From Clostridium sp. (GTDB lineage: Bacteria > Bacteroidota > Bacteroidia > Bacteroidales > Muribaculaceae), in NCBI GenBank assembly GCA_023666615.1, contig JAMPBQ010000001.1, positions 234,621 through 298,620 of the forward strand: 64,000 bases of DNA, in the 5' to 3' direction. The notes below the pieces were generated by a model, which worked only from the letters and a program-made list of their open reading frames with translations, ran no database searches and was not told the origin of the DNA. Each line of letters starts with the position of its first letter. Within the stretch, counting starts at the first letter, position 1. Of the stretch, positions 1 through 64,000 are shown piece by piece. A program made the position numbers and the translations under genes.

Positions 1-2625
1 GCCGGTGATGCTCTTTATTTTTCGGGTGAACGTCGACCTCGACATGTTCATCTTTTCTGCCAAAACGTTCACGTCAAAGTTCTGTTCGCCCAAGTTCTCT
101 TCCACTGTGCGGGTGGCCTTTTCAAGAAATATCTTGTCCAGCTTCTTGTATTCTTCTTCTGGCAGGCTGGTGGGCGAAACAAGGTATGTGCGCATCTCCG
201 CCATCTCTTTGCTGTCCGCCCAAAGTTCTTCATTCTTTCGGCTAAGGTATTTCTTGTACCAAGCCATCCCCGCCGCGATTAGGCCGATGCCGATAAATAT
301 GTATATGCACATTGCCCACCACGTCTCATATGCGTGCGGCTTGCGCGTGATGCCGTATGTGGTTATGGCTCCGCTTTCATGCATGAATTCATCTATCGTC
401 TTCACTTCCAGCTCATGCCTGCCGGGGCCCAATTCCCCCAGGTATGCCTTGTTGATTCCCTCTCCTGTGTAGTGCCATCTCCCATTTGCGCCGTCCAGCC
501 TATATGCGTAGCTTATCTTTTCTGGATTCAGGTTGTCGTTGGCCGTAAAGGATATCTCTATGCCGTCGTCGTTCGGCTCAAGCTCTATCTCTAAGTCGCC
601 TTTCCATAGGCGCGGGCGGCTTGTAAGCAAGGACTTGCCGTCCGATTTTATGTCGGAGATTGTGGCTTTGCGCTCTTCTGCCGCATCGCGCGCGGATTTT
701 GGCCTTATCTCTGCTATCCCGCCGGCGCCCCCGACCACGAATGCCCCTTCTTCCGTTATCGCCGGCGTCCGGCTTGTGAAATGCACAAGCGGGATCTCTT
801 TCCCCGCCTCATATATGTATTTGAATGATTCTTCGGGGTCAAACTCCACAATCATCAGGTCTGTCACGATCCATCCGCGCCCGTCCGCGTTGAACGCTAT
901 CTGCTTTATGCCGGGCAAATTGTCGGCATTCATCCCTGATGTATGCTCTATTATTGCGTCTCCTCCCGCCGGGCATTCGTACACTCTCCCGTCGTCTGTG
1001 CCTATCCATATGCTGCCGTTGGGCGCGATGCCCATCGCCGTCCCTCTCTGGATTTCTGAATATGCTTTCGGCAGCTCGCTTATTTCTCCGCCTATGATTC
1101 GGATGGGGCCTTTCTCTTTCGACAAGGCCATGATCGTATCAGATCCTTGCTCAATTATGCAGGATATATACCCCAAGTCTGGGAAGTTCCCCGCCGGCCT
1201 GCGGGTGTTTAGGTCATATGCGAATAATCCGCCGGTGTATCCCGCCCATAGCCTTCCTTGTCTGTCTTCATGCAGTTTTGTCAGCTTGGCCGTCGATGGC
1301 AAATAATGGTCCAAGCCCACCGAGTCCACAAATTCCATTTGCATCCCCTTGTTGGAAATCGCCACCAAATAGAAAAATCCTTCTTTCGAGGCCCACACGC
1401 CTTTGTGCTTCGGCGACAGAGCCATTTCCGTGGCTCCGCGCAGACGCTGCGGGTCAAATCCCTTTATGCTTCCATGGTATGTCAGCTCGCCGGTGTTTGC
1501 GTCAGCCAGCATAAGCCCAAGCCGGTTTTGCAGCATCCAGTATCTTCCGGGCTTGTCGGCCTTCGCTATCCCTATGATTACGGGCGATGCGCCGAATCCC
1601 TCTTCTATACTCGGAAATGTCTGCGACTTTACGTTGTTGTCCAATCTGATGATCGAACTGTCAAAATCTATTTTGCCAACCCATATGGCCCCGGGGGTGG
1701 CGCAAACGCTCGTCAGCATTTCATTTCCCATTTCCCTTAGCTCGGGATGGTTCACTGGCGTTAGCCTCCCGTCTGCCTCGGGCTTAAACGCCAATAGCGA
1801 AGTCTGCGATACGCCCCATATGTTGCCTTCGTCAAAATCTTGCGTTATCGCTATTAGTTCAATCCGCTCTCCTCCATCATTCCCGAATGCTCTCACCGGG
1901 CTCCGCACATACTCATTGGCGTCGTTTGGATTGAAGCGGTATATATTCCCTCGGAAATCGACAATCCAAAAATAATCCTCCGTTCTGTCCTGGATAATCT
2001 GCCCAAGCGGCACGTCTGCGTCTATCGGGTGCGACATCTCAAACTTGTCGGCCTCTGCCTCATATTCATAAACTCCGCGGCTGTAGCTCGTAATGTAGAT
2101 GCTTCCGTCTCGCCCCTGGCAAAATCCGCTCAGGTTTGTTGGCGCGCCGCTGCGGTCCCGCAGCTCGTAGCATTTCTTCCAATTCCCCTGGTTGTCATAT
2201 CTTTGTAGGCGACCCTTTTGCCCTACCCATATGTCGCCGTCGCTCGTTGAGAATATTCTCGTGGTGAATCGCGAGCCAAGCCTCGCACTGTCCAATTGCT
2301 CCGCCTTAAGGCTGCGCTTGTCCACTGTGTATGCCCCCTTGTCCGTCGCCAGCAGGATATGCCCGTTTGAGTCTTGGTCCACCCAATTGATGTGGTCCCC
2401 GTTGCCTGCGCGCACCACCTTCACATCATATCCGTCGTCGCGGCATAGCCCGTTCAGCGTCGCATACCACATGTATCCCTCGTCATCCCTGAATATCTGC
2501 GTTATGCCCTTGTCCGGCAAAAGCCCCATCGCCGGAATAGGCGTAACCGAAAGTCCCGCCCGAGCTGTGCCGAAAACAGCCAAAAAAGCCAAAACCAAAA
2601 ACTTAAAGCCTCTTATAACATCCAT
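1..2625 (-). CDS. Membrane-spanning AraC-family regulator: HTCS-like beta-propeller sensor, Y_Y_Y domain, TM helix, AraC HTH. 3' end lies outside the window.
   Basis: Absent from the ORF track because no stop codon falls in the window. Manual translation from ATG 2625 gives a signal/anchor MDVIRGFKFLVLAFLAVFGTARA and a propeller repeat QIFRDDEGYMWYATLNGL. Near the left edge the same frame gives ISYAYRLDG...LGPGRHELEVK (Y_Y_Y), TWWAMCIYIFIGIGLIAAGMAWY (TM) and FLEKATRTVEENLGEQNFDVNVLAEKMNMSRSTFTRKIKSITG (AraC). Confidence 0.88.
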   Translation of the reverse strand, partial: MDVIRGFKFLVLAFLAVFGTARAGLSVTPIPAMGLLPDKGITQIFRDDEGYMWYATLNGLCRDDGYDVKVVRAGNGDHINWVDQDSNGHILLATDKGAYTVDKRSLKAEQLDSARLGSRFTTRIFSTSDGDIWVGQKGRLQRYDNQGNWKKCYELRDRSGAPTNLSGFCQGRDGSIYITSYSRGVYEYEAEADKFEMSHPIDADVPLGQIIQDRTEDYFWIVDFRGNIYRFNPNDANEYVRSPVRAFGNDGGERIELIAITQDFDEGNIWGVSQTSLLAFKPEADGRLTPVNHPELREMGNEMLTSVCATPGAIWVGKIDFDSSIIRLDNNVKSQTFPSIEEGFGASPVIIGIAKADKPGRYWMLQNRLGLMLADANTGELTYHGSIKGFDPQRLRGATEMALSPKHKGVWASKEGFFYLVAISNKGMQMEFVDSVGLDHYLPSTAKLTKLHEDRQGRLWAGYTGGLFAYDLNTRRPAGNFPDLGYISCIIEQGSDTIMALSKEKGPIRIIGGEISELPKAYSEIQRGTAMGIAPNGSIWIGTDDGRVYECPAGGDAIIEHTSGMNADNLPGIKQIAFNADGRGWIVTDLMIVEFDPEESFKYIYEAGKEIPLVHFTSRTPAITEEGAFVVGGAGGIAEIRPKSARDAAEERKATISDIKSDGKSLLTSRPRLWKGDLEIELEPNDDGIEISFTANDNLNPEKISYAYRLDGANGRWHYTGEGINKAYLGELGPGRHELEVKTIDEFMHESGAITTYGITRKPHAYETWWAMCIYIFIGIGLIAAGMAWYKKYLSRKNEELWADSKEMAEMRTYLVSPTSLPEEEYKKLDKIFLEKATRTVEENLGEQNFDVNVLAEKMNMSRSTFTRKIKSITG

Positions 2626-2650
2626 CACAAAAAAATTCAATAAGCCATTG

Positions 2651-2658
2651 CAAATATA
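2651..2658 (-). promoter_or_regulatory. Bacteroidota sigma-A -7 element (TATATTTG) for the AraC-type regulator
   Basis: Matches TAnnTTTG 26 nt upstream of ATG 2625. Confidence 0.6.
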
Positions 2659-2701
2659 GCCATTTCCCCAAAATCCCCCAAACAATTCCAATCAAAAATT
2701 T

Positions 2702-2801
2702 AATCCGTGCAATCCGAGAAATCCGTGGTAAACTCCTACCCAACAAAAATCCGTGAAATCCGTGGTAAACCCCTACCAAAAAAAAATCCGTGGCAAACCC
2801 C
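2702..2801. repeat. Degenerate tandem array with six ATCCG(T/A)G cores; 9-nt period inside a longer AAATCCGTGGTAAACYCCTACC unit
   Basis: Cores at 2703, 2712, 2721, 2749, 2758 and 2786. The 22-mer is at 2719 and 2756, with a partial copy at 2784. Confidence 0.85.
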
Positions 2802-2821
2802 GAGCACCGTAATTAGATCTA

Positions 2822-4087
2822 TCAATGGCCAACAACATTACTATCCACCTCATTCCCGTAGCGGTCATATAGCGTTAGCTCAATCCGCTCCGGTGTAACG
2901 CGCATCAGCATCGCACCCACAGTATGACGCCCCTCAGTCCAGCGCGTTTTTATCAGCTCGGCGTTAAATTCAAGCTCGCCTATCTCCTCCCCGCGGTCAT
3001 TGTCGCTCGACGGCGTCTGAATGTACACCGTCCCGTTTCCATCCTCCGCAACATGCCCGGCTCTCAGTGCCGGAGTCGATACATAGCGGTGGTTATTCCC
3101 CCCCAACGCCAATTCTACCCCATGCTTGTCAAAGACCTCCCTCCAACGTGGATATTGCCCATCCTTGCCATTCTGCCCATAGAACCACTGATAATGCTCC
3201 ATCACCACTGCCCGCTTCGGCTTCTCCTCCTCCAGGATTTTCTCAACCCAAGCCTGGGCCTCGGCCAGCCCCTCTTCGTTGCGCATCGCCTCTGAGTTAA
3301 GGGCTATGAACATCACATCGCCGTACTTGAAATAATAGCAAACGCCCTCCTGCCCCTCATAGCCATTCATCGGCGCCGCATTGGCATTCTTGAAAAACTG
3401 ATTCGAATTCTTCTTGCCCGTCCGGTCCATATCATCATGGTTGCCGTTCAATCCCGCCCAGGAATAATTCCTGAAATACTGCTCATCATAAAGCTGCTCC
3501 CAAAACGAATAGCTGCCGCCCCAGGCGCAAACATCGCCCAAATGGATTATCATGTCAAAGTCCTTCCCGTTGACGCTCCGCAGAGTGTCCAGCATTTCCA
3601 TCGCCGCCCGCTGCCGCCCCGGTATCGGTGGATAGCAATGAAAATCGCTGATGATCGCCGCCGTAAAAACCCCGTCGACCGGCCCCGTCGTGAAATACCT
3701 CGTAACGGTATCCTCATTGATGCGGTATTTGTATCTTGTCCCCGGCTCAAGACCCTTCAGCCTCGCCACATTGCGCACAAACCGAGCCTCCTCATAAAAA
3801 TCCTCCCCGTTCGCACGCTTGGAGTACATGCTGTCATACACCTCGCAAACCTTCCACTTGGCCTTTGCCGTCTTAGCATTCCCCCACTCTACATCCGCCG
3901 GAGCATACTTCACCACGCTCCCCTCCACGCCCAACTCAGTATGAAAATTAATTCCAACCTCCCGAGCACCATCCGCCCCCGGGTTAGCAATCACAGTAAA
4001 CGCCCCGCGCCCCCCATCAAAGCCAAAAGCAACCTGGCCAATTAACGAAAGGCCCCACAAAACCAAAACAAAAAATCCGCTTCTCAT
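2822..4087 (-). CDS. Secreted purple-acid-phosphatase-like metallophosphoesterase (FN3-like N-domain plus calcineurin-like domain)
   Basis: Signal peptide; motifs SDFH, GDVCAWG, GNHD, VMEH, GNNH. ATG 4087 preferred over the track's TTG 4099. Confidence 0.85.
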   Translation of the reverse strand: MRSGFFVLVLWGLSLIGQVAFGFDGGRGAFTVIANPGADGAREVGINFHTELGVEGSVVKYAPADVEWGNAKTAKAKWKVCEVYDSMYSKRANGEDFYEEARFVRNVARLKGLEPGTRYKYRINEDTVTRYFTTGPVDGVFTAAIISDFHCYPPIPGRQRAAMEMLDTLRSVNGKDFDMIIHLGDVCAWGGSYSFWEQLYDEQYFRNYSWAGLNGNHDDMDRTGKKNSNQFFKNANAAPMNGYEGQEGVCYYFKYGDVMFIALNSEAMRNEEGLAEAQAWVEKILEEEKPKRAVVMEHYQWFYGQNGKDGQYPRWREVFDKHGVELALGGNNHRYVSTPALRAGHVAEDGNGTVYIQTPSSDNDRGEEIGELEFNAELIKTRWTEGRHTVGAMLMRVTPERIELTLYDRYGNEVDSNVVGH

Positions 4088-4186
4088 AACAAAAATCAAA
4101 AAAATTTAAAATCCACCCAAAACCAAGCAAAATGCCAAAAAGCACAGGCAAACGCCATGGAAAAGGCCAAAAAAGAATTCACTCCG

Positions 4187-4194
4187 CAAAATTA
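4187..4194 (-). promoter_or_regulatory. -7 element (TAATTTTG) for the metallophosphoesterase
   Basis: TAnnTTTG about 100 nt upstream of the start. Confidence 0.55.
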
Positions 4195-4248
4195 ATGAAA
4201 AAATCCCCCCGCCCACCGTTATCTTGAAAAAAACAACAAAAAAAACCT

Positions 4249-4340
4249 CGGGGCCGTAGGCCTCGCAATCGTGATTAACCCCAGGCGCAGCCTGGGGCAA
4301 CCAACCCCCGCACGCAAATATCGGCCTCGTAGAGGTCGAT
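4249..4340. repeat. Three-hairpin palindromic cassette (REP/MITE-like)
   Basis: CGGGGCC-GTA-GGCCTCG (4249-4265), CCCCAGGC-GCA-GCCTGGGG (4279-4297), ATCGGCCTC-GTA-GAGGTCGAT (4320-4340). Confidence 0.6.
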
Positions 4341-4373
4341 TGTGGTATCCCCCCAAAAAAAAGCCCCCTATAC

Positions 4374-4405
4374 AAAAAAAACGCCCTCAAGAAAAAAGGG
4401 CGTTT
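4374..4405 (-). terminator. Intrinsic terminator of mdh
   Basis: AAACGCCCT/AGGGCGTTT stem followed by a T-run on the minus strand, 28 nt after the stop. Confidence 0.75.
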
Positions 4406-4432
4406 CATCAAAAAAATTTTCAACAAAAAAGA

Positions 4433-5446
4433 TTACTTCATATTAGGATTAACCTCCCCCCACTTCTCAATTGCGGGAAGCACGCCCATGCCAATCACCT
4501 GGTCGCGCAAAGCGCAAAGGTGAGCATAGCTGCTCTCAAGGTCGGCCATCTCCTGTGCTGTGCCGGTCACAATCTTCGTGTACACGCCGTCCGATGTCAG
4601 GCGAGAAGGCATAGCCATCATGATGTGGTGGTACTTCTCGCTAGCCACATAGCAGCCCACCGGCCACTGGAATTCCTTTCCGCCCATGGCTGCGGCGATC
4701 ATCTCCACAGAAAGGTAAGACGGGCTCTGGAAAGACGAACGTCCGCGAAGCTTGATGATGGCGGCTCCGCCCTGTGTCACTGCCTTCTTCATAGCATCCC
4801 ACTCCTCAGCGCTGAGTGCTACGCCATTCACAGTCTTGCCTGTGCCGATAATGTCAAGAAGCGGCGTCCCGTCAATGGTGACAGGCGACGCGAACACTGC
4901 CATTTGCTCGCCGTGCCCGCCGAACGTGCAGCAGTTGCATACCTTGCACTGCTCAATGCCAAAATGCTTAGCCAATGCGCTCTGCAGACGGGTGCTGTCA
5001 AGAGCGGCAAGTGTGCTCAGCTGGTTAGGCTTCAGGCCAGAGTATAGAAGCGTTACAAGTCCGGTGATGTCAGCCGGGTTGAAGATGATTACCACGTGCT
5101 TAACATCCGGGCAATACTTCTTGATGTTCTCGCCCAGCTCCTTGGCCACGCCTGCGTTGCCGGCGAGAAGATCCTCGCGGGTCATGCCGTCCTTGCGGGG
5201 AGCGCCGCCCGATGAAATAAGATATTTTGTATCCTTGAAAGCCACTTCAGGGTCTGTGGTGGCTACGATGTTGATGTGCGCAAAGCCGCACTGACGAAGC
5301 TCCTCCGCTACGCCCTCCGGCGAGAACACGTCATAGAGGCAAATGTTGTCAGTGAGGCCCATCATGCATGCGCACTGGGCCATGTTAGATCCGATCATGC
5401 CGGCCGCGCCGACGATCGTAAGCTTGTCATGTGTCAGAAATTCCAT
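4433..5446 (-). CDS. mdh: Malate dehydrogenase (LDH/MDH family)
   Basis: Rossmann GAAGMIGS; SGGAPRKDGMTREDLL; IFNPAD; GGHGE. Confidence 0.93.
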   Translation of the reverse strand: MEFLTHDKLTIVGAAGMIGSNMAQCACMMGLTDNICLYDVFSPEGVAEELRQCGFAHINIVATTDPEVAFKDTKYLISSGGAPRKDGMTREDLLAGNAGVAKELGENIKKYCPDVKHVVIIFNPADITGLVTLLYSGLKPNQLSTLAALDSTRLQSALAKHFGIEQCKVCNCCTFGGHGEQMAVFASPVTIDGTPLLDIIGTGKTVNGVALSAEEWDAMKKAVTQGGAAIIKLRGRSSFQSPSYLSVEMIAAAMGGKEFQWPVGCYVASEKYHHIMMAMPSRLTSDGVYTKIVTGTAQEMADLESSYAHLCALRDQVIGMGVLPAIEKWGEVNPNMK

Positions 5447-5494
5447 TTGTGTTAATTGATATTTTATGACTTAAGTAAAAAATTCTTATCTAAA

Positions 5495-5610
5495 AAGCCT
5501 CCAGAAAATCAGGCCACCCCAAGAAAATCAAGATTCCCCAAGGTTTCCCAAGGTTTCCCAAGGTTTCCCATGAAAATCAGGCCCTCCAAGGCTGTCCACA
5601 GGAAAATCCC
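5495..5610. repeat. 9-10 nt tandem array; (AGGTTTCCCA)x3 exact plus degenerate GAAAATCAGGCC units
   Basis: Exact decamers at 5541-5570, a variant at 5531-5540, GAAAATCAGGCC near 5504 and 5572. Confidence 0.8.
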
Positions 5611-5633
5611 TAAAGAATCAATTATTGCCTAAA

Positions 5634-5663
5634 TGCTGATGCGCAATAAATTGCGCATCAGCA
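5634..5663 (-). terminator. Perfect 14-bp hairpin after pgm (probable terminator or stabiliser)
   Basis: TGCTGATGCGCAAT-AA-ATTGCGCATCAGCA, 13 nt after the stop. Confidence 0.65.
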
Positions 5664-5676
5664 CAGCCAAAATCTC

Positions 5677-7425
5677 TTAGATCCCAAGATCCTTCTTGAT
5701 AGCCTCAATCTTCTCGTGAGCCTTAGCCTCTACCTCGGCGTACATCTCCGCCTTGGGCAGAGTATCATGCACCTCAATGTAGAACTTTATCTTAGGCTCA
5801 GTGCCCGAAGGACGAATCGACACCTTAGTGCCATCAGCCGTGAAATACTGCAGCACATTGCTCGTCACGGGCATATCCATCTTCTCCACATTGCCTGTAG
5901 GCACATCCGTCATATTCAGGTCGGCGTAATCCTTAATCGTCACAACCGGGCTGCCGGCCAGCGACTTGATGGGATTCGTGCGGAAATCCTTCATCATCTG
6001 CTGAATCTCTGCAGCGCCGCTCTGGCCCTTGCGCACCACTGAAATGCCTTCCTCCAGCGAGTACCCGTTCTTCACGTAGATGTCCTGAAGCATGGTAGCA
6101 TAGTCGATACCGCGATCCTTTGCCCATGCCGCAATCTCAGCCATCAGCGAAATCGCCGATACCGAATCCTTGTCGCGGGCGAAATCCTCAGCCAAGAAGC
6201 CGTAGCTCTCTTCGCCGCCGCCAAGATAGCGCATCTTGCCCTCAAGGTCGCGAATCACCGACGCAATCCACTTAAAGCCCGTATAGCAGTCATACATCCT
6301 TACGTTCTGGTTGTCGGCTATGGCCTTGATTGTCTCTGTGGTTACGATGGTCTTCACCACGTACTCGTTGCCAAGCAGTCGACCCATTTCGCGGTTGCGC
6401 ACCATGATATAATTCAGAAGAATCATCACGATTTGGTTGCCGTTCAGGAGCTTGTATTCTCCATTGGCCAGCTTCACTACGCATCCGATTCGGTCGGCGT
6501 CTGGATCCGACGCGAATATAACGTCCGCCTCTGTTTCCTTGGCCTTCTCAATGGCCATTGCCATTGCCGAAGGCACCTCGGGATTCGGCGATTCCACTGT
6601 CGGGAAGTCGCCCGACGGCACGTCCTGCTCTGGCACGTTGATGATATTGGTGAATCCCCACTTGCGCAGCGACGCCGGTATAAGCTTCACGCCTGTGCCG
6701 TGGATAGGAGTGTACACAATCTTGATGTCGTGGTGGCGCTTGATCACCTCAGGGTCAAGCGAAAGCGTCTTGATGGCGTCGAGATATTCAGCGTCTATCT
6801 TGTCGCCGATTATCTCAATCTTCGACTGGTCGCCCTTGAACTTTATCTCAGACACATCCTTGATCTTGTTCACATGGTCAATGATGTTCGTGTCATGCGG
6901 CGAGATGATCTGCGCGCCGTCTGCCCAATATGCCTTATATCCGTTGTATTCCTTCGGGTTGTGCGATGCGGTGATGTTCACGCCGCTCTGGCATCCTAGA
7001 TGGCGTATGGCGTATGAAAGCTCCGGCGTGGGGCGGAAGCTGTCAAACAGATACACCTTTATGCCGTTGGCCGAGAAGATGTCTGCAACGATCTCAGCGA
7101 ACTTTCTTGAATTGTTGCGTACGTCATGGCCCACTACCACTGAAATTTCGGGAAGGTCTTTGAACGCCTCCTTCAGATAGTTGGCCAAGCCCTGTGTGGC
7201 CGCACCCACTGTATAAATATTCATGCGGTTGGAGCCTGCCCCCATTATGCCGCGCAGACCGCCGGTGCCAAATTCAAGGTCTTTGTAGAATGAGTCGATG
7301 AGCTCCGTCTTATCATCCGCCTGAAGCATGCGGTTCACCTCTGCTCTCGTCTCGGCGTCATAGCTGTCAGTCAGCCATGCTTGCGCACGCTTTGTGACTT
7401 CAGCTACCAATTCGTTTTGTGCCAT
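5677..7425 (-). CDS. pgm: Phosphoglucomutase/phosphomannomutase
   Basis: FGTGGLRG; catalytic TASHNP; metal loop DPDADR; GEES; RPSGTEPKIKFY. Confidence 0.95.
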   Translation of the reverse strand: MAQNELVAEVTKRAQAWLTDSYDAETRAEVNRMLQADDKTELIDSFYKDLEFGTGGLRGIMGAGSNRMNIYTVGAATQGLANYLKEAFKDLPEISVVVGHDVRNNSRKFAEIVADIFSANGIKVYLFDSFRPTPELSYAIRHLGCQSGVNITASHNPKEYNGYKAYWADGAQIISPHDTNIIDHVNKIKDVSEIKFKGDQSKIEIIGDKIDAEYLDAIKTLSLDPEVIKRHHDIKIVYTPIHGTGVKLIPASLRKWGFTNIINVPEQDVPSGDFPTVESPNPEVPSAMAMAIEKAKETEADVIFASDPDADRIGCVVKLANGEYKLLNGNQIVMILLNYIMVRNREMGRLLGNEYVVKTIVTTETIKAIADNQNVRMYDCYTGFKWIASVIRDLEGKMRYLGGGEESYGFLAEDFARDKDSVSAISLMAEIAAWAKDRGIDYATMLQDIYVKNGYSLEEGISVVRKGQSGAAEIQQMMKDFRTNPIKSLAGSPVVTIKDYADLNMTDVPTGNVEKMDMPVTSNVLQYFTADGTKVSIRPSGTEPKIKFYIEVHDTLPKAEMYAEVEAKAHEKIEAIKKDLGI

Positions 7426-7468
7426 ATCGAATATATTTAGTGAATTTTCAGTTAAAAATGTTAATAAG

Positions 7469-7476
7469 CAAAGTTA
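7469..7476 (-). promoter_or_regulatory. -7 element (TAACTTTG) for pgm
   Basis: Consensus match 44 nt upstream of the ATG. Confidence 0.7.
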
Positions 7477-7561
7477 ATCCATTTTATTAGAAAATACAAA
7501 TAATTCACCAAAAAGTTTTCCTCTACGCGCTAATTTAGCATAACGGCATTCCCTCTGCACT

Positions 7562-8395
7562 TCAAAGATTCTGCAAGGCCACAATCACGATCATAAGCGT
7601 TGCCGGCGCGCAGAAGAGAAGCGAGTCAATGCGGTCCAGTATGCCACCATGCCCGGGAATCAGATGCCCGGAATCCTTCACGCGCATCGACCTCTTCATC
7701 AGCGATTCAAACAAATCTCCCCATGTGGCGAATAAGCTTGTGGCCGCCCCGAATATAAGCCAGAATCCCAACGGCAGGTTCGCGTCATTGAACGTAAAGC
7801 AGGACACCGCCCCAAACAGCACGCAGCAGCCCATGCCTCCCCAAAAGCCTTCCCACGACTTCTTTGGCGACAGCCTCTCGCAAAGCTTGTGCTTGCCCAA
7901 AAGCGTCCCAAAGCAGAACGCCCCGGTGTCGTTGAGCCATATCAGCACAAACATTATCAGCGTCAGCTCTGGCGTAATGGCCAGATTGGTCAAGTACAAG
8001 GCATTAAGGCATAGCATCGGCAAGCCTACATACGCCACCCCCAGCGCCGAGCGCGCCGTTTGGTCAAACGGATTCTCCCTGTCATCGAAGAGGGCTATCG
8101 TCAGCCTCGCCAAAAAGCAAATGGGCAAGGCCGCGCATCCGCAGTAGCCCAGCCAATCAAGCCCGGTACCCATCAGCCCAACAGGTATCAATGTGAGAGC
8201 CAACGCCGCCACTGCATCGGTCAGCAATGCCAAAGGTTCTAGCTTTTGCTCCGCCACTTTGCTGTATTCCAAAATGGCCAAAAGAGTGAATGCGGACGTA
8301 AGGCATGCAAACCAACGCCACCCAAACAATATCGCCAGTACTATGACGGCTATGTACACAAGCCCCGAGATGGACCTTACTACTACGTTTTTCAT
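7562..8395 (-). CDS. cdsA: Phosphatidate cytidylyltransferase
   Basis: Multi-TM; W.NDTGAF.FG; SPKKSWEG.GG; GDLFES.MKR...KDSG.LIPGHGGILDRIDS. Confidence 0.95.
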   Translation of the reverse strand: MKNVVVRSISGLVYIAVIVLAILFGWRWFACLTSAFTLLAILEYSKVAEQKLEPLALLTDAVAALALTLIPVGLMGTGLDWLGYCGCAALPICFLARLTIALFDDRENPFDQTARSALGVAYVGLPMLCLNALYLTNLAITPELTLIMFVLIWLNDTGAFCFGTLLGKHKLCERLSPKKSWEGFWGGMGCCVLFGAVSCFTFNDANLPLGFWLIFGAATSLFATWGDLFESLMKRSMRVKDSGHLIPGHGGILDRIDSLLFCAPATLMIVIVALQNL

Positions 8396-8487
8396 GTCAT
8401 GCAGCTGATTTAATGATACTTGAATTTCTTTGTTCTCTATTAAATTTCTGTTTCGTCTATTTTCCGATTTGTCTTTCCGCCCATTGT

Positions 8488-8919
8488 CTATTTGATCTCG
8501 CTAAGCTCGCGCATTTCCTGGTATTCAAGCCATTCCGGATCATCTTCAGCCGTGATTTTCAGCGGCAGAAGAGGCATCGGCTCGAGCGCCTGATTGAGCT
8601 TCTTGGTGAAAATATTGGTGGAGACGGCGTAGACCACAATATTCCTTTCCCCGGCGCCGGTATAAACCCCGGTAATCACTCCGATTGGGTCTTTGTCCAA
8701 TTCCGCGGCCAGCCTATCCAACACCTCCTCTATCATCGCCGCGTCCTTGTCAGTAGGCATTCCTGAGGGCAGCGATTCATAGGGAATGGTAATCTCTATG
8801 CGTATGCGGCATCGCGGATTTGACCTAAATTTCTCTACGTCGCCCCGACCGGTAACCATCACCAATTTCCCGTCTTCATCTTCTAGCGGGCAAGTCCACC
8901 ATTCTGCTTCTTTTGACAC
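8488..8919 (-). CDS. DUF695-like conserved Bacteroidales protein
   Basis: WWT...EDEDGKLVMVTGR, GVYTGAGER and EDDPEWLEYQEM resemble DUF695 as I recall it; GTG start. Confidence 0.7.
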   Translation of the reverse strand: MSKEAEWWTCPLEDEDGKLVMVTGRGDVEKFRSNPRCRIRIEITIPYESLPSGMPTDKDAAMIEEVLDRLAAELDKDPIGVITGVYTGAGERNIVVYAVSTNIFTKKLNQALEPMPLLPLKITAEDDPEWLEYQEMRELSEIK

Positions 8920-8957
8920 GTCGTTCTTTAATTTTTCTGGTTAAAATAGAAGGAAAA

Positions 8958-9312
8958 AGGGCCCGGGTATAAGCCGAGTTATGTGGAACCGCCATTATCG
9001 ATCGTTCGAATTCGCGGCCGCCGCTCGTCATTTATCTTAGCGGTCTACCCTCCGGCAATGGGCGAGCAACCCATAAGCGCCGGTTTACATGACCTTGCAG
9101 CGCGCAAGACGTGCGGCACGCCCATCGCTGGGACGCCCGGTGGGCTCTTACCCCGCCTTTTCACCCTTGCCGCCCCATCGGGGCGGCGGTTGTTTTCTGT
9201 CACGCTGCTCTGCCGTTGCCAACAGCTCTCCTTTCGAGAGTGCGCCGCTCTGCGCTGCCCGGACTTTCCTCTTGGCCCCTATTCATGGCCAAGCGACGAG
9301 CCCCCGGACCCT
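8958..9312 (-). ncRNA. rnpB: RNase P RNA, bacterial type A
   Basis: Minus strand has GAGGAAAGTCCGGGC (CR-I), ACAGAAA, GGGTGAAA, GCAAG, AGATAAATGAC and AACTCGGCTTA (CR-V). P1 is AGGGTCCGGG/CCCGGGCCCT, P2 is GCTCGTC/GACGAGC, P3 is CTTGGCC/GGCCAAG. Confidence 0.96.
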
Positions 9313-9348
9313 TATTTTTTTCCGGCAGGGCTGTTGAGTTAGCCCCGC

Positions 9349-9420
9349 CTCTAAAGTCTTCTTAATACTCTAAAGCCTTATTAACACTCAAAAGCCTTCT
9401 TGATGCTCTAAAGCCTTATA
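9349..9420. repeat. About 3.8 copies of a 19-mer (consensus CTCTAAAGCCTTMTTAAYA)
   Basis: Units start at 9349, 9368, 9387 and 9406. Confidence 0.85.
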
Positions 9421-9442
9421 AATATATGTCCGCTTTGGCCTT

Positions 9443-10222
9443 TCAGCGATTGAATCCTCTTATTATCCCTCGCTTGGATTCTCGCACAAAGTTGATGATG
9501 CGGTCTCTTTCTGTCGACGGCGCCAATTCCGCCTCAATGCGTTCTATGGCGTCGGTGAAGTTGAGCCCTGATAGGTACAGTAGCCTATACACATCCTGTA
9601 TCTGCTCTATCGTCTCGTTGTCGAATCCTCTGCGCCTAAGCCCGATAGTGTTGATGCCCGCAAAGGCGATTGGCTCGTGCCCGGCCTTAACGTAGGGCGG
9701 AATGTCCTTGTTGATGTGCGATCCGCCCTGCACCATCACGTTGTTCCCGATATGGCAGAACTGATGCACCAGAGTGCCGCCGCCAATCACCGCGAAGTCG
9801 TCTACCACCACCTCGCCTGCGAGCTGTGTGGCATTCGACATTATTATGTTGTTGCCCAGCACGCAGTCGTGCGCCACATGGCAGTACGCCATGATTAGGC
9901 AATTGCTTCCCACCACGGTCTTGCCCTTCGAGGCTGTGCCGCGGTGTATCGTGGCGCATTCGCGTATCGTCGTGTTGTCGCCGATTATGGCCAATGTATC
10001 TTCGCCGTGGAATTTCAGGTCTTGGGGCTCGGCGCCAACTACGGCGCTCGGAAATATGCGGCAATTTTTGCCAATGCGCGTGCCGGACATGATCGTGGCG
10101 CTGCTCCCCACATGGGTGCCTTCGCCAATCTCCACGTTAGGCCCGATGGTCACGAAGGGATCAATTATGACGCTATCATGCACCTTAGCGTCTGGGTGAA
10201 TATAGGCAAGTGGTTGATTCAT
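9443..10222 (-). CDS. lpxA: UDP-N-acetylglucosamine O-acyltransferase
   Basis: Hexapeptide repeats; PQDLKF; IRECATIHRGT; HVAHDC; GLRRRGF. Confidence 0.97.
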   Translation of the reverse strand: MNQPLAYIHPDAKVHDSVIIDPFVTIGPNVEIGEGTHVGSSATIMSGTRIGKNCRIFPSAVVGAEPQDLKFHGEDTLAIIGDNTTIRECATIHRGTASKGKTVVGSNCLIMAYCHVAHDCVLGNNIIMSNATQLAGEVVVDDFAVIGGGTLVHQFCHIGNNVMVQGGSHINKDIPPYVKAGHEPIAFAGINTIGLRRRGFDNETIEQIQDVYRLLYLSGLNFTDAIERIEAELAPSTERDRIINFVRESKRGIIRGFNR

Positions 10223-10225
10223 CGC

Positions 10226-11608
10226 TTATTTGTTTTTAATGATTTGTGCCATGAACTCGCACTCGCAAACTATCTTCTCCCCAACAAAGGCCAAGCCCTT
10301 CATCACGGCGCAGCCTCGGCGCATTTCCGTAAGGAATGATACATGGAATATCAGCGTGTCGCCAGGCACAACTTTCTGTCGGAACTTCACATTGTCAATC
10401 TTCATGAAATATGTGGAATATTTCTCTGGATCATCCACGGTGTTCAGCACCAGGAGGCCGCCGGTCTGCGCCATGGCCTCGATCTGCAGCACGCCGGGCA
10501 TTACGGGCTCCTGCGGGAAATGCCCTTGGAAGAATGGCTCGTTCGTGGTCACGTTCTTCACGCCCACAATGTATGTGGCCCCCATGTCTATGATTTTGTC
10601 TACCAAAAGGAAGGGATACCTGTGAGGCAAAAGCTTGCGTATGGCCACATTGTCCAGAATCGGAGCTTCATTCGGATTGTAGGTGGGCGCCTGCACCTGC
10701 TGGCGCTTGATCTCCCTGCGTATTTGCTTGGCCAGCTTGGTGTTGATTGTGTGCCCGGGCTTGGTGGCGATAATCTTTCCCTTCAGTGGGCGGCCTATCA
10801 GCGAAATGTCGCCTATCACGTCAAGAAGCTTGTGGCGCGCGGGCTCGTTCGGCGCGTGCAGTTTGAAGTCGTTGATATACCCATACTTGTCAACCGACCT
10901 ATGGCTTACGCCCATTATGTCGGCGATGTGGTCAAGCTGCTCTTGGGTGATTGGAGAGTCATAAATCACGATTGCGTTCTCCAAATCTCCGCCCTTGATG
11001 AGGTTTGCCGACAGGAGAGGCTCTATCTCGCGAAGGAACACGAAGGTGCGCGACGGGGCGATGTCGTGGTCAAAGTCTGTGACGGTCTCCATCGACGCGT
11101 ATTGGTTGCGCAGCACGGGCGAATCAAAGTTCACCTTTACCTCCACGGAAAAATCATCGTCGGGAAGGATGATGATTTTCGACCCGGTAGCCTCGTCGGT
11201 CACGGAAATCTTGTGCTTTACCACATAAAATTCCTTGTCGGCCTCCTGCTCGGTTATGCCCACGCGGTTAATTTCTTCGATGTATATGCGGGCGCTGCCG
11301 TCAAGTATCGGCACCTCCGGCGCATTCACCTTGATCAGGCAGTTGTCTATGCCCTTGGCGTAAAGCGCCGCCAGCGAGTGCTCTATTGTTGAAACGGATG
11401 CTTCGCCCTGCTTCACCACTGTGCCTCGGTTGCTATCAACAACATTCTCCGCCACCGCGTCGATTATTGGCTCCCCGGGGAGGTCAACGCGCTGGAATTT
11501 ATATCCATGCCCCACCGGCGCGGGACAAAATTCAGCCTCTATTTGCAGGCCTGTGTGCAGTCCTTTGCCTTCTACCTTGAAAGCATTCTTTAGAGTGAGC
11601 TGCTTCAT
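10226..11608 (-). CDS. lpxC-fabZ: Bifunctional LpxC/FabZ
   Basis: LpxC GKGLHTG, TIEH and HKLLD.IGD; FabZ LLPHRYPFLLVD and GHFP..PVMPGVLQIEAMAQ. Confidence 0.97.
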   Translation of the reverse strand: MKQLTLKNAFKVEGKGLHTGLQIEAEFCPAPVGHGYKFQRVDLPGEPIIDAVAENVVDSNRGTVVKQGEASVSTIEHSLAALYAKGIDNCLIKVNAPEVPILDGSARIYIEEINRVGITEQEADKEFYVVKHKISVTDEATGSKIIILPDDDFSVEVKVNFDSPVLRNQYASMETVTDFDHDIAPSRTFVFLREIEPLLSANLIKGGDLENAIVIYDSPITQEQLDHIADIMGVSHRSVDKYGYINDFKLHAPNEPARHKLLDVIGDISLIGRPLKGKIIATKPGHTINTKLAKQIRREIKRQQVQAPTYNPNEAPILDNVAIRKLLPHRYPFLLVDKIIDMGATYIVGVKNVTTNEPFFQGHFPQEPVMPGVLQIEAMAQTGGLLVLNTVDDPEKYSTYFMKIDNVKFRQKVVPGDTLIFHVSFLTEMRRGCAVMKGLAFVGEKIVCECEFMAQIIKNK

Positions 11609-11617
11609 ATCTTATGA

Positions 11618-12652
11618 TTAGTTTTTTCGTTTATTCATTTCTTTTTCCAAAGCCTCCACCTTGTCGAAGAGGTCGCCAAGCCTTTTTAGACGCACTGTCT
11701 GCTTCGCAAATTCCATCACAGGGATGCCGGGCGTGCCCAAGAGGCGGTCTCCGGCCTTTGTGCCTCGGTTGATGCCGCACTGCGCTCCGAGCTGCGTGCC
11801 GTCCGCCACGGTGATATGCCCGGCTATGCCCACCTGGCCGCCTATCATGCACTGCTTGCCGATCTTCGCCGACCCGGCCACGCCTCCTTGGGCGGCCATG
11901 GCGGTATTTTCCCCTATCTCCACATTGTGCGCAATCTGGATCAGGTTGTCGAGCTTCACCCCGTTGGCTATGCGCGTCGCGCCCATCACCGACCGGTCAA
12001 TGGCCGTATTGGCCCCGATTTCCACGTTGTCGCCTATCTCAACTATGCCAAGCTGCGGTATTTTCTCGTATGTGCCATCGGGCTGCGGAGCGAATCCGAA
12101 TCCATCGGCGCCGATAACGGCACCTGAATGTATGATGCAGTTTTTCCCTATGTGGCACCCATGGTACACCTTGGCGCCGGGATATATCACAGTGCCCTCG
12201 CCTATCTGGCAATTATGGCCTATGTAGACTTGAGGATAAATCTTTGCCCCCGCTCCCAGCTTGCAGCCCTCGCCGATGTACGCGAAGGCTCCGATGTACG
12301 CGTCCGAGGGTATCTCAACGCCCTGCGCCACAAACGATGGCGGCTCCACTCCGCTGGGCACATGAGCCATCGCCTGCTGATAAATCTGCAGAAGGCGAGC
12401 CACGGTGTCATATGGATTGTCTACGCGTATCAGCGTGGCCTTCACCGGCTTTTCAGCCACGAAATCCTTGCTTACCAATACGATTGACGACTCTGTGTCA
12501 TAGATATGGTGGGTGTATTTGGGGTTGGCGAGGAACGATATTGCCCCGGGCTTGCCCTCTTCTATCTTGGCGAAAGTGCTCACGGCGACGTTGCCATCGC
12601 CCTCTACAACGCCGTTCACCAACTCGGCTATGCTGTTTGCGGTAAATTCCAT
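11618..12652 (-). CDS. lpxD: UDP-3-O-acylglucosamine N-acyltransferase
   Basis: ISFLANPKY; GADGFGFAP; EIGANTAIDR; KLDNLIQIAHNV. Confidence 0.97.
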   Translation of the reverse strand: MEFTANSIAELVNGVVEGDGNVAVSTFAKIEEGKPGAISFLANPKYTHHIYDTESSIVLVSKDFVAEKPVKATLIRVDNPYDTVARLLQIYQQAMAHVPSGVEPPSFVAQGVEIPSDAYIGAFAYIGEGCKLGAGAKIYPQVYIGHNCQIGEGTVIYPGAKVYHGCHIGKNCIIHSGAVIGADGFGFAPQPDGTYEKIPQLGIVEIGDNVEIGANTAIDRSVMGATRIANGVKLDNLIQIAHNVEIGENTAMAAQGGVAGSAKIGKQCMIGGQVGIAGHITVADGTQLGAQCGINRGTKAGDRLLGTPGIPVMEFAKQTVRLKRLGDLFDKVEALEKEMNKRKN

Positions 12653-12801
12653 CTTTTTCTTCAGACTATAACAGGCCTATTTAAAAATGTTTTGCAAAGT
12701 TGGCAAAAATTTTCCAAATAAGAAATATAAAATACAATAAAAAGCGCCGAAAAGGGCCTTTTGGCCTCTTTTGGACGCCTTTTTCTCTTTTTTTGCAAGC
12801 A

Positions 12802-13638
12802 TCAAAGCTTGAAAATGCCGTCCTCGCCTATGGCGACAAGCCTGTCCTTGTACAGCTTTCCCACCGCCTTCTTGAAATCGCGCTTTGAGCATTGCAGCAC
12901 CGCCTTTATCGCCTGAGGATCGGACTTGTCGGTCAGCGGCAGAAAGCCTTCGGGGCTCAAGTTGAGCTTTTCCATTATCGCCTCCGAAAGGTCCGAGGTG
13001 CGCGCCCTGGCCCTATCTGTCACCGACAAGTCTATCTTCCCGTCTTCACGCACCCGCTTTACGTATGCTGTAATCTTCTGCTCCAACGCCAGGGGCTGGT
13101 ACACCTCGTTGGCGTAAATCATGCCCCAATGCAGATTGTCCACTATGCATTTATATCCAATTTCCGTGCGCTTTACCAGCAAGGCCTCCACTTTCTGGCC
13201 ATGCTTGTACGACGGCAGCACGTTGCCCACGTATTTCTCTATCTTCGAAGACGCCACCACCCTGTTCGTCGTGTGGTCAAGGTAGACGTACACAAGATAG
13301 ATTCCGCCTTCATGCATGCGCTCTCGCTGCTCGCTGAACGGCACCAGGAGCTGCTTGGCCTCCAGGCCCCAGTCCAAAAATGTGCCCATGCTGTTGGTGT
13401 CAGCCACCTGGAGGAAGGCGAAATCCCCCACTTCGGCATAAGGCTTTTCTGTAGTTGCTATGAGCCTGTCCTGCGAGTCTGTGTAAACGAAAGCATCCAC
13501 CTCATCGCCGGGCAACGGCTCGGAGGTGAAGAATTTTGCAGGCATCAGTATTTCCAGCCCGTCGCCGGCGTCAAGGTATGCGCCGAAATCCACCACGCGG
13601 CTCACCTTCAATGTATTGTAATTGCCAATCTTTAACAT
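12802..13638 (-). CDS. CvfB-family S1-domain RNA-binding protein
   Basis: Tandem S1 repeats (DFGAYLD, GTFLDWGL..QLLVPFSEQ); C-terminal winged helix SKRDFKKAVGKLYK. Confidence 0.88.
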   Translation of the reverse strand: MLKIGNYNTLKVSRVVDFGAYLDAGDGLEILMPAKFFTSEPLPGDEVDAFVYTDSQDRLIATTEKPYAEVGDFAFLQVADTNSMGTFLDWGLEAKQLLVPFSEQRERMHEGGIYLVYVYLDHTTNRVVASSKIEKYVGNVLPSYKHGQKVEALLVKRTEIGYKCIVDNLHWGMIYANEVYQPLALEQKITAYVKRVREDGKIDLSVTDRARARTSDLSEAIMEKLNLSPEGFLPLTDKSDPQAIKAVLQCSKRDFKKAVGKLYKDRLVAIGEDGIFKL

Positions 13639-13701
13639 ATTTCTGAATGTTTATATATAAGTTAACGCGCGGCGTGAAATTCAGTTCACGCCATCTCGCA
13701 A

Positions 13702-14331
13702 TTAAAATGGCACATAAACCAGGGATTTTTCCATGAAATGCTCTTCCGGCATAAGCTCCGGCAACGGTATCTCCACGATTTGCTGCCTTATGCCTTTCGA
13801 TTCTTCAGCAAGGTCGCCGCCCTTGAGACACACTAGCCCGGGCCTGTACTTGTTGCCTTTCTCCGCTCCCTTGTCGATATTTTTTCTGACAAGCCCCACA
13901 AGGTCGTTGAGAGGCATCACAGCTCGGCTCACAACATAGTCGTACTTATCGCGGCACTCGGCTATGTCGCCATGCTGCAGCGTTACGTTCTCCAGCCCGA
14001 TGGCCTCGGCCACCGCCGAAGCCACCCTTATCTTCTTGCCAATTCGGTCAATCAGATGGAAGCGGCATTGCGGATAAAAAATTGCCAAGGGTATGCCGGG
14101 GAACCCGCCGCCGGTGCCGATGTCAAGCATGGACGTACTCTCCGCCAAAGGCCCAAAAAACTTGGCTATGGCCAGCGAATGAAGCACATGGTTGGGATAT
14201 AGATTGCCTATATCTTTGCGGGAAATCACGTTGATCTTGGCGTTCCAGTCAGCGTAAAGAGCCTCCAAGGCCGCGAATTGCTCTATTTGCCGACCCGAAA
14301 GCCCGGGAAAATATCGTCTTATGCTATCCAT
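13702..14331 (-). CDS. rsmG: 16S rRNA m7G527 methyltransferase
   Basis: WNAKINVIS; HVLHSL; LDIGTGGGFPGIPLA; VVSRA; LKGG. ATG 14331 preferred because the track's TTG 14361 overlaps the -7 element. Confidence 0.95.
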   Translation of the reverse strand: MDSIRRYFPGLSGRQIEQFAALEALYADWNAKINVISRKDIGNLYPNHVLHSLAIAKFFGPLAESTSMLDIGTGGGFPGIPLAIFYPQCRFHLIDRIGKKIRVASAVAEAIGLENVTLQHGDIAECRDKYDYVVSRAVMPLNDLVGLVRKNIDKGAEKGNKYRPGLVCLKGGDLAEESKGIRQQIVEIPLPELMPEEHFMEKSLVYVPF

Positions 14332-14358
14332 ATCCTGATAAATCTCAAATTGTTTTTG

Positions 14359-14366
14359 CAAAGTTA
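14359..14366 (-). promoter_or_regulatory. -7 element (TAACTTTG) for rsmG
   Basis: Consensus match; divergent from rplY. Confidence 0.7.
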
Positions 14367-14468
14367 CGCAAATTTATTCAATTAACGAAGATAAATGAAT
14401 CTTGAGTCATTAAATTAAGCAAAGCCGCAAAAAATGACTTAATAATTTGTCATGTCAAATAAAATTAG

Positions 14469-14476
14469 TAACTTTG
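14469..14476 (+). promoter_or_regulatory. -7 element (TAACTTTG) for rplY-pth-hslR
   Basis: Consensus match 85 nt upstream of the ATG. Confidence 0.75.
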
Positions 14477-14560
14477 CGGTGCTTTTTAGCATCCCCGTGT
14501 GATGGGAAATTAAGGAGCGAACTTAATTTTTAGTAACACAACAATTTACACTTCAAGAGA

Positions 14561-15208
14561 ATGAAGACATTCCAACTCCATGCCGAGGCTCGCACCGAGC
14601 TTGGCAAGAAAGCCACAAAGGCTCTGCGCGAAAAGGGCATGATTCCCGTTGTCCTCAACGGCGGCGACGCTGTAACACTCCCCTATGAGGGCACTCTCCT
14701 CCCCGGACAGAAAATCGTAGAAATCGGCGACGGCAAGGGCCTGATCACCACTGACCTCTCTGTAACCCAGGAGGCTGTGCGCAAGCTTATCTATACCCCC
14801 GACATCTTCGCCATCGAGCTTGAATTCGACGGCACAAAGCGCATGGCTGTCATCAAGGACATCCAATTCCAGGCAGTTAAGGACACAATCCTCCACATCG
14901 ACCTCCTTGAGGTTTCTGAAAAGAAGCCCGTCGTAATCGAGATCCCCGTGAAGATCGAAGGCCACGCGGAAGGCGTGAAGGCCGGCGGCAAGCTCACCCT
15001 CTCTATGAAGAAGCTCAAGGTTAAGGCCATCTACACCCAGGTGCCTGAGCGCGTAATCGTCAACGTTGACACCCTCGGCCTTGGCAAGACCCTCAAGGTG
15101 GGTGACCTCCACTATGACGACTTCGAGCTCGTAAACGCAAAGAACGCTGTTGTTTGCGCCGTGCAGCTCACACGCGCCGCTCGTGGTGCAGCCGCTGCCG
15201 AAAAGTAA
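14561..15208 (+). CDS. rplY: 50S ribosomal protein L25/Ctc
   Basis: R.ELGKKATKALRE.G.IP.V; KDIQF..VKD.ILHIDL; EIPVKIEG.AEGVKAGG. Confidence 0.95.
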   Translation: MKTFQLHAEARTELGKKATKALREKGMIPVVLNGGDAVTLPYEGTLLPGQKIVEIGDGKGLITTDLSVTQEAVRKLIYTPDIFAIELEFDGTKRMAVIKDIQFQAVKDTILHIDLLEVSEKKPVVIEIPVKIEGHAEGVKAGGKLTLSMKKLKVKAIYTQVPERVIVNVDTLGLGKTLKVGDLHYDDFELVNAKNAVVCAVQLTRAARGAAAAEK

Positions 15209-15236
15209 TTTTCCCTTTAAGCACAACGAATCAACA

Positions 15237-15269
15237 GCCCGGCCGGCCCAATGCGGGCCGGCCGGCTTT
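15237..15269 (+). terminator. GC-rich 11-bp hairpin between rplY and pth (partial terminator or stabiliser)
   Basis: CCGGCCGGCCC-AATGC-GGGCCGGCCGG followed by CTTTA. Confidence 0.55.
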
Positions 15270-15291
15270 ATCTAACCAGCATTTCTCCCAC

Positions 15292-15855
15292 ATGAAGCAT
15301 TTGATTGTAGGATTGGGCAACATCGGACAGGAATACCAGGGCACCAGGCACAACATAGGGTTTATGATAGCCGACGCCGTGGCCGAAGAGGCGGGCCTCG
15401 CCTTCTCCACCGAAAGGTACGGCGACGTGGCTCGCGGCCGCATCAAGAACCAGCAAGTGGTGATCCTCAAGCCGTCGACATATATGAACCTCAGCGGCAA
15501 CGCCGTGCGCTACTGGAAGGACAAGGAAGAAGTTGACATTGAGAATATCCTCATCCTTGTCGACGACATAGCCCTGCCCTTTGGAGCCATTCGCCTGAAG
15601 CCCTCCGGCTCCGACGCCGGCCACAACGGATTGAAGAACATTGCCCAAATGCTCGGCACGCAAGCCTACCCGCGCCTTCGCTTCGGCATTGGAAATGATT
15701 TCCCTCGCGGATGCCAGATTGACTACGTCCTGGGCCATTTCACGCTTGACCAGCGGCAAATGTTGCCCACCCGCATAAAGGTGGCCGCCGATGCCGTGAA
15801 GGACTGTGTGCTGGCCGGCCTGCAAAATGCCATGTGCAATTACAACAACAAATGA
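15292..15855 (+). CDS. pth: Peptidyl-tRNA hydrolase
   Basis: LIVGLGNIG.EY..TRHNIGF; KP.TYMNLSG; GS.AGHNGLK; ATG 15292. Confidence 0.97.
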   Translation: MKHLIVGLGNIGQEYQGTRHNIGFMIADAVAEEAGLAFSTERYGDVARGRIKNQQVVILKPSTYMNLSGNAVRYWKDKEEVDIENILILVDDIALPFGAIRLKPSGSDAGHNGLKNIAQMLGTQAYPRLRFGIGNDFPRGCQIDYVLGHFTLDQRQMLPTRIKVAADAVKDCVLAGLQNAMCNYNNK

Positions 15856-15864
15856 TTCAAGGAA

Positions 15865-16305
15865 ATGGCCGCTGAAGAAAGAATAGACAAATGGATGTGG
15901 GCGATGCGACTCTTCAAAACCCGCACCATAGCCACAGAGGCATGCAAAAAGGGCCGAGTCACCATCACGCAGGGAGGCACGCAAGTTGTGGCGAAGCCAT
16001 CGCGCGCCATAAAGCCCGGCGATGTGATTGAGGTGAAGAAACCGCCGATTACGTACACGTTCCGCGTGCTGGCGCTCTCTGAAAACAGGCTTGGAGCCAA
16101 GCTTGTGCCCAATTATCTGGAGAATTTGACGCCCAAAGAGCAATATGACCTTCTTGACGTGGTGCGCATTTCCGGCTTCGTCGACCGCCGCAAAGGCCTC
16201 GGCCGCCCAACAAAGCGCGAGGGCCGCGAACTGGCAAGCTTCACATCCGAATCATTCGATGCCGGATGGGACTTTGATTTCGACGACCTTGAAGATGATG
16301 AATGA
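15865..16305 (+). CDS. hslR: S4-domain ribosome-associated heat shock protein Hsp15
   Basis: RIDKWMWAMRLFKTR..A..AC..GRV; GRPTKREGREL. Confidence 0.9.
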   Translation: MAAEERIDKWMWAMRLFKTRTIATEACKKGRVTITQGGTQVVAKPSRAIKPGDVIEVKKPPITYTFRVLALSENRLGAKLVPNYLENLTPKEQYDLLDVVRISGFVDRRKGLGRPTKREGRELASFTSESFDAGWDFDFDDLEDDE

Positions 16306-16395
16306 ATTCACAATTCATAATTCGCAATTCATAATGATCAATGCATAATTCATAATTCGCAATTCATAATGATCAATGCATAATTCATAATGCGA
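16305..16395. repeat. 13 heptamers (AATTCAT type) containing an exact 35-bp duplication
   Basis: In-register AATnnnn units from 16305; 16312-16346 equals 16347-16381. Confidence 0.92.
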
Positions 16396-16410
16396 AATTT
16401 TTTCTTTCAC

Positions 16411-16494
16411 ACTTTCTACTTCGCGCCTCACACTTAACACTTTATACTTTATACTTCATACTCAATACTTTATACTTTAAATTTTATACTTCAA
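16411..16494. repeat. 12 heptamers (ACTTTAT type)
   Basis: In-register ACTTnnn units from 16411 to 16494, ending 6 nt before the next ATG. Confidence 0.88.
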
Positions 16495-16500
16495 ATATTT

Positions 16501-17043
16501 ATGCCCCTTATTATGCCACTTCGCGGGAAGACTCCCGTAATCGGTGAAGGATGCTTCCTCGCTGAAAACGCCACCGTGGTTGGCGACGTTGAGATGGGAA
16601 AAGACTGCAGCATATGGTTCAACACTGTCCTGCGTGGCGACGTAAACAGCATACGCATAGGCAACTGCGTAAACATTCAGGATGGATCTGTTCTGCACAC
16701 CCTATTCAAAAAATCCACAATTGAAATTGGCGATTGGGTGTCAATCGGCCACAACGTTACAATACACGGCGCAAAAATCCACGATTACGCCCTGATAGGC
16801 ATGGGCTCAGTGGTGATGGACGACGCCGAGGTGGGTGAAGGCGCTATTGTTTCGGCCGGAGCCGTTGTGCTTTCCCGCACTAAGATTGGTCCGAATGAGA
16901 TTTGGGGAGGCGTGCCCGCTAAGTTCCTAAAGATGGTTGATCCCGAGCAAAGCAAGGAAATAAACCAAAAAATCGCCCACAATTACCTTCTCTACTCTCG
17001 CTGGTACACAAATCCCAACGACCCGAATCCACTCGACGATTAA
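16501..17043 (+). CDS. Gamma-class carbonic anhydrase family protein (YrdA-like)
   Basis: SIWFNTVLRGDVN.IRIG..NIQDGSVLH; IGHNVTIHG. Confidence 0.92.
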   Translation: MPLIMPLRGKTPVIGEGCFLAENATVVGDVEMGKDCSIWFNTVLRGDVNSIRIGNCVNIQDGSVLHTLFKKSTIEIGDWVSIGHNVTIHGAKIHDYALIGMGSVVMDDAEVGEGAIVSAGAVVLSRTKIGPNEIWGGVPAKFLKMVDPEQSKEINQKIAHNYLLYSRWYTNPNDPNPLDD

Positions 17044-17096
17044 GACTAACCCCAATTGAATGGTGATTTTCTATCGCCGCCCCCCTGTTAGATTCT

Positions 17097-18155
17097 CTAC
17101 CAAATGTCAAACCTATAGCCCACTGTGGCGCTGATATTGCCGATATTCGTAGAGAAAGAGTTGTCCTTGTCAACTATAAGGTTGGTGTTCAGTTCGCCAA
17201 TTAACCCAGCAAACCATTCGCCCTTGTTCCAAATCAGGGAAAGCTTGAACTGATTGGAGAGGGCGAACGTATTTCTGCGCTCATCGCTGTTGATGTAGCC
17301 GTGCCTTAGGCCAACCGACGGAGACTCCAGTACGGCCAAAAGCCATCTGCGGTGGAACACCCAGTTGTAGCCATAGCCAAGCTTGAATGTATAGTCGCGG
17401 CTTGTGGCATAATACCGGTAATCAGTCCATTGCTCCGGAAAATGGTCAAGAATGTAATGTGGCAGGCTTCCGAAGTTAAAATTAAATCTTTGCCATGAAT
17501 ATGAGAGGCCGGCGAAAAAAGACCCTTGGCTTCGCGTCTGAATGCGGCTGAAGCTGAAAGCCGCGGCCTGGGAATATTTCTTGTGGTTAAAAAAGTAGTA
17601 GAAGTTTATTCCCTTCTCCTCGGTGACTCCATCCCTAAAGTCAAGGTTTGGATTGAAAGTATGCCCCGATTGCCCAAATTTGTTTATCTTTGTGCCCACC
17701 TCGTTCTTGCTCCAATACATATTGAAGGCGAAAAGGCTGCAGTTGAATCCAAATGAGAATTGCCGCTTGGCCCCGGCATCGCTGCCAAAGAATTTGTTGA
17801 GGTTCTTGTCATACCCCACAGATACAGCCAGATACGTAAGCCTTACGCCCACCGTGGTGCTAGGATCGCTTTGAAGGCGCATGCCCATATTATCCTGCAA
17901 ATCAAAGTTGTAATTGTCTACCCAAGTATTTGTCAGCAGCTTGACGTTGAATTTATGCCCCGACCCCTTTACGTATGTGGTGTCATATCCGTTGAAGAAT
18001 GTATCGCCCCACCTGTACGTCTTTATGACGAATGCCGGGAATTTGCCCATTTGCGCTATTGAATCCAAAGCGAAAGAGAACGCCTCCGCGCGATGGATTC
18101 CCCCCGCAAAGAGCGCGATTGTCATTATTAAGCGTATGGCAGCCTTGAGATTCAC
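17097..18155 (-). CDS. DUF4421-like outer-membrane beta-barrel protein
   Basis: Signal peptide; DTTYV..SGH; KYSQAAAFSFSRIQTRSQGSF; C-terminal VGYRF. Confidence 0.75.
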   Translation of the reverse strand: MNLKAAIRLIMTIALFAGGIHRAEAFSFALDSIAQMGKFPAFVIKTYRWGDTFFNGYDTTYVKGSGHKFNVKLLTNTWVDNYNFDLQDNMGMRLQSDPSTTVGVRLTYLAVSVGYDKNLNKFFGSDAGAKRQFSFGFNCSLFAFNMYWSKNEVGTKINKFGQSGHTFNPNLDFRDGVTEEKGINFYYFFNHKKYSQAAAFSFSRIQTRSQGSFFAGLSYSWQRFNFNFGSLPHYILDHFPEQWTDYRYYATSRDYTFKLGYGYNWVFHRRWLLAVLESPSVGLRHGYINSDERRNTFALSNQFKLSLIWNKGEWFAGLIGELNTNLIVDKDNSFSTNIGNISATVGYRFDIW

Positions 18156-18266
18156 CTTAGGTCTTTTTGCTATTTTTCGTTAAGCTTTGCAAAATTACAA
18201 AATCTAAAGTTAATAACAATCGCAATCGGCCAAATTGTTCGCCACTGAAAGTGATTTTTCAGGATT

Positions 18267-18986
18267 TCATTGCTCCGGCAGCGCCGACAATATCGCTTTT
18301 CGGGAATCCTCAATCAGGCGCAGGGTGTCATGTCCCTCCTCGCCGGGCAAAATCGCCGGGTGGATAGTAAGCTTTATCACCCCCCAATGCGGCAGCAGGG
18401 CGGTACGCGGCATCACGGAATAAGCGCCATCGATCGTAATGGGCACCACCGGCAGATTGAACTCCAGAGCAAGCTGATAGGCGCCTTTCTTGAACCTCCC
18501 GACTTTGCCGTCGCGGCTGCGCGATCCTTCGGGAAACACCACAACCGACATACCCTGCCTAAGCTGCTTTTGGGCCGTGGCCATCGTCTGCCTTATGGCC
18601 GCGGGCGAGCTGTTGTCAACGAATATCTGGCCAATGGCCTTGCAGCTGTATCCCACAAGCGGAATCTTCTCTAGCGACTTCTTCATCATCCAGCGGAATT
18701 GATGGTTGAGGTATCCATAGATAGCGAAGATGTCATAGGCTCCTTGGTGATTTGCCACAAACACGTAAGATTGATCCTTGGATATGTTTTCTCTCCCGCT
18801 CACCTTTACCCTGACAAAGGTCATAATGCAAAACAGCTTAGCCCAAAGCCTGGGTATATAATATCCCCAACTGCGCCCGAAGCCAATCAAGCTTCCAAAG
18901 ATTGCAAGGAGGGCTGTCACTGTAGTGGCCACCAGGAGCACCGGAAGCATCACTAATATTTGGTAAATTCGGTATAATATCAGCAT
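18267..18986 (-). CDS. plsC: 1-acyl-sn-glycerol-3-phosphate acyltransferase
   Basis: NHQGAYD (HX4D); VFPEGSRS; FKKGA; PVVPITI. Confidence 0.92.
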   Translation of the reverse strand: MLILYRIYQILVMLPVLLVATTVTALLAIFGSLIGFGRSWGYYIPRLWAKLFCIMTFVRVKVSGRENISKDQSYVFVANHQGAYDIFAIYGYLNHQFRWMMKKSLEKIPLVGYSCKAIGQIFVDNSSPAAIRQTMATAQKQLRQGMSVVVFPEGSRSRDGKVGRFKKGAYQLALEFNLPVVPITIDGAYSVMPRTALLPHWGVIKLTIHPAILPGEEGHDTLRLIEDSRKAILSALPEQ

Positions 18987-19038
18987 AGGGCAGAGGAGTG
19001 AAATTACAAGTGGAAAGAAAAATTAAATTTTTCAAGAG

Positions 19039-19076
19039 CAAAGTTACGATTTTTTCGTTTTTTATTCATACCTTTG
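19039..19076. promoter_or_regulatory. Back-to-back divergent -7 elements for plsC (minus, 19039-19046) and ligA (plus, 19069-19076)
   Basis: TAACTTTG on the minus strand and TACCTTTG on the plus strand. Confidence 0.65.
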
Positions 19077-19105
19077 TTTGGATTTTTTCAACAAAAAAGG
19101 AAATT

Positions 19106-21115
19106 ATGGAAAGCGTTGCCGACATAATCAATGACCTGAGGCGCCAAATCAATGAGCACAACCATAGATATTACGTGCTTAACGAGCCTTCTATCTCCGA
19201 CTTTGACTTCGACCAAATGCTGAAGCGGCTGGAGGCGCTGGAGCGTGAGCATCCTGAATTTGATGACCCTCTCTCTCCAACCCACAGAGTGGGATCAGAC
19301 ATCACCAAGGGATTTGAGCAGCACGCCCATATATATCCAATGCTTTCCCTGTCAAACACTTACTCTATTGAAGAAGTAGACCAATGGGTGGACCGCACTG
19401 AAAAAGCCCTTGCGGGGCAAAAGTGTGAAATTGTGGGTGAAATGAAATTTGACGGCACAAGCATTTCGCTTATTTACGAGCGGGGCCGGCTAGTAAGGGC
19501 CGTGACGCGGGGCGATGGCGAAAAGGGCGATGTGGTGACACAAAACATTATGACCATCAAGAGCATCCCCCTGCAGCTGCAGCCCGGCAACTGGCCTGAA
19601 ATGTTCGAGATAAGGGGCGAGGTGCTTTTGCCTTGGAAAGAATTTGAACGCCTGAATGAAGAAAGGGCCTTCAACGAAGAGCCCCTATTCGCCAATCCAC
19701 GCAATGCTGCGTCGGGCACGCTGAAGCTTTTGAATCCTTCCGAAGTGGCCCGTCGCGGCCTCGACGCATATTTCTATTATTTGCTCGGCGAGAATCTGCC
19801 TTTTGACAACCACTATGACAATATGATGGCCGTGCGCTCGTGGGGATTCAAGGTGCCGCCGCAAATGACGCTTCTCCATGGCATAGGCGAGGTTGACCAT
19901 TTCATCAACCATTGGGACAAGGCAAGGAAGGAGCTTCCCGTGGCCACCGACGGCCTCGTGTTCAAGGTAAACTCCATGCGCCAGCAGCTAAACCTTGGAT
20001 ACACGGCAAAGTCGCCCCGATGGGCCATAGCATACAAATTTCCCGCGGAAAGAGCCCTCACTGAGCTGAGGTTCGTTTCATTCGACGTCGGCCGCATGGG
20101 GATAATAACCCCAGTGGCCAACCTTGAGCCCGTGCTCCTGTCGGGCACTGTGGTGAAACGCGCCTCCATGCACAACGAAGACATTCTTAATCAGCTTGAT
20201 GTGCATGAACATGATATGCTCTACGTAGAAAAAGGCGGAGAGATAATCCCGAAAATCACCGGGGTAGACGCAAGCGCGCGAAAGCCAGGGGCGGAAAAGG
20301 TAAGGTTTGTAACGCATTGCCCGTCATGCGGCACCGCCCTCGTCCGCCAAGATGGGGAGGCCGCTTGGATGTGCCCCAACAAATATGGCTGCGTGCCGCA
20401 AATCACTGGGCGCGTAGAGCATTTTGTGGGCAGGCGCATGATGAACATCGACGGCATCGGCGAGGAAATAGCGCAGATGCTCTTCGACGCGCATTTGGTG
20501 GAGAACATTGCCGACCTCTATGACCTCAAGCTTGAAGACCTGCTTGGGCTTGAACGCTTTGGACAAAAGAGCGCCGAGCGCCTGATTAACGGAATTGAGC
20601 AATCAAAGCAAGTGCCTTTTGAGCGCGTGCTGTATGCGCTTTCCATTCCTTTTGTAGGAGAGACCACAGCCAAGAAAATAGCGCGTCAGGCCAAGAGCAT
20701 CGACCGCATTATGGAAATGTCGCAAGAGGAACTGTGCGCTATTGAAGACGTGGGCGCGGTCATAGCCCAAAGCATCGCGGACTATTTCGCCGCTCCGCAG
20801 AATTTGGAGATAATAGCGCGCCTCAAAGCCGCAGGCCTAAAGTTTGAAATAGAGGAGGACGAGAGCTCCTCGCCGGCGTCCGACAAGCTACAAGGAAAGA
20901 CTTTTGTCATATCAGGCGTATTTTCAAAGCACAGCCGAGACGAATACAAGGATCTGATTGAGCGCAACGGCGGCAAGAACTCAGGCTCTATTTCAAAGAA
21001 AACAAGCTATGTGCTGGCCGGCGAAAACATGGGCCCCGCAAAGCTGGAAAAGGCATCATCGCTTGGCATTCCCGTAATCGATGAAGACCAATTCCTGAAA
21101 ATGATTGAAGATTAA
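19106..21115 (+). CDS. ligA: NAD-dependent DNA ligase
   Basis: EMKFDG adenylation motif; RGDG..G; ANPRNAASG; Zn finger CPSCG...C; BRCT; ATG 19106. Confidence 0.97.
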
Positions 21116-21143
21116 GCGAATATTTAACTTAAACATACGCAAA

Positions 21144-21728
21144 GTGCTTACATACAACACTCGACTCAAGCGGCTGATTCTGCCCGAATACGGCCGCAAC
21201 ATACAAAACATGGTCAACCACTGCCTTTCCCTTGAGGACCGCGGCGAGCGCACCAGCTGCGCATATTCCATCATTCGCGCCATGGAGACTCTATTCCCCG
21301 CAGAGGGAGACCCCGAGGATTACCGCCGCAAGCTGTGGGACCACCTTGCCATAATGTCAGACTTCAAGCTAGACATTGACTGGCCCTTCCCCGTGATTCA
21401 AAGCGAACAGCTGCAGTCGCAGCCAAAGCCCATAATCAATGACGTTGCCGACATCCGCTTCAAGCAATACGGCAAGAACCTTGAAGCCATGATACAGGTG
21501 GCTTCGCAGATGCCCGATTCGCCAGAGCGTCAAGCCCTGGCTTTGCTCATCGCCAACCAAATGAAGAAAGACAGCCTCGCGGTTAACCCCGAAGGCGCCG
21601 ACGATCAGAGAATCTTCAACGACTTGCGCATGCTCTCACACGGCGCCATCAGCCTTAACGCGGAAGAAACGCGTCTTCATGAATACAAGGCAATGCCGGC
21701 CCCATCAAAAAAGAAGAAGAAAAAATGA
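21144..21728 (+). CDS. DUF4290-family protein
   Basis: YNT....LILPEYGRNIQNMV; KLWDHLAIMSDFKLDIDWPF; probable GTG start at 21144. Confidence 0.85.
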   Translation: MLTYNTRLKRLILPEYGRNIQNMVNHCLSLEDRGERTSCAYSIIRAMETLFPAEGDPEDYRRKLWDHLAIMSDFKLDIDWPFPVIQSEQLQSQPKPIINDVADIRFKQYGKNLEAMIQVASQMPDSPERQALALLIANQMKKDSLAVNPEGADDQRIFNDLRMLSHGAISLNAEETRLHEYKAMPAPSKKKKKK

Positions 21729-22261
21729 TAAAGGCCTCCGACCTCTCCCTCGCAGGCAAAGTGAATAAGACCCACGGGCTTGACGGGGAGCTTTCAGTCA
21801 CTTTTTTCTCTGACGGCATCGCCGATGCCATCGGCGTCGGCACATGCCTTATTATGGACATTGACGGCATTTTCACGCCTTTTTTTGTGCGCAACGCCAG
21901 GCCGCGCGGAGCGGAATCTTTGCTTATTTCCTTCGACGGGGCCGAAAGCCAAGAGATGGCGCAGCAATTCGTCGGCAAAAGCATATATGCCTTGATTGAG
22001 CATGGCATTTCAAGCGATGATGATGAAGATGGGCTATATGCCGGACAGATTGTTGGATTTAAGGCCATTGACGACGATAATGGGGAACCGATCGGCATTG
22101 TTGAGGACATTGATGACGCCACCGAAAACGTTCTTTTCATAATTCGCCGGCCAGACGGAAGCGATTGCCGCATACCGGTTGTCGACGACTTCATAGCCTC
22201 GGTCTCTGGCGAGGATAAAACAATCTCATTCTCCCTGCCCCCCGGGCTGCTTGACCTTTAA
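21725..22261 (+). CDS. rimM: 16S rRNA processing protein RimM
   Basis: GKVNKTHGL.GEL; PRC-barrel GIVEDID....NVLF; IPVVDDFI; ATGA overlap with the upstream gene. Confidence 0.9.
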   Translation: MIKASDLSLAGKVNKTHGLDGELSVTFFSDGIADAIGVGTCLIMDIDGIFTPFFVRNARPRGAESLLISFDGAESQEMAQQFVGKSIYALIEHGISSDDDEDGLYAGQIVGFKAIDDDNGEPIGIVEDIDDATENVLFIIRRPDGSDCRIPVVDDFIASVSGEDKTISFSLPPGLLDL

Positions 22262-22306
22262 CTTTAAATTCAAACATATAATTTCTAACCTTTCCCCCTC
22301 AAAACT

Positions 22307-22606
22307 ATGGAATTTGACGAGAAAGACGCCATTGCGTTCATACGCGGGCGTCTGCCGCATCTCTCCGGCGACATCAACGATGATGAAATCCTAAACGTAA
22401 TAGACATTATTTGGGACTATTACGATGAAAATGGATTCCTTGACCTCGACCTGTCAGACGATGGCCCTGACGACCTTGACACTGCAGACCTTATCGCCTA
22501 TGCGCAAAGACTCAACGCAAAGGACCGCCAGTCGCCCATGACGACGGAAGACATCGAAGCCATCGTAAAGGCTGAGCTTGACTACGAGGATTCTCTGGAA
22601 GATTGA
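22307..22606 (+). CDS. Small, highly acidic hypothetical protein
   Basis: 99-aa ORF with an ATG, an AT-rich leader and a following terminator. Confidence 0.8.
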   Translation: MEFDEKDAIAFIRGRLPHLSGDINDDEILNVIDIIWDYYDENGFLDLDLSDDGPDDLDTADLIAYAQRLNAKDRQSPMTTEDIEAIVKAELDYEDSLED

Positions 22607-22619
22607 CCACAAAGGCTTG

Positions 22620-22673
22620 CATCGCCGCGACAGCCCGCTAAATACCGGCGCGGCTTTCACGGCGATGTTTTTT
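22620..22673 (+). terminator. Intrinsic terminator of the ligA-rimM unit
   Basis: CATCGCCG...CGGCGATG followed by TTTTTT. Confidence 0.7.
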
Positions 22674-22797
22674 GTATAAGCCAATGCTAAAAAGGGCTAT
22701 TTGCCGCTTATTTATGGGATTTCGCAGATTCTATTTTTATTTTTATAATTAGATGCGATATCTTTGCGCTGTCATTAATTTGAATATCCAAATTCCT

Positions 22798-24135
22798 ATG
22801 TACAAATCAATATTCACAGCCTTGGCTATTTCGATTGGCGCGGGAGCGTCCTATGCGGATGAACCATGGACTCTCACCCAATGCATCGACTACGCTATGG
22901 CAAACAATCTTGACATTAAGCTGAAGCAAGTGTCAATAGACTTGGCCGACGTAGACATTGAGGCCAACAAAGGAGCTCTGTTCCCCTCATTGTCGGCATC
23001 CACCAACCAAAATGGGTCTTGGCGCCCTTGGTCGGAGTCTTACACCAACATCACTGACGGCAGCCTGTCCAGCACACACTCGACCGTGAATTACAACGGC
23101 ACATACGGCCTGCAAGCCCAATGGACCGTATGGAACGGCGGCATAAACCGCAAGCAGCTGCAGCGCAGCCGCCTGTCGAAAGAACAAGCCGTGATTGACG
23201 AGCAGACGACCATGCTGGACCTCCAAGAGCGCATAGCGCAGATATATGTGCAAATCCTCTACCAAAAAGAAGCCCTGGGCGTGAACAAGCAAATTCTTGA
23301 ATCCACCCACGCGCTTTTGGACAGAGCCCAGCAAATGTATGAGGTTGGCACCATGTCACGCGCGGATTTGGCGCAAATGCAAGCCCAGCTTAGCCAGGAA
23401 GAATACAATTGCGCCAATGCGGCTACCACTCTGGCCAATTATCGCCTCCAGCTTGCCCAGCTTCTTGAGATTAAAGACGATGAAGGCTTTGACGTGGCCT
23501 CGCCTTCCCTTAATGACGAAGCCATAATGGCAATGCTGCCGGCAAAAGAGGAGGTTTTCGATCTGGCTCTGGACATGCGCCCCGAGATTGCATACTCCAA
23601 GCTTGGCGTAGAAGCAGCGGACATGGACATATCCATCGCCAAAAAAGGATATTTGCCCACGGTCAGCCTTTCAGCAGGTGTGAACACCAATACATCTTCA
23701 GGCATGATGAATTCTTGGGGCGAACAAATAAAAAGAAACCTCAGCAATTCAATCGGCCTTACCGTAAGCGTGCCCATTTTCGACAATAAGAGAAACTCTA
23801 CTAACGTATCCAAGGCTCGACTCAACAAGCTAAACGCCGAAATAAACCTCGAACGGGAGCGCAAAGACCTGTACAACGAGATTTCCACTATCTGGCTTGA
23901 CGCCTTCAACGCACAGCAGCAGTACTCTTACGCGAAAATAAATGCCGAAAGCATGCGCGAGAGCTACGACCTGGTCAGCGAGCAGTTCGGCCTTGGCCTC
24001 AAAGACATTGTCGACCTCACCACTGGAAAAAACAATCTCATCCAGGCGGAGCAGCAGCTTCTGCAGGCAAGGTACACGGCCGCGCTGAATCTCGCACTCC
24101 TTCATTTCTATCAAGGGAAATCGCTTTCATTCTAA
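22798..24135 (+). CDS. TolC-family outer-membrane efflux protein
   Basis: Signal peptide; WTL.QCIDYA..NN; two OEP repeats; ATG 22798; TATCTTTG -7 element at 22759-22766. Confidence 0.92.
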   Translation: MYKSIFTALAISIGAGASYADEPWTLTQCIDYAMANNLDIKLKQVSIDLADVDIEANKGALFPSLSASTNQNGSWRPWSESYTNITDGSLSSTHSTVNYNGTYGLQAQWTVWNGGINRKQLQRSRLSKEQAVIDEQTTMLDLQERIAQIYVQILYQKEALGVNKQILESTHALLDRAQQMYEVGTMSRADLAQMQAQLSQEEYNCANAATTLANYRLQLAQLLEIKDDEGFDVASPSLNDEAIMAMLPAKEEVFDLALDMRPEIAYSKLGVEAADMDISIAKKGYLPTVSLSAGVNTNTSSGMMNSWGEQIKRNLSNSIGLTVSVPIFDNKRNSTNVSKARLNKLNAEINLERERKDLYNEISTIWLDAFNAQQQYSYAKINAESMRESYDLVSEQFGLGLKDIVDLTTGKNNLIQAEQQLLQARYTAALNLALLHFYQGKSLSF

Positions 24136-24166
24136 ATCGCAAAACAAATAATACATCCATAATATA

Positions 24167-25324
24167 ATGAAAACCATCAATATGCTGATTGCCTTGGCGA
24201 TTGCCGCTTCCGCGGCCTCTTGCCATAAGGCGGCCGAGCCCCGATTAATCACTGAGGAGGCCCAGCTGCGCGATCTATCTTCCAGCGTAACCGCCACGGG
24301 CACAATCGAGCCTGTGACCAGCGTCGAGGTGGGCACGCAAGTGTCAGGCATCATCGACAAGATTTTTGTTGACTACAATTCAAACGTATCGAAAGGCCAA
24401 GTGATTGCCGAGCTTGACAAGACAAACCTTCTGTCGGAGCTCTCCAACGCCAAAAGCAATATGGCCAACGCGGAGAGCTCGCTGCAATACCAACAGGCCA
24501 ACTATAACAGGCAAAAGACCCTTTTTGACAAGGGGCTTATTGCCGCAAACGATTTTGAGCAAGCACGCCTCAGCTATGAGCAGGCTAGGCAGCAAGTGCA
24601 AATAGAGCGCCAAAACGTGGCAAAGGCGCAGACAAACCTCGGGTATGCCACTATTGTAGCCCCAATCGACGGCGTAGTGCTCAGCAAGCAAGTGGAGGAA
24701 GGCCAGACCGTGGCCGCCGCAATGACCACCCCCACCCTATTCATAATTGCGCAAGACCTTACTGACATGCGCGTAATAGCTGACGTTGACGAGGCAGACA
24801 TCGGCGCGGTGAAGGAAGGCCAGAACGTTACGTTCACGGTCGACGCATTCCCAAATGACGTTTTCCATGGCACGGTAACTCAAGTGCGCCAAGAGGCTAC
24901 AACCGAAAGCAATGTCGTGACTTACGAAGTGGTGATCGCCGCGCGCAACGATGACCTCAAACTTAAGCCTGGCCTTACCGCCAACGTTAACATCTACACC
25001 TTTGAGAAAGATAACGTGCTGTGCGTAACATCAAAGGCCCTTAAATTTACGCCCAACCCAATGATGATGCCGAAGGATATAGTAGTAGAGGGAACGCCCG
25101 ACAAGCCATGCCTTTGGGTGCTTGACGGCAAAACTTTGCGCGCCACACACGTGGAAGTCGGCCAGACTGGCGGCTCATACACTGAGATTCTCTCCGGCAT
25201 AAAGCAGGGCGACAAGGTGGCCATTGAGGTTGACGGCTCGCCGATGGCGGCCGACAATGCGTCATCGGAAGAATCAAATCCTTTCATGCCAGGCCCTCCC
25301 GGACAAAAGAAAAACAAGAAATAG
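24167..25324 (+). CDS. MacA-like periplasmic adaptor (lipoprotein)
   Basis: ATGTIEPV..VEVGTQVSG; IVAPIDGVV; VDEADIG.VK.GQ.V.FTVDAFP; lipobox-like AASC. Confidence 0.92.
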   Translation: MKTINMLIALAIAASAASCHKAAEPRLITEEAQLRDLSSSVTATGTIEPVTSVEVGTQVSGIIDKIFVDYNSNVSKGQVIAELDKTNLLSELSNAKSNMANAESSLQYQQANYNRQKTLFDKGLIAANDFEQARLSYEQARQQVQIERQNVAKAQTNLGYATIVAPIDGVVLSKQVEEGQTVAAAMTTPTLFIIAQDLTDMRVIADVDEADIGAVKEGQNVTFTVDAFPNDVFHGTVTQVRQEATTESNVVTYEVVIAARNDDLKLKPGLTANVNIYTFEKDNVLCVTSKALKFTPNPMMMPKDIVVEGTPDKPCLWVLDGKTLRATHVEVGQTGGSYTEILSGIKQGDKVAIEVDGSPMAADNASSEESNPFMPGPPGQKKNKK

Positions 25325-25358
25325 CCCATTCCCCACAATTCTCCATCCATTAAAGCAT

Positions 25359-26108
25359 ATGGCAGAAAACGACAAAATAGTGATTGAGCTCCGCGACGTC
25401 AAGCGCGACTTTATCGTGGGCGACGAAACGGTGCATGCCCTAAAGGGCATCTCATTCAGCGTTAGGGAAGGCGAATTCGTAACGATTATGGGCACATCCG
25501 GGTCTGGAAAGTCAACCCTTCTCAACCAACTTGGATGCCTTGACACTCCCACCTCTGGTGAATACTACCTTGACGGAATCCCCGTAAAGTCAATGTCAAA
25601 GAACCAAAGGGCGAAGCTGCGCAACCTGAAAATCGGCTTTGTATTTCAAAACTACAATCTTCTACCCAACACCACATCCGTTGAGAACGTGGAGCTTCCG
25701 CTGATGTACAATCCCAAATACAGCGCCGCCCAGCGCCGCGAAGCCGCGGTAAAGGCATTGCAGCAAGTGGGCCTGGGAAACAGGCTAATGCACAAATCCA
25801 ACCAAATGTCGGGCGGACAGATGCAGCGCGTGGCGATAGCGAGAGCACTGGTCAACAATCCCGCAGTGATTTTGGCTGACGAAGCCACCGGCAACCTTGA
25901 TACGCGCACATCCTTCGAGATGCTTGTGCTATTCCAAGAACTGCACGCCCAAGGGCGCACCATAATTTTCGTTACCCACAACCCCGACATTGCGCGCTAT
26001 TCCTCCCGCAACATAATGCTTAGGGACGGCCATATCGTGGCGGACGAACTCAACGACAACATCCTTTCAGCCCGAGAAGCCCTCGAGGCTCTCCCCAAAG
26101 AAGACTGA
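25359..26108 (+). CDS. MacB/LolD-type ABC ATP-binding protein
   Basis: Walker A GTSGSGKST; IGFVFQNYNLL; MSGGQMQRVAIARAL; ILADEATGNLD; ATG 25359. Confidence 0.95.
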   Translation: MAENDKIVIELRDVKRDFIVGDETVHALKGISFSVREGEFVTIMGTSGSGKSTLLNQLGCLDTPTSGEYYLDGIPVKSMSKNQRAKLRNLKIGFVFQNYNLLPNTTSVENVELPLMYNPKYSAAQRREAAVKALQQVGLGNRLMHKSNQMSGGQMQRVAIARALVNNPAVILADEATGNLDTRTSFEMLVLFQELHAQGRTIIFVTHNPDIARYSSRNIMLRDGHIVADELNDNILSAREALEALPKED

Positions 26109-26109
26109 C

Positions 26110-27327
26110 ATGAATCTATTCAATCTCCTCAGAATATCAGTTAAGGCCATTTCCAGCAATAAGTTCCGATCTTTCCTTTCAATGCTTGGCATCATCATTG
26201 GCGTTGCGGCCGTCATTATCATGATGGCCATTGGCCAGGGATCAAAGCAAAGCGTAAGGAATAATATAGCCAAGATGGGCACCAATATGCTCAACATTCA
26301 TCCCGGCCAGGGCATGATGGGCGGAGCAAGGCTTGACCCCTCGGAAATGCAGACCCTGAAAGTTAGCGACTATCAGGCTATTGTGGATAACCGCAAATAC
26401 GTAACCTACGTATCGCCTGAAGTCACTTCAGGCGGGCAGGTAATATATGGCGCCAAGAACACGAATACAACAATGTATGGTGAAAGCCCTGAATATCTTG
26501 ACATTAAGCAATGGGAAATAGAAAAGGGCGAAGTATTTACCGATGAGGACGTGAACCATAACGCCAAAGTATGCGTAATCGGCCAAACCATTGCAAAAGA
26601 GCTGTTTGGCGATGACATAGACCCCATCGACAAGGTGATTCGCTTCAAATCCATACCCTTCAGAGTTGTCGGAGTGCTCAAAGCAAAGGGCTACAACAAC
26701 TGGGGCATGGACCAGGACAACGTGATCATAGCTCCATACACCACCGTGATGAAGCGCCTTCTCGCCCAGACGTATCTTTCGTCAATCATCGCTTCCGCCA
26801 TTTCGGAAGAACACAGCGACGAGGCCATTGACGAGCTCACCGCCATTTTGCGCGAAACGCATAAAATCAAAGATGGGGAGGAGGACAATTTCACTATCCG
26901 AAGCCAACAGGAAATGATGGAGACAATGTCCTCCACAATGGATACCATAACCATCATACTCGTTGTTGCCGCCGGATTCTCGCTCCTTGTGGCCGGAATA
27001 GGCATTATGAATATCATGCTGGTTTCTGTGACCGAACGCACGAGGGAAATAGGCCTGCGCATGTCGGTGGGCGCCCGCACCGGCGACATCAGCCTGCAAT
27101 TCTTGATTGAATCCGTAATCATCAGCCTTTCTGGCGGCATTCTGGGCATAGCCATGGGATGGATTGGCACAATCGTGTGCCGTTCGATGGGACTGCCCGC
27201 AGCAATACCTATGTGGTCAATTGTTCTTTCATTCGCCGTCTGCACCCTAATTGGTGTGGCCTTCGGATATTTCCCGGCCAGAAAAGCAGCCAGCCTCGAC
27301 CCCATCCAGGCCATACGCTACGAATAA
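26110..27327 (+). CDS. MacB-type ABC permease
   Basis: RSFLSMLGIIIGVAAVI; GIGIMNIMLVSVTERTREIGLRMSVGA; PARKAASLDPIQAIRYE. Confidence 0.95.
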   Translation: MNLFNLLRISVKAISSNKFRSFLSMLGIIIGVAAVIIMMAIGQGSKQSVRNNIAKMGTNMLNIHPGQGMMGGARLDPSEMQTLKVSDYQAIVDNRKYVTYVSPEVTSGGQVIYGAKNTNTTMYGESPEYLDIKQWEIEKGEVFTDEDVNHNAKVCVIGQTIAKELFGDDIDPIDKVIRFKSIPFRVVGVLKAKGYNNWGMDQDNVIIAPYTTVMKRLLAQTYLSSIIASAISEEHSDEAIDELTAILRETHKIKDGEEDNFTIRSQQEMMETMSSTMDTITIILVVAAGFSLLVAGIGIMNIMLVSVTERTREIGLRMSVGARTGDISLQFLIESVIISLSGGILGIAMGWIGTIVCRSMGLPAAIPMWSIVLSFAVCTLIGVAFGYFPARKAASLDPIQAIRYE

Positions 27328-27366
27328 CCGCAAAGGCGAGAACGATCCAACTTCAAGGGCTTTTTT

Positions 27367-27399
27367 TCACAGCGGAATCATTTTCCGCTGTGATTTTAT
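27367..27399 (+). terminator. Terminator of the exporter operon
   Basis: TCACAGCGGAA-TCATT-TTCCGCTGTGA followed by TTTTAT. Confidence 0.7.
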
Positions 27400-27480
27400 A
27401 TGGATACATCCTTTATGGATGTGCCTATCATATAGCAAGGCCGCAATGCCCATAGCATTGCGGCCTTATTTATTTTAGGG

Positions 27481-27529
27481 AATTAAGGTTGCTGTTTAAG
27501 GCCTTATGTCTTAAACAGCAACCTTAATT
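27481..27529. terminator. Perfect 20-bp inverted repeat immediately after the ppdK stop
   Basis: AATTAAGGTTGCTGTTTAAG-GCCTTATGT-CTTAAACAGCAACCTTAATT. Confidence 0.6.
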
Positions 27530-30244
<2,715 letters not shown>

Positions 30245-30420
30245 CAAATTGCGGTTTTAATGAGTAATATGTTTTTTAATCGTAATGATCAAGGTTCTGA
30301 TTTCTCAATTTGAGATTCAGTGCAAATTTAATTAATTTGCCTCAAAGAGAAAAATTATTTTTGCGTTTTTTACGTATAAAAAGTTAAAATCGGACTGAAA
30401 CGCATGCCGGGCCAGGCCCG

Positions 30421-31389
30421 TCAGTGGCCGAAGAGCCTATTAATGGCTATCCCCCAATCCTTAAGAGTAAAGTCAATTGGGGTGATGAAAGGACGGAACC
30501 TGCGCTTGCCGGGGTTGCCGTACACCTTAAGCTTGTTGTGGCGGCACTCGAAATCCAGCCTTCCTGAAAAGTTGACCGGCTCGCCATCAATATGTCCCAG
30601 CACCGGGCCTGGGAGGTCAATGGCCGCGCGGCGCACCCTGAAAGTCTCGATATTGTGGTTGTAAGGCACCATTCCGGTCAACACGTCAAACCCGGCCAGC
30701 ATCATTTTCAGCGCGTTTCCGCTTTTGATGACTATAACATCAAGCTGACCGTCGCTCAGGGAGGCCATTGGCGCTATGAACGCGTTGTTGCCATACTGCG
30801 ACGCGTTGCATACGGCGATCAGAAAGGCCTCTCTCCGCAGGCGCTTTCCGTCAATGTCCAGCACGAATGTCTGCGGCTTATAGCCGGCGAACGTCTCCAC
30901 CACGCTTTTTATATAGGAAATGCGCCCCCTGCGCGTCTCATGCGAAAACTTGTGCGAGACCGAAGCGTCGAAGCCAAGGCCGCAAGTGCAGAAGAAATTC
31001 CGGCCGCCGACCACGCCATAATCGCAAAGTCGCACATTCTCCTTCCTGATGATTTCAAGGGAAAGCTTTTCGTCAACGGGAATGCCAAGGTGCCTGGCCA
31101 GGCCATTGCCGCTGCCCGAAGGGACAATCCCGAGGGCAACGTCGGAGCCAATAAGGCCGGACGCGGCCTCATTGACCGTGCCGTCGCCGCCGCAAACCAC
31201 CACCGACCCGAAGCCATCAGCCACAGCCCGCCTGGCAAGCTCGGTGGCATGGCCGGGGCAAGCCGTATACGCAACCGTCACAGCGAAGCCGTGGGCCTCC
31301 AGCTCGGAAGCCAAGGCTTGGCCCATGCCGTCCTTGCTGTTCACACCGGAGCGTGGATTAACGATTAGGAGCGTCTTTTCATTTTCCAT
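30421..31389 (-). CDS. Diacylglycerol-kinase-family lipid kinase (YegS/BmrU-like)
   Basis: IVNPRSG; CGGDGTVNE; GSGNGLARHL; NASQYGNNAFIAP; DGE. Confidence 0.92.
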   Translation of the reverse strand: MENEKTLLIVNPRSGVNSKDGMGQALASELEAHGFAVTVAYTACPGHATELARRAVADGFGSVVVCGGDGTVNEAASGLIGSDVALGIVPSGSGNGLARHLGIPVDEKLSLEIIRKENVRLCDYGVVGGRNFFCTCGLGFDASVSHKFSHETRRGRISYIKSVVETFAGYKPQTFVLDIDGKRLRREAFLIAVCNASQYGNNAFIAPMASLSDGQLDVIVIKSGNALKMMLAGFDVLTGMVPYNHNIETFRVRRAAIDLPGPVLGHIDGEPVNFSGRLDFECRHNKLKVYGNPGKRRFRPFITPIDFTLKDWGIAINRLFGH

Positions 31390-31394
31390 GGCTG

Positions 31395-31402
31395 CAAAGT
31401 TA
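31395..31402 (-). promoter_or_regulatory. -7 element 5 nt upstream of the lipid kinase ATG
   Basis: Minus strand reads TAACTTTG-CAGCC-ATG. Confidence 0.65.
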
Positions 31403-31507
31403 CGGCTTTTTTCTATTTTTGGGAAATTTGTTGGCGATAAGATTTTTTTTTATTAATTTTGCTCTTCAAAAGGAAAAAGACAAAACTAAACAATCGACAA
31501 CGCATCT

Positions 31508-32989
31508 ATGGCAATAGAATTGAAAGGACTCACCAAGCGCAGCGAAAATTACTCGCAGTGGTACAACGAACTCGTGGTGAAAGCAGACCTTGCCGAGCAG
31601 TCGGCAGTGCGCGGCTGCATGGTAATCAAGCCTTATGGCTATGCTATTTGGGAAAAAATGCAGCAGACGCTCGATGGCATGTTCAAGGCCACGGGAGTGC
31701 AGAACGCATACTTCCCCTTGCTCATTCCAAAATCATTCCTGTGCCGCGAGGCTGAGCATGTGGAGGGATTCGCAAAGGAATGCGCTGTCGTCACCCACTA
31801 TCGGCTGAAGAACGATCCCAACGGCAACGGCGTGGTTGTAGACCCTGACGCTCGCCTTGAGGAAGAGCTTATCATACGCCCCACTTCTGAAACGATAATC
31901 TGGGGCACATACAAGAACTGGATTCACAGCTGGCGCGACCTCCCCATCCTCATCAACCAATGGGCCAACGTGATGCGCTGGGAGATGCGCACACGCATGT
32001 TCCTGCGCACGGCGGAATTCCTATGGCAAGAAGGCCATTGCGCCCACGCCACGGCAGAAGAATCGCAGGCGCGCACCGTGGAGATGATAAACATCTACGC
32101 AAAATTTGCCCAGGACTATATGGCAATGCCGGTGATTCAGGGAGTGAAGAGCGCCAACGAAAGATTTGCCGGCGCCCTCAATACCTACACGATTGAGGCC
32201 ATGATGCAGGATGGCAAGGCATTGCAGGCGGGCACCTCGCATAACCTTGGACAGAATTTCGCCAAGGCGTTCGACGTGACCTTCGCCAACAAGGAAAACA
32301 AGCCTGAATACGTATGGGCTAACTCTTGGGGCGTATCTACCCGCCTGATGGGCGCGCTGATCATGACACACAGCGACGACAACGGCCTGGTGCTTCCCCC
32401 GAAGCTGGCTCCAATCCAAGTGGTGATCATTCCTATATATAAAAACAAGGAGCAGCTTGAGAAAATTTCAGCAACGGTCAACCCCATTATGGACGAGCTC
32501 AAGAGCATGGGCATAAGCGTGAAATACGATGACGCCGACAATAAGCGCCCGGGATTCAAATTCGCCGATTATGAAATCAAGGGTGTGCCGGTGCGCCTTG
32601 TGCTTGGCGAGCGCGATATCCAGAACGATACTGTAGAACTCATGCGGCGCGATACCCTCGAGAAAGAAAATGTGCCTTTGGAGGGCATTGCCGAGCATAT
32701 CAAGCATCTTCTCGACTATATTCAGCAGAACATATTTGACAAGGCTTTGGCCATGCGCCAGGCAAAGACGTATGTATGCGACTCATACGAGGAATTCAAA
32801 GCCAACATTGACAAGGGAGGATTCTTCCTTTGCCACTGGGACGGCACCGCTGAGACTGAAGAGCGCATAAAAGAGGAAACAAAGGCCACAATCCGCTGCA
32901 TTCCTCTTGACGGCGACAAGACCCCCGGCACTTGCATGGTCACCGGCAAGCCTTCGGCGCAGCGCGTGATCATCGCCCGCAATTACTAA
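31508..32989 (+). CDS. proS: Proline--tRNA ligase (eukaryote/archaea-like type)
   Basis: YSQWY..LV.KADL; RPTSET; QWANVMRWE; [12 protein letters not shown]; [12 protein letters not shown]; TAATTTTG -7 element at 31454-31461. Confidence 0.97.
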
Positions 32990-33017
32990 CAGCATTCCCC
33001 TCACCCATCAAGCAGTT

Positions 33018-33296
33018 ATGGACAGTAAGACATTTATCTCTCAAGTGGCAAAGCTGATGAACGCCGACCCCAAAGAGGCCGGCCGCCTGACAGCCGCATT
33101 TGCCCAAGTGCTTCGCGAACGCGCGTCCGGCCTTGATTCCATCGCCATGCCCGGCTTTGGAAATTTTGTGGCCACAAAGAAGCCCGAAAGAGTGAAGACC
33201 GATAAGGCCACAGGAAGAAAAATGCTTTTGCCTCCACAGCTGCTTGTGGAGTTTGTGCCAAGTTCCGCCCTAAAAAAACTTATCGCAAATGAATAG
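33018..33296 (+). CDS. HU/IHF-family DNA-binding protein
   Basis: MPGFGNFVA.KKPER....ATG..MLLPP...VEFVPS..LK. Confidence 0.88.
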   Translation: MDSKTFISQVAKLMNADPKEAGRLTAAFAQVLRERASGLDSIAMPGFGNFVATKKPERVKTDKATGRKMLLPPQLLVEFVPSSALKKLIANE

Positions 33297-34500
33297 CATT
33301 ATCACACTGAATAGGCTGGCCGAGCTCATAGCGCGCGCATCCGGCAAAAGGACTGCAGAGGTTGAGCCGTTTTTGAAGGCCTTCATGGAGACCGCCAAAG
33401 AGGCCATCGCCAGCGATGAAGTCCTTACCGTAAAGGGAATTGGCACCTTCACGGTTGAAGAAGCGCGTGGAGAAAGGAAGATAATGTTTCAAGCGGACGA
33501 GGACTTGGCCAAAGCTGTGAACGACCCATTTTCAATGTTTGAGCCTGAAGAGCTTGCCCCCGGCGCGTCAATCGAGAGCCTTGACATTGACATAATAATC
33601 GATGACATAATCCCCGCATCGGAGCCCGCCCCCAAACAGGAAAGCCAAGAGGGCTCTGAAGGCTCCGAGGCCTCTGAAGGCTCTGAAATCTCTGAAAACT
33701 CCGAGAACTCTGAGGCCTCTGAGAAATCTGAGGCCTCTGAGAACTCTGAAGGCACTGAAGGCTCTGAAGGTTTTAAGAGCTCTAAAAGCCCTTATGCCCC
33801 CAATCTTTCCGCAGATATTGAGACTATAGCCGAAGAAGAGCCCTTTTCAGCATCTTTTGCTGAGCCGCTGGAGCCCGCTGTTCCCGAAAAGCCAAAAACA
33901 AGCCTTGCCGCCGCGTATAATCCACCGCCAATCTCCAAGCCTGATGAAGCAGAAGAGGAGAATGAATATGAAGAAGCGTACGATGAGGAATATTATGAAG
34001 AGGATGCCCGCGGCAAATTCCCCACATTTTGGGCTACTTGGGCCGCAATAATAGGCTTGTTGATAGGATTGGCGATAGGATTCTTCGCGCATGACCCCAT
34101 TTGCGAGCTCCTTGAGCCTACCGCCACAGAGCAAGACCTTGATGAGGCCGAAGATACTGAAGAGCAAAGCCCATCCATCGACCCTTTTATTGAGGAGACA
34201 GAGCCACAGACTACAACCGAGGAGACCGCTGCGCAGCAAGAATCCCCTAAGGAGGAGGCCGATGTATACGACACAATCACCGAGCGGACATTTCTGACCC
34301 ACTTGGCCCAGAAGCATTACCACCAAAAGGATTACTGGGTGTACATCTATCTTGAGAATAAAGACATAATAGGCAATCCAAATACGGTAAAAGCCGGGAC
34401 AAGGGTGAAAATCCCGCCATTGAGCAAATACGCAAAACACTCATCCGAGGCGGAAAACCTTAAGGAAGCCAAGGCCCTCGCAGCCAAAATAACCAAATAA
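33289..34500 (+). CDS. HU-like N-domain, acidic low-complexity linker, single TM and LysM-like C-domain
   Basis: VKGIGTF...FQADEDLAKAVN.PFSMFEP (HU-like); TM FWATWAAIIGLLIGLAIGFFA; LTHLAQKHY....YWVYIYLENKDII.NPN.VKAGTRVKIP (LysM-like); overlaps the HU gene by 8 nt. Confidence 0.82.
   Translation: MNSIITLNRLAELIARASGKRTAEVEPFLKAFMETAKEAIASDEVLTVKGIGTFTVEEARGERKIMFQADEDLAKAVNDPFSMFEPEELAPGASIESLDIDIIIDDIIPASEPAPKQESQEGSEGSEASEGSEISENSENSEASEKSEASENSEGTEGSEGFKSSKSPYAPNLSADIETIAEEEPFSASFAEPLEPAVPEKPKTSLAAAYNPPPISKPDEAEEENEYEEAYDEEYYEEDARGKFPTFWATWAAIIGLLIGLAIGFFAHDPICELLEPTATEQDLDEAEDTEEQSPSIDPFIEETEPQTTTEETAAQQESPKEEADVYDTITERTFLTHLAQKHYHQKDYWVYIYLENKDIIGNPNTVKAGTRVKIPPLSKYAKHSSEAENLKEAKALAAKITK
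33652..33795 (+). repeat. 16 in-frame nonamers encoding (x-S-E)n
   Basis: ggctctgaa ggctccgag gcctctgaa ... agctctaaa agcccttat, translating to GSEGSEASEGSEISENSENSEASEKSEASENSEGTEGSEGFKSSKSPY. Confidence 0.9.
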
Positions 34501-34575
34501 CGACCAAAACATCAATCATCGAACGCCTATGTGAACCACACGATTGAATCCAAACGACGACAAGAAAGATTATAA

Positions 34576-34624
34576 TTAGGGCATTCTGAAAATAATCAAA
34601 TTGTTTATTCTCAGAATGTCCTAA
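34576..34624. terminator. 20-bp inverted repeat (2 mismatches) between the HU-LysM gene and the T9SS cargo gene
   Basis: TTAGGGCATTCTGAAAATAA-TCAAATTGT-TTATTCTCAGAATGTCCTAA followed by CATTTTTGTTTG. Confidence 0.5.
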
Positions 34625-34678
34625 CATTTTTGTTTGATACAACCAATCCCTTTAATATTTACCTAAAAAAGTTTTTCA

Positions 34679-37600
34679 ATGAAAAAACATTTGACATTGA
34701 TGCTTTCCGCGCTTATCGGCATTGGGGCCATCTCGGCGATCGCCTCCCCCGACGCCTTTAGAAGCGCCAGGACAGGAAGGCAAAGCAATGCGCCGGCCGT
34801 CGCCGCCCTCACAAGCGAAGACGCCGCAGCGGCACGCGAGTTTAGAAGACTGCCCGGCAATGACAATGCCGACGGATTCTTCCGAGTTTTACCCCCCCCC
34901 CACAGAACAATCTAACTATCAGAAGGTTAGGAACAATGTTCCGGCAAATCTACAAATTGTAGGACAAGCCGCTTATTTCCCTTCAATGGAAGTCGGCAGC
35001 TTCTACAAGATTCCGACAACAACCAACGGCAAATTTGAGAAAATATGCAATCCCAAGGTCATACTTGACTACGGCGGCGTATACAACGCCTCATCCAATA
35101 CTTTCTCTGGAGTAAGCGCCACATTCTCCAGCTCGCACGTATTCCAAAGCGCCACCTTCTATGAGTTCAGCATGGCTACCCTTGATGTGCTGCGAACTCA
35201 AACCATAACGCCTGAAAATATAGGCCTGCTGGCCTTGTCGATGGCGCAAGACCCGACAAGCGGAAAAAATTACGGATATTTCTTTGGAGACTCACAATCC
35301 AATTTCGTTTGGGGATACATTGACTACAACACGCTTGAGCGCACAAAGATCGCCGACGCCGATGACTTCCTCGACGCTGTGGCCGCCACTGCCGACGGGC
35401 AATATTACGGACTGGACTATCTCGGCCAACTTTATAAAATAGAAAAAGAAACCGGGTCACTTCAGCTGATTGGAAAAACATCCCTGCCTGTACAGTACTC
35501 CTTCGCGGCATGCATGGACCAAATCAACAACAATATGCTGGTGTACTGCGTAGAGGATGACCAAAGCGGCAGCTCGCTCTACGAATTGAATCTGCAGACA
35601 GCCGAAGCGTCAAAAGTGGCCGAGTACCCATTGAGCATGATGATGTCAATGTACACCCTCACGCCCACCTCCGACAAGGCTCCCAATGCGCCAACCCTTG
35701 AACTCTCATCAAAAGAAGGCTCAATGACCGTAGGCTACAGCCTCACTCTTCCTGAAACCATGATTGACGGCAGCGCCATCACGGGAAGCCTCGCGTGGGA
35801 AATTTCAGTGGACGGCGACGTCAAGGCGCAAGGCAATTCAACAGCCGGAATAACTGTGACAGGCTCCATCACGTTGGAGACAGCCGGCATGACTGAATTT
35901 TGCGCTGTGGCAAAGAACGCCAATGGAGAATCGCCCAAGGCATATGCGAAGACATACGTAGGCAACGGCATTCCCGACGCGCCCTCCAACGTGGCGGCAT
36001 CATGGGCCGACGGCACCATGACAATCACCTGGGACGCCGTGACATCAGCCTCTGACGGCGGATACGTAAATCCCGAAGAAATTACATACATGATTTATGA
36101 TATCGGAAAGGGAAAGGTTATGGCAAACGGCGTAAAGGGCACATCCTATGCCTTCTCTCTCCCCGCGCCCGACGAGCGCACTGCTTACCGCTATTCAGTG
36201 ACAGCCCTATTCGACGGCAAGTCCGGCCCAATCACATTGTCGAACGAAGTCTATCTTGGTCCTTACGGCGCTCCATTCGAAGTGACTTTCAACAGCACTT
36301 CTATATTCGCCGAATACGGCTTCACCGTGCTTGACGCAAATGAGGACAACAAGACTTGGACCTCTACAGCTTCCGGCGCCCGCTATCCATACAGCTCCGC
36401 AAACACTGGCGATGATTGGCTTTTTACTCCCCAAATCAAGCTTGAGGCCGGGATGGTATATGAGTTTTCAGTGAATATTGCAGGCAGCAGCTCCAGATAT
36501 AAAGAGGTATTTGAAGTAAAGTACGGAATGGGGAATTCGGTGGAATCCATGACCTATGAAATCCTCCCCTCCACAACATTCACCAGCGTTGCCTCCAGCC
36601 CCAAGACTTTCACCGCATCGTTCAAGCCTGCGGCTACCGGACTATACAACATCGGCATCCACGAAATTTCGCCCAAGAACCAGGGAAACATTCTCTTGAA
36701 GAAAATTTCCATAGGAGCGGGAATTTCACCCCTAACTCCCGACGCCCCAACAAACCTCACCCTTGAGTCAGAGCCCACCGGCGAACTTATGCTAAACGGC
36801 AGCGTGACCGCCCCCTCCCTCACAATCTCCAACGATAAAATCGCAGGCAACGTAAGCCTAAAGGTATACCGCGGCGATGAACTCATCACCACCCTATCGG
36901 CGGCCGCCGGCGCTGCAGCCGCATTCTCTGACCGCGTGCCGGCAAAAGGCAATTACACCTACACCGTGACCGCAGTGAATGAGGGCAATGAAGGCAAATC
37001 AATCTCGTCGCAAATATACGTTGGGCCACATCCCGCGAGGGCGCCTCAAAACGCAAAGATGACTGAGGCAGACCAGCCCGGCATTGTGACAGTGACATGG
37101 GATCCAGTCACTGAAGACATGTACGGCACCCGTCTGGATCCGGCCAACATATCCTATATGGTGTATGAAATCAGCGGCACGCGCCCCGGCGCTCCAAAGC
37201 TTGACTCTCCCGTGAAGACCACCTCCGCCACATTCCAGGCCATAGACGATCCGAACAAGCAAGAATTCAAGCAGTTTATGGTGACGGCATTCAACCGCGA
37301 TGAAGAAAGCACGGTGTACAGCTGCATCACCAACACACTCCCCGTGGGCGTGGCCTACAAAATGCCTTACAAGCTCTCCTGCAAGGAAGATTTGGAGGAG
37401 ACTGTATTTGGAATCGACAGGTCGCTAAGCACAATCAAAATTGGATTCTACGATGACAGCACCATGGCTGAATTAGGCTCTCAAGACGGCGACAACGGAT
37501 ATTTGAGCATGAAATTTGGAAAGAAGCAGCAATGGGGCGAAATTTTCTCCGCAAAGATAGACCTTTCCAAAGCCGTGCGCCCAGAGCTTACATTCTATGT

Positions 37601-39200
37601 ATTCAAGCTTGAGAATGATGACGCCAACCAATTGGCGGTTACAATCGAGCAGGATGGAGTTCAAACCGAAGTGTACAAGACCGACCTCTCCGACATGAAA
37701 GAGCGGGAATGGAACAAAGCGCGCATCAGCCTTGACCAATATAAGGGCAAGGACATTCAATTCAGAATGCGCGGCACATGCACAAAATACATGTATATCT
37801 TCCTGGACAACATCCGCATACAGGAAATGGCCGACAAAGATATTCGCGTGACCGGCATATCAGCCCCCGAAAGCGTCAACATCAACGAAACGTTCTCTGT
37901 TTCTGTAAATGTAGCCAACGAAGGGGCCGAAACGGCCAATAATTTCACTGTAAGCCTATACCGAGACGGTGAAATCGCCGACACCAAGACCATATCCTCC
38001 CTTGCGTCAGAAGCTCAAGCCACAGTGACATTCAACACATCAATTTCGCACTTCGACGCTGACAACACCGCGGCGACATACCGCGCCGAAGCGGCATTCA
38101 GCGGCGATAAGGATATGACAAACAATTCATCGAAGGACATCACCGTTGCCCGAAAGACCAACAAGCATCCTGCCATCTCCGACCTTGACGGCGTGCAGAA
38201 GGATGATGGCGTGCATCTTACATGGACCCCCTACTCCAAGCCCGAAATCATCGCGCCAAGCGAATCAACTGAGGACATTGAAGGCGGCATGTGCGGCGAA
38301 CAGGCTCTGGAAGGCTGGACCATCATCGATGTTGACCAGTGCGGAATTGGAAGTTTCGAAGGGCTGACAATCCCGGGAATCGCAACAAATTCTCCGGCAT
38401 CGTTCTTCGTATTCGACGTCAAGGCGCTCGGCATAGAGGCCAACGAAACAGTCACTCCCCACAGCGGATCGAAATTCCTTGGTTCCTTCCCCAACTATGA
38501 CTATGAATACAATGACGACTGGGCAATTTCGCCAAAGCTCCCCGGCACGGCCCAGACCATATCGTTCTACGCCAAGACTTACGACAAGTGGCTCCCAACC
38601 AACTTCCAAATCCTCTATACAACGAAGGACTCCACCGATCCCGCCGACTACACAATGATCAGCGAGCACAAGGAAATCTCCGACAGTTGGACAAAATATG
38701 AGGCAACGCTCCCGGAAGGCGCTCTCCATTTCGCCATTCGCCACTACTCTGTATGGGCGTCAATGCTTATGGTTGACGACATCACCTTCACATATGCTCC
38801 CGAGGCTGTGGCCTTCGACCTTGTCGGTCATGACGTTTACCGCAATGGAAGCAAGATAAATGAAGAGCCCGTAGTTGGCGGAGAATACATTGACGCAAGC
38901 GCCCCTGACGGACTGCACACCTACCACGTAGTCGCCAAATTCGCTACTGGCGAATCCGACCTCTCGAACAGCGTATCAGTCGCCACCTCGGGCATAGGCG
39001 AATCCCTAGCGGACGGAGTGAAGGTATATTCAGCCGGCGGAAACATAATCATTGAAGGCGCCGATGGCAAGGCCACAAGCGTATTCAGCGTTGACGGAAA
39101 GACTGTTTACACAGGCATGGGAGACGCCAAAGTCGCCGCATCCGCTGGCGTATACATGGTGACTGTCGGCTCCCGCGCTTATAAATTGCTGGTGAAATAA
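34679..39200 (+). CDS. Large T9SS-secreted adhesin-like protein (propeller-like N-part, FN3 repeats, choice-of-anchor-J domains, CARDB-like Ig, CTD), frameshifted at a C10 tract
   Basis: The signal-peptide ORF 34679-34915 and the main ORF ending at 39200 join into 1506 aa if the C-run is 9 instead of 10. Motifs DDWLFTPQI.L and NDDWAISPKL (cleaved-adhesin type). C-terminus ...GVYMVTVGSRAYKLLVK (T9SS CTD-like). Confidence 0.85.
34892..34901 (+). repeat. C10 homopolymer at the frameshift point
   Basis: GTTTTA-CCCCCCCCCC-ACAGAAC. Confidence 0.9.
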
Positions 39201-39297
39201 GCCTCCGATTAATAAAAAAATGCTAATTGTTGGCTATGCTAAAGAATTGGTAAACAATTTTAACATTCCAATTTAGCAAATCTCACATTATTAATTG

Positions 39298-39343
39298 TAA
39301 CTTTGTAGCCGGAATTTGGGTGATTATGCCCCAAATTCCGGCT
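39298..39343 (+). promoter_or_regulatory. moxR-bat promoter: -7 element followed immediately by a perfect 14-bp inverted repeat
   Basis: TAACTTTG at 39298-39305; AGCCGGAATTTGGG-TGATTATGC-CCCAAATTCCGGCT at 39307-39343. Confidence 0.7.
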
Positions 39344-39383
39344 TATTATTGTGTTAACCTAATCAACTACACTATATCTCGAC

Positions 39384-40379
39384 ATGAGCGATACAGTAAA
39401 CATCCGAGAAATCAACAGCCTGGTAGCCTCAAAGAGCGACTTCATCAATCTCATCACTCGCGGCATGGACCAGACAATCGTTGGACAAAAACACCTGGTA
39501 GAGTCCTTATTGATATCCCTGCTGGCCAATGGCCACGTACTGCTTGAGGGCGTGCCCGGCCTGGCAAAGACGCTTGCGATCAAGACCCTGGCGCAGCTCA
39601 TCGACGCTAAGTACAGCCGCATACAGTTCACGCCCGACCTTCTCCCCGCGGATGTTGTCGGCACAATGGTGTACAGCGTGAAGGATGAAAAATTCAACGT
39701 GAAGAAAGGCCCGATATTCTCAAATTTCGTTCTTGCCGACGAAATCAACCGCGCTCCGGCCAAGGTGCAGTCAGCCCTTCTGGAAGCAATGCAGGAAAGG
39801 CAAGTCACAATCGGCGACAGCACTTTCCGCCTGGATTCACCCTTCCTTGTAATGGCCACTCAGAACCCCATTGAGCAAGAGGGCACCTACCCCCTGCCCG
39901 AGGCGCAAGTGGACCGCTTTTTGATGAAAGTTGTGATTGGGTATCCCACACGTGAGGAAGAGCGCACAATCATCCGCCAAAACATAGCCCCGCAGGCAAA
40001 GAGCATTATCCCCGTGATCAAGCCCGAAGAGGTGATCGACGCCCAGAAGGTGGTGGAGCAGATATATGTCGACGAGAAGATCGAGAGGTACATTGTGGAT
40101 TTGGTGTTCGCAACCCGCTTCCCGGCCGACTACGGCATGCAGCACCTGAGCAGCATCATCGCCTTTGGCGCTTCTCCCCGCGCATCCATCAGCCTTGCGC
40201 GCGCCGCCCGAGCCTACGCCTTTATCCACCAGCGCGGTTACGTAGTGCCGGAGGATGTTATTGCCGTATGCCACGACGTGCTGCGCCACCGCATCGGCGT
40301 AACCTATGAGGCCGAGGCCAACAACATAACCACAGACGAAATAATCACCGAAATCCTTGACAAGGTGCAGGTGCCCTAA
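39384..40379 (+). CDS. moxR: MoxR-family AAA+ ATPase
   Basis: LLEGVPGLAKT; RIQFTPDLLPAD; LADEINRAPAKVQSALLEAMQE; QNPIEQEGTYPLPEAQVDRF. Confidence 0.97.
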   Translation: MSDTVNIREINSLVASKSDFINLITRGMDQTIVGQKHLVESLLISLLANGHVLLEGVPGLAKTLAIKTLAQLIDAKYSRIQFTPDLLPADVVGTMVYSVKDEKFNVKKGPIFSNFVLADEINRAPAKVQSALLEAMQERQVTIGDSTFRLDSPFLVMATQNPIEQEGTYPLPEAQVDRFLMKVVIGYPTREEERTIIRQNIAPQAKSIIPVIKPEEVIDAQKVVEQIYVDEKIERYIVDLVFATRFPADYGMQHLSSIIAFGASPRASISLARAARAYAFIHQRGYVVPEDVIAVCHDVLRHRIGVTYEAEANNITTDEIITEILDKVQVP

Positions 40380-40391
40380 AGACGCTGAAAA

Positions 40392-41261
40392 TTGGACGCT
40401 AACGAACTATTAAAGAAGGTCAGGAAGATAGAAATCAAGTCCCGCGCCCTCTCGCAGAATATTTTTGCGGGAGAGTACCACTCTAAGTTCAAGGGAAGGG
40501 GCATGATGTTTTCCGAGGTGCGCGAATATCAATACGGCGACGATATCCGCGACATTGACTGGAACGTAACGGCCAGGCACAACCACCCATTCGTAAAAGT
40601 ATACGAAGAGGAGCGTGAGCTCACCATGATGCTTCTTGTAGATGTCTCAGGCAGCCGCCTCTTCGGCGCGGAGGGGTCGCCCAAGCGCGACGTCATAGCG
40701 GAAATTGGAGCCACACTTGCATTCTCCGCCACACAAAACAATGACAAGATAGGCGCCATCTTCTTCTCTGACAGAATAGAGAAATTCATCCCGCCCAAAA
40801 AGGGCCGCAAGCACATCCTGCTCATAATCCGTGAGCTGCTTGACTTTGAGCCTCAAAGCAAGGGCACCGACATAGCCATGGCCGTAGAGTATCTCACCGA
40901 TGCGCTGAAAAAGAGATGCACCACTTTCGTAATCAGCGATTTCATCGACAATCACGATTACAAGCAGGCAATGACCATTGGCCGCAATAGGCATGAGATA
41001 ATGGCGGTGCAGGTGTACGACAAGCGCGACAGCCAGCTGCCTGATGTAGGCCTAATGCACATCACCGACCTTGAGACAGGAGAAGACCGCTGGGTTGACA
41101 CGGGGAGCAAGCGCGTGCGCACAGCTTATGGCAAATGGTGGTACGACCGCCAACAGCGCATGTCGGAAACCCTCAAAAGCTGCAGAGTGGATTTCGCTTC
41201 CGTCTCCACCGATGAAGATTATGTCAAGGCCCTCCTCGGGCTGTTCAAAAACAGGCATTGA
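40392..41261 (+). CDS. DUF58-domain protein
   Basis: FKGRGMMFSEVREYQYGDDIRDIDWNVTAR; VDVSGS; VISDF. Confidence 0.95.
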   Translation: MDANELLKKVRKIEIKSRALSQNIFAGEYHSKFKGRGMMFSEVREYQYGDDIRDIDWNVTARHNHPFVKVYEEERELTMMLLVDVSGSRLFGAEGSPKRDVIAEIGATLAFSATQNNDKIGAIFFSDRIEKFIPPKKGRKHILLIIRELLDFEPQSKGTDIAMAVEYLTDALKKRCTTFVISDFIDNHDYKQAMTIGRNRHEIMAVQVYDKRDSQLPDVGLMHITDLETGEDRWVDTGSKRVRTAYGKWWYDRQQRMSETLKSCRVDFASVSTDEDYVKALLGLFKNRH

Positions 41262-42322
41262 CGATGAAAGCCCATATGAATATGACTATCGAAAAAACGC
41301 ATAAGCACTGTCCCTCACCCTTTGCAATTGTCTTTTTGCCAAGGCTTGTGGCTATGCTGGGAATAACGCTTTTATGCATCTGCGCGCACGCTCAGATGCC
41401 GGCGCCGACAATAAAATCCAGCGCCGACTCTTCGCAAGTGGAAATGGGCGACATAATCAACGTAAAGCTCGACGTGGTGAAAAATTCGCACCAGGGAGCA
41501 TTGGTCGGCCTTCCCGAAAAGCCCAATTCCGATTATTACGGCCTTGAGCTGCAGAGCATTTCGGCGGATTCCACTGATTTGGGCAATGGCAGGGTGAATC
41601 TGATATACACCCTTCGCTTTCAGGCATTTGAGCCAAAGGACCTATTGACATTGCCGCCGTTTTTCTATGCAATCGGCGAAGACACCTTGGCGTCAGACGT
41701 ATTGTCCTTCAAAATTTTGCCCGTGGCGCTTGACCCCGCTTTGGGCAATCCGGAAGAGCCGGAGACACTGACGATTCACCCTGATGAACCGCCGATAGAG
41801 ATACCGCTCAGATGGTACGACTACGTGCCGAATTGGTGGTACTGGGCCTTGATTGGCATTGCCGCAATAGCGCTGGCTGTTGTGCTCGCATTGATGTACA
41901 AGAAGAATGGCCCGGCTCTGTTCACGCCCAAACATGTGCCCACTCCTTACGAAGTGGCGGTTGACAGGCTGCGCAAGCTTAAGGAGCGCCGCCTTCTGGA
42001 ACAAGGGCAGGCAAAGGCGTTTTATACCGACCTTATCGACACGCTTCGCGGATACCTGCAGGGCAGATTTGGCATCAACGCTATGGAAATGACCTCAAAG
42101 CAAATATTGCAGCGTGTGAAAGATACGCCGGAAATCCATCTATCCGCCAGCCAGATGCGGCAAGTGCTTGAGCTGGCCGACTTTGTGAAGTTCGCGGCTG
42201 CGGTGCCCGACGCCAAGCAAGGCATGAACACCTTCAGCTCAGTAAGCCAGTTCATTGAAAGCACCAAACCCGCCGAAACGACCGACGATGCGGAAGGCGA
42301 TAAGAAGAAGAAAAAGCAATAG
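41258..42322 (+). CDS. Conserved membrane protein of bat operons (Ig-like N-part, TM, cytoplasmic C-part)
   Basis: Typical position between DUF58 and batA; FYTDL.D.LR.YL..RFGINAMEMTS; LADFVKFA. Confidence 0.85.
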   Translation: MTMKAHMNMTIEKTHKHCPSPFAIVFLPRLVAMLGITLLCICAHAQMPAPTIKSSADSSQVEMGDIINVKLDVVKNSHQGALVGLPEKPNSDYYGLELQSISADSTDLGNGRVNLIYTLRFQAFEPKDLLTLPPFFYAIGEDTLASDVLSFKILPVALDPALGNPEEPETLTIHPDEPPIEIPLRWYDYVPNWWYWALIGIAAIALAVVLALMYKKNGPALFTPKHVPTPYEVAVDRLRKLKERRLLEQGQAKAFYTDLIDTLRGYLQGRFGINAMEMTSKQILQRVKDTPEIHLSASQMRQVLELADFVKFAAAVPDAKQGMNTFSSVSQFIESTKPAETTDDAEGDKKKKKQ

Positions 42323-42359
42323 GCCTCGCCTATAAAACACAAATATACGCAATAAGATA

Positions 42360-43343
42360 ATGCAATTCGCCCACCCAACATATTTATGGCTATTCCTGGT
42401 GTTTGTGCCCCTGATTGCCTGGTATATCCTAAAGCAGTCCAAGGCTAAGCCTACATTGGGCATATCCACCCTCAGCCCCTTCGCCGGCATAGGACGCTCA
42501 TGGAAGGAATATCTCCGTCATGTGGTCTTCGCCCTTAGGCTTGGCGCTATTGGATGCCTGATAATCATCCTGGCGCGTCCGCAGACACGTGATTCCTGGC
42601 GCACATCGTCGACCGAAGGCACTGACATAATGATAGCCCTTGACGTATCCGCCAGCATGCTTGCTCGCGACCTGAAGCCGGACCGCCTTCAAGCGGCAAA
42701 AGCTGTTGCGTCGGAATTTGTGCAGCAGCGAGAGAATGACAACATTGGCGTTGTGATATTCGCCGGCGACGCCCTCACAGGCGTGCCTATGACAGTGGAC
42801 CGCAACATACTCCTCAGCTACATAAGCAGCATAAGCATGGATATCCTACCCGACGGCACGGCAATCGGCGACGGCATAGCCACCTCCCTCAACAGGCTTA
42901 AGGAAGGCAAGGCCAAAAGCCAAAGCGTAATCCTGATTACCGACGGCTCAAACAATACCGGCGTAGTGGCCCCCCTCAATGCAGCCGAAGTGGCGAAAGA
43001 AATGGGCATCAGGGTGTACACCATTGGCATAGGCTCTAACGGCATGGCCGAGATGCCCGTGATGAAGCCATTCGGGCTTGACTATGAAATGCAGAAAGTA
43101 GTGTTTGACGAAAAAACGCTGCAACAGATAGCTGACCTCACAGGCGGAAAGTACTTCCGCGCCGACAACAACAAGGCTCTCTACAATATTTTTCAGGAAA
43201 TAGACAGCATGGAGCAAACTCTAATGGATGTAAGGCATTTCTCCCACACTGAAGACAATTATATGCCCTGGGCGTGGATCGCATTCCTTCTTGTGGCTCT
43301 TGAGCTTCTTCTTAGATACACCGCGCTGCGTTCCATTCCCTGA
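42360..43343 (+). CDS. batA: vWA-domain protein BatA
   Basis: MQFAHP.YLWL; MIDAS DVSASM; RLQAAK; GTAIGDG; LITDG.NN.G; IGIG. Confidence 0.93.
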   Translation: MQFAHPTYLWLFLVFVPLIAWYILKQSKAKPTLGISTLSPFAGIGRSWKEYLRHVVFALRLGAIGCLIIILARPQTRDSWRTSSTEGTDIMIALDVSASMLARDLKPDRLQAAKAVASEFVQQRENDNIGVVIFAGDALTGVPMTVDRNILLSYISSISMDILPDGTAIGDGIATSLNRLKEGKAKSQSVILITDGSNNTGVVAPLNAAEVAKEMGIRVYTIGIGSNGMAEMPVMKPFGLDYEMQKVVFDEKTLQQIADLTGGKYFRADNNKALYNIFQEIDSMEQTLMDVRHFSHTEDNYMPWAWIAFLLVALELLLRYTALRSIP

Positions 43344-43369
43344 CATTTAGCATTATAGACAAAACAGAA

Positions 43370-44407
43370 ATGATTGACTTCGCATATCCACATCTATTGT
43401 ATCTCCTCCTGGCCGCGTTGGCAGCCGGGATGCTATATTGGTGGGCGCAGCTTTCCCGGCGCCGCAATTTGCGGAAATATGGCAACCCTTCTATTTTGGC
43501 TCCGCTTATGCCGGATGCGTCCAGATACATGTCGCGCATCAAGATAGCTTTGCAGATTGCCGCCATGGTGGCCGTGGTGCTTGTGTTGGCGCGTCCGCGT
43601 TATGGCGAGAAGATGCCGCGGCAATCGCGCATTGATGGCATAGAAATAATGATTGCGTTTGACGTATCAAATTCAATGCTGGCCTCAGCAAACGACAAGC
43701 CCGATGGCATAAGCCGACTGGACCGCGCGCGCCTTCTCCTGGAAAAGCTGGTTGATAGGCTTGACAACGACAAGGTGGGCCTGGTGGTATTCGCCGGCGA
43801 GGCAAAAACGCAGATGCCGCTCACCACCGACTACTACAGCGCGAAGATGTACCTCAATGACCTTGAGCCCGGCCTTGTCGCCCTCCAGGGCACATCAATA
43901 ACCGATGCGATAAACATGTCGGCCAATGCCTTTTCAAAAAATGACACCGTGCAAAAGGCCATCATACTCATCACCGACGCCGAGAACCATGAGGGCGATG
44001 CCTTGGATGCCGCTAAGCAGGCGGCTCAAAGAGGCATCCAGATTGACGTAGTGGGCGTAGGCACGTCAAAGGGCATGCCAATACCATTAGAATCCGGCGA
44101 CTTCCTTCGCGACAGCGAAGGCCAAGTGGTGCTCACCGCATTTGACGACGCGCAAGCAAAGGAAATCGCGAAAATCGGAAATGGATGCTACGTAAACGGC
44201 TCTTCGTCCAAAGCTCTCGACACCCTCACAGAAACTCTTGACGGACTTGACACCACTGAGTTTAAGACAGTGAAATACAAGACCAGCGCCGAGCAATTCC
44301 CGACATTTGCATTCCTCGCCCTCTTGCTTTTGGTTATTGATGTTTTCGTGCTCGACCGCAAGGTGAGCTGGCTTAAGGGCGTCAACTTTTTCACTAAGAA
44401 TAAATAA
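43370..44407 (+). CDS. batB: vWA-domain protein BatB
   Basis: DVSNSM; SRLDRA; VGLVVFAG.A..Q.PLT.D; LITDAENHEG. Confidence 0.92.
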   Translation: MIDFAYPHLLYLLLAALAAGMLYWWAQLSRRRNLRKYGNPSILAPLMPDASRYMSRIKIALQIAAMVAVVLVLARPRYGEKMPRQSRIDGIEIMIAFDVSNSMLASANDKPDGISRLDRARLLLEKLVDRLDNDKVGLVVFAGEAKTQMPLTTDYYSAKMYLNDLEPGLVALQGTSITDAINMSANAFSKNDTVQKAIILITDAENHEGDALDAAKQAAQRGIQIDVVGVGTSKGMPIPLESGDFLRDSEGQVVLTAFDDAQAKEIAKIGNGCYVNGSSSKALDTLTETLDGLDTTEFKTVKYKTSAEQFPTFAFLALLLLVIDVFVLDRKVSWLKGVNFFTKNK

Positions 44408-45096
44408 TGGCCATGAAGCACACAAGATACATAATCGCGGCCATCGCCGGCATCATCGCCTCATCGGCAATGACATCATGCTACGACAGCAACGACCATT
44501 CGACGAAGGCGGAAAGAAAGCTCATAAAGGAGGGCAACGGCCTTTACGCAGACACACTTTACACAAAGGCATTGGAGAAATACTCCGAAGCCATGCTGCA
44601 CTCCCCTTCATCAGAGGCCGCAAGATTCAACAGCGCGGCGTCTCTTTTCCACATAGGAAAAGGCACGCAAAACGACTCAACCGTTTCGAAATCAATCAGC
44701 GAGTATGAGCAGATAGGAAAGTCGGCTTCCGATTCCCTGATAAGGGAAAAGGCCTACTATAACCTTGGAAACATAGCGTTCAATGACAGCAACTTCGCCC
44801 AAAGCATTGAATGCTATAAGGCGGCTCTGCGCATCAATCCTTCAAACCCGCACACACGACAGAATCTTTTGGTGGCGATGCTGAAAATGCCTGACAATCA
44901 ACAGGACCAACAACAGCAACAGCAGAACCAGGACCAACAGCAGAATCAGGAGCAGCAGAATCAGGAGCAGCAACAGCCCGAAATGAGCCAAAACGCCGAG
45001 CAATTGCTGCAGACCATGCAGAACCGCGAGAATGAAACTCGCAAGAATACGAAGCCTGCGCAGTCAAGGCCCGCAAGCCTTGACAAGCCATGGTGA
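44407..45096 (+). CDS. batC: TPR protein BatC with a Q-rich linker
   Basis: EGNGLY; AYYNLGN; YKAALRINP...TRQNL; poly-Q linker; terminal DKPW. Confidence 0.9.
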   Translation: MAMKHTRYIIAAIAGIIASSAMTSCYDSNDHSTKAERKLIKEGNGLYADTLYTKALEKYSEAMLHSPSSEAARFNSAASLFHIGKGTQNDSTVSKSISEYEQIGKSASDSLIREKAYYNLGNIAFNDSNFAQSIECYKAALRINPSNPHTRQNLLVAMLKMPDNQQDQQQQQQNQDQQQNQEQQNQEQQQPEMSQNAEQLLQTMQNRENETRKNTKPAQSRPASLDKPW

Positions 45097-45195
45097 CGAT
45101 TTCCCGCGCCAAACAACTTACAGCAGAAGCATATCGCATAAAAGTTTCAACTCCCATCAACACTTACGCTAACTCATAGACGGATTACATAGATT

Positions 45196-47019
45196 ATGAT
45201 TAAGCATATCAGGATATTAACATTGATTATCGCCATATTCGCCTCTTTGTCGTCGATGGCGCAGGCCTCTCTTGAGATTTTGCCGCCAAGAGCTGTAGCC
45301 GAAGGAGGAAAATTCAATGTGACTGTGCGTCTTAAGAACGGCGAGGGAAAGCCCAAGGCCCCGGAGATTCCAAACTGCAAGCTCCTTTACGAAGGCGGCA
45401 CATCCACCCAGCAGTCCATCACCTTTAGCGGAGGCAGGCAAGAGAGTCTTTACATAGTTGATTACACATACGTTTACCAGGCTCTCAAGGCGGGCACTGT
45501 CACAATTCCCGCTGTTTCAGTCAATTCCGGCGGCAAGCAGCTCACCTCCAACACTGTGCAGCTCACCATCTTGCCACCCGACCAAAACTCGCAGGCGCAG
45601 GACAATGGCGGCGGACGGCAGCAGCAAGCCCAAACAGCGGAAGACATAAAGATTTCGCCGGAAGACATGTTCATTCGCGTGCATTTGAATCGTACGCAAG
45701 TTTATGAGCAAGAGCCGATTGTGGCCACTGTAAAAATATATTCAAAGCTCAACATCAGCGCTTTCCGCACGCTCAACCAGCCTACGTTCGAAGGATTTTT
45801 CTCAGAAGAACTTCCCGTATCGCGCGACCCGGCGTACGAGCACATCAACGGCAACAACTATACGTCGCTTGAGCTGCGCAAGGTGATACTTTACCCGCAA
45901 AAGACAGGAAAGCTCAACATTGAATCAGGCAAGTATGAGCTGACCCTTGTGCAGTACATCAACCGCCAAATCGGCTTTGGATTTATAGACCGAGTGCCGG
46001 TGGAAAAAACCATTAACACAGAGTCAAACAGCGCCGCGGTGACTGTAATCCCCCTCCCCGCTCCCAGGCCCGCATCCTTCTCCGGCGCGGTAGGCTCATT
46101 CACCGCAAAGGCGGAAATGTCGCCTCTTGAACTCCGCACCAACGAGGCCACATCATATATCCTCACGGTCAAAGGCACGGGCAACCTGAAATATTTAACC
46201 ACCCCTAAAATAGAAATTCCCGAAGGATTCGACTCATTCACTCCCAAGACTGACATTGACGCCCATTTTACAGGCTCGGACATGTCAGGGACATACACCG
46301 TGAACTATACCTTAGTGCCGCAGCATCCCGGCACCTTCACCATTCCTGCGGGAATATTCTCATATTTCAATCCTAAAGACAAGTCTTATCACACTATTGA
46401 CTTGGAACCCTTCTCCATGAAAGTGGCCCAAGGCGCCGCCGTGGAGACAGGCACCGAACAGACATCCATCATGAGCGGCATGACCGACATCCGCCACCTG
46501 CGCCCAATCCACGACAGCGACATCAGCAAACAGCCATCAAGGATATTCTATGATGGATGGTACTGGGCGCTATATGCCTTGTCAGCCTTGGCTTTGGCCG
46601 CCACCATATTCGCCTATCGCCGCCATATCCGCCTGAGCCAAGACGTGCAGGGGCGCAAATTGGCCAGGGCAAACAAAATGGCGGCAAAACGCTTGCGCAC
46701 AGCCAAGCAATTTATGGCCAAGAAAGATTCGGATAAATTTTATATGGAGCTCAACCAAGCCATGACAGGATATCTCAGCGATAAGCTTGGCATTCCCGCA
46801 TCTCAGCTCCTGCGTGAGAACATTAGCCAAAAGCTCGCCGAGCGCGGCCTGCCGGAATATGACATTCAGTCTACAATCAACATCCTTGACGAATGCGAAA
46901 TGGCGAGGTTCACTCCCGAGCATTCCGAAAGCGAAATGTCTGAATTATTCAACAAGGCCAATGCCGCCATCAAGGCTATCGAATCAGCTAAGAAACCGCA
47001 AAGCACCGCAAACGCATGA
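45196..47019 (+). CDS. batD: BatD
   Basis: Signal peptide; tandem Ig-like oxygen-tolerance domains; F.GAVG.F; G.GNL; C-terminal LDECEMARF.P. Confidence 0.92.
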   Translation: MIKHIRILTLIIAIFASLSSMAQASLEILPPRAVAEGGKFNVTVRLKNGEGKPKAPEIPNCKLLYEGGTSTQQSITFSGGRQESLYIVDYTYVYQALKAGTVTIPAVSVNSGGKQLTSNTVQLTILPPDQNSQAQDNGGGRQQQAQTAEDIKISPEDMFIRVHLNRTQVYEQEPIVATVKIYSKLNISAFRTLNQPTFEGFFSEELPVSRDPAYEHINGNNYTSLELRKVILYPQKTGKLNIESGKYELTLVQYINRQIGFGFIDRVPVEKTINTESNSAAVTVIPLPAPRPASFSGAVGSFTAKAEMSPLELRTNEATSYILTVKGTGNLKYLTTPKIEIPEGFDSFTPKTDIDAHFTGSDMSGTYTVNYTLVPQHPGTFTIPAGIFSYFNPKDKSYHTIDLEPFSMKVAQGAAVETGTEQTSIMSGMTDIRHLRPIHDSDISKQPSRIFYDGWYWALYALSALALAATIFAYRRHIRLSQDVQGRKLARANKMAAKRLRTAKQFMAKKDSDKFYMELNQAMTGYLSDKLGIPASQLLRENISQKLAERGLPEYDIQSTINILDECEMARFTPEHSESEMSELFNKANAAIKAIESAKKPQSTANA

Positions 47020-47792
47020 AAAAGCTTATCATTATACTTACAGCCCTTGTGACGGCCATTTGCTGCAACGCGACCGCCCTCACCGAACAGGCCGATACCG
47101 CATACGCCAACCAAGACTATGCCGCCGCCGTGCAGCTTTACCACAAAGCCATAGCCAACGACGGGATATCTCCGCAGATATATTATAACCTCGCCAATTC
47201 ATATTATAGGCTTGGAAAGCCCGGTCGCGCCGTGCTGTACTACAACCGCGCCTTGCAGCTTGACCCCTCTATGCAAGACGCCAGAGACAACCTGGCTTTT
47301 GTGAACACGCGCATACTCGACAAGCCGGAAGACGACAGCACTTTCCTCGGCAATTTGCATGAAGGCATTTTGGCCAAGATGAAGCCTGACGCATGGGCCT
47401 GGACTGCCTTTTTTCTCTTCCTTGCCGTGCTGGGATGTGTGGCAATCTATATCTTTTCTTCAAATGTGCCTTTGAGGAAGTGCGGATTCTTCGGAGGATT
47501 CATTATGATCGCGCTGTTTATATATGCCCTAACGGCCGCCTCACAAACGGCTTCAGCGCCATTCGACCGCTCAAGGGCGGTAATCATCGTGCCCACGGCC
47601 AACCTCAGCACAGCGCCGGGCGCCACATCAGGCCAAAACGCCAAGATTATTCCTCTGCATGAAGGCACTGTGGTGGAGATCACTGACTCAACCACAGTGC
47701 CGGGCGACGCCCGCTCGCCAAAGTGGTACGACGTTAAGATTAACAACTCTACCCGCGCTTGGGCCCGTTCAGCCGATCTGGAGCGGATTTGA
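47016..47792 (+). CDS. batE: BatE (TPR, two TM, SH3-like)
   Basis: YYNLANSYYRLG..G.A.LYY.RAL.LDP; LHEGT.V; W..V......RAW. Confidence 0.9.
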   Translation: MKKLIIILTALVTAICCNATALTEQADTAYANQDYAAAVQLYHKAIANDGISPQIYYNLANSYYRLGKPGRAVLYYNRALQLDPSMQDARDNLAFVNTRILDKPEDDSTFLGNLHEGILAKMKPDAWAWTAFFLFLAVLGCVAIYIFSSNVPLRKCGFFGGFIMIALFIYALTAASQTASAPFDRSRAVIIVPTANLSTAPGATSGQNAKIIPLHEGTVVEITDSTTVPGDARSPKWYDVKINNSTRAWARSADLERI

Positions 47793-47953
47793 GACAAAAA
47801 AAGCACCAGCCTCTAAAACGCTATAAACTAAATCATTGTTTGTATTGGACAATTTTTTCGCAAAAAAAAGCGCCAATAATATTTGGTCATTTCAAAAAGT
47901 GGCTTTAACTTTATAACAAAATTGAATTCTCACCCTAAAATCATATCATAGAC

Positions 47954-48214
47954 ATGAGCAAGACAATCACATTTAATGAGCTGCGCCGTCTGAAGGACAG
48001 CCTGCCCGACGGATCTATGCGCAAAATCGCAGACCAGCTTAATGTCACCGTTCAAACAGTGCGCAACTATTTCGGTGGCTCCAACTATGACCAAGGAAAG
48101 AACTGCGGCGTACACATCGAGCCCGGCCCCGACGGCGGCATTGTCGTGCTGGATGACTCCACTATCTATGACTTGGCTGTAGAAATCTTGGCAAAAGAGT
48201 CTGCAGAAAACTGA
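47954..48214 (+). CDS. Small conserved Bacteroidota HTH-like DNA-binding protein
   Basis: ITFNELRRLKDSLPDGSMRKIADQLNVTVQTVRNYFGG; has its own terminator. Confidence 0.85.
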   Translation: MSKTITFNELRRLKDSLPDGSMRKIADQLNVTVQTVRNYFGGSNYDQGKNCGVHIEPGPDGGIVVLDDSTIYDLAVEILAKESAEN

Positions 48215-48236
48215 TTCGCATGCAAAATGCGCCTTT

Positions 48237-48268
48237 AAAGGGCAACCCTTAAAGGGATGCCCTTTTTT
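48237..48268 (+). terminator. Intrinsic terminator
   Basis: AAAGGGCA...TGCCCTTT followed by TTT. Confidence 0.7.
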
Positions 48269-48293
48269 AATTAATCTTCTCAAACACTTCCAT

Positions 48294-49403
48294 ATGGACC
48301 GCTTCATCACCGTAGCAATACACACTTACGAACAGGCCATTTCACTCCGCGCCCTCTTGGAACGCGAAGGGATTGAAACGCAATTCCGCAACGTAAATAT
48401 CGAAAGCCCGGTGATAGCCTCCGGAATAAGGGTGCGCATCAAAGAATCGGATCTCCCTTTGGCTCTCCGCATCATTGAGAACAAGGAAATTTTCGCCGAT
48501 CCCATCGCGGCTCCGTCCTCCTCACAGCATGCGCCCATCATCGTGCCCGTAGATTTTTCTTCAGCTTCAGCATACGCCACAGAGGTGGCCTTCAAAATAG
48601 CCGAAAGCCATGGGACGGGGATTGTGCTTCTGCACGCTTATATAGACCCCTACGTTACCGAAAACATACAGCTAACGGCTAGCGGCACATACGAAAACGT
48701 CAATGCCTCCGACCGCCAGCAGGCACTGGCATCGGCCAACACGCGCATGCGGCATTTCGCCTCCAAGGTAAAAGATAAAATCAAAAGCGGAACATTGCCG
48801 GCAGTTAAATTCGAGACCTGCATTGTGGAGGGCGTGCCCGAAGACGCCATCACTCAGTACGCAAAGGCCAACAATCCATTCCTGATAGTGATGGGCACGC
48901 GCAGCGCCAAGAAAAAGGAAATGGAAATGATTGGCTCCGTCACAGCCGAAGTGCTCGACAAATGCCGATATTCCGTGCTTGCCCTCCCCGACCCCGGCGA
49001 AGGAGAAAAGAGATTTACACCAGGCAACATCCTGTTCTTCAGCAATGCCGGGCAAGACGACATCCTGGCTCTCGACACTCTGCATAGAGCATTTCCCAAA
49101 GCAAACGCTAAGGTGAAGATAACATCAATACTGGGGAAAAAGAAAAGCGCGGCGGAGCAGTCGCTGAAAGCTCTGTGCGAATACAGCACCCAAAACTTCA
49201 AGGGATACACATTCTTTACCGCGCCGCATGCGCTTGAGGATATCATAGAGCGCTCATCCGAAAACGGATGCGGGATCACCGGGGTAGACATGCTTGTCGT
49301 TTCCAATAAGAGGAAAAACATCTTTTCCCGCTTCTTCAGCCCATCGCTGGCCCACCGCGTGCTCTTCGCTGCCGACGTGCCGATGCTTGTAATTCCCGTT
49401 TAG
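48294..49403 (+). CDS. Universal stress protein (tandem Usp) with a DUF2007-like N-domain
   Basis: IIVPVDFS..S..A...A; LLHAY; LIVMGTR.....GSVTAEV; final VPMLVIPV. Confidence 0.9.
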   Translation: MDRFITVAIHTYEQAISLRALLEREGIETQFRNVNIESPVIASGIRVRIKESDLPLALRIIENKEIFADPIAAPSSSQHAPIIVPVDFSSASAYATEVAFKIAESHGTGIVLLHAYIDPYVTENIQLTASGTYENVNASDRQQALASANTRMRHFASKVKDKIKSGTLPAVKFETCIVEGVPEDAITQYAKANNPFLIVMGTRSAKKKEMEMIGSVTAEVLDKCRYSVLALPDPGEGEKRFTPGNILFFSNAGQDDILALDTLHRAFPKANAKVKITSILGKKKSAAEQSLKALCEYSTQNFKGYTFFTAPHALEDIIERSSENGCGITGVDMLVVSNKRKNIFSRFFSPSLAHRVLFAADVPMLVIPV

Positions 49404-49473
49404 AAGCCCGAAAAATTTTTAACGCTCCATATCATTTTTCTTGTAACAAGCTATCAATCAGAAAATCCCCACG

Positions 49474-49506
49474 TGTTCCACAAAGACGGAGATAAAATGT
49501 GGAACG
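49474..49506. promoter_or_regulatory. Inverted pair of non-canonical DnaA-box-like 9-mers upstream of dnaA
   Basis: TGTTCCACA at 49474-49482 and TGTGGAACG at 49498-49506 (reverse complement CGTTCCACA); TAAATTTG -7 element at 49674-49681. Confidence 0.5.
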
Positions 49507-49713
49507 TTTGATTCAATTTTTCATTCATTTGATTTACAGAATGTGGCAAAAATTAGTTAAAGTATTACTTTGCTAAAATTTTGCTAATTTCATAACCTCC
49601 TGAAATTCAATATTGATACAAATCTTTCAAATTTCCAAATTTTTTTGAAGGTAATTTTCTGATTTTTTTTATTTAAATTTGCATCACAAATCAATCTCCA
49701 CTCTTCTTCTGCG

Positions 49714-51105
49714 ATGATTAACGATACCCACATACAGCTTTGGGACAAATGCCGTGACATTATACGCGACAACATCCCCCAGGAACAATACGACGCCTGG
49801 TTCAAGGACATTTCCTCCTATGGATTTGGAGGAAACGTGCTCACTCTCTATGTGCCCTCGCCTTATTATGTGGAGTATCTCGAAGAAAAGTATCTGCGGA
49901 TCCTCAAGCCGGCCATAGCAAGCGTATATGGCCCCGGCACAGAGCTCTGTTATCGTTTCTATCAAGTTAACGGTCAACAAGATACGGCCGTAAACATCAA
50001 GAGCGAGAACCCCAGCAAGGCTATTCTTGATAGGCAGAAGGCCCAACCGGCCAATCCTTTCAAAGCTCAGCCTGACAATGATATAGACTCTCAGCTAAAT
50101 CCGCGATATACCTTCGACAACTATTGCATGGGAGAAAGCAATAAGATTGCGCGCGCAATAGGCCAGTCAATCGCCGACAATCCGAAGATTCAGACATTCA
50201 ACCCCCTCTTTCTCTTCGGCCCCACAGGCGTAGGCAAGACGCACCTCATCCAGGCAATAGGCATACGCATAAAGGAGCGCAATCCGCAGGCAAGAGTCCT
50301 GTATGTGACTTCACGCTTGTTTGAAAGCCAATACACCGCCGCTGTGGCAAACAAGAACACCAATAGCTTCTACCATTTCTACCAAAGCATTGACACCCTG
50401 ATAATCGATGACATACAGGATTTGCGCGGAAAGGTGGGAACACAAGGCACATTCTTCCACATATTCAACCATTTGCACCAAAACAACAGGCAAATCATAC
50501 TTTCATCAGATTGCCCGCCATCTGAGATGGAGGGCTTTGAGGCAAGGCTACTTGGCCGATTCAAATGGGGCATGACCGCCGAGCTTGGCAAGCCCGACCT
50601 TGACTTGCGCCGCCAGGTGCTCCACAATCAAGCCGCGCAAAACGGCCTTGACATACCCGAAGATGTGATTGAATACATAGCGGCCACAGTCACTGAAAGC
50701 ATCCGCGACCTCGTGGGCATAGTGGTTTCGCTCGTGGCGCATGCTACGGTCAACAATTGCGACATAACCCTTGACTTGGCCCGTCAGGTAGTGGAGCATG
50801 CCGTAAGGATGAGCAAGCGCACAGTCAACTTTGAGCTGATAGCGCAGGAGGTAAGCAACTATTACAATATAGACTGCGACATGCTCTTCACGAAGACACG
50901 CAAGCGTGAAGTGAGCGACGCGCGCCAGGTGGTGATGTACCTGGCCAAGAAGCTGGCGAAGATGCCCATCGTTTCAATTGGCCACCGCATCTCCCGCACC
51001 CACGCCACGGTGAATTACGCATGCAACGTGATTGAGGAGCGCCTCCCCATCGACAAGCAGCTGCAGGCTGACATAACAGCCATCCAAGAAGCCATAATGA
51101 GGTGA
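49714..51105 (+). CDS. dnaA: Chromosomal replication initiator DnaA
   Basis: LNPRYTFDN; FNPLFLFGPTGVGKTHL; LIIDDIQ; FFHIFN.L; domain IV R.R.VS.ARQV.MYL. Confidence 0.98.
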   Translation: MINDTHIQLWDKCRDIIRDNIPQEQYDAWFKDISSYGFGGNVLTLYVPSPYYVEYLEEKYLRILKPAIASVYGPGTELCYRFYQVNGQQDTAVNIKSENPSKAILDRQKAQPANPFKAQPDNDIDSQLNPRYTFDNYCMGESNKIARAIGQSIADNPKIQTFNPLFLFGPTGVGKTHLIQAIGIRIKERNPQARVLYVTSRLFESQYTAAVANKNTNSFYHFYQSIDTLIIDDIQDLRGKVGTQGTFFHIFNHLHQNNRQIILSSDCPPSEMEGFEARLLGRFKWGMTAELGKPDLDLRRQVLHNQAAQNGLDIPEDVIEYIAATVTESIRDLVGIVVSLVAHATVNNCDITLDLARQVVEHAVRMSKRTVNFELIAQEVSNYYNIDCDMLFTKTRKREVSDARQVVMYLAKKLAKMPIVSIGHRISRTHATVNYACNVIEERLPIDKQLQADITAIQEAIMR

Positions 51106-51192
51106 AACGCATCTCCCGGCTGACTCAAACGGATGCCGCCTTTAACTCTTCGGGGCGGGATTTATTGTGTGTCGATTCTTAAAAAGATTTAA

Positions 51193-51227
51193 AAATGGGC
51201 GGCTTGGATGCCGTCCATTTGTTTTTT
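51193..51227 (+). terminator. Terminator of dnaA
   Basis: AAATGGGCGGC-TTGGAT-GCCGTCCATTT followed by GTTTTTT. Confidence 0.7.
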
Positions 51228-51333
51228 CCCCGAAAATTTCGTAACTTTGCGATAAATAAATAGATTTCCAATAACAATTAACACAAGTCTCGCCTATTGT
51301 ACATTTCTACTCTAACCAACATACAAGAATAGA

Positions 51334-51918
51334 ATGCTTAACAAAAAACAGCTCAGTGACGACCAGCTGATCGCCGCTTACGCTAATGGAGACAACGAGT
51401 CTTTCGACATCCTGCTATACCGCCATCAGGCCAACATATATTCCTATATCCTAAAGCTAGTCAAGAACGAAGATCTCGCGAACGACTTCCTGCAGGAGAC
51501 GTTTATGAAAGTTATTTCTACGATTAAACAAGGGAGATACGTGGGCGACGGGCATTTCACCTCGTGGCTGGGGCGGATAGCGCACAATCTCGTTTTTGAC
51601 TATTTCCGCCACGACAAGTCCTCCTCCACCCTATCAACCGACGAGGAGACGGGAGTGCTCAACAGGCGCGAGCTTAGCGAAGGCACGATTGAAGACGCCA
51701 TCATCGGCGACCAAATCCTCAGTGACGTGCAGCGTCTCGTGGGAATGCTCCCCGAGGATCAGCGCGCGGTGGTGGAAATGAGATTCTATGAGGATCTATC
51801 CTTCAAAGAGATTGCCGAGCGCACAGGCGTCAGCATCAACACCGCACTTGGACGCATGCGGTACGCATTGCTCAACATGCGCCGCCGAGCCAAAGAAGCC
51901 AACATCGAGCTTGCTTGA
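51334..51918 (+). CDS. ECF-type RNA polymerase sigma factor
   Basis: Region 2 DFLQETFMK...F.SWL.RIA.N...DYFR; region 4 LSFKEIAE.TGVSINTALGRMRYA; TAACTTTG -7 element at 51242-51249. Confidence 0.93.
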   Translation: MLNKKQLSDDQLIAAYANGDNESFDILLYRHQANIYSYILKLVKNEDLANDFLQETFMKVISTIKQGRYVGDGHFTSWLGRIAHNLVFDYFRHDKSSSTLSTDEETGVLNRRELSEGTIEDAIIGDQILSDVQRLVGMLPEDQRAVVEMRFYEDLSFKEIAERTGVSINTALGRMRYALLNMRRRAKEANIELA

Positions 51919-51988
51919 CGTGCTCCGGCTCCAATCGGGCGCACATATTACTAACCGCTTTAGATTGCGATAACGCGATTTAACCTAA

Positions 51989-53401
51989 ATGTTTGAAACG
52001 ATTTCCAAATGGATCATAGCGGCAGCCGACTTTCTTGGAGGCTATCCGCTATTCCTTTTATTGATAGGAGGCGGCCTCTACCTGTTTTTCAGGTCAGGGT
52101 TCGTCTCTCTGCGTTATCTGCCCGAGGCCATAAAGGCCCTCAGGCAAAAGAGCGACGCCCAAAACGGCCAGATTTCTTCCGCTCAGGCCCTCGCGTCGGT
52201 TGTGGCCGCCACGATCGGCCTTGGCAACATCGCCGGCGTGGCCATAGCCCTTGTGGTAGGCGGGCCGGGGGCCATATTCTGGATGTGGGTGAGCGCGCTG
52301 GTGGGCATGTCCACCAAATACCATGAAGGCGTCCTTGCCATCATCTACAAGGGCAAGGGCAGCGACGGCAGCCCGCAAGGGGGGCCTATGTACATTATAG
52401 AAAACGGCCTTGGGCGGAAATTCAAGCCATTGGCCGTATTCTTCGCGATTGCGGGCATGTTTGGCACCCTTTGCATTATGAACGCAAACCAGCTGACCGA
52501 GGCCTTTATGAGCGTATTCACCTCGCCCGAAGGGCTTGAGGCAAGCGGCGCGCTCAACAGCATTGGCTCGCTGATAGGCATGACCAACGACCAGGTGTTC
52601 AAGCTCCTTTTTGGCATCGTGTTGGCTTTTATCGTGGCCCTGGTGGTGCTCCGCGGCATCAAGCGCATAGCGCGCGTGGCGTCAGTGCTCGTCCCCTTTA
52701 TGGTCGGAGCGTATTTCATAATGGTGGCATATATCATAATCACCCACATTTCTGATGTGCCCGCCGTATTCGCCAGCATATTCCGCGAGGCCTTTTATCC
52801 GCAGGCCGGCCTTGGCGCAATAATATACATAGCAATGACCGGCGCCCGCAGGGCCGCGCTTGTGAATGACGCCGGCATCGGCACCGGCTCAATCATGCAC
52901 GGCGCCTCGCGCAACAATGAGCCGGTGCGCGAAGGGCTTGTGGCTATGCTTGGCCCCAGCATCGATTCCGGCCTGGTATGCACGCTTACGGCCTTTGCGA
53001 TTCTGCTGTGCGGCAATATTGAAGTCGAGGGGGTGAAGGGCCTGCAGGTGGCCATGGCCGCCTTTGCCGCCGGCATTCCTTACGGCGAGTATCTGCTGAT
53101 ATTGATTGTGGCATGCTTTGCCCTTTCGTCAATGTTTTCCTACTCGTTCTACGGCACTCGCTGCGCCGCTTATCTATTCGGCGAAAAAAATGCGAAATTC
53201 TATACGTGGGCGTTCATCCTTACCCTTGTAGTCTTCGCGGTCATCCCCTTGGAGGCGGCCGTAGGGCTTTGCGACTTGTTCTATGCCCTAATGGCCATCC
53301 CCACTATGATTGCCTTGCTGGCCCTGGGCTCAAAAGTCAGGGCCGCCACCAAAGAATACCATTCGAGGATGGCCGAGAAAGAACCAGAAAAACTTAAATG
53401 A
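51989..53401 (+). CDS. Alanine/glycine:cation symporter (AGCS family)
   Basis: ATIGLGNIAGVA.A...GGPGAIFWMW; GGPMYII; DAG.G; F.FS. Confidence 0.93.
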   Translation: MFETISKWIIAAADFLGGYPLFLLLIGGGLYLFFRSGFVSLRYLPEAIKALRQKSDAQNGQISSAQALASVVAATIGLGNIAGVAIALVVGGPGAIFWMWVSALVGMSTKYHEGVLAIIYKGKGSDGSPQGGPMYIIENGLGRKFKPLAVFFAIAGMFGTLCIMNANQLTEAFMSVFTSPEGLEASGALNSIGSLIGMTNDQVFKLLFGIVLAFIVALVVLRGIKRIARVASVLVPFMVGAYFIMVAYIIITHISDVPAVFASIFREAFYPQAGLGAIIYIAMTGARRAALVNDAGIGTGSIMHGASRNNEPVREGLVAMLGPSIDSGLVCTLTAFAILLCGNIEVEGVKGLQVAMAAFAAGIPYGEYLLILIVACFALSSMFSYSFYGTRCAAYLFGEKNAKFYTWAFILTLVVFAVIPLEAAVGLCDLFYALMAIPTMIALLALGSKVRAATKEYHSRMAEKEPEKLK

Positions 53402-53418
53402 CATAAACATAATTTCTT

Positions 53419-54270
53419 ATGCTTGCCGCATCTATTGTATGGGACGTAAGCCCCGAATTGTTTAGCCTTGGGCCAATCCACGTGCGCTGGTACGGGCTGA
53501 TGTTCGCCATTGGATTCTGGATTGGCACGGAAATCGTTTCGCGAATGTTCAAGCACGAGGGCGCGCCGGAGCGCTGGGTGGGAATATTGTTGATTTATGT
53601 GGTGATAGCCACTATCGTAGGCGCGCGCCTTGGCCATGTGTTCTTCTACGAGTGGGACTATTACAGCCAGCATCCCGGCGAGATTGTGCAGTTCTGGCGC
53701 GGGGGCCTGGCAAGCCATGGCGGCACGATAGCCATTATATTGGCTGTGTTCGCATATTCGTGGCTGGTGACAAAGCGAAGCCCCCTGTGGACATTCGACC
53801 GCCTTGTGATACCGATCGCCCTCGTCGGCGGCCTGATACGCCTTGGCAACCTTTTCAATTCAGAAATCTTCGGCGGCCCCACGTCGCTGCCCTGGGGCTT
53901 TGAATTTGTGCGCTCAAGGGAATGGCACTACTATTTTGAGGGCCTGGCCTGCCACCCCACGCAGATTTACGAATCTTTGGCCTATTTCGCCCTTTTCGCC
54001 CTGCTGATGTGGATGTACTGGAAAAAGAACGCTGAAGAGCGCCCCGGGCTAATATTCGGCGTTTTCCTCACTTTCCTCTTCGCCGCGAGATTCATAATTG
54101 AGTTCATCAAGAATCCCCAAGAGGACTTTGAGCGCGACATGCTCCTAAACATGGGCCAGCTGCTGAGCATTCCCTTCATCTTGGCCGGCTTAGCCTTGAT
54201 AATATATTCGCTATGCCGACCTAAAGTGAAGCTGAAATTCCCGAACAAATTCGCCGACTCGAAAAAGTAA
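53419..54270 (+). CDS. lgt: Prolipoprotein diacylglyceryl transferase
   Basis: RWYGLMF; GARLGH; GGLASHGG; RLGNLFNSEIFG; HPTQIYE. Confidence 0.96.
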   Translation: MLAASIVWDVSPELFSLGPIHVRWYGLMFAIGFWIGTEIVSRMFKHEGAPERWVGILLIYVVIATIVGARLGHVFFYEWDYYSQHPGEIVQFWRGGLASHGGTIAIILAVFAYSWLVTKRSPLWTFDRLVIPIALVGGLIRLGNLFNSEIFGGPTSLPWGFEFVRSREWHYYFEGLACHPTQIYESLAYFALFALLMWMYWKKNAEERPGLIFGVFLTFLFAARFIIEFIKNPQEDFERDMLLNMGQLLSIPFILAGLALIIYSLCRPKVKLKFPNKFADSKK

Positions 54271-54276
54271 ACGCAT

Positions 54277-54312
54277 CCCCGAAGAGCCAATCAGCCTTTC
54301 GGGGTTTCTTTT
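54277..54312 (+). terminator. Terminator of lgt
   Basis: CCCCGAA...TTCGGGG followed by TTTCTTTT. Confidence 0.7.
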
Positions 54313-54495
54313 GCCTAATAGAAATTTCACACTTAATTTTTGAGCTTTTGCGAACTAATTTTGCCACAAGATTGTTGCATTTGGGGCAATTGATATTGTA
54401 TTTTTTAATAAAAATCATTAACTTTGCGCCTACAACCTGCTTTTGACTATTTTTTTGAGAAATAAAAACTTTTACGTTACAACACGCGCGAAATT

Positions 54496-55278
54496 ATGAA
54501 ATTTGTTAAGTTATTGGCCGTTATGGCCATAGCGGCACTCGCCTCCTGTGGCACTCCAAAGAATATAGCTTATTTCCAGGATGTGCAGGGCGGGTCAGAG
54601 ATACACGTATCGCAGCCTTACCAAGTGAAAGTGCAGCCCGGCGACAAGCTGCGCATCATCGTATCAACACAGGACGAACGCCTCACCAATATGTTCAACA
54701 TATCCAGCGGATCCGGCTCAACATCCGTCAGCGGATCAGGCGGTGGCGGACTGGGCTACACAGTGACCAGCCAAGGCACCATCGACTTCCCCGTTGTGGG
54801 CGAAGTAAGGGTGGCCGGCATGAACCGCGAGCAAATCGCCGCCGAGATTAAGGGAATACTTCAGAGCCGCGACCTCATAAAGGAGCCCGTGGTGATCGTA
54901 GACTTCCTCAACCTTGGGGTGACAGTCCTTGGAGACGTAAAAAGCCCTGGGCACTTCTCGATAAGCAATGACCGATACACTATCCTTGAGGCGATAGCCG
55001 ACGCCGGCGACCTTGCCATCACGGGCGAACGCACCAACATCAAAATCATCCGCCAGGAAGTGGGAAAGCAAAGCGTATACGAGGTTAACCTTAACAACGC
55101 GACCGAGCTATACTCATCCCCGGCATTCTTCTTGCAGCAAAACGATGTGATATACGTTACGCCCAACAACAAGAAGAAGCGCGAGTCCACAATCAATGGC
55201 AACACGCCGCTCACCTACGGATTCTGGATGTCGCTTGCAAGCTTCCTGATGTCAACCGCCCTCTTCATCACCCGATAG
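54496..55278 (+). CDS. wza: Polysaccharide export lipoprotein (Wza/OPX family)
   Basis: Lipobox LASC; IAYFQD; GTIDFPVVG.V.VAG; SLBB domain TILEAIA.AGDL; TAACTTTG -7 element at 54419-54426. Confidence 0.92.
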   Translation: MKFVKLLAVMAIAALASCGTPKNIAYFQDVQGGSEIHVSQPYQVKVQPGDKLRIIVSTQDERLTNMFNISSGSGSTSVSGSGGGGLGYTVTSQGTIDFPVVGEVRVAGMNREQIAAEIKGILQSRDLIKEPVVIVDFLNLGVTVLGDVKSPGHFSISNDRYTILEAIADAGDLAITGERTNIKIIRQEVGKQSVYEVNLNNATELYSSPAFFLQQNDVIYVTPNNKKKRESTINGNTPLTYGFWMSLASFLMSTALFITR

Positions 55279-55329
55279 GCGCAGCATCTCATAAATCAGA
55301 TTCCCAGCATCTCTTCATAAAACCAATTT

Positions 55330-57756
55330 ATGTCAGAAGAATCTAAAAATCAGGGACAAGAAGCCGAGAACAGCATCAATTTTCTCGACATTCTCAGCCG
55401 CAGCATCGCCAATTGGTATTGGTTTGTGGCATCGATAGCCCTCTGCATGGGCATTGCGTTGTGGGTGATTCTTCGCACTCCACCTCTCTACACCCAATCG
55501 GCTTCTCTCCTTATCAAGGAGCAGGGCAAGGGCAAGTCAATGGGCAGCGTTGGAGACGCCTTCAACGATTTCGGCATGTTCACGTCCAATGTGAACATAA
55601 ACAACGAAATGGTGACTATGCGCTCCTCCGCCACTGTGGAAGAGGTGGTGAAGCGCCTTGGCCTAGAAATGAACTATTGGAAGCCAGGGCGGTTCCATGA
55701 CCAAATCCTCTACGGAAAGACAGTGCCGCTTGTGGCCAATATCGTCGACGCCGCGCCCCAGCTCAGCGCCTCATTCACCATCGAATACAAGCCCGACGGG
55801 AAGGTGACGCTTTCTCAATTCAAGGTCAACGGCCAAGAAGAGTCCAACACGGCCACCGGCTACATTGGCGACTCTATCGCCACCCCCGCCGGCGTGATTA
55901 TCATTGCCCAGGGCCCGGCATTTGACGAAAATAGCCAGATTAAGGTGCTGGTGGCGAAGACGAGCCTCGCCGCGGCAGTGGGCAAATACAAGAGCGAGCT
56001 TGAGATAGCGCAAAAAAGCAAAGAGACGTCAATCGTCACCCTCTCAATCACTGACGGGTCTGTGGCGAGGGCCGACGATGTGCTTATGGCCCTGATCACC
56101 GTCTACAATGAAAATTGGGTGCGGGACAAGAACCAAATAGCCGTGAGCACCTCAATGTTCATCAACGACCGCCTTGGCATCATTGAAAACGAGCTTGGAA
56201 ATGTTGACAATGACATCTCCTCATACAAGAGCGAGCATTTGATTCCAGACGTGCAAGCCGCCGCATCGATGTACATGAACCAGGCCACACAGGCGCAGAC
56301 CAGCATCACCGAGCTCAACAATCAGGCATACATGGCGCGATACGTGCGCAATTACCTGGCTAATGACGCAAACAAATACGAGCTTCTGCCCGTGACCGGC
56401 GGCCTGGCCGACCAAGCCATCTCGGCTCAAATCACGGAATACAACCGCCTGCTGCGCGAGCGCAACAGCCTGGCCAACGTCAGCTCCGACCGCAACCCAT
56501 TGGTGCAGGAGATGGACGCAAACCTAAGCGAAATCCGCTCAACAATGATTGCGTCAATCGACAATCAGCTTGTCGCCCTCAACGCCCGAATCCACAGCCT
56601 GCAGAACGTGGGCAACACAGCCACATCCAAAATCGCCTCAAATCCCAATCAGGCGAAGCACCTCCTTTCAGTGGAACGCCAACAAAAGGTGAAGGAAAGC
56701 CTTTACCTCTACCTGCTGCAAAAGCGCGAGGAAAACGAGCTTTCGCAGGCCTTCACGGCCTACAACACCCGCATTACCGAGGTGCCGGGCGGAAGCACGG
56801 CTCCAGTAGCGCCGAAGAAAGGACAAATTCTGTTGATAGCCTTTGTGATAGGACTGGCTATTCCCATAGGAATCCTCGTCCTAAGCGAAATGCTCAACAC
56901 AGTGGTGCGCGGCCGCAAGGACCTCGACAAGCTCACCGTGCCCTACGTGGGCGAGCTGCCGCAGGCCGACGGCAAGCGCCTGAAGGCGACAATACCGCAG
57001 CGCATCCTCAACCTCGGCAAGAATGTTGATGGGCACGCAAAGAAGGAATCTACGTTGGTGGCCGTTAAGGACGGCAGCCGCAACGTAATCAACGAGGCCT
57101 TCCGCGTGGTGCGCACCAACCTCGAATTCATGCTTGGACCCGATTCGCACAGCGTAATCGCCATTACCTCGGCCAATCCCGGCAGCGGCAAAACGTTCGC
57201 CACCTTCAACCTCGCGGCCGCATTCGCCCTGAAAGGGAAGCGCGTGGCCGTTGTGGACCTTGACTTGCGAAAAGGATCGCTCTCAAAGTACGGAGGGAAA
57301 GACCGAAAGTCGGAAGGCATTTCCGACTATCTGGCCGGAAGGGTTTCAGACGTGACGGAAATCATAGTGCATAACGCCGCAGGCGTAAAGGTCGATCTTA
57401 TCCCGTCCGGCACTTTGCCCCCCAACCCCACCGAACTCCTCTTCTCTCCCCTGCTCCCCGAGCTGCTGGAGACCCTAAAAGCCCACTATGATTATGTGTT
57501 CCTCGACTGCCCGCCCGTAGAGGTAGTGGCCGACACATCAATCATCAACAAGCTGGCCGACAAGACTATCTTCATCATCCGCGCCGGGCTGTTAGAGCGC
57601 TCGATGCTGCCTGAGATAGAGAAATTCTACACCACCAATAAGTACCAGAACATGTCAATCCTCCTCAACGGCACAGAATCGTCGCACGGCAAATATGGTT
57701 ACCGCTACGGTTACAAGTATGGTTACCGATATGGATCTTACATGAAGGAGGATTAA
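55330..57756 (+). CDS. wzc: Polysaccharide co-polymerase/BY-kinase
   Basis: Two TMs; EAFRVVRTN; Walker A TSANPGSGKT; VDLDLR; DYVFLDCPP; tyrosine cluster YGYRYGYKYGYRYGSY. Confidence 0.95.
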   Translation: MSEESKNQGQEAENSINFLDILSRSIANWYWFVASIALCMGIALWVILRTPPLYTQSASLLIKEQGKGKSMGSVGDAFNDFGMFTSNVNINNEMVTMRSSATVEEVVKRLGLEMNYWKPGRFHDQILYGKTVPLVANIVDAAPQLSASFTIEYKPDGKVTLSQFKVNGQEESNTATGYIGDSIATPAGVIIIAQGPAFDENSQIKVLVAKTSLAAAVGKYKSELEIAQKSKETSIVTLSITDGSVARADDVLMALITVYNENWVRDKNQIAVSTSMFINDRLGIIENELGNVDNDISSYKSEHLIPDVQAAASMYMNQATQAQTSITELNNQAYMARYVRNYLANDANKYELLPVTGGLADQAISAQITEYNRLLRERNSLANVSSDRNPLVQEMDANLSEIRSTMIASIDNQLVALNARIHSLQNVGNTATSKIASNPNQAKHLLSVERQQKVKESLYLYLLQKREENELSQAFTAYNTRITEVPGGSTAPVAPKKGQILLIAFVIGLAIPIGILVLSEMLNTVVRGRKDLDKLTVPYVGELPQADGKRLKATIPQRILNLGKNVDGHAKKESTLVAVKDGSRNVINEAFRVVRTNLEFMLGPDSHSVIAITSANPGSGKTFATFNLAAAFALKGKRVAVVDLDLRKGSLSKYGGKDRKSEGISDYLAGRVSDVTEIIVHNAAGVKVDLIPSGTLPPNPTELLFSPLLPELLETLKAHYDYVFLDCPPVEVVADTSIINKLADKTIFIIRAGLLERSMLPEIEKFYTTNKYQNMSILLNGTESSHGKYGYRYGYKYGYRYGSYMKED

Positions 57757-57817
57757 GTCTAATTTTTTGCTTAAATTGGTGGAAATTTGCAGAAAAAATA
57801 GCTATCTTTGCGCATAG

Positions 57818-59161
<1,344 letters not shown>

Positions 59162-59210
59162 TCGACAATAACGGGAAGGCGAATTTCAATCGCCTCTGCA
59201 ACCACCTTAT

Positions 59211-59247
59211 AAAAAGGCGTCTGGCATATACGGTCGGACGCCTTTTT
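59211..59247 (+). terminator. Terminator of eno
   Basis: AAAAAGGCGTCTG-11 nt-CGGACGCCTTTTT. Confidence 0.75.
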
Positions 59248-59423
59248 GGCTATATCAATCGCTCACATTGGTTGTGGCCGCGCATTTATAATTCAAATTT
59301 TTGTCGGATGGTACAATAAAACGATGGATGAAGCGTTAATAAAGATGAAATAAGGTCTTTTAACGCAAGTTGGAGCCATTTCAACGAGATAATTTTCCTA
59401 CACGACAACAAATCATATAAAAA

Positions 59424-60536
59424 ATGTCCATAGACATTTGGTTATACATAGACCTTTTTGCGTTCCTTATGGTAGTGCTTCTAACAGGAGTGCTGATTCC
59501 GCAGATATTATTGATAGCATTCAGAAAAAATCTGTTGGATTTGCCCGATGAGCGCAAAATACACAAAGTAGCAGTGCCTCGACTTGGCGGACTGGCTTTT
59601 TTTCCATCCATACTATTCACCATGTCATTGGCATTTGGAGTGTTTAGGCAAGCCTATCCTAATGTATTGCTTTCAATACCAAACTATAACATAACAAGCT
59701 TGTGCTTTCTCATATGCGCGGCGGTCATTCTTTATGTAGTAGGCATAGCCGATGACCTTATTGGGCTGAGGTATAGGGCAAAATTTGCCGCGCAAATATT
59801 TGGTTCGCTTCTTTTGATACTTGGCGGAATACAAATTACAAATCTTCACGGCTTCATTGGAATTACCGAACTCCAGCCGTGGGCTTCGTTCCTGCTTACC
59901 GTTTTGCTGACAGTTTTCATCACAAATTCCATCAATCTTATTGACGGCATTGATGGCCTTGCCTCCGGCCTAAGCGCCATAGCCTTTGGATTCTATGGCA
60001 CGGTGTTCTATTTTACCGGCCACCACATTTATGCAATGATATGCTTCTGCACGCTTGGAGCCCTCGTGCCTTTCTTTTATTACAATGTGTTTGGAAACGC
60101 CACGAAGCATGGCAAAATATTTATGGGTGATACTGGAGCGCTCACCATTGGCCTCCTTTTGAGCGTAATGAGCATTTGCATTTGCAATATTCAAGATTCA
60201 CAATTGCCGATAAATCCAGCCGTGGCTGCATTTACGCCTTTGATGATTCCATGCTGCGACGTGGTGCGCGTCTACATTAAGCGTATCAAAGAACGACGCA
60301 ATCCGTTCATGCCAGATAAGACACATATCCACCACAAGCTGTTGGCCCTTGGCATGACTCAGCGAGTGGCCATGCCTTTAATCGTAATCTCAAGCTTTAT
60401 CCTTACCCTAATAAACTATGCGCTCGGATATATAATAAACATTACGCTCCTATTCTGCATAGACCTATTAATTTGGTGCATAGCAAACATGGCGCTTTCC
60501 AGGGCAATCAAACAAAAAAAGAACAATTTCTCTTAA
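59424..60536 (+). CDS. WecA/MraY-family undecaprenyl-phosphate sugar-1-phosphate transferase
   Basis: D.PDERKIH...VPRLGG; GIADD; NSINLIDGIDGLA; IFMGDTG; PDKTHIHH. Confidence 0.93.
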   Translation: MSIDIWLYIDLFAFLMVVLLTGVLIPQILLIAFRKNLLDLPDERKIHKVAVPRLGGLAFFPSILFTMSLAFGVFRQAYPNVLLSIPNYNITSLCFLICAAVILYVVGIADDLIGLRYRAKFAAQIFGSLLLILGGIQITNLHGFIGITELQPWASFLLTVLLTVFITNSINLIDGIDGLASGLSAIAFGFYGTVFYFTGHHIYAMICFCTLGALVPFFYYNVFGNATKHGKIFMGDTGALTIGLLLSVMSICICNIQDSQLPINPAVAAFTPLMIPCCDVVRVYIKRIKERRNPFMPDKTHIHHKLLALGMTQRVAMPLIVISSFILTLINYALGYIINITLLFCIDLLIWCIANMALSRAIKQKKNNFS

Positions 60537-60600
60537 TTATGCGTTAGAATGATGATATGACAATATCAATACTCTTCTATTAATTCATGAGATGTAGTCT

Positions 60601-61587
60601 ATGAAAGTGTTGCAGATCACAACAAATTACCCATGCAAGGAAAATCCCATCTTTGGTATTTTCATGAAAGAACAAGTAGAGTCAGTTGAAAAATTTGGAG
60701 TTGAAAATACCATCATTTTCTCTAATGGATTAAAGAGCAATCCTAAAATTAAATTCAGCGCAAGTTTTATTCATTTGAGGACTTCAATCAAATTGTTTTT
60801 TCATTTAAGGAGGCATAATTATGACATTATTCATTGCCACAATGCCTTAAGCGGACTGATTCTTCAAATAGCATGTGGACTTAATAATCGCAACACGGTA
60901 TTGTCGCTTCAAATCGATCCTGAAACGCCTGGAAGCATTGACCAAAGATTCGCATTTAAGCTTTATCCAAAATTTGCGCGACTAATTGTCAAAAAACAGC
61001 TCAAGAATCAAAAAGAAAAATTTATCTATCTCCCCAATGGGGTAAATATGGAACTTTTTAAGCCAATCCCAAAAGACTATTGCAAGAAAAAGCTCGGATT
61101 GGACCCCAATAAAAGGTACATTTTGTTTGTTGACTCAAATACTTACAAGGCGCGCACACAAAAGAGAAAGGACAGGTTTGACGAAACTTTAAAGATACTT
61201 AAAGATAAATACGGACATTCAGATTTGGAGGAGCTTGTCATGACGAAAACAAATCGAGAAGATGTGCCTCTATGGATGAATGCATGCGATCTTTATCTTT
61301 TGACATCTGATGAAGAAGGTTCTCCCAACGCCGTAAAAGAATGCATGGCTTGCAACGTTCCTGTTGTCGCCACTCCTGTCGGCAATATTCCAGATTTGTT
61401 TGAATCTGTAGACGGATGTTTTATGACTAATACTTTTGACTCAAAAGAATTAGCGGAATCCGCCGATAAAGCACTTAAGCTAAAATCAGGAATCAATACC
61501 CGACAAAGCATCATAGACAAAGGATTGGATATGGACTCCATAGCCGAACGCTTGTACAGCATATATAAAGAATTATCCAACAATTAA
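60601..61587 (+). CDS. Glycosyltransferase, GT4 family
   Basis: IIHCH; LPNGV; MNACDLYLLTS.EEGSPNAVKECMACNVPVVATPVG. Confidence 0.9.
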   Translation: MKVLQITTNYPCKENPIFGIFMKEQVESVEKFGVENTIIFSNGLKSNPKIKFSASFIHLRTSIKLFFHLRRHNYDIIHCHNALSGLILQIACGLNNRNTVLSLQIDPETPGSIDQRFAFKLYPKFARLIVKKQLKNQKEKFIYLPNGVNMELFKPIPKDYCKKKLGLDPNKRYILFVDSNTYKARTQKRKDRFDETLKILKDKYGHSDLEELVMTKTNREDVPLWMNACDLYLLTSDEEGSPNAVKECMACNVPVVATPVGNIPDLFESVDGCFMTNTFDSKELAESADKALKLKSGINTRQSIIDKGLDMDSIAERLYSIYKELSNN

Positions 61588-61597
61588 CCACAACCCG

Positions 61598-62665
61598 ATG
61601 GACGCATCAATTATCGTTACCTATCGCTGTCCCATGCGCTGCAAGATGTGCAATATTTGGAACAACCCCACTAAAAAAACGGAAGAATTCAAGCCTGAAA
61701 TGCTAAATAAGCTTCCCAATAATCTAAACGCAATCAATATAACCGGGGGGGAGCCTTTTGTGCGTGACGATATTGAAGAGATTGTAAAGATTCTCCTTAC
61801 CAAAACAAAGAGAATAGTATTCTCTACCAGCGGATATTTTTCAGATAAGATTATTAGCTTGGCGAAAAAATATCCTCAAATCGGCTACCGCATCTCAATC
61901 GAGGGCCTATCATGCAAAAACGACGAACTTCGCGGGCGAGAGGGCGGCTTTGACAAAGGACTTAAGACCTTGTTGGAGTTAAGAAGAATGGGGATTAAGG
62001 ATATAGGATTTGGCATCACTGTATCCAATAACAATTCAGAAGATATGCTCAATCTATATGAGCTCAACCGCAATCTAGGCATGGAGTTTGCGACAGCGTC
62101 TTTCCATAATTCATTTTATTTCCATAAGTATGACAATAAAGTGACAAACATAGACGAAGTATGCGCCAACTTTGATGAGCTCATACAACGCCTTATGAAA
62201 GAGAATCATCCTAAATCATGGTTTAGGGCCTTTTTCAACCTCGGACTTATAAACTATATCCAAGGCGGCCGAAGAATGCTGCCCTGCGAAGCTGGGAATG
62301 AAAACTTCTTTGTTGATCCTTTTGGCAATGTGCTCCCATGCAATGGCATGGAGGAAAATTGTTGGTTTGACACTATGGGCAATCTCAACGATGTCAAAGA
62401 TTTTAATGAAATTTGGAATAGCAAAAAGGCGGAAGAAGTAAGGGGAAAAGTGGCTAATTGCCCAAAGAGCTGTTGGATGGTAGGTTCGGCTTCTCCCGTA
62501 ATGAAAAAATACATTAAAACGATTTCCCCTTGGGTTATAAAGAATAAATTAAAAGTTATGAAGGGAGGCAAAGTAGATACATCCTGTATTCCTTTCTACC
62601 ACGTGGGAAATAATGATAAACAAGGGCTTGGCAACAATAATCCAAACCAAAACGATGGCCTATAG
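61598..62665 (+). CDS. Radical SAM/SPASM-domain protein
   Basis: CPMRCKMC (CxxxCxxC); ITGGEPF; ISIEG; SPASM-like PCEAG...VDPFGNVLPC...CPKSC. Confidence 0.92.
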   Translation: MDASIIVTYRCPMRCKMCNIWNNPTKKTEEFKPEMLNKLPNNLNAINITGGEPFVRDDIEEIVKILLTKTKRIVFSTSGYFSDKIISLAKKYPQIGYRISIEGLSCKNDELRGREGGFDKGLKTLLELRRMGIKDIGFGITVSNNNSEDMLNLYELNRNLGMEFATASFHNSFYFHKYDNKVTNIDEVCANFDELIQRLMKENHPKSWFRAFFNLGLINYIQGGRRMLPCEAGNENFFVDPFGNVLPCNGMEENCWFDTMGNLNDVKDFNEIWNSKKAEEVRGKVANCPKSCWMVGSASPVMKKYIKTISPWVIKNKLKVMKGGKVDTSCIPFYHVGNNDKQGLGNNNPNQNDGL

Positions 62666-62681
62666 AGACAGATAATACTAT

Positions 62682-63791
62682 ATGAAGATTGTGTTTATTG
62701 GCGGAAGGGATGTGCGCATGATTGGAGGCATTGAGAATTATATGTACAATCTTGCCTCTGAGCTTGCAAAGATGGGCCATGCGCCAATAGTCTTTTGCGA
62801 GAGCGACCATAATGGGAAAGAATGCGTAAACGGATTCAAAGTCATCTCCCTAAACGGTCCGCAAAACAATCTTATATGCAAGCCATGGATTGGTCTTAAA
62901 GCTACAATATACACAATACGCCACATAAAAGATGTTGACTTTATCCATTACAACGCTTGGCCACCTTCGCTGTGGAGCCCATTGGCCGCGCTTTTTGGGA
63001 TAAGAAGCCTAATGCAAGGACATGGATTGGAATGGCAGCGCAGCAAATACTCCAAGCCCCAGCAAACAATCCTAAAGCTTATGGAATGGCTAACAGCACA
63101 TCTAAACAAAAATTTGATTATGTGCAGCGAAAGCCAAACCATATACTTCAGGGACAAATATAAAAAAAACGCCATCACTATACCAACAGCGATAAGCCTT
63201 CCATCCAATTCTGACCAGAAAACGGACATCCTGGATCGATTCAGCCTCCAGCCTAAAAGGTATATATTGTTTATGGCCAGGCTTGTTCAAGACAAAAATC
63301 CTGATTTTCTGATCAAGGCGTTTAAAAAGACGAATACTGACGGATATCGACTTGTCATAGCCGGCAACAACCCAACAGATGAAAAATATGTGAAACATCT
63401 TCATTCCTTGGCGGATAATTGCAGTGATATTGTATTTACTGACGCGGTTTTGGGCCAAGACAAGGAAACACTCTTGAAAAATGCCGCTGCATTCTGCTTG
63501 CCGTCCACAATTGAAGGCCTATCCATTTCGCTTTTGGAGGCTATGAGCCACAAAATACCAATTATCGCTTCCGACATAGAAGCAAACAGAGAAATTCTTG
63601 AGGCAGACAAAGCATTGTGGGTGAAAGCCGAAGATGAAGAGAGCTTGGCCGCGGCCTTGGAGAAGTTCACGCGACAAAAAGACATGATGACAGAAGAAGT
63701 CGAATATAATTACAAAAAGGTTGTCAGCCACTATACATGGCCCATAGTGGCGCAAAAGTACATAAAGCATCTTCAAACATTGCGAAAATGA
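62682..63791 (+). CDS. Glycosyltransferase, GT4 family
   Basis: GGIE; HGLEWQRSK; FMARLV.DK; PSTIEGLSISLLEAMS...PIIASDI. Confidence 0.92.
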   Translation: MKIVFIGGRDVRMIGGIENYMYNLASELAKMGHAPIVFCESDHNGKECVNGFKVISLNGPQNNLICKPWIGLKATIYTIRHIKDVDFIHYNAWPPSLWSPLAALFGIRSLMQGHGLEWQRSKYSKPQQTILKLMEWLTAHLNKNLIMCSESQTIYFRDKYKKNAITIPTAISLPSNSDQKTDILDRFSLQPKRYILFMARLVQDKNPDFLIKAFKKTNTDGYRLVIAGNNPTDEKYVKHLHSLADNCSDIVFTDAVLGQDKETLLKNAAAFCLPSTIEGLSISLLEAMSHKIPIIASDIEANREILEADKALWVKAEDEESLAAALEKFTRQKDMMTEEVEYNYKKVVSHYTWPIVAQKYIKHLQTLRK

Positions 63792-64000
63792 TGACAAACC
63801 AAATGGTGATCGACCTATGGAACAAAGCCATCCCAACTCGGATATACTCCCAAGCCCACACCCTTTCTCCGACAAACCGCACCCCGGCGATCGCGACAAT
63901 CATATTCACACAAAAACATCCCCATAAATAACATTGAAATCCAATGACTTAAATTCAGATAAAGAAAACAAAGAAAAAAAACACAAAAAAAATTTGGTCA

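What the first reader, a model, noticed from the sequence alone, without database searches (positions are those of the whole stretch)
34679..39200. Candidate phase-variable adhesin: C10 tract uncouples the signal peptide from a ~1500-aa T9SS cargo
Seen: ORF 34679-34915 begins with a clean signal peptide (MKKHLTLMLSALIGIGAISAIA) and reads ...FRVLPPPHRTI-stop through C10 at 34892-34901. The long downstream ORF is in another frame with no signal peptide. Removing one C gives ...FRVLPPPTEQSNYQKV... and one 1506-aa protein ending in a T9SS-type CTD. Established: slipped-strand mispairing at G/C homopolymers near the 5' end of surface-protein genes is a classic contingency mechanism, whereas Bacteroidales are best known for invertible promoters. 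Inference: this is an ON/OFF surface antigen captured OFF. I saw no other frameshift among about 50 genes here, which argues modestly against a noisy assembly.
Basis: partly seen in the sequence, partly recalled or inferred. Interest (0 to 1): 0.75.

Follow-up and report, generated by a model that had tools for sequence, protein, structure and literature searches.

The report
Poly-C on/off switch in surface-protein gene
A run of ten C's separates the export signal of a large secreted surface protein from its body in an uncultured Bacteroidales bacterium, and this genome holds dozens of similar G/C runs in surface-sugar, surface-protein and restriction genes (about half out of frame), so it is most likely a slippage-driven on/off switch caught "off", though run-length variation could not be checked.

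Summary
C10 at 34892-34901 ends a 78-aa signal-peptide ORF. C9 or C12 gives one 1506/1507-aa protein: signal peptide, linker, beta-propeller, Ig/choice-of-anchor-J/CARDB domains and a T9SS-type C-terminal domain.

The fused frame is ancestral. Every homologue is in frame with no tract, and one homologue aligns straight across the junction. The frameshift is the only lesion in 1432 codons.

The tract is not isolated. G/C homopolymer counts in this genome stop falling at length 8 (43, 26, 16, 11 for lengths 7-10). The long runs share a Gn-TA flank and lie in acyltransferase, GT2, ATP-grasp, radical-SAM, HsdS and T9SS-cargo genes, 8 out of frame and 6 in frame. A paralogue carries an independent in-frame G9 in the same linker. 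None of the A/T>=8 candidates is a real frameshift, so a generally noisy assembly is excluded. A second species shows the same pattern.

Not shown: tract-length polymorphism.

Verdict: a probable homopolymer contingency locus (about 0.68). It is a new member of a known kind, in an order where I found no report of this mechanism. "Adhesin" remains an inference.

The parts
34474..39205 (+). Lineage-specific 4.7-kb segment carrying the whole gene. In the sister species a 0.8-kb segment with a 242-aa gene occupies this slot between HU-TM-LysM and MoxR.
   Evidence: synteny in L027-L031. (blastn: flanks 77-84% identical up to window ~34473 and from ~39206; the 242-aa protein is unrelated to the adhesin and absent from this genome).
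34576..34624 (.). 49-nt near-perfect palindrome between the upstream gene's stop and the gene's 5' region. It is terminator- or operator-like and does not have inverton architecture.
   Evidence: arms of 24 nt, 88% complementary, 1 nt apart; no flanking inverted repeats enclosing a promoter.
34679..34744 (+). Sec-type signal peptide coding region (MKKHLTLMLSALIGIGAISAIA).
   Evidence: read directly from the sequence (n-region MKKH, hydrophobic core, AIA-S cleavage-like site). Homologues start the same way.
34679..34915 (+). 78-aa ORF as assembled (signal peptide plus low-complexity linker), ending 14 nt after the tract. This is the OFF product.
   Evidence: It is present as a called protein in the collection, as a singleton.
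34892..34901 (+). C10 homopolymer, the proposed slippage switch. C9 or C12 is in frame (PPP or PPPP); C8, C10 and C11 are out of frame. On the minus strand it reads G10-TAAAAC, so it belongs to the genome's Gn-TA tract class.
34902..39200 (+). Body of the surface protein: 1432 codons plus stop, with no internal stop or second frameshift.
34947..35726 (+). N-terminal beta-propeller domain.
   Evidence: AlphaFold2 pLDDT 89, pTM 0.85, all-beta. (Foldseek: propellers, including Bacteroides surface lipoproteins of the BtuG type; TM 0.45-0.58).
37839..38087 (+). CARDB (cell-adhesion-related Ig-like) domain.
   Evidence: PF07705, E 3e-13. (PDB 2l0d 'cell surface protein').
38499..38786 (+). Choice-of-anchor J jelly-roll domain. 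This is the best of two stretches; the other is near residues 480-640.
   Evidence: NF038128, 84 bits, 2 stretches.
39009..39194 (+). C-terminal sorting domain of T9SS type (DUF6383 family).
   Evidence: 36 bits against a 23.7 cut-off; shared by 3 paralogues. (hhalign 92%, E 6e-7 against Por_Secre_tail CTDs). SprA is present.

Best explanation
The gene encodes a lineage-specific surface protein of about 1500 aa exported by Sec and then by the type IX secretion system. A hypermutable poly-C tract has evolved in the disordered linker between the signal peptide and the first folded domain, out of an ordinary Ser-Pro-Thr coding stretch. Slipped-strand mispairing during replication changes the run length. 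C9 or C12 joins the signal peptide to the body (ON, surface-displayed). C8, C10 or C11 stops translation after 78-94 aa, and any product of the downstream frame lacks a signal peptide and cannot reach the T9SS (OFF). The assembly shows the OFF length. The gene is one member of a genome-wide set of G/C-tract contingency genes (a 'phasome') covering surface-glycan modification, T9SS cargo and a type I restriction specificity subunit. Shown: the anatomy, the ancestral frame, the single lesion, the tract over-representation, the gene-class bias, the mixed ON/OFF states, and an intact MutS/MutL background. Inferred: that the tract length actually varies, and that switching is adaptive.
For: (1) Frame logic.
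(2) The fused frame is ancestral. All homologues have the signal peptide in frame and no G/C run of 6 or more in the 5' coding part. BLASTP of the fused N-terminus against P0003 aligns residues 65-142 across the junction (DGFFRVLPPPTEQ vs DGLFRV-QSPTEE, E 2e-6). The homologue's DNA there is GTG CAG TCG CCC ACC GAG.
(3) The tract is the only lesion in 1432 codons.
(4) Heavy tail of long G/C runs, with a strand-asymmetric Gn-TA flank in 61% of runs of 9 or more, while that dinucleotide is not among the top five for runs of 5-7. The finding's tract has this flank.
(5) Tract-bearing genes are 4 Acyl_transf_3, 4 GT2, a sugar-transfer ATP-grasp, a radical SAM, HsdS, a T9SS rhamnosidase and two DUF6383 surface proteins. 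In several OFF genes one Pfam domain spans the junction. States: 8 OFF, 6 ON.
(6) Paralogue C22:56094-60677 has an independent in-frame G9 on the other strand, about 63 codons after its start, in the same linker.
(7) On inspection, none of the 13 A/T>=8 'broken' candidates is a real frameshift. Against 8 OFF at intragenic G/C>=8 tracts, this excludes a generally homopolymer-noisy assembly.
(8) Genus-wide: G9TA occurs in 51 of 61 species, 197 hits against 88 for the reversed control outside this genome. In G049 the same gene classes carry TA-Cn tracts ON and OFF, including paralogous GT2s with G9 and G8 at the same site.
(9) No inverton at the gene, and MoxR downstream has its own promoter box.
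Against: No direct evidence that the run length varies. Reads could not be examined, and no other assembly of this species exists in the collections. The tract is absent from all homologues, so its age and persistence are unknown. G/C tracts are enriched near contig ends (11 of 54 against 3.8% expected). That fits population heterogeneity but also sequencing difficulty at these runs, so a G/C-specific miscall of plus or minus 1 cannot be excluded. A few long tracts lie in frame in housekeeping-type genes (ABC-F ATPase at C66:62178; rplT in a sister species), so a long tract alone does not prove a switch.
Confidence: 0.68

Rival explanations
1. Assembly or consensus miscall of a long G/C homopolymer: the true majority length is C9 (or C12), so the gene is simply intact and ON in this population. 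The tract might still be mutable.
For: The assembly is fragmented, with 91 contigs, and its large scaffold holds 21 gaps of 100 N. It looks like a short-read MAG (94.6% complete). Long G/C tracts are 5-fold enriched within 600 nt of contig ends, which shows that these runs trouble the assembler. Reads could not be checked.
Against: It would need about half of all intragenic G/C>=8 tracts to be miscalled (8 of 14), while none of the A/T>=8 candidates is a real frameshift. An independent assembly of another species shows the same ON/OFF mix. Consensus miscalls at 8-10-mers are uncommon in short-read data (general knowledge, not tested here).
Confidence: 0.15
2. Plain, recently fixed pseudogene: a one-off slippage at a mutation-prone run inactivated an accessory gene that is on its way to being lost, with no reversible switching of biological value.
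For: The gene is an accessory insertion or replacement absent from the sister species. No homologue carries the tract. The species is seen only once, so persistence of the tract cannot be shown.
Against: There is no second lesion in 4.3 kb. A paralogue has independently acquired a tract in the same linker and is in frame. The genome-wide excess of long G/C runs in particular gene classes, with a shared flank, indicates that the tracts are maintained rather than accidental.
Confidence: 0.1
3. Programmed recoding: the C10 allele is the functional form, and full-length protein is made by +1 ribosomal slippage on CCC-C proline codons or by RNA-polymerase slippage on the run.
For: The needed shift is +1. 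The site is CCC CCC CCC C, a tRNA-Pro slippery and stalling context known from work on EF-P and m1G37 (general knowledge). The zero-frame stop lies only 4 codons downstream.
Against: Programmed frameshift sites are conserved among homologues, whereas here every homologue is in frame without any run. The other tract genes are OFF by either -1 or +1 and carry tracts on either strand, which fits DNA-level slippage and not one recoding signal. No stimulatory element was identified.
Confidence: 0.04

Closest known systems
Poly-G/C contingency genes of Campylobacter jejuni (capsule, LOS and flagellar-glycan loci) and Helicobacter pylori
   Same: A genome-wide set of G/C runs of 8-11 nt inside the coding sequence of glycosyltransferases, acyl/acetyl-transferases and other surface-modifying genes, roughly half of them out of frame in any one genome. 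The length distribution of G/C runs is bimodal.
   Different: Those organisms lack MutS1/MutL mismatch repair, whereas this genome has MutL and both halves of MutS1. The phylum differs (Bacteroidota). The tracts here carry a marked 3' TA flank (Gn-TA). The cargo here is a T9SS protein.
Neisseria pilC, opa-type and hmbR/hpuAB switches, and Haemophilus contingency loci (a repeat in or just after the signal-peptide coding region of a surface protein)
   Same: The repeat lies between or within the leader and the mature protein, so a frameshift separates export signal from body. The mismatch-repair background is proficient.
   Different: Here the tract lies about 50 codons after the signal-peptide cleavage site, in a disordered linker. 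Secretion is by T9SS, not by an autotransporter, pilus or TonB-receptor route. Switching has not been demonstrated.
Bacteroidales invertible promoters (Mpi/Tsr-type invertons of capsule, fimbrial and S-layer loci)
   Same: The same biological end (stochastic ON/OFF of surface structures in gut Bacteroidales) and the same kinds of target loci.
   Different: The mechanism is different. No inverted repeats flank a promoter here, no recombinase is involved, and the switch is translational (frame) rather than transcriptional.
T9SS cargo with gingipain/HagA-like 'cleaved adhesin' or choice-of-anchor J modules
   Same: A Sec signal, multiple Ig and jelly-roll modules, CARDB and a C-terminal sorting domain. 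Homologues have weak Cleaved_Adhesin hits.
   Different: No protease domain. The CTD is of the DUF6383 subtype, which is below the Por_Secre_tail Pfam threshold. The ligand is unknown.

Membership tests
Simple-sequence-repeat (homopolymer) contingency locus | Homopolymer of about 8 nt or more in the 5' coding region or promoter of the gene | tested here: met
   C10 at codons 72-75 of the fused ORF.
Simple-sequence-repeat (homopolymer) contingency locus | Gain or loss of repeat units toggles an otherwise intact ORF between full-length and truncated | tested here: met
   In silico, C9 and C12 give 1506 and 1507 aa, and C8, C10 and C11 give 93, 78 and 94 aa. There is no other lesion.
Simple-sequence-repeat (homopolymer) contingency locus | Tracts over-represented in the genome and concentrated in surface, glycan and restriction-modification genes | tested here: met
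Simple-sequence-repeat (homopolymer) contingency locus | Tract length polymorphic within a population or between near-identical strains | not testable with these tools
There was no other copy in metagenome contigs. All clusters at 90% identity are singletons. The only indirect evidence is G9 against G8 at the same site in two paralogous GT2 genes of G049.
Simple-sequence-repeat (homopolymer) contingency locus | Reversible, heritable ON/OFF phenotype | not testable with these tools
   This needs culture or single-cell work.
T9SS cargo protein | N-terminal Sec signal peptide | tested here: met
   Read from the sequence (MKKH plus hydrophobic core plus AIA-S) and shared with homologues. No dedicated signal-peptide predictor was available.
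T9SS cargo protein | C-terminal sorting domain homologous to type-A CTD | tested here: met
   PF19910 at 36 bits, over its cut-off. Profile-profile comparison against Por_Secre_tail CTDs gives 92%, E 6e-7. PF18962 itself is not reached at threshold.
T9SS cargo protein | T9SS machinery encoded in the genome | tested here: met
   SprA/Sov at 618 bits in a 2504-aa frame. Eight Por_Secre_tail cargo hits. Other components were not searched.
Bacteroidales invertible-promoter switch | Inverted repeats flanking a promoter-bearing segment upstream of the gene | tested here: not met
   The only inverted repeat is a contiguous 49-nt palindrome. No IR pair encloses a segment upstream of the ATG.
Programmed ribosomal frameshift gene | Frameshift site and two-frame architecture conserved in homologues | tested here: not met
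   All homologues are single-frame with no run.
Decaying pseudogene | Multiple independent lesions (stops, indels, truncation) | tested here: not met
   There is a single frameshift at the tract, and 1432 codons are open downstream of it.

The most novel reading that the evidence does not exclude
This uncultured Bacteroidales genus carries a Campylobacter-like 'phasome'. Dozens of G/C runs of 8-11 nt, marked by a strand-asymmetric Gn-TA flank, lie inside genes and next to promoter-like boxes. They stochastically switch T9SS surface proteins, capsule/LPS-decorating acyl- and glycosyl-transferases, SusC-like and BspA-like surface proteins and a type I restriction specificity subunit. This happens in a mismatch-repair-proficient background and independently of the invertase systems considered typical of the order. 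The conserved TA flank would then point to a shared constraint on how such tracts arise or function.
Probability: 0.45. Interest if true: 0.65.

Novelty: new member of a known kind. Interest (0 to 1): 0.5.

Why it matters
Phase variation in gut Bacteroidales is generally attributed to invertases. A second, repeat-based layer would mean that surface-protein, capsule-decoration and restriction phenotypes of uncultured gut lineages cannot be read from a single consensus genome. It would also mean that gene callers systematically mis-annotate these genes: here the product was called from an internal ATG as a 1404-aa protein without a signal peptide. For T9SS biology it would be an example of cargo display controlled at the signal-peptide/body junction. 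In practice the roughly 15 intragenic tracts give a ready panel for testing tract-length heterogeneity in any read set of this organism.

Tried and rejected
2. DNA search of 40 relatives with the 5' region found only the genome itself.
3. A flank-anchored pattern allowing any tract length found 0 hits in metagenome contigs.
4. Cluster look-ups of this gene, its neighbours and ten other tract-gene products were all singletons for this species, so no ON/OFF polymorphism could be sought.
5. Multi-sample loci of the sister species (L027-L031) held only one C8, and it differs by a SNP rather than by length.
6. P0002's odd N-terminus was suspected to hide a tract, but it is only a mis-called start.
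7. ORF-geometry tests for 'broken' genes at A/T and short G/C runs were confounded by gene boundaries. They were replaced by inspecting each candidate.
8. The codon-usage test (PPP as CCCx3, GGG as GGGx3) did not discriminate, with observed 1 against expected 1-2.
9. mutS looked truncated (487-aa frame), but it is split by a scaffold gap and its C-terminal half is on C79. The mutator idea was rejected.
10. The inverton idea was rejected.
11. The genome-contig scan with the protein returned only a 25%-identical Paraprevotella MAG locus, so the genus name was not obtained.
12. Literature searches for homopolymer or SSR phase variation in Bacteroidales found nothing relevant beyond a speculative remark on a C4/C5 frameshift in B. 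fragilis (PMC3090145).
Full report
OBSERVATION. The sequence reads ...GAC GGA TTC TTC CGA GTT TTA CCCCCCCCCC ACA GAA CAA..., with the C10 at 34892-34901. ORF 34679-34915 encodes 78 aa, beginning MKKHLTLMLSALIGIGAISAIA and ending ...FRVLPPPHRTI*. The long frame 34722-39200 has no signal peptide. Changing only the run length gives these products: C9, 1506 aa; C12, 1507 aa; C8, C10 and C11, 93, 78 and 94 aa. The public gene call for this contig starts at an internal ATG (P0001, 1404 aa). C10 is the only G/C run of 8 or more in the window.

WHAT THE GENE IS. The body carries CARDB, weak MAM and Ig hits, and a C-terminal DUF6383 domain. It also has two choice-of-anchor J stretches. Its first domain folds confidently as a beta-propeller (pLDDT 89, pTM 0.85). 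The nearest solved structures are generic propellers, including surface-exposed Bacteroides lipoproteins. The DUF6383 tail is shared with three paralogues and is homologous at profile level to the canonical T9SS CTDs of this genome (hhalign 92%, E 6e-7). SprA/Sov and eight Por_Secre_tail cargo proteins are present. So this is a Sec-plus-T9SS surface protein with ligand-binding-type modules. 'Adhesin' is plausible but not shown.

THE FUSED FRAME IS THE ANCESTRAL ONE.
- Homologues at 30-37% identity are common in the genus.
- All of them have signal peptide, a linker of about 80-100 aa and the body in one frame, with no G/C run of 6 or more in the 5' coding part.
- BLASTP of the fused N-terminus against P0003 aligns residues 65-142. 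The alignment starts upstream of the tract in the signal-peptide frame and continues downstream in the body frame: DGFFRVLPPPTEQ against DGLFRV-QSPTEE (E 2e-6).
- The homologue's DNA at that point is GTG CAG TCG CCC ACC GAG. The tract therefore grew out of an ordinary Ser-Pro-Thr linker codon string.
- This also argues against programmed frameshifting, which would be conserved among homologues.

GENOMIC SETTING. In the sister species the order is ProRS, HU, HU-TM-LysM, a 242-aa gene, MoxR. In this window about 4.7 kb (34474-39205) replaces that 0.8-kb segment, and the flanks are 77-84% identical. The gene is thus a lineage-specific accessory gene and a stand-alone unit. MoxR downstream has its own exact TAnnTTTG box at 39298. 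There is no inverton upstream, only a 49-nt palindrome at 34576-34624.

THE TRACT IS ONE OF A FAMILY. The genome is 2.87 Mb in 91 contigs at 52% G+C.
- G/C runs of length 5-11 number 2648, 365, 43, 26, 16, 11 and 1. A/T runs keep declining.
- In the G orientation, 61% of runs of 9 or more and 32% of 8-mers are followed by TA. That dinucleotide is not among the five commonest after 5-7-mers.
- The finding's tract reads G10-TAAAAC on the minus strand.
- G9TA occurs in 51 of 61 species of the genus. My sum of the table gives 197 hits against 88 for the reversed control outside this genome, and 17 against 5 in this genome.

WHICH GENES CARRY TRACTS. Fusing each candidate and scanning Pfam gives the following. 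'G-tract' here means poly-G in the gene's sense orientation.

| Locus | Tract | Gene | State |
|---|---|---|---|
| C2:23739 | C10 | Acyl_transf_3 (tract at codon 5) | OFF |
| C33:16597 | C10 | Acyl_transf_3 (one domain spans the junction) | OFF |
| C32:1244 | C10 | Acyl_transf_3 | ON |
| C33:82245 | G9 | Acyl_transf_3 | ON |
| C22:532 | C10 | GT2 | OFF |
| C32:6258 | C8 | GT2 (domain spans the junction) | OFF |
| C78:1422 | C9 | GT2 | OFF |
| C32:2880 | C7 | GT2 | OFF |
| C32:10225 | C10 | sugar-transfer ATP-grasp | OFF |
| C32:8770 | C9 | radical SAM (tract at codon 9) | ON |
| C55:19025 | C8 | HsdS, between the two target-recognition domains | ON |
| C4:25340 | G8 | alpha-L-rhamnosidase with Por_Secre_tail (Ig domain spans the junction) | OFF |
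| C22:60398 | G9 | paralogous 1500-aa DUF6383 protein | ON |
| C66:62178 | G9 | ABC-F-like ATPase | ON |

Counting this gene, the intragenic tracts of 8 or more are 8 OFF and 6 ON. Intergenic tracts lie beside a SusC-like receptor, a BspA-type LRR protein, a small T9SS-CTD protein, a DUF5128 lipoprotein and a WG-repeat protein. These are the gene classes that carry contingency repeats in Campylobacter, Helicobacter, Neisseria and Haemophilus (general knowledge).

The paralogue's G9 lies about 63 codons after its likely start, in the same signal-peptide-to-domain linker as the C10 here. It is on the opposite strand and in unrelated sequence, so it was acquired independently.

IS IT AN ASSEMBLY ARTEFACT? 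Reads could not be examined.
- Indirect control. ORF-geometry tests were confounded by gene boundaries, so I inspected all 13 A/T>=8 'broken' candidates. Each one is a 5'-UTR before an obvious MKK... start, a promoter box, a terminator hairpin or an intact gene. None is a real frameshift, against 8 OFF genes at intragenic G/C>=8 tracts.
- This rules out a generally homopolymer-noisy assembly. It does not rule out a G/C-specific miscall.
- Long G/C tracts are enriched within 600 nt of contig ends (11 of 54 against 3.8% expected, p about 5e-6). That fits either length heterogeneity or sequencing difficulty.
- An independent assembly of another species (G049) shows the same picture in a polysaccharide locus. 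TA-Cn tracts lie in acyltransferase-like and GT2 genes, some in frame and some not. Two paralogous GT2s carry G9 (in frame) and G8 (out of frame) at the same NWLRGGV site.

MISMATCH REPAIR. MutL is intact. MutS1 is split only by a scaffold gap: its N-terminal half ends at C11:854281 and its C-terminal half is on C79. The background resembles Neisseria and Haemophilus rather than the repair-deficient Campylobacter and Helicobacter.

WHAT COULD NOT BE SHOWN. The species is unique in the collections. The gene, its neighbours and ten other tract-gene products are all singletons. A flank-anchored pattern found nothing in metagenome contigs. No tract-length polymorphism could therefore be documented for this gene or this species.

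LITERATURE AND EARLIER NOTES. Five full-text searches found no description of homopolymer or SSR phase variation in Bacteroidales. One B. fragilis paper notes a frameshift in a run of 4 Cs in an acetyltransferase and speculates on slippage (PMC3090145). Earlier AI notes of this scan report similar poly-G switches in other gut Bacteroidales, some with between-strain length variation. They are leads, not evidence. They agree with this reading, and one names the same GT2 N-x-G-G-V site that I saw in G049.

VERDICT. The best-supported reading is a slipped-strand ON/OFF switch at the signal-peptide/body junction of a T9SS surface protein, captured at an OFF length, as one member of a genome-wide G/C-tract phasome (confidence about 0.68). 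The rivals are a tract-length miscall (0.15), a recently fixed pseudogene (0.10) and recoding (0.04). The mechanism is classical, while the order, the T9SS cargo and the Gn-TA flank are new features. I therefore class it as a new member of a known kind, with moderate interest.

Noticed in passing
whole genome (e.g. C33:82245, C11:649128, C88:41872, C8:1551); genus-wide: Long G/C runs have a strand-asymmetric flank: Gn is followed by TA in 61% of runs of 9 or more. Many intergenic ones read Gn-TA(n0-4)TTTG, resembling the Bacteroidetes -7 box TAnnTTTG abutting the tract. They are often preceded by TTAACA-like motifs. This may be promoter-spacer phase variation or a shared tract-forming constraint; it remains unexplained.
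   Followed up: partly
genome C55:19025-19032: A C8 tract lies between the two target-recognition domains of a type I restriction specificity subunit (HsdS, Methylase_S) and is in frame as assembled. It is a candidate phase-variable methylation specificity ('phasevarion'-like).
   Followed up: partly
genome contig C32 (14 kb): 1244, 2880, 6258, 8770, 10225: Five G/C tracts (C7-C10) lie in one polysaccharide-type locus, in Acyl_transf_3, two GT2, radical SAM and sugar-transfer ATP-grasp genes. Two are in frame and three are out of frame, which would allow combinatorial glycan variation if they are real switches.
   Followed up: partly
genome C4:25340-25347: A G8 tract breaks a 1233-aa alpha-L-rhamnosidase that has a canonical T9SS CTD. 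The Ig_Rha78A_N domain spans the junction, and TAA follows the run directly in the OFF frame.
   Followed up: partly
window 34474-39205 vs L027:9036-9820: The whole surface-protein gene replaces an unrelated 242-aa gene found at this slot (between HU-TM-LysM and the MoxR-Bat operon) in the sister species. This slot is a variable accessory site in otherwise conserved core synteny.
   Followed up: yes
window 34576-34624: A 49-nt near-perfect palindrome (24-nt arms, 88% complementary) lies between the upstream stop and the gene's 5' region. It could be a terminator for the HU-TM-LysM gene or an operator.
   Followed up: no
L033+L034 (G049:C10:1-40000): Another species of the genus has seven TA-Cn/Gn-TA tracts in a polysaccharide locus. 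Two paralogous GT2 genes carry G9 (in frame) and G8 (out of frame) at the same NWLRGGV site.
   Followed up: partly
genome contig ends (C3, C5, C17, C22, C35, C38, C43, C49, C84): G/C runs of 8 or more are 5-fold enriched within 600 nt of contig ends (11 of 54, p about 5e-6), and A/T runs much less so (21 of 298). The assembler tends to break near these tracts.
   Followed up: yes
genome C11:854281-854380 and C79:582-1148: mutS (MutS1) is split by a 100-N scaffold gap, and its C-terminal ATPase half sits at the start of contig C79. It looks like an assembly break, not a gene lesion.
   Followed up: yes
genome C66:62178-62186; L004:448-455 (G023): Long tracts also occur in frame in housekeeping-type genes: a G9 in an ABC-F-like ATPase here, and a C8 inside rplT (ribosomal protein L20) in a sister species. 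Not every long tract is likely to be a switch.
   Followed up: no
L011 (G014:C6), 357 nt upstream of an adhesin-family homologue: A TA-C8 tract flanked by GTTAACA-like motifs lies upstream of a homologue of this gene in a sister species. The family may also be controlled by tracts at promoter level.
   Followed up: no
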